From a virus (lineage: Duplodnaviria; Caudoviricetes), in IMG/VR virus record IMGVR_UViG_3300020045_015663, positions 1 through 25,598 of that record: DNA of 25,598 nucleotides; one strand, 5' to 3'. The notes under the pieces are model-generated. The model worked only from the letters and a program-made list of their open reading frames with translations, had not been told where the DNA came from and made no database searches. Both the position numbers and the translations under genes were made by a program. Within the stretch, counting starts at the first letter, position 1; every line of letters begins with the position of its first letter. Shown piece by piece: positions 1 to 25,598 of the stretch.

Positions 1-54
1 GAGCTCTCACTTATCGATGCTCAAATTTTTATTAACGAAAATAATGCAGACTAA
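1..54 (+). CDS. 3' end of upstream gene (probably prohead protease), partial
   Basis: Frame 1 is open from base 1 (ELSLIDAQIFINENNAD) to TAA 52-54, 2 nt before the capsid ATG. Identity is inferred from HK97-like synteny only. Confidence 0.45.
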   Translation, partial: ELSLIDAQIFINENNAD

Positions 55-56
55 AA

Positions 57-1361
57 ATGAAAACGTTAGCCGATTTACTTAAGGAAAAGAGAGCAAAAAT
101 TGAGGCTCAGAAAGCGATCCGTGCAAAAGCCGTGGAGGAAAAACGGGATAAACTCAGTACTGAAGAAAATGTTCAGTTCAGGGCCATCCAAAAAGAGATT
201 GAAGATCTTGAAGAAGAAATCAGGGACGCAAAAGCGTATGAAGATAACCTTCGTTCGCTGGCGGGTGCCGGTGCCGGTGAAGGCACAAAAAAACCGGAAG
301 AAGAAGACCTGGATAAAATGGCAAAGCGTTTTTCGCTGCATAAAGGTTTGCTGGACGTGGCCGAGGGCCGCTCCCTTACCGGTATAGAAAAAGAAGTGCA
401 CGAAGAAGGTGTTCGCCAGGCTAAGGCTGCCGGTAAAATTGTTGCGGGCTTTGCGTTGCCTACCAGTATACAAAAACGTTTTGCCGGGCAAAGCGTAACG
501 CAGGATGCCGGTGAGTATGGCGCTGCCCTGGTAAATGAGGACAGCCGTGGTATGGTCGATTTTTTAAGGCCAAAACCAATTTTAGAATCTGCCGGGGCTA
601 CATACTTAACCGGGCTGCAGGGCGATGTTAAGTTTATTATAAACGAGGGTGGTATTATCGCATCGTGGGAAGGTGAAGTAGATTTAGGTGCGACCTCAAA
701 AAATAAATACTCTAACAAGGGTATGAAACCAAAAAGGCTGTATGCGGGCGTTCCTATCTCTATTATGAATATAAAACAGTCGTCTATCGATATTGAAGCG
801 TATACACGCCGCGAAATAAACGATGTTATGGCAAATGCGCTGGATCTTGCTGCAATAAACGGCAGCGGGGCAAACGACCAGCCTTTAGGGTTATTAAACA
901 CGCCTAACCTTCCGGTTATCGCGATTGGTGCAAATGGCGGTGCGTATACATGGGCGCACATTGTAGCGCAGGAAACCAGTGTATTTGTAGAGAATGCCAA
1001 TGCCGCCAGGATGGCGTATTTAATTAACCCGGTAACAAAGGGTAAATTAAAAACTACGAAACACGATGCCGGTGATCTTAATTATCTTATGACTTCAGAT
1101 AATAATATTAACGGTTACCCGGTGGCGGTAAGTAACCTTGTTCCCGGTAATATTGGCAAAGGTACCGGTACAAACCTTAGTGCGTCTATATACGGCGATA
1201 TGAGTCAGCTTATTATTGGCCAGTGGGGTTTTGTAGACCTTGTTTTGGATAAATCCACTGCTGGTTCCGGGTATTACATGATCCATGTAAACGGTTTCTT
1301 TGATGTACTGGTACGTCAAATAAAATCTTTCGCTGCGATAAAAGATATCAGCAACGCATAA
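57..1361 (+). CDS. Major capsid protein, HK97 fold, with N-terminal coiled-coil scaffolding (delta) domain
   Basis: 434 aa; charged coiled-coil N-terminus; motifs ASWEGE, LDLAAINGSGANDQPLGLL, INGYPVAVSN and YGDMSQLIIGQWG typical of HK97-type capsids. Confidence 0.95.
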   Translation: MKTLADLLKEKRAKIEAQKAIRAKAVEEKRDKLSTEENVQFRAIQKEIEDLEEEIRDAKAYEDNLRSLAGAGAGEGTKKPEEEDLDKMAKRFSLHKGLLDVAEGRSLTGIEKEVHEEGVRQAKAAGKIVAGFALPTSIQKRFAGQSVTQDAGEYGAALVNEDSRGMVDFLRPKPILESAGATYLTGLQGDVKFIINEGGIIASWEGEVDLGATSKNKYSNKGMKPKRLYAGVPISIMNIKQSSIDIEAYTRREINDVMANALDLAAINGSGANDQPLGLLNTPNLPVIAIGANGGAYTWAHIVAQETSVFVENANAARMAYLINPVTKGKLKTTKHDAGDLNYLMTSDNNINGYPVAVSNLVPGNIGKGTGTNLSASIYGDMSQLIIGQWGFVDLVLDKSTAGSGYYMIHVNGFFDVLVRQIKSFAAIKDISNA

Positions 1362-1368
1362 AAAATAT

Positions 1369-1423
1369 TTTTCAGGGGGTTTGCGTGGGGTTTGTTAATT
1401 TTTCCCTGCGCATTCCCTGAAAA
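1369..1423 (+). terminator. Long hairpin after capsid gene (terminator or mRNA-stabilising stem)
   Basis: TTTTCAGGG pairs with CCCTGAAAA and TGCGTGGG pairs with CCTGCGCA (including G-U), directly after the stop codon. Confidence 0.6.
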
Positions 1424-1453
1424 TTAATTGTTTAATCTTAAAATAAGAATACG

Positions 1454-1870
1454 ATGGCAAAGAAAAAAGATACAGAAGGGCAAAAAGAAATACGTTTCCT
1501 TCTTTCGCCTACCGGGGTTTTTGGGTTGGGTTATAATGCGGGCGATACCGCTTTTGTAGATGATGCCCAGGCCGCCGAAATTGTAGAGGCGGGGTATGCG
1601 CGGTATACCGATGATGCCGAAAACGCCGCTACCACAACGGTAGATGTAAAAGCGCTGCAGGCGGAAATTACCGACCTTAAAAAAACGATATCTGAAAAAG
1701 ATACCGAGATACAAAACCTTAAAACCTCTTTAGAAGTGAAAACCAATGCGCCCGATAAAGAAGACAATGTAAATAACATTAAGGTAAACCAGGCGGAAAA
1801 CGCCACAAACAAAGCGGCCGCTACTGCCGAAAATAACAACGGTGCGCCGGTGTTGGATCTAAAAAAATAA
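1454..1870 (+). CDS. Small head-associated protein with coiled coil
   Basis: 138 aa after the capsid gene; GYNAGD...AAEIVEAGYA motif resembles small post-capsid phage proteins; coiled coil and low-complexity tail. Confidence 0.6.
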   Translation: MAKKKDTEGQKEIRFLLSPTGVFGLGYNAGDTAFVDDAQAAEIVEAGYARYTDDAENAATTTVDVKALQAEITDLKKTISEKDTEIQNLKTSLEVKTNAPDKEDNVNNIKVNQAENATNKAAATAENNNGAPVLDLKK

Positions 1871-2042
1871 GACACTTTTTTTAATGCTATGAAAAAAGGA
1901 ATGTTCGCGAAGTCTATTATCTAACGTCTTAAGTCTAAAAATCTATTTTATGAAAAATCCTTTTAAAATTGCCCTGCTGGGCATCATGTTGGTTAGTTCG
2001 GCTTTGTCTGCCGATGCCGGTATAACTTCAAAAAAAAACGCT

Positions 2043-2597
2043 ATGGCAACAGATAATTTTACAATACAGCCCACCGGCGGCGTTGCGGTATCGTTAGAAC
2101 TGGCAAAAAAACACCTTAACATTGAGGCGGATTACACTGAAGATGATGATCTGTTGAATTTATACATTGCCCAGGGCGAAGGTTTTGTGCAGGGGTACAC
2201 GGGCCGCCCGTTATTTGGCACCATGCAGTACAAAGCGTCCGGTTTTAACGCATTTGAATTTATTGGCGTGCCTAAAATACTTAGTACGACGGTATCGTAT
2301 TTACACCTGAATGATATTGGCGAATTGGAAAGCATTGATTTACCGTCTGAAAACTTTACGGTTGTTGATATGAATAATGCAATGCTGGTCAACTTCACAG
2401 GTACGCTTCCGGTGCCGGTGTTAGATAATCCTGCGGCGGTAACGGTAATCTTTAGCTTTGGCCCGCCGCCCGAAATGATTGGCGCGGTACTCTTAAAGGT
2501 GGGCGAAAGTTATGCCTTCCGCGAAAACCGCCCCGTTACCGGTACTAACGATGCCGTGTATAACCTGTGCCGCAATTACCGCATTAACTGGAGTTAG
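2043..2597 (+). CDS. Head-tail connector (HK97 gp6 / SPP1 gp15-like)
   Basis: VSLELAKKHLNIE...EDDDLLNLYI...YTGR and AVLLKVGESYAFRE motifs. The ATG at 2043 gives a typical N-terminus; the frame is open from ATG 1950. Confidence 0.85.
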   Translation: MATDNFTIQPTGGVAVSLELAKKHLNIEADYTEDDDLLNLYIAQGEGFVQGYTGRPLFGTMQYKASGFNAFEFIGVPKILSTTVSYLHLNDIGELESIDLPSENFTVVDMNNAMLVNFTGTLPVPVLDNPAAVTVIFSFGPPPEMIGAVLLKVGESYAFRENRPVTGTNDAVYNLCRNYRINWS

Positions 2598-2600
2598 GTT

Positions 2601-2927
2601 ATGGAAAAACTACCGTTTGCGGGCCAGCTGGATACTAAAGTGCAAATACACAAAATGGAGTATACGGTAAACGTTGCCAGGGAGCGTATAGAAACGCCGG
2701 TACTAATTTGCGATACTAAAGCCAGTGTAAAAAGTAATACCGGTACCGAGGGTGCCGATACTAAAGTAGAGGTTACCGGCAAATCGGTTTACATCATCCG
2801 TAAACGTGCGGGTGTAGAAAGCAAAGAAAAACTCACGCTGACGGATGGTGATACTGTTTTCCGGATAACCCATGTGGGCAAACTTACCCGCGCCTTCCTT
2901 ATCCTAACCTGCGAAAGTAATGGCTGA
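2601..2927 (+). CDS. Head closure / head-tail adaptor (SPP1 gp16-like)
   Basis: 108 aa; AGQLDTKVQI, YIIRKR and FRITHV patterns; synteny. Confidence 0.8.
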   Translation: MEKLPFAGQLDTKVQIHKMEYTVNVARERIETPVLICDTKASVKSNTGTEGADTKVEVTGKSVYIIRKRAGVESKEKLTLTDGDTVFRITHVGKLTRAFLILTCESNG

Positions 2928-3474
2928 TACTTTAATCCTTACCGAAATTACCGGTTTTACCGAGTTGGTTGCTAAAGTTAAAGAACTGGCAAACGACCGG
3001 CAGAAAAAAACCGAAATGCTTAAAATACTGCGCCGTGTGGCGGCAGGTACAGTAAGGGTGGCAAAGAGCGAAGCGCCAAAGTCGGGAAAACCGCATATTG
3101 TGAGCGGTAAGCGTGCGCGGCGTGTAATACAGCCCGGTGCATTGCAAAAAGCCATCGGCACTATTACCGGTAAAAAAGGCCGTGCAAAAGAAGATCCCAC
3201 CGTATATGTTGGCCCCCGCGCCAAAGGTAATTTTGAGGGTTGGTACGGTCATTTTGTAGAGAAAGGTCATAACATTTACAAGGCGGGTTTTAAGCGAAAA
3301 CATTCGGCTTCGGCAAAAGCGGTGGCGCATAATAACAACGGTGCCCGCAGCCGTACCAAAGCAAACGCTTATATGGCCCGCACCTACGAACAAACCAAAG
3401 GGCAGGTAACTGCCGAAGCCGCCGCAGGGGTGGCAAAATACATTCAGAAACGCATCGACGCATTAAGCCGGTAA
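2920..3474 (+). CDS. HK97 gp10-like tail completion protein
   Basis: Basic protein with PGALQKAI, VYVGP, WYGHFVEKG and ANAYMARTY motifs; synteny. Confidence 0.85.
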   Translation: MADTLILTEITGFTELVAKVKELANDRQKKTEMLKILRRVAAGTVRVAKSEAPKSGKPHIVSGKRARRVIQPGALQKAIGTITGKKGRAKEDPTVYVGPRAKGNFEGWYGHFVEKGHNIYKAGFKRKHSASAKAVAHNNNGARSRTKANAYMARTYEQTKGQVTAEAAAGVAKYIQKRIDALSR

Positions 3475-3477
3475 ATT

Positions 3478-3852
3478 ATGGAATTAGAGATTGCACAAAT
3501 TGTAATAAACGCCCTTTTGGGTTCGGCGGGGTTTACCGCTGTGCTGGGTGTGGGCGATGCCTGTAAATTGTTCCCGATGGTGGCTGATGAGGGCACGGCC
3601 GAACCCTATGCGATTTACCGTATAGATGAATTGCCCGGCGGCACAAAAGACGGGGCACAAAGCTTTAGCGTGAGTGTGGGGCTGGCGTTTGGGCCAAAAG
3701 GGTACATGGCGGCGTTAAGCCTTAAAAACGTGGTAAAGGATGCGCTGGGTGCCACCCCGCTTACCTACGTGATTTGTGATACCGATTTTGATCCTGAAAC
3801 GCAGCGCATAATAAGTTTTATAAACTACGAAGTTACCGGAACGCCCGAGTAA
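3478..3852 (+). CDS. Tail terminator-like protein
   Basis: 124 aa; LFPMVA...PYAIYR motif; lies just before the tail tube gene. Confidence 0.7.
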   Translation: MELEIAQIVINALLGSAGFTAVLGVGDACKLFPMVADEGTAEPYAIYRIDELPGGTKDGAQSFSVSVGLAFGPKGYMAALSLKNVVKDALGATPLTYVICDTDFDPETQRIISFINYEVTGTPE

Positions 3853-3878
3853 TAAAACAATAAAAACAAAATAATAGT

Positions 3879-4304
3879 ATGGCAACTAATTTTATAAAGG
3901 GTAAAAATTTACGCCTTTCGTTTGGCGATAAACTTTTATGGCATGCCCAGGAGTGTACGCTGAGTATATCGGCAAAAAACGAGTCGGTTAGTACAAAAGA
4001 CACCCAGGGCGATGAAATAGTAATGGATGGGTATAACTATACCTTAAGTACAAACGGCCTTGCAGCGGCATTGCCTGATGGTAATACTACGCATATAACC
4101 GGCGATACGTTAACCGATGCGGTATTAAACAATACGCTTATAAACTGGGAGTTTGGTACCGGTGTAGTAGGGTCGCGCATGTATAGCGGTACTGCATACG
4201 TTACACAGGCCGATATTTCGGCATCTAACGGCAGTGCGGTAACGGGAAGTTTCTCTTTTACCGGTAGTGGCGATATAACCGCGGTGGCTGTTCCTGAAGA
4301 TTGA
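3879..4304 (+). CDS. Major tail tube protein (TP901-1-like); possible UGA readthrough to 4349
   Basis: 141 aa; IKGKNLRL, CTLSIS..STKD, YSGTAYVT and GSFSFTGSG motifs. In-frame extension NRGVYGLQYGPQYG follows the TGA. Confidence 0.9.
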   Translation: MATNFIKGKNLRLSFGDKLLWHAQECTLSISAKNESVSTKDTQGDEIVMDGYNYTLSTNGLAAALPDGNTTHITGDTLTDAVLNNTLINWEFGTGVVGSRMYSGTAYVTQADISASNGSAVTGSFSFTGSGDITAVAVPED

Positions 4305-4376
4305 AATCGGGGCGTATATGGCCTACAATACGGGCCGCAATACGGCTAAAACAGTAACCTAATACAATATAAAACT

Positions 4377-5540
4377 ATGGCTTTATCTTTTTCAAACCTG
4401 CGCACGTTATGGGGTACAATATTCAGGGATGATGCGCCCGCGGGTGCGCTGCAGCCATCGGTAGATTTAGAGACCCGAACCGATTTGCTGGATTCTATCG
4501 AACAGGCAATAGACCAGGCTGTGGCTTCAATTCCTGTGGGGCCTTCGGGTGCGCAGGGTGTGCAGGGTATACAGGGCGTGCCCGGTCCTGTGGGGCCTGC
4601 CGGGTTAGAGTGGCGTGGTACCTGGGCTGCGGCAACAAGTTATGCACTTGATGATGCTGTGGGGTATAACGGCGCTTCGTACTTCTGTATCCTGGCGCGC
4701 ACCGGTAACGTAGCAAACGCAAACCCTGTGTCAGATACTACCCATTGGGCGTTACTGGCGGCGCAAGGCGCAACCGGCCCTGCCGGGGCACAAGGTGCGG
4801 CGGGTGCGCAGGGTCCGGTAGGGCCGCAGGGTATACAAGGCCCGGCGGGTGTTGTTGCTTCGTTAACATCTGCTTCTGTTGTAAAAGCCACCCCGGCTGC
4901 AGAGCTTATTTACGGAATAAATGAGATTTCCGGTGGTAGTGGTAGTGTTAAATTGCCTTCCGGTGCAGGGCGCATTATTGGCAGTTCTATTTATGTTTCT
5001 GCGGCTTTTGCTTCAACGCTTGTGTATAGTTATGCGGGCGATGCTAAAGTTAGGTATGCGGGTGGTGTAAATGGTGCGATAACAAGTTTTGTAGTGTTAA
5101 ACGTTGGTAATTATTACCGGTTTACGTATTTAGGTGATGATTATTGGCTGGCAGAAAAAACAGTACAGTCGTACAGGGAATTCAGGAAAAGGTTAACACA
5201 GTCCGGAACTTCAAACCCTACTTTCGTGGCTTCGCATATTGATGAGCTTACAAATTCGGTTGTTGGAGTGAGTGATGTAAATTACCGAAATATAGTTTTA
5301 TTTAGAAATGATGTTGGCAATTATTCTATAATAATCCGTACAAATCCATCGGTTACAACAAATCTTATTACTACCGAGATAGGATTTTCAGACGCTAAGG
5401 CTCGCGTTTTATCTTCAAATATCGGTTCGGACGGCGTGTATAATTTCCTTGAATATATTTTTGAAACAAGGGACGGTGCCGGTGTGCTTTCGGATAATCA
5501 GTTGAATTTGACAAATGTGTATATAAAAATTTACGCTTAA
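4377..5540 (+). CDS. Collagen-repeat fibre protein with CBM5/12-like module
   Basis: Two Gly-X-Y runs flank WRGTWAAATSYALDDAVGYNGASYFC...HWALL; beta-rich C-terminal domain. Confidence 0.8.
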   Translation: MALSFSNLRTLWGTIFRDDAPAGALQPSVDLETRTDLLDSIEQAIDQAVASIPVGPSGAQGVQGIQGVPGPVGPAGLEWRGTWAAATSYALDDAVGYNGASYFCILARTGNVANANPVSDTTHWALLAAQGATGPAGAQGAAGAQGPVGPQGIQGPAGVVASLTSASVVKATPAAELIYGINEISGGSGSVKLPSGAGRIIGSSIYVSAAFASTLVYSYAGDAKVRYAGGVNGAITSFVVLNVGNYYRFTYLGDDYWLAEKTVQSYREFRKRLTQSGTSNPTFVASHIDELTNSVVGVSDVNYRNIVLFRNDVGNYSIIIRTNPSVTTNLITTEIGFSDAKARVLSSNIGSDGVYNFLEYIFETRDGAGVLSDNQLNLTNVYIKIYA

Positions 5541-5548
5541 TATAAATT

Positions 5549-5575
5549 AACCCCTGCCTTAACCGGCGGGGGTTT
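5549..5575 (+). terminator. Hairpin after fibre gene (terminator/attenuator-like)
   Basis: AACCCCTGCC-TTAACC-GGCGGGGGTT, 10-bp stem with a short U tract. Confidence 0.6.
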
Positions 5576-5589
5576 AAAACCCCTTTAAA

Positions 5590-5940
5590 ATGAAAATTAC
5601 AATAAAAAATATCACGCTTACTTTAGTTTTTAATTATGCTTTTATGCTGCGCCTTACCGAAAAATGGGGGCTTAAAGGCCCGGGTGAAGTGGCAACGGTG
5701 TTAATGGATGGCTCGCGTGATGAGTTTGAAAAATATATCGATTTTGTTCAGGCTGCGTCTGAAGATCAGGGTGCGGTTGCGAAAATTGACCGCAATGATA
5801 TCGGTACTTTTATAATGCGATTAAAGCATAGAAATGATATTATTTCGGCATTTAATGATGTGGTTATGCCTCCTGAAGATATGCCAAAGGCAGACACCCA
5901 GGGAAAGCAAACCCCGGCGATACCGCTGGAGACGAAATAA
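5590..5940 (+). CDS. Tail assembly chaperone (lambda gpG-like)
   Basis: 116 aa between tail tube and tape measure genes; slippery G GGA AAG at 5901-5907. Confidence 0.85.
   Translation: MKITIKNITLTLVFNYAFMLRLTEKWGLKGPGEVATVLMDGSRDEFEKYIDFVQAASEDQGAVAKIDRNDIGTFIMRLKHRNDIISAFNDVVMPPEDMPKADTQGKQTPAIPLETK
5901..5907 (+). other. Programmed -1 frameshift slippery site GGGAAAG
   Basis: Correct X XXY YYZ phase; the -1 frame is open from 5901 to the stop at 6353. Confidence 0.9.
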
Positions 5941-6353
5941 CCGTACCCTTAACCTGGGATGATTACGAGGCTTTGGCCTGTGGCGAAATGGGTTTAACAA
6001 TCGACTATTTTTACAGCCTTACCCCGCGCCGGTTCTTTAATATTTACAAAGGGTGGCGCAAAAGGCAGCACGAAATATATAAAACCGAAAGCGAACGCAT
6101 GCGTCTCCTTATGTGGGCCGCGCTGGCACCGCACCAGGCAAAAGGCGCAAAGTTAACCCCGGAACAATTACTAACGTTCCCGTGGGAAAAACCTCTGCCG
6201 GATGCCTTGCCCGAATTATCGCCGGAACAATTAACGGCCGCCGCGATTGAAATGCGGGATTTCTGGGAAAAGACCGATGCCAAACTGGCAAAGGTAAAAC
6301 AACCCCCGCAAAAACTCACCCTGTCGCAACTACTGCGCGACAAAACCCCTTAA
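5907..6353 (+). CDS. gpT-like frameshift extension of the tail chaperone (gpGT fusion about 254 aa)
   Basis: The -1 frame reads ANPGDTAGDEITVPLTWDDYEALACGEMGLTIDYFYSLTPRRF...; F..LTP..F motif typical of gpT-like parts; the ORF-track start is only TTG 5973. Confidence 0.85.
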   Translation, partial: ANPGDTAGDEITVPLTWDDYEALACGEMGLTIDYFYSLTPRRFFNIYKGWRKRQHEIYKTESERMRLLMWAALAPHQAKGAKLTPEQLLTFPWEKPLPDALPELSPEQLTAAAIEMRDFWEKTDAKLAKVKQPPQKLTLSQLLRDKTP

Positions 6354-6368
6354 CCCACCACCTTAACC

Positions 6369-8933
6369 ATGGCCAGTAATTTAGCGTCTATAAATATACT
6401 TTTCCGTGTAGATACCCGCTCGTTAAGTACGGGGCTGCAAAACAGCATCCGTACCATGAACCAGTACGGTACCGCAATGCAGGATGTGGGCCGCGGTATG
6501 TCTGCATATGTTACCGCGCCGTTATTGGCGGCGGCGGTGGCTTCGGGTAAATTTGCATCTGATTTTAACGAAAGTTCTAATAAAGTAGATGTCGCTTTTG
6601 GTAATGCAAAAGGCAGTGTAGAGGCGTTTGCAAATTCGTCTTTAACCAGTTTTGGTATCGCAAAAGGCAGTGCGCTGGATATGGCTGCGCTGTTTGGCGA
6701 TATGGCAACATCTATGGGTTTGCCGCAAAGTGAGGCGGCAAAACTTTCAACTTCATTGGTGGGGCTGGCGGGCGATCTGGCATCGTTTAAAAACATAAGT
6801 TTAGACCAGGCAAAAACCGCGCTAAACGGCATTTTTACCGGTGAGACCGAAAGCCTTAAAATGTTGGGTATTGTAATGACTGAGGCAAACCTGGCGCAAT
6901 TTGCGCTTAGCCAGGGCATGACAAAAAACCTTAAAGATTTTACCCAGGCCGAAAAGGTGCAGCTTCGCTATGCTTATGTAATGAAGCAAACCACAAATGC
7001 CCAGGGCGATTTTATGCGTACCGGTGGGGGCGCGGCAAACCAAACGCGGGTGCTTCAGGAGGGTTTAAAAGAACTGGGTGTGCAGTTTGGGCAGGTAATT
7101 TTGCCGGTATTTACATCGGCTGTACATGGTATTAACGATCTTGTTGCTGGCCTTAAGGATATGGATGAGGGTACGCGTAACACCGTTGTGGGTGTGGCGG
7201 CGGTGGCTGCCGGTATTGGGCCGCTGGTGTTTGGTCTGGGCAGTGCGGTAAAAGGTGTGGCATCGTTCAGGGCAGAATTAACGTTGCTTAAAACCGCTTT
7301 GGTTAGTAATCCTTTTACTGCGGTGGCTGTGGGGTTAACGGCACTCGCTGTTACCGGCGCGGTGGTTACATCGCGCTTTACGGCAATGACAGATAGCGGT
7401 AAGGAATTTGCCGAAGTAATGAAATCCGGTTCTGATAATATTGCGCGTGAAACTGCCGAACTGAATAAAAACATCGCGATTGCCAAAAACGAGAAGCAAA
7501 GCAAAGAAGCGCGCCTGCAGGCGATTGAAAACCTGAACGCTATTAATCCGGAATATCAAAACGGGTTAACGCTGGAAAATATAAACACCGAAAAAGCCAC
7601 CGCCGCCACCGAAAAATATACCGAATCGCTTCTTAAAAAAGCGCGGGTTATGGCCGCCCAGGAAAAACTGGTAGATGTGCAGCGTAAATTATTGGATTTA
7701 CAACTGGCACAGTACGATGCTGTAAAACCCTCGCTGGTGCAAAATTTTGCAAATATTGCTGCGTCTATGGGTAACGTTAACCGATTGGCAACCCTGACCA
7801 CGGGCACCATGAAAGTTAACCTTAAAGAAGAAACGGCGGCACTTGAAGATCTGCAAAAAAAGTTAACCGATTTTATTGGGGCTAATGAAGATTTAACCGC
7901 CGCGCAGGCGGCGGGCACTGTTACCGCCACCGGTGCCCAAGCTAAAACTATTGATTTTTATAATGCGCAAATATCGGTATTAGAAAAATTACGTACCGGT
8001 GCCGCTGTTACCGCTGGGCAGGTGGCGGCTTTTGATGAAAAAATACTGGCACTGCGTGAAAAGATAAACGCGCTGGAGGGTAAACGTATCGAGGTGGTTT
8101 CGGTGCTTAAAGAAGTAGATGAACGCAATATTAAATCCCCGGTAGAATTTAGTTACGGCGAAAACAACGACCGTATAAAACAACTGCAAAAAGAGCGCGA
8201 TGCGTTTCTGGCGGTGCAAAAGGAATTTGATGAGGGTACCACCCAGTTTGAAGGCTTGCAAAAACGCATAAATGATTTAAATTTCGCTATACAGTTTAAT
8301 ATAGATCCGGCATCGCTTATTGCGGCGGTGCCTATTATCAGCACTGCTGTTGATGAGATGAATGTTAAGCAGGAAGAGTTAAAGAAAAAACAGCAAGAAT
8401 TATTGCAAACAGCACAAATGGTTGGTGATGGTGTTGCGAATGCTTTTGATGGTATGAGTGATCGTTTTGTAGATAGTTTGGGTGGTGCAAATGACGGGTT
8501 TCAAGGTTTTACTAAAACAATGGCGAGTACTGTTTTAAAGTTAGTTTCTATGATGCTGGCCTCATCTATAAGCCAGTCTATTGCCGGGGCTACCGCTGCC
8601 GGTACCGCTACCGGGCCCGCCGCTATTGTAACCACGCCTGCGTTTATTGCTACGGCGGTAAGCGGGGTTATTGCGGCATTTGCGGCCATACCTAAGTTTG
8701 AGACCGGTGGTGTGGTGGGTGGTTCGTCTTATTACGGCGATAAAATACTTACCAGGCTTAACAGCCGCGAACTGGTGTTAAATACTAAACAGCAGGAAAA
8801 AATATACAAAAGCATGGATAACGGCGGCGGTAGTAATGTTAACGTTACCGTGGGCGGTTCTTTTGAGATTGACGGTACAAAACTTAGGCTGTTGTTAGAC
8901 AGGACAGACAGCCGTAAAAACCGCATAGGATAA
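6369..8933 (+). CDS. Tail tape measure protein
   Basis: 854 aa, Ala-rich and helical; GETESLKMLG motif, hydrophobic segments, C-terminal KFETGGVVGG...GDKI..RLNSRELVLN. Confidence 0.95.
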   Translation: MASNLASINILFRVDTRSLSTGLQNSIRTMNQYGTAMQDVGRGMSAYVTAPLLAAAVASGKFASDFNESSNKVDVAFGNAKGSVEAFANSSLTSFGIAKGSALDMAALFGDMATSMGLPQSEAAKLSTSLVGLAGDLASFKNISLDQAKTALNGIFTGETESLKMLGIVMTEANLAQFALSQGMTKNLKDFTQAEKVQLRYAYVMKQTTNAQGDFMRTGGGAANQTRVLQEGLKELGVQFGQVILPVFTSAVHGINDLVAGLKDMDEGTRNTVVGVAAVAAGIGPLVFGLGSAVKGVASFRAELTLLKTALVSNPFTAVAVGLTALAVTGAVVTSRFTAMTDSGKEFAEVMKSGSDNIARETAELNKNIAIAKNEKQSKEARLQAIENLNAINPEYQNGLTLENINTEKATAATEKYTESLLKKARVMAAQEKLVDVQRKLLDLQLAQYDAVKPSLVQNFANIAASMGNVNRLATLTTGTMKVNLKEETAALEDLQKKLTDFIGANEDLTAAQAAGTVTATGAQAKTIDFYNAQISVLEKLRTGAAVTAGQVAAFDEKILALREKINALEGKRIEVVSVLKEVDERNIKSPVEFSYGENNDRIKQLQKERDAFLAVQKEFDEGTTQFEGLQKRINDLNFAIQFNIDPASLIAAVPIISTAVDEMNVKQEELKKKQQELLQTAQMVGDGVANAFDGMSDRFVDSLGGANDGFQGFTKTMASTVLKLVSMMLASSISQSIAGATAAGTATGPAAIVTTPAFIATAVSGVIAAFAAIPKFETGGVVGGSSYYGDKILTRLNSRELVLNTKQQEKIYKSMDNGGGSNVNVTVGGSFEIDGTKLRLLLDRTDSRKNRIG

Positions 8934-11593
8934 TGAATGTACTCGAAATAAAATTCTTTAGGCAGCCTACTGTAGGGATGTTTTTCAGGTTTCGCCTGCA
9001 GCGTGAAGATGGTACGTTGTCTTTTAGTGTGTTGTTTAGTATAGGCTCGTTTATTATTGGCTCAACGCTGGCGCAAACGCTTAATACTATCTGCGATATC
9101 CTTAATTCATCCGGTGGTGCTAATTTTAGTTTTACCGTGGTGGGCGATTCTATATTTGCAAATTATACAGGTGAATATTATTTAACGCTGACTAATGTTG
9201 CCCAGGAACTGGATTATTTTCACCTGTATTATATTGATGTTCAGGCCCAGGGTTTCGCGCCGTTTAACATCGACCTGTTTAGTGTTGAAGTTAACGATAC
9301 GTACGAAAATACCCGTACGCTGGTGGAGCATTTTTCTAAAAAAGATACCGTTAACCTTACCTGGGATGGTGGCGATGCGCTGTACCAACCCATGATGGCC
9401 AGTGCTTTAGATTTTTCTATGCAGGTGCCCAATGCGGTAGACGGATATTTTTTACACCTTCTTACCGGCGATGAAAAACGGTACTTTGTGCGCCTTAAAA
9501 ACCACGATACAAACGGCGGAACGCAATTATTATGGCAGGGCTTTATACTGCCGGACCTGTACAAGGAACCGTATAAAAACGGTGCCCTGTTTGTTGATTT
9601 TACCGCTGTAGATATGCTGGCATCGCTTAAGGGTAAAACTTTTGAACCGTGGTTTTATTCGGCTACGTTTACCCTGCCTGAAATTTTGGGTTATATCCTT
9701 GCTGAAACCGGCCTGCAGCAGGAAATGTATGTTAAGAATATGATGGAAAATTATCGTGATGGGGAACCTTTTGAATGGCGATACATTAACCTCACGCTAA
9801 AGCCGTTTATTGATGGTGATGATTACAGTGATCTTTATGTTATACTGGAAAGTATTTTAAACGCGCAGGGCCTGCAAATTTTATCGTTCCGGGGTAAATG
9901 GATATTACAGGGTTTTACACGTCGCCAGGAGGCCAGCGGTATTGCCGAAGTGTATTATCCTGATGGTGTGTACAAAGAAACGGTAACGTTAAACCATGAT
10001 GTGGTAAACCCTCTGTTTAATCCTACGCCTATTGTTATTGGTGAAACGCCTTATAATTCGGTGGCTATAAATTTTGAATCGGAAACGGGTGATAACCTTT
10101 TTACGGACGATGTTGTGCTGTTGGATTATTACACTACCCGTTACCGTTATGATGCTGATATTTTTGATACTGTAAATGGTTTTGTGACCGGCTTTAATGC
10201 GGCGTGGAATAAAATCAATTTACCTATGTGTAACTGGAGTAACGGCGAAAAGCAGGGCTTTGAATACAGTTGGGATGAAAGAATGTACCCTGTATACCAG
10301 GTAAACGAGGCTGTGGCTTTAGTTAATTACTTTGAGTGCAAACAGCAGCCCTATGTAAAACAGGGTAGGCGTTTTGAACTTGATATAGAGGCAAACTGTA
10401 GTTTTTTGTTTACCATCCGTACGCTCCAGGAGTTTATAAGCGATATTGAAGGCACTGGGTATGATGCCACTTTGTTGTTTCAGGTGTTGTTAAATGGTCG
10501 TGAATTTTTGTCTAACCGGCCGGGCTTTAGTGCTAACAGGCGTTTACAGTTTACAAAAAGGTTTATAAGGGAATTGCCTGAAAACTTGCCGTATCACAGA
10601 TATATGGCTTCGTTTACACTTAAATATGAATTTGTTATTCCTGAAGATGGTGTTTTAACGTTCAGGTTTTTGCCAGCCTTTGGTAGTAGTACCCGAAACG
10701 GTAATGTGTTGTTGGGGTATGCTATGAGTCCTCAGGTATTAAAAATAACCGCAAAAGATAACGTGGCTAAAGAAGAAAGTGCTGTAGCGCTGCGCCCGGT
10801 AAATACTACTATGCAGTATAGTGGTAGTATTTCTTATATCGCATCGCCGGATGCCTCCCTGGTGAATAATTTTGGATATGGCCGTCGTGTTTTCGACAGG
10901 TATTTACCTATACCGATAACGGCGGGCATACCTATTTCAGATGTGCATTACAGGAGCGTAAATGAGCCGGATTCAAATTTTTTCCCTACAACAGGTACCG
11001 CGCTTGTGGCGGCTTATTTATTGCTGACACAACATGAGGTGGATTATTTTTGGCAAGACTTTATTTTTCGTCTTAAAGATGGTAATAAGGCTGTTTTGTT
11101 AAAAAAAGCCGATGGCAGTAAAATGCAATACCCTTCGCTTTATACTAAAACGTACCGGGGCAGGTATTATATAGTAGCCTACAATAGTTTTAGCCCTGTA
11201 GAGTTTGGCCTGCCTTTTTTACCTGACGGTTATACTGAGCTTCCTGTTATTGGGCCGGGCGATGCGTTAAGTTATATGGTAAATCTTACCGCGGTAGAAA
11301 ATGTAAGGCAGCGCGAACTATGGAAAATTTACGGTTTTACCGATTACACTTTAAAAACCTATGCTAAAACAATGGCCTACGCTTACCACTGCACCCGGCC
11401 TGCCACAATATTTAATATAGATGCAACGGCGCTAAAACTGGTGTGGCCGCTGCAAAGGGTGTTGTTTAGATACCTAGGCCAAAACCGGTACTTTTTACCG
11501 GTGCGGTACAAATTAAACCTTTTTGGCGGCAAAACCGAACTAACAATGAAAGAAGCGATTTTAACCGAATTAAATGATGTGAGTTATGAGTAA
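8933..11593 (+). CDS. Large tail tip / baseplate hub protein
   Basis: 886 aa coupled to the tape measure gene (TAATG); LWQGFILPDLYKEPY...FTAVDMLASLK pattern; aromatic and beta-rich. Confidence 0.7.
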   Translation: MNVLEIKFFRQPTVGMFFRFRLQREDGTLSFSVLFSIGSFIIGSTLAQTLNTICDILNSSGGANFSFTVVGDSIFANYTGEYYLTLTNVAQELDYFHLYYIDVQAQGFAPFNIDLFSVEVNDTYENTRTLVEHFSKKDTVNLTWDGGDALYQPMMASALDFSMQVPNAVDGYFLHLLTGDEKRYFVRLKNHDTNGGTQLLWQGFILPDLYKEPYKNGALFVDFTAVDMLASLKGKTFEPWFYSATFTLPEILGYILAETGLQQEMYVKNMMENYRDGEPFEWRYINLTLKPFIDGDDYSDLYVILESILNAQGLQILSFRGKWILQGFTRRQEASGIAEVYYPDGVYKETVTLNHDVVNPLFNPTPIVIGETPYNSVAINFESETGDNLFTDDVVLLDYYTTRYRYDADIFDTVNGFVTGFNAAWNKINLPMCNWSNGEKQGFEYSWDERMYPVYQVNEAVALVNYFECKQQPYVKQGRRFELDIEANCSFLFTIRTLQEFISDIEGTGYDATLLFQVLLNGREFLSNRPGFSANRRLQFTKRFIRELPENLPYHRYMASFTLKYEFVIPEDGVLTFRFLPAFGSSTRNGNVLLGYAMSPQVLKITAKDNVAKEESAVALRPVNTTMQYSGSISYIASPDASLVNNFGYGRRVFDRYLPIPITAGIPISDVHYRSVNEPDSNFFPTTGTALVAAYLLLTQHEVDYFWQDFIFRLKDGNKAVLLKKADGSKMQYPSLYTKTYRGRYYIVAYNSFSPVEFGLPFLPDGYTELPVIGPGDALSYMVNLTAVENVRQRELWKIYGFTDYTLKTYAKTMAYAYHCTRPATIFNIDATALKLVWPLQRVLFRYLGQNRYFLPVRYKLNLFGGKTELTMKEAILTELNDVSYE

Positions 11594-12158
11594 CCTAATA
11601 AACCTAACCATACTACAACACGCCGATAACGCCGATGTTGCCGTGTCCGGAACTACGGTAACGGTAAACAATAGTTATGCATCGGGCCTGAAGGATAAAG
11701 ATGTGGTAACGCTGAGCGCAATGGATGCCGATACCCTGGAGGCGTTTAAAAAAGTAACCGATTATTTTACTTATGCTTTTGAAGCATCGTGCCCGGTTAT
11801 TAAGGTGGCCTATGCGGCGCGGGTGTTTAGCCTGGCCGGTAGTTACGACCGCAGCGGTGTGGGTACCGTTACCCCGCCGTTTATTACCACCGCTACCCCG
11901 CTGGATGTGCGCTTTGAGTTCCCGGGGTTTGATGTTAATGATTTTGTAACTGCGCAGTACATTTTTGGCACCGGGTTCGATACTGCGGCCCTGGCGGCAC
12001 TGGCGGCGGCGGGCGTGGTGGTAACCAATGGCGATAAGGCATTTACGCTTGTGAGTAATACCAGGGAGTGTAAAGTTTATTTTTCGCAACCAAGTGGTAC
12101 CACGGGAAAATATGTAATTGTATACCCCGCTGCCGAAACCATAATACCCCGAACGTAA
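11586..12158 (+). CDS. Putative minor tail protein
   Basis: 190 aa, overlaps the previous stop; lies in the tail module; no family recognised. Confidence 0.6.
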   Translation: MSNLINLTILQHADNADVAVSGTTVTVNNSYASGLKDKDVVTLSAMDADTLEAFKKVTDYFTYAFEASCPVIKVAYAARVFSLAGSYDRSGVGTVTPPFITTATPLDVRFEFPGFDVNDFVTAQYIFGTGFDTAALAALAAAGVVVTNGDKAFTLVSNTRECKVYFSQPSGTTGKYVIVYPAAETIIPRT

Positions 12159-12304
12159 TGGCAAACAATAATAAAGTACACGTTATAGGTTTTCGCCCAC
12201 GGCGGTATGAGCGGCCGCAGCCTTCAGGGCAAAATTTTAAAGCTTCAACAACATTGGTAAAGGCAAGTACAACGCTGTATAAGGCAAGTAAAACAGTAAT
12301 ATAA
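12158..12304 (+). CDS. 48-aa triple-repeat protein (not in ORF track), putative fibre-docking adaptor
   Basis: MANNNKVHVIGFRPRRYERPQPSGQNFKASTTLVKASTTLYKASKTVI; TAATG stop/start overlaps at both ends fill the gap exactly. Confidence 0.85.
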   Translation: MANNNKVHVIGFRPRRYERPQPSGQNFKASTTLVKASTTLYKASKTVI

Positions 12305-12666
12305 TGGCACAGGAAATAATAAATATCGGGGTTGTTGATAATGATCCGGATGCTGATGATATCAGGGAGGCGTTTCGTAAATCAAAATCGAATTTTACAG
12401 AGTTGTACAACGCTACGCAAAATGTAAACCGTATTAATGTGTACCTCATGAACCCCGCGCGCGATGCTGAATATTACTTTGAGAGCGCTGCCACGGTAAG
12501 CGCGGTAATGCTTCGGCACGGCATTTCGGCGTTAACGGTTAGTATAGGCGGGGCGGCGTTTATCCCGGCGGTGGCTGGGGCTTACATTCCTGCAAATACC
12601 GATGTTATCTGGCGCGTAACGTATTCGCCGGGCAGTGTTAAAGCATTATTTTATATAAAACTATAA
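12304..12666 (+). CDS. Short fibre/connector protein with T4 gp9/gp10-like N-terminus
   Basis: MAQEIINIGVVDNDPDADDIREAFRKSKSNFTELY resembles the INIG..ND..GD.LR.AF.K.N.NF.ELY motif. Confidence 0.7.
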   Translation: MAQEIINIGVVDNDPDADDIREAFRKSKSNFTELYNATQNVNRINVYLMNPARDAEYYFESAATVSAVMLRHGISALTVSIGGAAFIPAVAGAYIPANTDVIWRVTYSPGSVKALFYIKL

Positions 12667-12669
12667 GCG

Positions 12670-12942
12670 ATGGTAGAAATTGAGAACGGTATTTTTTGGG
12701 ATACGGCCCTGGGGCTGTATGAACAAACTGAAGAAGTTAGAAATTTGCTTTCGGAATATTTAAAAAACCCGCCTGTAGAGGTGGTGTATGAAGATTGCGA
12801 TAGTGATAATAAGCGCGTTTTGTATAAAGTGTACGCTTTTGGGGATGCGTTTTTTAAGGTAGAATATATTTACGTGGGTGCGCCGGACAGTAATGAATGG
12901 GCAGGTATAAAAGATAAAATATATACAGTTTATGGCACATAA
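12670..12942 (+). CDS. Hypothetical acidic protein in tail fibre region
   Basis: 90-aa ORF tightly packed in the operon. Confidence 0.6.
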   Translation: MVEIENGIFWDTALGLYEQTEEVRNLLSEYLKNPPVEVVYEDCDSDNKRVLYKVYAFGDAFFKVEYIYVGAPDSNEWAGIKDKIYTVYGT

Positions 12943-14257
12943 TTTTAGGTTAACAGGGGCGGTATATGTCAGTAAGGCCGGTAATGATAGTAATGCAGGT
13001 ACAAGCCCCGATGCTCCAAAAGCCACGATAGGCGGGGCAATAACGGCAAATGTTGCCGGGCTTATTGTTGTGGGTACGGGTTCGTATAACGAAGTGTTTA
13101 CAATTCCTTCCGGTAGTAATATTACAGGTATCGTGGCCGATGGTACTGTGCTTTTTTATGGCACCGGCAGTATTGTTTTTGGTAAAGCGGTAACGGTAAC
13201 GGGGTTTATTTTTGATGGGTATACATCGGTGGCGGGAACGGCATCAAGTGTTACGTACACATCGTGTGTTTTTAAAAACATAACGGCTTTTCCTTCCAGG
13301 AGCGGCGGCGTTGAAGTTGGTAATTTTAGCCAGTGTATTTTTTTAAGGTGTACCTGGGCTTTTTTAACTACGCCAATTACAAATTATGCGCTTTTCAATA
13401 GTCTTTTTATTGATTGTTATGTTAGAAACGTTTCTAAAATGACGGGGTGTTATGTAAATGAGTTTACAGATCTTAAAGTGTATGACGCGATTAGTAGCAG
13501 TAATTTTAATAACAACAATATTGAGGGCCGCATTTCTATGGGTACCAATGTTTACCAAAACCTGGCCGCTCACAAAGTATCGTACCCTTCGTTAAACGTC
13601 ACCAGTTTTAATTTGCCGCCGCATTTTAATAATGCTGCAAAGCTTGATTTTACGCTGCAATTTGACAGCCCGCACATTATTCCTGATGCGGCCTTTAATA
13701 TTGGCGGTACGCAATATGCAAAATCAATAACGGTTTTAGATGCGGCGTGCCTTCCTGTTAATGGTGCGGTTTTGGAAAATCTCCAGTACGACGGTGTAGA
13801 TCTGGTGGTATCGCCGGGCTTCACTTCCGGGGTTATAACCACCGCCCCTATTTTGGTGTCTCCTACGCCGGTAGAGTTGAAATTTTTTAAAATAAACGGT
13901 TTGCTGGCATTTAACAAATCTACAGCCGGGGGCAGTGCCACAAATATAAACGTGCCCGATGCTACGGTTTTTGCCGGCAGCGATGCCAGCGGAATGGGTA
14001 ACCCTGACAGGCTTGTGCAGGAATTTAGATGGACGGCGTCTGATGTTGCCCCGGCGATAAATGTAGATGCCGATTACCCAAACGGTGGTTTACTGGCGGC
14101 GGGCGTTTTTGGTAAATTCTTAACCGGCGATATTGCGCCATCTGTAGATAATACAGGCAAAACAAACGGTGTGCAGGGTTTTAATCAGGCGGCCGTTACT
14201 GTGGTTACTGTAACCTATGTGCAGCTGCGTTTAACTATAACTAACGGATATTTATAA
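12932..14257 (+). CDS. Putative tailspike / right-handed beta-helix receptor-binding protein
   Basis: VYVSKAGNDSNAGTSPDAPKATI...IVVGTGSYNE cap motif of pectin-lyase-like folds; repeated xCxF / N-rich rungs. Confidence 0.65.
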   Translation: MAHNFRLTGAVYVSKAGNDSNAGTSPDAPKATIGGAITANVAGLIVVGTGSYNEVFTIPSGSNITGIVADGTVLFYGTGSIVFGKAVTVTGFIFDGYTSVAGTASSVTYTSCVFKNITAFPSRSGGVEVGNFSQCIFLRCTWAFLTTPITNYALFNSLFIDCYVRNVSKMTGCYVNEFTDLKVYDAISSSNFNNNNIEGRISMGTNVYQNLAAHKVSYPSLNVTSFNLPPHFNNAAKLDFTLQFDSPHIIPDAAFNIGGTQYAKSITVLDAACLPVNGAVLENLQYDGVDLVVSPGFTSGVITTAPILVSPTPVELKFFKINGLLAFNKSTAGGSATNINVPDATVFAGSDASGMGNPDRLVQEFRWTASDVAPAINVDADYPNGGLLAAGVFGKFLTGDIAPSVDNTGKTNGVQGFNQAAVTVVTVTYVQLRLTITNGYL

Positions 14258-14472
14258 TGGCAGCCATAAACCAGGAACCTACAGGGCTTTTTGGCGTGTC
14301 GTTCGGCATCCGGAAAGTGCAGAACATAGAGGTGCAGCGCGGGGTAAAAGGGGTGTCGTTCGGTATCGACCGGAGGCAGCCCATCGAGGCGCAAAAGGGG
14401 GTAAAAGGCGTGTCTTTTGGTATAGAATACAAAGGGCAGGTAATAATAACAACGCATTATGAAAGAACTTAA
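14257..14472 (+). CDS. 71-aa protein with three repeats of 19-aa period (GVKGVSFGI core)
   Basis: TAATG-coupled to the beta-helix gene; 57-nt period; repeat cores differ at synonymous positions. Confidence 0.8.
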   Translation: MAAINQEPTGLFGVSFGIRKVQNIEVQRGVKGVSFGIDRRQPIEAQKGVKGVSFGIEYKGQVIITTHYERT

Positions 14473-14475
14473 GGT

Positions 14476-15006
14476 ATGAAAACATTTCTTTTAAAACAGT
14501 ATTACGCCATCATTTTGCTGGCAACAAAACAGCCTACATTTTACGAAAAGGTGTGTTATTTTGGTAAAGTAGTAGTAACGTTAGGGCCGGTGGTGGCGAT
14601 CATAGATGCGCTTTCTATCTGGTTTTACTCCAACTCTAATTTTATTGCGGTAATGCTGGGTGTTTTGGTTATAAATATGGGTATCGGTATCTGGTACCAT
14701 TATGTAATGAAAACATTTAGCTGGCGGCTTTTTATGGGGCGCAATGCCGAAATGTTCCTAGTAATATTTGTAGTGTATATTCTTTTAGAACTGCTGCGCT
14801 TTGTGGTGGGTAACAATGTGGTGGGTAATGGTTTTAAAGTTTTGGTGCAAACCACTACCATTATTTACCCGGTGTCTAAAAGCCTTAAAAACATTTACAT
14901 ACTCAGCGAAAAACGCCATCCGCCCGCCTTTATAATGGAACGGCTTTACAAATTTGAAAAGACCGGCGATATAAAAGATTTAATAGAAAACGATAAAACA
15001 GAATAG
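14476..15006 (+). CDS. Holin
   Basis: 176 aa, about four hydrophobic segments, charged C-terminus, upstream of the endolysin. Confidence 0.75.
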   Translation: MKTFLLKQYYAIILLATKQPTFYEKVCYFGKVVVTLGPVVAIIDALSIWFYSNSNFIAVMLGVLVINMGIGIWYHYVMKTFSWRLFMGRNAEMFLVIFVVYILLELLRFVVGNNVVGNGFKVLVQTTTIIYPVSKSLKNIYILSEKRHPPAFIMERLYKFEKTGDIKDLIENDKTE

Positions 15007-15008
15007 TT

Positions 15009-15254
15009 ATGATTGATAAAAAAACGTGGGAAGAGTTTCGGGCTACCGGTGTTCTTTTGATTATAAATCAATTGTTGCATGTTTTCGGTTGGGCAATTGT
15101 ATTCAATTTTGATGGGGATAAACTTGTTGAAGTTTATCCGGCCCGTGTGAAGTTTCGGGGATTTGATTCTGAAACGACAACCGAAAATTACCGTAAGGTT
15201 GGTAAATATATGAAAGATAATGCGGATGAATTATATAACGAAATAAAAGAATAG
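15009..15254 (+). CDS. Hypothetical protein inserted in lysis cassette
   Basis: 81 aa; flanked by the 12-bp direct repeat AGAATAGTTATG. Confidence 0.7.
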   Translation: MIDKKTWEEFRATGVLLIINQLLHVFGWAIVFNFDGDKLVEVYPARVKFRGFDSETTTENYRKVGKYMKDNADELYNEIKE

Positions 15255-15256
15255 TT

Positions 15257-15736
15257 ATGGCAGCGGATCAGATTACGTTAGACAGGATTGCAAAACTGCA
15301 TCCTAAAGTGCGGCAACAGGTGCAGGATATGTATATGCATGCAAACAATAAATTACTGGGTAAAAACGTACGCCTGCGATTTTCTCAGGGGTTGCGCACC
15401 ATTGCAGAGCAAAACGAATTGTACGCTCAGGGCAGGGCAGGCGATAAGCGGCCGATTGTAACCAATGCAAAGGGCGGCTTCAGTTACCATAATTACGGGC
15501 TGGCTTTTGATATTGTGTTGCTGTACGATAAAGACAATAACGGTACGTTTGAAACGGCCTCATGGGATAACCGGGACCCGAACTGGATCACGGTAACCGA
15601 ATATTTTAAAAGTGAGGGCTGGGCCTGGGGCGGCGATTTTAGAACCTTTAAAGATTACCCGCATTTTGAAAAAACATTCGGCTACGCAACTACGCAGCTT
15701 AAATTAAAAATGAATGGTAATTATCCGGCTATATGA
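15257..15736 (+). CDS. Endolysin, peptidase M15 (L-Ala-D-Glu peptidase-like)
   Basis: GLRTIAEQNELYAQGR, SYHNYGLAFD, WGGDF and DYPHFE zinc-peptidase motifs. Confidence 0.95.
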   Translation: MAADQITLDRIAKLHPKVRQQVQDMYMHANNKLLGKNVRLRFSQGLRTIAEQNELYAQGRAGDKRPIVTNAKGGFSYHNYGLAFDIVLLYDKDNNGTFETASWDNRDPNWITVTEYFKSEGWAWGGDFRTFKDYPHFEKTFGYATTQLKLKMNGNYPAI

Positions 15737-16368
15737 AATACAATATCAAAAACATAATAATTGCGGTCCTGGTGATCGCATTATTTTTTAGCTTTGGTAA
15801 GTGTGGGTTTGACCGGGGTATAAATAAAACGAACGCCGCCGCGCTTACCGATACGGTGGTGTACTTTAAAAACAAGCTTGGAACGCAAACTGCGACCATT
15901 AAAACCATCCTTGCCGAGCAAAGGGATTTGCTGGATGTTTTATTGAAAAAAGATAAAGAACTGGCCGCGCTGGCTTCGGAATTTGCAAAAGTGCATTACG
16001 TAACCAAATACAGCACCGTTACAAAATACGATACCATTGCGGTGGTTTTTAAAGATACGGTGCCCTGTGTGTTTGAGCGATCGGGGCGGGTGGCAGAAAA
16101 ATGGTACAGCTTCGGTTACCGCGCTAATCAGAAAGGTGTCGAATTCGACACCTTAACAATCCCTAACACCGCCACGGTAATAACCGGTATAAAGCGCAAA
16201 TGGTTTTTGGGTAAAGAAACCCTGGTTACCGATATTACAAACTCAAACCCGTATATAAAAGTGACCGGCATAACGGCCGCCGAAGTAATTTTACCGCAAC
16301 CGTGGTTTAAAAAGTGGTATATTTGGGCTATAATTGGCGGCGCGGGGGGTTTTTTTGCAGCGAAGTAA
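15733..16368 (+). CDS. Putative spanin (unimolecular-like topology)
   Basis: N-terminal hydrophobic signal ending in Cys (FSFGKC), coiled coil, C-terminal hydrophobic anchor WYIWAIIGGAGGFFAAK; follows the endolysin. Confidence 0.6.
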   Translation: MKYNIKNIIIAVLVIALFFSFGKCGFDRGINKTNAAALTDTVVYFKNKLGTQTATIKTILAEQRDLLDVLLKKDKELAALASEFAKVHYVTKYSTVTKYDTIAVVFKDTVPCVFERSGRVAEKWYSFGYRANQKGVEFDTLTIPNTATVITGIKRKWFLGKETLVTDITNSNPYIKVTGITAAEVILPQPWFKKWYIWAIIGGAGGFFAAK

Positions 16369-16411
16369 TGTTAATTTTATTCACGTTAAACGTGCATAAA
16401 GTTAATAATAA

Positions 16412-16429
16412 TGCATGTAAAGTGCATGT
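16412..16429 (+). repeat. Integrase arm-type sites (left arm of attP)
   Basis: TGCATGT at 16412 and 16423, 11-bp period; degenerate copies near 16380 and 16393. Confidence 0.65.
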
Positions 16430-16450
16430 TTAAAATTGATGTTTTTGTAT

Positions 16451-16463
16451 TAAATCGCTGATT
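16451..16463 (-). promoter_or_regulatory. IHF-type binding site in attP
   Basis: Reverse strand AATCAGCGATTTA matches WATCARNNNNTTR, between the arm sites and the core. Confidence 0.55.
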
Positions 16464-16504
16464 TTTAATAATTTGTAAGGCTAAATAAACGTAAAAACAC
16501 CTTT

Positions 16505-16548
16505 CTCATAATCAGGTTGTCCCTGGTTCGAGCCCAGGTGGGACCACC
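16505..16548 (+). mobile_element. attP core: 3' half of a CAT-anticodon tRNA (probably Ile2, else Met)
   Basis: CTCATAA anticodon loop, TCAGG, T arm CCTGG-TTCGAGC-CCAGG, acceptor strand TGGGACC-ACC; 5' half absent; adjacent to integrase. Confidence 0.9.
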
Positions 16549-16553
16549 GGCAG

Positions 16554-16580
16554 AAAGCCCCGTATATCGGGGCTTTTTTT
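16554..16580 (+). terminator. Rho-independent terminator after tRNA fragment
   Basis: AAAGCCCCG-TATAT-CGGGGCTTTTTTT. Confidence 0.9.
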
Positions 16581-16652
16581 GCGTTTATACTTTTCTGTAT
16601 ATTTTAATTTCATACTTTTATAACTCCAAAACGCACTATTTTGTAACATAAA

Positions 16653-16670
16653 TGCATGTTTTTTGCACGT
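16653..16670 (+). repeat. Integrase arm-type sites (right arm of attP)
   Basis: TGCATGT at 16653 and TGCACGT at 16664, same 11-bp period and orientation as the left pair. Confidence 0.65.
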
Positions 16671-16680
16671 TGATATTTTT

Positions 16681-17931
16681 ATGAAATTCTCTATTATATT
16701 AGTTGAAACTGAAAACGCTAATGAAGATGGTTTCCCGCTCTATGCCCGGGTGTCGGAAAAACAGGCGCGTCCTAAGAAAATTATAGGGCGTGCGTGGCCG
16801 GAACATTTTGAGGGTGGCAAAACGCAAATGGTAACCGATGATCATCCGTACTACGGTATTATGGCGCAAAAGATACTGGATTATAAGATCCGGGCTAAAA
16901 CACTAATCATGTCCGGTAAATATACTGATCCTGATGTGGTGCTGAAAGAAGTGCTGCAAAAAGATACATCAGGCATTACCCTGCAGGAATTTTATGCCAG
17001 CTGGGCGGCGGGGCAAAAAGCCCTGGCGGCGGCGCATGAAAAGAACGGCGATTTAAAGGCGCGTAATAAGGTTAACGGTTATATGCGTAGTGTAGACGGT
17101 GCAATGGTGCATTTTGACCTGTGTGCGCCCTCTGTGGCGGTTGTGGGTATCGATTCTAATACTATTCAGCGTTTTAAAAAACAACGCATGATTGCCGGAA
17201 ATAGTAAGAGTACCGTGGCGCTGTACCTGCGTTCTGTTCGTATGCTGTATAACCTGGCGCTGGATGTGCACAAACTGCCGTCTAAAAAACCGTTTGAGAG
17301 AATATTTAAGGATTTAAAAGTAAAAAGCAGCCAGGCGCGTAAAAAACATTTGGATATTAGTGCGGTGCGTTTGCTGGAAACTTTAAAGCTGGGTGTAGAG
17401 CATGGCCGCGCGCGTGATCTTTTTTTGCTCCAGTTCTACTTTGGAGGGTGCGACCTTACCGATATTTATTTTTTAAAACGCCTACAGGTGCGCAAAGGGC
17501 GGGTGTATTTTGAGCGTGGTAAAACCGATGTTATTATAGATCTGGCGATACACCCCAAAGCAAAAGAAATTATAGACCGGCATGCTGCGCCCGATGGTGA
17601 ATATTTGTTCCCGTGGAATAAAGATGCGCAGTTTTATGAAAATTTCAGGCGGCGGCAGGGTAAATTTTTAATTGAGATACAAACACGCCAGGCTACGGCG
17701 GCCGTTGAAAATAAAAACGAGGCCCTGAGTATTGATGTACTGCCCGGCGGCGGTAACCTGGCAATAAAGGTGGCGCGGCATACCTTTGCCAATACCGCAA
17801 AAGGGTTAATGATAGACCCGGATTTAATTCGCGAACTTATGGGTCATGAGCGCGATGGTGTAGATAATTTTTATAAAGACCGTTTTCCGGCAAAGGTGCG
17901 GGATGAAGCGTTGTTTAGTGTGATAGAATAA
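16681..17931 (+). CDS. int: Tyrosine recombinase (integrase)
   Basis: SAM-like STVALYLRSVRMLYN, ARDLFLLQFYFGGCDLTD, RGKT, VARHTFAN, LMGH and DNFY motifs. ATG 16681 preferred to TTG 16663. Confidence 0.93.
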   Translation: MKFSIILVETENANEDGFPLYARVSEKQARPKKIIGRAWPEHFEGGKTQMVTDDHPYYGIMAQKILDYKIRAKTLIMSGKYTDPDVVLKEVLQKDTSGITLQEFYASWAAGQKALAAAHEKNGDLKARNKVNGYMRSVDGAMVHFDLCAPSVAVVGIDSNTIQRFKKQRMIAGNSKSTVALYLRSVRMLYNLALDVHKLPSKKPFERIFKDLKVKSSQARKKHLDISAVRLLETLKLGVEHGRARDLFLLQFYFGGCDLTDIYFLKRLQVRKGRVYFERGKTDVIIDLAIHPKAKEIIDRHAAPDGEYLFPWNKDAQFYENFRRRQGKFLIEIQTRQATAAVENKNEALSIDVLPGGGNLAIKVARHTFANTAKGLMIDPDLIRELMGHERDGVDNFYKDRFPAKVRDEALFSVIE

Positions 17932-18168
17932 TTACCCCTCTTTTGGGGTGCGGTAATGTTCTTTTACGGTGGTGCCGTCTTTTTTAGTGTAGGCTTTTAC
18001 TTTTACGGTTTTGGGTTTTCCGGGTGCTTTGCGGTAGGCGGCCAGTGTATCGAACGGCGCAGCAACAAATGCAGTGTCCTGTACCTGTGTGGCGGTAACG
18101 TAGCCCTGGCGCGGGCCGCTGCTGCATGATAATAGTAAAAGTGTGAGAAGGGTTAAAAGGGGTTTCAT
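17932..18168 (-). CDS. Small basic lipoprotein (moron)
   Basis: Lipobox LLLLSC; C-terminal VKVKAYTKKDGTTVKEHYR beta-hairpin motif. Confidence 0.8.
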   Translation of the reverse strand: MKPLLTLLTLLLLSCSSGPRQGYVTATQVQDTAFVAAPFDTLAAYRKAPGKPKTVKVKAYTKKDGTTVKEHYRTPKEG

Positions 18169-18725
18169 TTTTTGGATAGTTTCATTGCTTCGGTGTAAAC
18201 CATTTTAAATTGATTTTGTACAAATTCCTGATCAGAATTTTTAATTTCAAAATCATAATAAGTTTCAGTAGTATAAATTCTTACTTTGGTTATTTTTTGA
18301 TAATTCAATATTAAAAAGTTACCGATACATAAATCAAGTAAATCGCGCCGGGGTGTTGGTAAATATGTTGCGCCTAATATGTTTGTTCGGCAAACCGTTT
18401 CTGAAAATTGTACGCATTCAATCGTTGATTTGTCTTCTAATAGAAGAATGATTTTACCGGTGGATTGGGATAAACATCCTGAAATTATTTGTTGTGGAGT
18501 TGCGGTTATGGTGATTGCAAATGCTTGGCCTCCGTCTTTACTTAGATGGTATGAAGGTGTGAACAAAAGACTGCCTTCTACTGCAACATTATCAGATAGT
18601 TTGAATTTATTCCCTTTGTATGGATTTGCGATAACTGTAGTTGCGCCGGTGAAATCATCGGTTTCTATAGTTACTTTTTGACCAGCGCAAAATAACGGTA
18701 TGAACAATAATAAAATAAATTTCAT
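18165..18725 (-). CDS. Secreted protein (moron)
   Basis: Signal peptide MKFILLLFIPLFCAG-Q (Gln at +1, Bacteroidota style), ETDDFTG start; AT-rich gene. Confidence 0.8.
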   Translation of the reverse strand: MKFILLLFIPLFCAGQKVTIETDDFTGATTVIANPYKGNKFKLSDNVAVEGSLLFTPSYHLSKDGGQAFAITITATPQQIISGCLSQSTGKIILLLEDKSTIECVQFSETVCRTNILGATYLPTPRRDLLDLCIGNFLILNYQKITKVRIYTTETYYDFEIKNSDQEFVQNQFKMVYTEAMKLSKK

Positions 18726-18745
18726 ATCTCTAAAGTTTTAGAAAC

Positions 18746-18753
18746 CAAAGATA
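18746..18753 (-). promoter_or_regulatory. Bacteroidota -7 promoter box for the moron pair
   Basis: Reverse strand TATCTTTG = TAnnTTTG, 20 nt upstream of the ATG at 18725. Confidence 0.65.
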
Positions 18754-18799
18754 TAATTTATTTTAACAGGAAAATTGCGGAAAACCTTACTTGTGGTGA

Positions 18800-19183
18800 T
18801 TATTTTAATAAATTGGCGTCATCAAGTGGGCTGGTAAAGTCAATTTTATTCTTTCTTAGTAGTAATTCTAAATTTAAGATGCCTTTTATAAGTTTAGAAT
18901 TTACAGTATTTAATCGGTTAATTTCGGCTTCAGATTCACCGTAATTGGCAGTGGGTTCGTTTAAAATATTTTTAATATCTGTGCCTGTAATTCCCTTTTG
19001 AATATATTTTTCAATCTTCTCTAAGGTGTCATATGTGGGTTTTTTGGTCTCCCCTTTTAAAATTTTATCAATTCCTACAGTGCTCAATCCTGTATTTTTC
19101 GCAATCTCATACGAGGTTATATTATGATCTTGTATAACTTTTAGTAAAACTTCAACTCTTTTTTCTTTTGGCATATTATTCAT
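18800..19183 (-). CDS. XRE-family HTH repressor (CI-like)
   Basis: ITSYEIAKNTGLSTVGIDKILKGETKKP HTH; EPTANY linker and coiled coil; divergent from the early operon. Confidence 0.85.
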   Translation of the reverse strand: MNNMPKEKRVEVLLKVIQDHNITSYEIAKNTGLSTVGIDKILKGETKKPTYDTLEKIEKYIQKGITGTDIKNILNEPTANYGESEAEINRLNTVNSKLIKGILNLELLLRKNKIDFTSPLDDANLLK

Positions 19184-19217
19184 ATTCAGGCTTTTATGAT
19201 TAGTTTATTTAATTTAA

Positions 19218-19316
19218 CATATTAAGTTATACAACTATTATATATAAGTTATATATTTGTAACACAATAAGACAGTAACTGTGTCACAATTGTTGTCGCA
19301 AATGTAACTTAATATG
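19218..19316. promoter_or_regulatory. Lysis-lysogeny switch: face-to-face -7 boxes and operator-like repeats
   Basis: TATATTTG (+) at 19252-19259; TACATTTG (-) at 19299-19306; inverted 12-mer CATATTAAGTTA at 19218-19229 / 19305-19316; TAAGTTATA at 19223 and 19245. Confidence 0.7.
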
Positions 19317-19568
19317 GGAAATAAACTGTTAACAAAACGTGAAAATAGTACTGTACAGCGTATTGGGTGGATAAAACGCGCTGCCGTTGTTAATGATGGC
19401 TTCTTTAAGGCAGGTTTTAAAAATGTTGGGGCGGTGGCGGCAATTGTTCAAAATGCCTACCCTGAAATTTTAAACGATGATGTGGCGGCGTTCTGGAACT
19501 TTCGTGTTATGGATGACGATATCCTCGAAAAAATGGAGTGTGTTTTACAAAAACTAAAATCAGAATAA
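19314..19568 (+). CDS. First early gene, Cro-position protein
   Basis: 84 aa divergent from the repressor; role inferred from position. Confidence 0.6.
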   Translation: MGNKLLTKRENSTVQRIGWIKRAAVVNDGFFKAGFKNVGAVAAIVQNAYPEILNDDVAAFWNFRVMDDDILEKMECVLQKLKSE

Positions 19569-19870
19569 TGGACGGCCTTATTTCTATCCCCGATTTTATG
19601 GCGCACCTAAAAGCCGAAGGTTTGTTGCTTATAAAAGCCACCGACCTGGCCGAACTGAAAATGCTGGAACGCGACCAGAAGCACCGCGACTGGTTAAAGC
19701 AAAAAACCGTTACCGTGACCCAGGCGGCCGAACTTTTGAACTGTAGCGACACTACTATTCGCCGCTTTATAGATGACCCTAAAACGGTGCCTAAAAGCGA
19801 GCTTATTAAAAAAGGCAACAGGATATTGATTAGTACACAAACCGTAAAAAGACTGCGAGGCTATGAATGA
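19568..19870 (+). CDS. Excisionase-like HTH protein
   Basis: VTVTQAAELLNCSDTTIRRFI...GNRILI MerR/Xis-type HTH; ATG 19568 overlaps the upstream TAA. Confidence 0.75.
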   Translation: MDGLISIPDFMAHLKAEGLLLIKATDLAELKMLERDQKHRDWLKQKTVTVTQAAELLNCSDTTIRRFIDDPKTVPKSELIKKGNRILISTQTVKRLRGYE

Positions 19871-20225
19871 GTTAAATGTCTTAAAGTTAAAAGTCGAAAG
19901 TTCGATGCATAACTGTAGAGTGGGTAACCGTTACCCTATGCGCCCGGGAATGGTACCGGCGCAAAGCAAAGCGATATTTAAAACCGTAGACCATGCTGCC
20001 GGTGAATTTTTAGGGCTGCTCCCGTTAAATGAGTTTTTGCTAAAAACTTTAAAAGTACAGGTTGCGATATCGCACCCGTTACAGAAAATGTTTGACGTCG
20101 CAAATGCAAATCGTGTGTTGCCTGATTTAATACCGTTAAAGGGTTGCGTTAAAGGCGGGTTTTGTGAGCCGGGCGGCGGGCACGGCAGTTTTGAGTGGTG
20201 TGATAAATGTAATAATATAATATAA
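19863..20225 (+). CDS. Hypothetical protein with C-terminal Cys cluster
   Basis: 120 aa; C-x5-C...C-x2-C, possible metal site. Confidence 0.6.
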   Translation: MNELNVLKLKVESSMHNCRVGNRYPMRPGMVPAQSKAIFKTVDHAAGEFLGLLPLNEFLLKTLKVQVAISHPLQKMFDVANANRVLPDLIPLKGCVKGGFCEPGGGHGSFEWCDKCNNII

Positions 20226-20230
20226 ACACA

Positions 20231-20449
20231 ATGGAAAATCTTAACTGTGTAGATGTGTGGGTAATAATCGGTGGTGCATCGGTATTCCTGGCAATAGTGT
20301 TAACGGCGGTGGTATTAATATGGCTGCAGGTAAAAGAAAGCAAACGTAAAGAATTGCTTACTACTGCCGAAGTGGAAAATTTAAAACAGCGCACGGCATC
20401 GCTTAAAATTGAAAATGATATGAGGTTACCGCCCCGTTCCCGGGCATAA
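20231..20449 (+). CDS. Small single-pass membrane protein
   Basis: One long hydrophobic segment followed by a charged coiled coil. Confidence 0.7.
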   Translation: MENLNCVDVWVIIGGASVFLAIVLTAVVLIWLQVKESKRKELLTTAEVENLKQRTASLKIENDMRLPPRSRA

Positions 20450-20683
20450 TAAAAATATGTGTACCCTTTGGGCATCGCGCTTTTATAAATGTGATCCTTA
20501 CTTGTCGGTAATGTAGGCCTGTGTTATGTGCCGCGGTTTTCCTGTATGGGCCGGTGTAAAAGCCGGGGCGGTATTAGTTGGGGCAAAGGCGCGATAGTAA
20601 TTTTCTTTAAATGGCCCCTAAATAACACTAAGACTGACAGCGTTTGGCGGTGTGCCAATTAACGGAACAGACGGCAAAAAATG

Positions 20684-20746
20684 GGCAGGGCAAAAACTAC
20701 ATGAGGGTAGTTGGTTGTTTCGGGTTCGAATCCCGCCCCTGCCACA
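20684..20746 (+). ncRNA. Miniature tRNA-like RNA lacking a D arm
   Basis: Acceptor GGCAGGG/CCCTGCC-A, T arm CGGG-TTCGAAT-CCCG, single middle hairpin AACTAC-ATGAGG-GTAGTT. Confidence 0.65.
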
Positions 20747-20754
20747 AAATTAGT

Positions 20755-21005
20755 AACATTAAATTTTAAAGGATATGCAAACAGTAAATCGTTTTGGTGT
20801 ATTAGGGCTGATTGAGCTGCTAACTTCTGAGGGTTTAAAGCAGGCAATGGCAAACCCGGATATTGACCATGTTGATGTTTTTGATGGTGCGCCTGAAAAC
20901 CTTGAAAAGCGCCGCGCAATGGTGGGTAAAAAGTTTACAGTAACAAAACGCTTTCAAAAAACGGGTGGTAATAAAAAACGCAAACATTAAATTTTAAAGG
21001 ATATG
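20755..21005 (+). repeat. 23-bp exact direct repeat flanking the 71-aa gene
   Basis: AACATTAAATTTTAAAGGATATG at 20755-20777 and 20983-21005, each ending in a start codon. Confidence 0.9.
20775..20990 (+). CDS. Hypothetical protein with basic C-terminus
   Basis: 71-aa ORF with the same leader as the next gene. Confidence 0.7.
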   Translation: MQTVNRFGVLGLIELLTSEGLKQAMANPDIDHVDVFDGAPENLEKRRAMVGKKFTVTKRFQKTGGNKKRKH

Positions 21006-21599
21006 AATGTAAAGTTTTACAACAGTACCGGGGTTACATACACGCATTTAAACAATGTGGTGGGCCACGATGATCTGCGCCCGGCAATGCAGGGTGTGTA
21101 CATCGATTTTAAAGAAAAAGTGTTGGTGGCTACCGATGCGTGTATTTTGGCGGTGTATCCTATTAATATTTATGAACACGATTTTGAAAATAATTCATTG
21201 GATGGTGTAATTGTGCCGGTTGCGCTGTTTAATGCTTTGCGCTGGATGGGTGTGCCGTCTAAAAATAAATGGGTGGTAGAGCCGGAATTTGTATTATCGG
21301 AAAAATATGCAGAAGTGTATTTTGCCGGTGAGTTGGCCTACCGCTGCAAATACATAGATGAAAAGTACCCTAATTATGCCGCTGTTTTGCCTCGAAAAGA
21401 AAATATGTGCGAAATAGATCAGGTAAACTTCCTGATTGGCAGGATGAAAAAATTGTGTGCCTGCCTCCCGCTTTCAGACCCGTTTGAGTATAATTTTTCG
21501 TTTTACGGAAAAAATAAAGCGGTGTTACTGGAATCTAAAAAAACCGATTACGACGGCAGGGCGATTACTGCAATGATAATGCCGATGTCTCAGGGTTAA
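21003..21599 (+). CDS. Short DNA polymerase III beta-clamp-like protein
   Basis: DDLRPAMQGVY...LVATDACILA, YPNYAAVLP and terminal AMIMPM match DnaN central and C-terminal motifs; only 198 aa. Confidence 0.7.
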   Translation: MNVKFYNSTGVTYTHLNNVVGHDDLRPAMQGVYIDFKEKVLVATDACILAVYPINIYEHDFENNSLDGVIVPVALFNALRWMGVPSKNKWVVEPEFVLSEKYAEVYFAGELAYRCKYIDEKYPNYAAVLPRKENMCEIDQVNFLIGRMKKLCACLPLSDPFEYNFSFYGKNKAVLLESKKTDYDGRAITAMIMPMSQG

Positions 21600-21610
21600 A
21601 TCTATTGGTT

Positions 21611-21904
21611 ATGAGAAAATGTTACATCGCCGGTAAAATTGGCGATCTGCCAAAAGAAGATTACGAACGGAAGTTTGCCGATGCCGAAATTCATGTATGG
21701 AACAAAGGGTATGAACCGGTAAACCCGGTTACGCTTCCGCATAACCATAACAAAGCGTGGGTGTCGTACATGAAAGAAGATATTGCGGCAATGCTGCAGT
21801 GCGAGGCGGTGTATGCATTAAAAGACTGGCGGCAATCGCCTGGTGCGGTAATCGAAGTAGAATTGGCAACAAAATTAGGCTTAACCATATTTCAGCAAAC
21901 ATGA
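21611..21904 (+). CDS. DUF4406 / nucleoside deoxyribosyltransferase-like protein
   Basis: CYIAGKI, PVNP, YMKEDIAAMLQCEAVYALKDWRQSPGAVIEVELA motifs. Confidence 0.85.
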   Translation: MRKCYIAGKIGDLPKEDYERKFADAEIHVWNKGYEPVNPVTLPHNHNKAWVSYMKEDIAAMLQCEAVYALKDWRQSPGAVIEVELATKLGLTIFQQT

Positions 21905-22215
21905 AAACCATAAACCTCACCCACCCTCTAATCATTGCGCTGCATAGTGCGATCATGACAGAGTACAACTGTTGCCTGGGCGATATTATTGGCGTGAAAG
22001 ATACCCCTGCAAAAACTATGGCCGTGTTTTTTGTCCGGCATTTTTACCAGGTTCCGCTGCGCGAAATTGCCGATGTGTACACCATAAACCGCCTGTATAT
22101 AGAAACGGTGGTAGACCGGCATAAAGAGTATTATGCTTATAACCCCGCTTTTGTTGCTTTGGTGCACCGGGTGCTGGATTTTGTGGAGTTGCATTGTGAT
22201 GAAACGGCGGCGTAA
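21901..22215 (+). CDS. DnaA C-terminal-like HTH protein
   Basis: AKTMAVFFVRHFYQVPLREIADVY pattern; ATGA overlap with the upstream stop supports start 21901. Confidence 0.55.
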   Translation: MKTINLTHPLIIALHSAIMTEYNCCLGDIIGVKDTPAKTMAVFFVRHFYQVPLREIADVYTINRLYIETVVDRHKEYYAYNPAFVALVHRVLDFVELHCDETAA

Positions 22216-22237
22216 AAATTAAATAACATTTAAAATT

Positions 22238-22957
22238 ATGGAAATATTACAAACTACAGATTATTCCCTGTTTGAACCCATTGTGGGTAACCGTACCCTG
22301 AGCCGGGTTAAGATTGATAAAATTGTGGCCGATGTGCAGGGTGGTTTTAATATGCTGCCTTATGTGCCGTGTATTGTGGTGCCGCACGGCGATAAAATGG
22401 GCGTTGTGGACGGGCAGCACCGCCGCGAGGTTTCGCGCCTTACAAACAACCCTGTGTATTATGTGGTGTGCCATGATATTACCCTGAAACAAATTGCCCA
22501 GCTTAACAGCCGCGGCGAAAAGTGGAAGGCTGTCGATTTTCTTAACTGTTACATTGCCCTGGGCGCGGCTGACTATTTAAAGCTAAAACCGGTAATGTCT
22601 GAATATGGTATTTCGATATCGGTAGCCGTGGCTTTGCTTATGTTTAATAAGCCGCAGGAACGTTCTTTGGATTTATTCCAGGATGGTGAATTTAAGTGTA
22701 ATTATGAAGCTGAAGCAATAGAATTACTGAATCTGTGTAAATCGCTTTTCCATCGCTATGTGTTTAGTGTAGACCGTAACCTTATTGCGGCGGTGCAGGC
22801 CATTCATAAAAAAGGTAAGTGTGATTTCGACCGCCTGCGCGATAAAATTAGCGCCGCTCCCATGGTGATGGATAAGCAAAAGGATATGAAAAATTACATC
22901 TACAACATAGAGAAAGTGTATAACTACGGTAAGCAAAACCGTGACGTAATTTATTAA
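22238..22957 (+). CDS. ParB/Srx-fold protein (DGQHR motif)
   Basis: GNRTL and VVDGQHR motifs; 239 aa. Confidence 0.75.
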   Translation: MEILQTTDYSLFEPIVGNRTLSRVKIDKIVADVQGGFNMLPYVPCIVVPHGDKMGVVDGQHRREVSRLTNNPVYYVVCHDITLKQIAQLNSRGEKWKAVDFLNCYIALGAADYLKLKPVMSEYGISISVAVALLMFNKPQERSLDLFQDGEFKCNYEAEAIELLNLCKSLFHRYVFSVDRNLIAAVQAIHKKGKCDFDRLRDKISAAPMVMDKQKDMKNYIYNIEKVYNYGKQNRDVIY

Positions 22958-22960
22958 TCT

Positions 22961-23314
22961 ATGAAAGGCCTCGGGTTTAAAACCCAGAAAGCGCAAAAGC
23001 CGCATAAGTGCGACTGGTGTGGCCTGGTTATAAACATTGGTATTATTTATGAACGCCAGGGTGTTTTGTCTGACGGGAATATGTTTACATGGAAAAACCA
23101 TGTGCATTGTTCGGAGCTGGCGACTAAATTAAAGATGTATGATGAGTGTGATGAAGGGCTTTCTGCTGAAGATTTCCGCGAAAATGTACTGGAAGCGTAC
23201 CGCGATATTATGCGGCATAAATATCTTGAAATTTATGAGTCGGAAGGGTTTGAGTATCCTTATTGGCGTGACCTATTGAGTTTTGTAATGTTAGAAAATA
23301 AAATTAAAAGTTGA
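22961..23314 (+). CDS. Putative zinc-binding protein
   Basis: KAQKPHKCDWCG...HVHC motif. Confidence 0.7.
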   Translation: MKGLGFKTQKAQKPHKCDWCGLVINIGIIYERQGVLSDGNMFTWKNHVHCSELATKLKMYDECDEGLSAEDFRENVLEAYRDIMRHKYLEIYESEGFEYPYWRDLLSFVMLENKIKS

Positions 23315-23538
23315 TGGAAAACACAACACTTGTAAGCGTAAACGATTTGATATTAAATTTTTTACGCGCCAACCCGCAACAGGCGTGGGCAGCATTCGAG
23401 ATAAAAGAGCGCTGTGCCGGGCTTTTACTGGTTTCTATAACCGAGTTATGGCAGGCCTGCATAAAACTGGCAGAAAACGATTGTATAACACAGGTGGGCG
23501 GTGCTGAACTGATTCGCCGGTATAAAATTAAAGTGTGA
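23314..23538 (+). CDS. Small winged-helix-like protein
   Basis: ILNFLRANPQQAWAAFEI...LAENDCI...RYKI pattern; TGATG coupling. Confidence 0.55.
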   Translation: MENTTLVSVNDLILNFLRANPQQAWAAFEIKERCAGLLLVSITELWQACIKLAENDCITQVGGAELIRRYKIKV

Positions 23539-23813
23539 TGGATATACAACAAGTTAAAGATGATGTTGCGTCAAGTCTTGGTTATAGAGATTCCGAACAT
23601 GTTTTTGTTTCTCATATCGAGGAGTTTATAACCGATAAAGAATTTGATGATTATTTCGATAGATGTATGCTAGAGTATGCGCGGCAAAAGTGTATAGATC
23701 AAAAATATATATGCAAAGATGATATTCCTGCTAATCACATTTATCCTGAATACAGGGTGGATGTGTGGAATTTAATTGTTAATGCGCCTTTGGCTACAGA
23801 TATTAATAAATAA
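23538..23813 (+). CDS. Hypothetical protein
   Basis: About 91 aa, stop/start coupled on both sides. Confidence 0.6.
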   Translation: MDIQQVKDDVASSLGYRDSEHVFVSHIEEFITDKEFDDYFDRCMLEYARQKCIDQKYICKDDIPANHIYPEYRVDVWNLIVNAPLATDINK

Positions 23814-24490
23814 TGTCACAGCCTAACTTTTACGCAATAATCCCTGCCGATGTTCGGTACGATGCGCGGTTAAAACCTAACGCAAAGTTACTGTATGGCG
23901 AGATTACGGCCCTGTGCACCCAGGAGGGTTTTTGCTGGGCCGAAAACGAATATTTTGCCGCTCTTTATGGTGTAAATACTGAGACGGTAAGCCGATGGAT
24001 TTCACAGCTTCGCGATGGTGGGTATATTGATGTGGATATCCAAAAAAGCGAGGGTAATAAGCGCAAAATAGGTATTGCGCAAAAAGTCAATACCTATTGT
24101 CAAAAAACGCAAGAGGTATTGACAAAAAAGACAATACCTCTTGTCAAAAAAGGCAAATCAAATAAGGAGAGTATTACAATTAATAATACAATTAATAGAG
24201 AGAGCACCGCACTCGCATTTTTAGAGCATAATTATCGCTCCCGTTTTGAAGCCTGGTGCATGCAGCACAAAACAAAACTGGGTACCGATTTCGAACATTT
24301 TTGCAGCGATTATAATTGCAAGGTTATCGAAGAAAAAACAGACTGGGAACCCGATGTATTATTTGCCCGCCTAACCCGCCTTTCTAACAACTGGCAACGC
24401 CGGGGGCAAAATGTAAACAACGGTGGGTTTTCAAATCAAAATGCAAGCGCGGTGCCTGCGGGGCCAAAAAGACAGGTTACAAAGTGGTAA
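23813..24490 (+). CDS. Phage replication initiator (N-terminal HTH)
   Basis: YAIIPADVRYD..LKPNAKLLYGEI..L...GFCWA.NEYFA.LY...TVSRWISQL; upstream of the helicase. Confidence 0.88.
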   Translation: MSQPNFYAIIPADVRYDARLKPNAKLLYGEITALCTQEGFCWAENEYFAALYGVNTETVSRWISQLRDGGYIDVDIQKSEGNKRKIGIAQKVNTYCQKTQEVLTKKTIPLVKKGKSNKESITINNTINRESTALAFLEHNYRSRFEAWCMQHKTKLGTDFEHFCSDYNCKVIEEKTDWEPDVLFARLTRLSNNWQRRGQNVNNGGFSNQNASAVPAGPKRQVTKW

Positions 24491-24504
24491 ATTTTAAATA
24501 AGCT

Positions 24505-25488
24505 ATGCAAGAACAACAACAAAAATATTCGCCTGCCGCGGTTTCGCAAACAAAGATAATCTCCTTACAAAGCGGTAAAGTAGCGCCGCATGCGTTAGAT
24601 CTTGAAAAGGCTGTGCTGGGTGCGATGCTTATTGATGTATCCGGGCGTGATGAAGTACTGCTGATTATTACCGATGCGAATGTGTTTTACAAAGAAGCCC
24701 ATATTCATATTTTCACGGCAATACAATCGCTTTATGCTGCCGCCGAACCTGTAGATATGCTTACGGTGTCGCAAAAGCTTAAAAGCATGAACAGACTGAG
24801 TGATGCGGGTGGCGATTTTTACCTTATCGAACTTACCCAGATGATAAACAGCAGTGCCCACGTAGAGCATCACTCCAGGATACTGCTGCAGTATTACATG
24901 AAAAGGCAAATCATAATGCAAAGCGCCCAGTTTATGGCGAAGGCGTATGATGATGATGTTGATTCGCTGGATTTATTGGATGAATGGAGCGCAGCGCAGG
25001 ACAACATTGCTCAGGTATCGTTCCAGGGCAGGCAGGAACTGAGTTACAAACAGGGTTTGGCAATCGTGACTGAGAAGATACACTTCTTTACCGATAAGAA
25101 AGTGGATGAGATAAGCGGTATTAGTACAGGGTTTGATACTGCCGACAGGTTTACCGGCGGGTGGCAGGCGGGTGATTTGGTTATAATAGCGGCGCGTCCC
25201 GGCATGGGTAAAACATCGGTGCTGTTAAGCGGCGCTATGGCAACGGTAAAGAAAGGCGAAGGCGTGGGTGTTATAAGCGCTGAAATGAGTGCTTACCAGT
25301 GCCATGCCCGTACCATTGCTATGGAAACTAACTTCCACTTAAGGCAAATTACTAAAACAGGTTTTGAAAAGCCGGAATACTTTGTAACGCTGGCCGATAA
25401 TGTGAAGCGTATGGAAAACTATCCGCTGTACATTGATGATAAAGGCCACCCCGATATTAGTTATGTGCAAAGCAAGGCACGCCAATAA
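24505..25488 (+). CDS. dnaB: Replicative DNA helicase DnaB-like, C-terminally truncated at an inversion junction
   Basis: PHALDLEKAVLGAML N-domain, Walker A AARPGMGKT, SAEMS, LYIDD; lacks the DYLQL Walker B and everything after it. Confidence 0.92.
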   Translation: MQEQQQKYSPAAVSQTKIISLQSGKVAPHALDLEKAVLGAMLIDVSGRDEVLLIITDANVFYKEAHIHIFTAIQSLYAAAEPVDMLTVSQKLKSMNRLSDAGGDFYLIELTQMINSSAHVEHHSRILLQYYMKRQIIMQSAQFMAKAYDDDVDSLDLLDEWSAAQDNIAQVSFQGRQELSYKQGLAIVTEKIHFFTDKKVDEISGISTGFDTADRFTGGWQAGDLVIIAARPGMGKTSVLLSGAMATVKKGEGVGVISAEMSAYQCHARTIAMETNFHLRQITKTGFEKPEYFVTLADNVKRMENYPLYIDDKGHPDISYVQSKARQ

Positions 25489-25598
25489 GGATACTCAAAC
25501 CCTTCCGACTCATAAATTTCAAGATATTTATGCCGCATAATATCGCGGTACGCTTCCAGTACATTTTCGCGGAAATCTTCAGCAGAAAGCCCTTCATC
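25478..25598 (-). repeat. 121-bp exact inverted copy of 23150-23270
   Basis: Base-by-base reverse complement, running to the window end. Confidence 0.95.

Follow-up and report, generated by a model that had tools for sequence, protein, structure and literature searches.

A conserved in-frame UGA extension of siphophage tail tube genes as a putative readthrough tag for accessory fibres

In the virus record IMGVR_UViG_3300020045_015663, the gene for the major tail protein ends at a TGA codon behind which the same reading frame stays open over a short aromatic peptide, directly ahead of a gene for a collagen-containing fibre. This arrangement raises the question of whether the stretch is a true coding extension of the tube, made by stop-codon readthrough, and what such a peptide might be for. 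The window analysed here is the whole 25.6-kb record (25,598 nucleotides) and represents the late region of a siphophage, with genes for the capsid, head-tail connectors, tube, chaperones, tape measure, tip proteins, holin and endolysin. Judging from distant cultured relatives, the host is probably Flavobacterium or a relative of it. The features around the tube gene are collected in Table 1.

Table 1. Features of the window at and behind the tube gene (window positions).
Feature	Position	Strand	Remarks
Major tail (tube) protein, 141 aa	3879–4304	+	PHROG 1407, E 9e-18; PF06199; siphovirus tube fold
Putative leaky UGA, next base A	4302–4304	+	TGA in 30/30 motif-bearing tubes
In-frame extension NRGVYGLQYGPQYG followed by TAA; Tyr-type V-[FY]xxx[FY]xxx[FY]-x tag without a start codon	4305–4349	+	
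13-pair RNA hairpin within the extension; candidate readthrough stimulator, Tyr type only	4310–4347	+	
Fibre N-terminal adaptor, ~45 aa; predicted tag partner	4377–4520	+	
Accessory fibre, 387 aa: adaptor, collagen repeats, CBM5/12-like stretch, two cargo domains	4377–5540	+	
Tail assembly chaperone G	5590–5940	+	Adjoins the tube gene directly in cassette-less L003/L006, L001 and L004
Tape measure protein, 854 aa	6369–8933	+	Sets the number of tube subunits, estimated at ~190–200

The product of the gene in question is a siphovirus tail tube, as the original prediction had assumed, since both profile matches, the tube fold and the gene position between the tail terminator and the chaperone and tape measure genes all agree. 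Its structural model (pLDDT 82) resembles the monocin, 80alpha and Sf11 tubes (Foldseek TM ~0.7) and also matches the SPP1 and lambda tubes in structure comparison; when the read-through form is modelled, residues 1–140 adopt the standard tube fold and are followed by a low-confidence tail. The gene end likewise reads as originally described: GAT (4299–4301) precedes the TGA, the peptide follows in frame up to a TAA at 4347–4349, the read-through product would be 156 aa long, and the GC content of the extension (24/42 nt) contrasts with that of the 27-nt spacer (6/27). TGA is indeed uncommon at gene ends here (3 of 21 late genes; 7 of 35 plus-strand genes), and the tube gene is the sole one of the seven TGA-ending genes among these 35 in which the TGA stands clear of the following start. 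Of 449 free-ending genes in related loci, 12 close with TGA. The same TGA is carried by two related loci, L002 (91% tube identity) and L116 (50%), which excludes a sequencing error. A sense-codon version, which would have pointed to an error or a private nonsense mutation, occurs in none of 135 tubes. An acidic residue before the stop was considered as a specific feature and rejected, with D present in 9 of 30 TGA tubes and 21 of 104 others.

Among the 135 distinct homologous tubes, the association between stop codon and peptide is without exception: all 30 TGA ends are followed, always in frame 0, by a V-[FY]xxx[FY]xxx[FY]-x-stop peptide, no such peptide follows any of the 105 TAA or TAG ends, and neither TGA without the motif nor the motif without TGA occurs. 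The first set comprised the best 80 of 83 viral loci by tube alignment together with the window and L001, giving 69 distinct ends (one loose regular-expression match, in L010, is non-terminal, and the L073 locus lacks a stop); here the terminal motif and an adaptor gene follow 5/5 TGA ends and 0/64 TAA or TAG ends. The distant TGA ends continue as ASVFTSEFTSEFS and TSVFSSIFSSEFA, in the same V-aromatic-xxx-aromatic-xxx-aromatic-x register, so that V-Y-GLQ-Y-GPQ-Y-G of the window aligns with V-F-TSE-F-TSE-F-S of the Phe type, and the gene inserted behind them begins MTNVELKSAIDTAITSET. A pattern scan for TGA followed by FxxxFxxEF (120 of ~230 matches listed; 96 distinct, 56 of them without an internal stop) placed 16 of the 56 behind a tube among the matches listed, including a third tube subfamily, and all 16 are then followed by an adaptor gene; the other 40 stop-free matches have no tube upstream and were set aside as chance. 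For the subfamily resembling Flavobacterium phage 11b, a protein search was used whose query came from TGA-type tubes and was blind to the stop (best 80 of 168; 65 distinct ends, one locus without a stop). The motif and an inserted adaptor gene accompany 24/24 TGA ends in this set, 0/41 TAA ends have either, and none is discordant, with the weight of the 41 TAA ends limited by the fact that most are TAATG overlaps with the chaperone start and cannot be TGA. The bare DNA pattern is not rare (1 match against 1.4 expected) and is unremarkable in itself; its location is non-random, since such a peptide follows 0 of 696 other gene ends in related loci.

Wider searches added few tubes. A GTDB scan yielded one, L001, with TAA and no cassette, and a family search of 401 genomes yielded two more, both ending in TAA. 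No match to the window tube or the L301 tube was found by tblastn among 50,697 phage records, and metagenome scans gave a tube in 0 of 101 candidate stretches, with a single chance match to the motif pattern.

The TGA, the peptide and the accessory gene thus occur as a cassette between the tube and chaperone genes, and, judged from gene order and the tube tree, this cassette has been gained or lost repeatedly rather than invented 30 times. The 30 TGA cases are not independent because the TGA travels with the cassette. Sister pairs differ by the cassette only (window vs L006, L028/L034 vs L035, L418 vs L416), and its state changes 17 times on a quick maximum-likelihood tube tree built from few columns, with at least 7 changes forced by well-supported branches. 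The DNA of the Tyr and Phe cassettes is unrelated, yet both begin at TGA. The comparison of homologues therefore bears out the central expectation of the original prediction, namely a conserved TGA and a conserved peptide with synonymous variation, here present only beside a downstream accessory gene. Its emphasis on a YG repeat has to be revised, however: conservation lies in the aromatic register V-[FY]xxx[FY]xxx[FY] and not in YG itself, most relatives using Phe.

Three Tyr-type loci were found, namely the window, L002 and L116, of which two are close (91%). L002 has TGA, SRGVYGPQYGPQYG and TAA, followed by a different fibre that has its first 42 residues in common with the window fibre; L116, found by a pattern scan, has TGA, TQGVYGSQYGPQYG and TAA, followed by a fibre with the same adaptor. 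Between the peptide codons of the window and L116 there are 7 synonymous and 3 non-synonymous changes, and when sites are counted, 9 of 10.3 synonymous (pS) but 4 of 31.7 non-synonymous sites (pN) have changed (Fisher p 1.4e-5), which shows purifying selection on the extension peptide. The spacer 3' of the TAA has diverged between the two. Among 32 viral matches to YGxQYGxQYG, just L002 and L116 lie behind a tube, and the others are low-complexity repeats. The nearest cassette-less relatives, L003/L006 (tube identity 61%), have the flanking intergenic DNA and the VPED ending in common with the window; they end in TAA, without peptide or fibre, and lead from the tube straight to the chaperone. 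L116 additionally carries a strong 14-bp hairpin directly behind the TAA of its peptide.

The adaptor is the only long N-terminal stretch kept among the three Tyr-type fibres, with 50–62% identity among the window, L002 and L116 despite the different body of the L002 fibre. In the window fibre, the CBM5/12-like stretch falls below the Pfam cut-off, and the cargo domains (~164–260 and ~264–341) match 19 of 26 Phe-type accessory proteins at E <0.05 (best 8e-8), so that the common cargo domains tie the Tyr and Phe flavours together. In Phe-type cassettes, the next gene begins with an adaptor of the ITNET/NETxxxANTA type, modelled as a helix-loop-helix (pLDDT 88), and the flavour of the tag tracks the adaptor, Tyr occurring with the DLETRTDLLD type and Phe with the ITNET type. 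The proposed link between the two adaptor types draws on position, motif register and common cargo domains, the sequence similarity itself being faint (hhalign E 0.083 and 0.033, probability <2%). Neither adaptor matched the PDB by sequence or fold, and all ESM Atlas matches were <0.9.

Outside tube genes, the Phe motif is an ordinary protein C-terminus. Distinct matches lie within open frames in 27 of 32 cases for FxxEF and in 95 of 96 for FDxTF (120 listed of an estimated ~630 stretches in the collection). Among 109 constitutive-motif genes with a near downstream ORF, 38 stand directly before an adaptor-type gene (profile E <0.01; many near copies), whereas this holds for none of 227 further genes from these loci; this adjacency is a tendency and not a rule, as the other 71 have no detectable adaptor next to them. 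An example is Cellulophaga phage phi18:1, where the head-tail joining protein gp51, a virion part according to its record, has the C-terminus ...GTFDNTFDITFN and is directly followed by gp52, an adaptor-plus-collagen protein of the same build as the window fibre. FxxxFxxxF ends are also seen on myovirus baseplate and other genes (L121, L123, L138, L161 and several of L157–L273) where the gene that follows encodes no adaptor-bearing fibre; partners of the tag can therefore be encoded elsewhere.

A cultured case of the cassette is provided by Flavobacterium phage 11b (NC_006356.2), whose tube gene gp36 ends TGA ACT AGC GTT TTT... and reads on as TSVFSDTFALTFE-TAA, with the adaptor-bearing gp37 directly behind it; both gene products are annotated as hypothetical. 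In its relative Cellulophaga phage phi10:1, the tube ends TAA TAA, and neither the peptide nor an adaptor gene is present. In the 11b record, the name 'major tail protein' is given to gp44 (L403, 14338–14850), while gp36, which bears the cassette, is of the PHROG 1407 type and occupies the canonical position, is called 'hypothetical'; two tube-like places are found in 11b and two in phi10:1.

UGA followed by A is a leaky context in bacteria, and among 20 distinct cassette heads the base at +4 is always a purine (17 A, 3 G). An in-frame ATG, GTG or TTG occurs in one of the 20 heads and not in the window. In the Phe type, codons 1–3 (RCT ARC GTT) have a pS of 0 among the 13-codon heads, compared with a pS of 0.46 and a pN of 0.19 over codons 4–13; the bases from +4 to +12 show no synonymous change among these heads, save one GTC in L439, and could reflect either a recoding context or a recent common origin. 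The hairpin of the window (−16.1 kcal/mol, z −1.7) is equalled by 10 of 200 shuffles, and synonymous recodings are at least as stable as the native form in 8/300 cases for the window, 5/300 for L002 and 67/300 for L116. Among the three Tyr loci, pairing is kept in 38 of 39 cells; six changes affect one side of a pair and none affects both. The hairpin noted originally thus folds as described and fits all three Tyr-type loci, but no hairpin-like structure was found in the Phe type and no RNA signal is common to both flavours, so it is not a general signal.

Taken together, it is quite likely that UGA readthrough makes a few 156-aa tube subunits whose C-terminal tag docks the next-encoded fibre along the tail. 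Near-cognate decoding of the UGA by a minority of ribosomes, to which the missing start codon and the lack of any sense-codon version point, would yield the extended subunit. By analogy with the C-terminal extensions of the SPP1 and lambda tubes, such subunits would be built into the tube with the tag outside; the extension comprises 13–14 residues and is predicted to be disordered on the monomer (pLDDT <50 at 148–156). The three aromatic residues may then bind the N-terminal adaptor of the fibre, which is probably trimeric because collagen implies a trimer. Tail length follows from the tape measure at 0.145–0.15 nm per residue, giving an estimated ~124–128 nm for the window phage. With a tube ring spacing of 3.85 nm, as given in PMC8718954, the tail would hold the number of subunits entered in Table 1, and an assumed readthrough of 1–5% would translate into ~2–10 anchors per tail, few enough to avoid the crowding expected from a tag on every subunit. 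A more far-reaching proposal, which seems slightly favoured on balance, is that the leaky UGA serves as a dial: a few percent of ~200 subunits would become sockets with a portable three-aromatic tag for interchangeable adhesion fibres, the Tyr and Phe tags and their adaptors would form two orthogonal pairs, and the termination efficiency of the host would set the number of fibres per particle.

Readthrough could be real and the tag still serve another end, binding the tube itself like a C-arm, binding another virion part, or marking a special position such as the tail end or neck. The C-arms of SPP1 and 80alpha do fold onto the neighbouring ring according to PMC8718954, and constitutive-motif genes often stand without a detectable adjoining adaptor gene (71/109). 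This reading is nevertheless unlikely, given that the accessory gene comes and goes with the tag, with no exception in 65 ends, and that tag flavour tracks adaptor type. It is rather improbable, too, that the 42 nt act within the cassette as DNA or RNA, serving the fibre gene as a promoter or as a signal for processing or translation, with an incidental open frame. Changes sit on synonymous sites, no head has a frame-breaking change or internal stop, and elsewhere the peptide motif forms the genuine C-terminus of proteins, although the Tyr-type hairpin survives in L116 and the Phe-type bases from +4 to +12 are nearly fixed. A sigma-70-like TTGAAA-17-TACAAT (10 of 12) is present at 4301–4329, but such a pair is found in 1/20 cassette heads, as is the Bacteroidota-type TAnnTTTG box.

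The existence of constitutive versions on other virion genes might suggest that the peptide is the silenced remnant of a constitutive tag behind a nonsense codon, and the in-frame GTG of L116 that it is a separately translated mini-peptide. Both are very improbable: no sense-codon version is found in 135 tubes, the peptide is under purifying selection beside intact accessory genes, a remnant would not be confined to the rarest stop codon, and an in-frame start codon occurs in 1 of 20 heads. Scarcely credible are a reassigned TGA, which would place the tag on every subunit, and readthrough of both stops into a tube-fibre fusion. TGA also closes six other genes of the window, where the frames that follow are all short or overlapping, and the window has no tRNA; the fibre ATG shares the frame of the tube gene in the window and in both other Tyr-type loci, L002 and L116, yet the accessory gene is out of frame in 13 of 20 heads and a stop lies in the spacer of 4 more.

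Several known systems resemble parts of the proposed fibre-docking mechanism. In SPP1 (gp17.1/gp17.1*) and the Listeria phages A118, A500 and PSA, a minority of tube subunits carries a recoded C-terminal extension, as described in PMC8718954 and PMC5009743. The likeness to the putative window form lies in a minor extended tube made by recoding at the gene end; those phages, however, use a frameshift and a folded FN3/Ig domain (ratio 3:1 in SPP1), whereas the extension here is in frame behind UGA, 13–14 residues long, and apparently a socket for a separate, swappable fibre. The Qbeta coat/A1 pair, where leaky termination at the UGA of the most abundant structural gene yields a small share of extended protein (PMC8880383), is similar in that a conserved stop precedes a conserved in-frame coding extension without its own start codon, but it concerns the capsid of an ssRNA phage and a long folded extension instead of the tube of a dsDNA siphophage and a short linear tag. 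In the gp51/gp52 pair of phi18:1, a tag in this aromatic register likewise lies just ahead of a fibre gene that encodes a short conserved N-terminal adaptor and collagen. In such Bacteroidota FxxxFxxxF pairs, the tag is constitutive and present on all copies of a neck or baseplate protein that is itself low in copy number, in contrast to the window with its stop codon before the tag, ~200-copy protein, Tyr residues and divergent adaptor. In lambda gpV-type tubes, the tube surface is likewise decorated C-terminally, but by an Ig-like extension fused in frame on every subunit without recoding. The crAss001 fibres were considered as a model and rejected, as the part of PMC10172136 consulted describes pocket and hub binding and no aromatic tag. 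No Pfam family or paper was found for the combination of an FxxxFxxxF tag with a helix-loop-helix fibre N-terminus, and a literature search, with subscription journals largely outside its coverage, gave no report of this motif or of readthrough in the tube of a dsDNA phage.

If true, the proposed mechanism would be a natural case, among tailed DNA phages, of programmed stop-codon readthrough, with phage 11b as a cultured and sequenced example, and its product would be missed by construction in annotation pipelines and standard proteomic databases. It would constitute a third route, beside frameshifting and gene duplication, to the low-occupancy decoration of a high-copy tail protein. The common unexplained FxxxFxxxF ends of Bacteroidota phage proteins would gain a testable function as fibre-docking tags, and a 14-residue tag with a 45-residue adaptor would be a compact tool for phage-tail display.

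Other forms of tube decoration and recoding are visible in the same loci. Same-family tubes with permanently fused C-terminal Ig/FN3-like extensions (227–319 aa) occur in L043, L063–L068, L072 and L483, and L015 (1047–2157) has tandem tube genes, one plain (140 aa) and one with an ~80-aa Ig-like extension (220 aa), which, going by its gene content, is a case of tube decoration by gene duplication instead of recoding. In the window, a lambda-type slippery heptamer, GGGAAAG (5901–5907), lies close to the end of the chaperone gene, and the −1 frame is open from there through a 126-aa ORF (5973–6353) upstream of the tape measure, corresponding to the usual G/GT frameshift; comparable slippery sites are visible in L001, L003 and L004. 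A GC-rich inverted repeat (5550–5573) separates the fibre and chaperone genes, and in the cassette-less L001, L003, L004 and L007 a hairpin with a T run occupies the equivalent place directly behind the tube gene. Towards the tail tip, a small gene (12304–12666) with a T4 gp9/gp10-like N-terminus (PHROG 677, weak PF07880) represents a second kind of fibre adaptor, located before a 441-aa probable receptor-binding protein (12932–14257), which is followed by a 71-aa ORF (14257–14472) consisting of three GVSFG(I) repeats.
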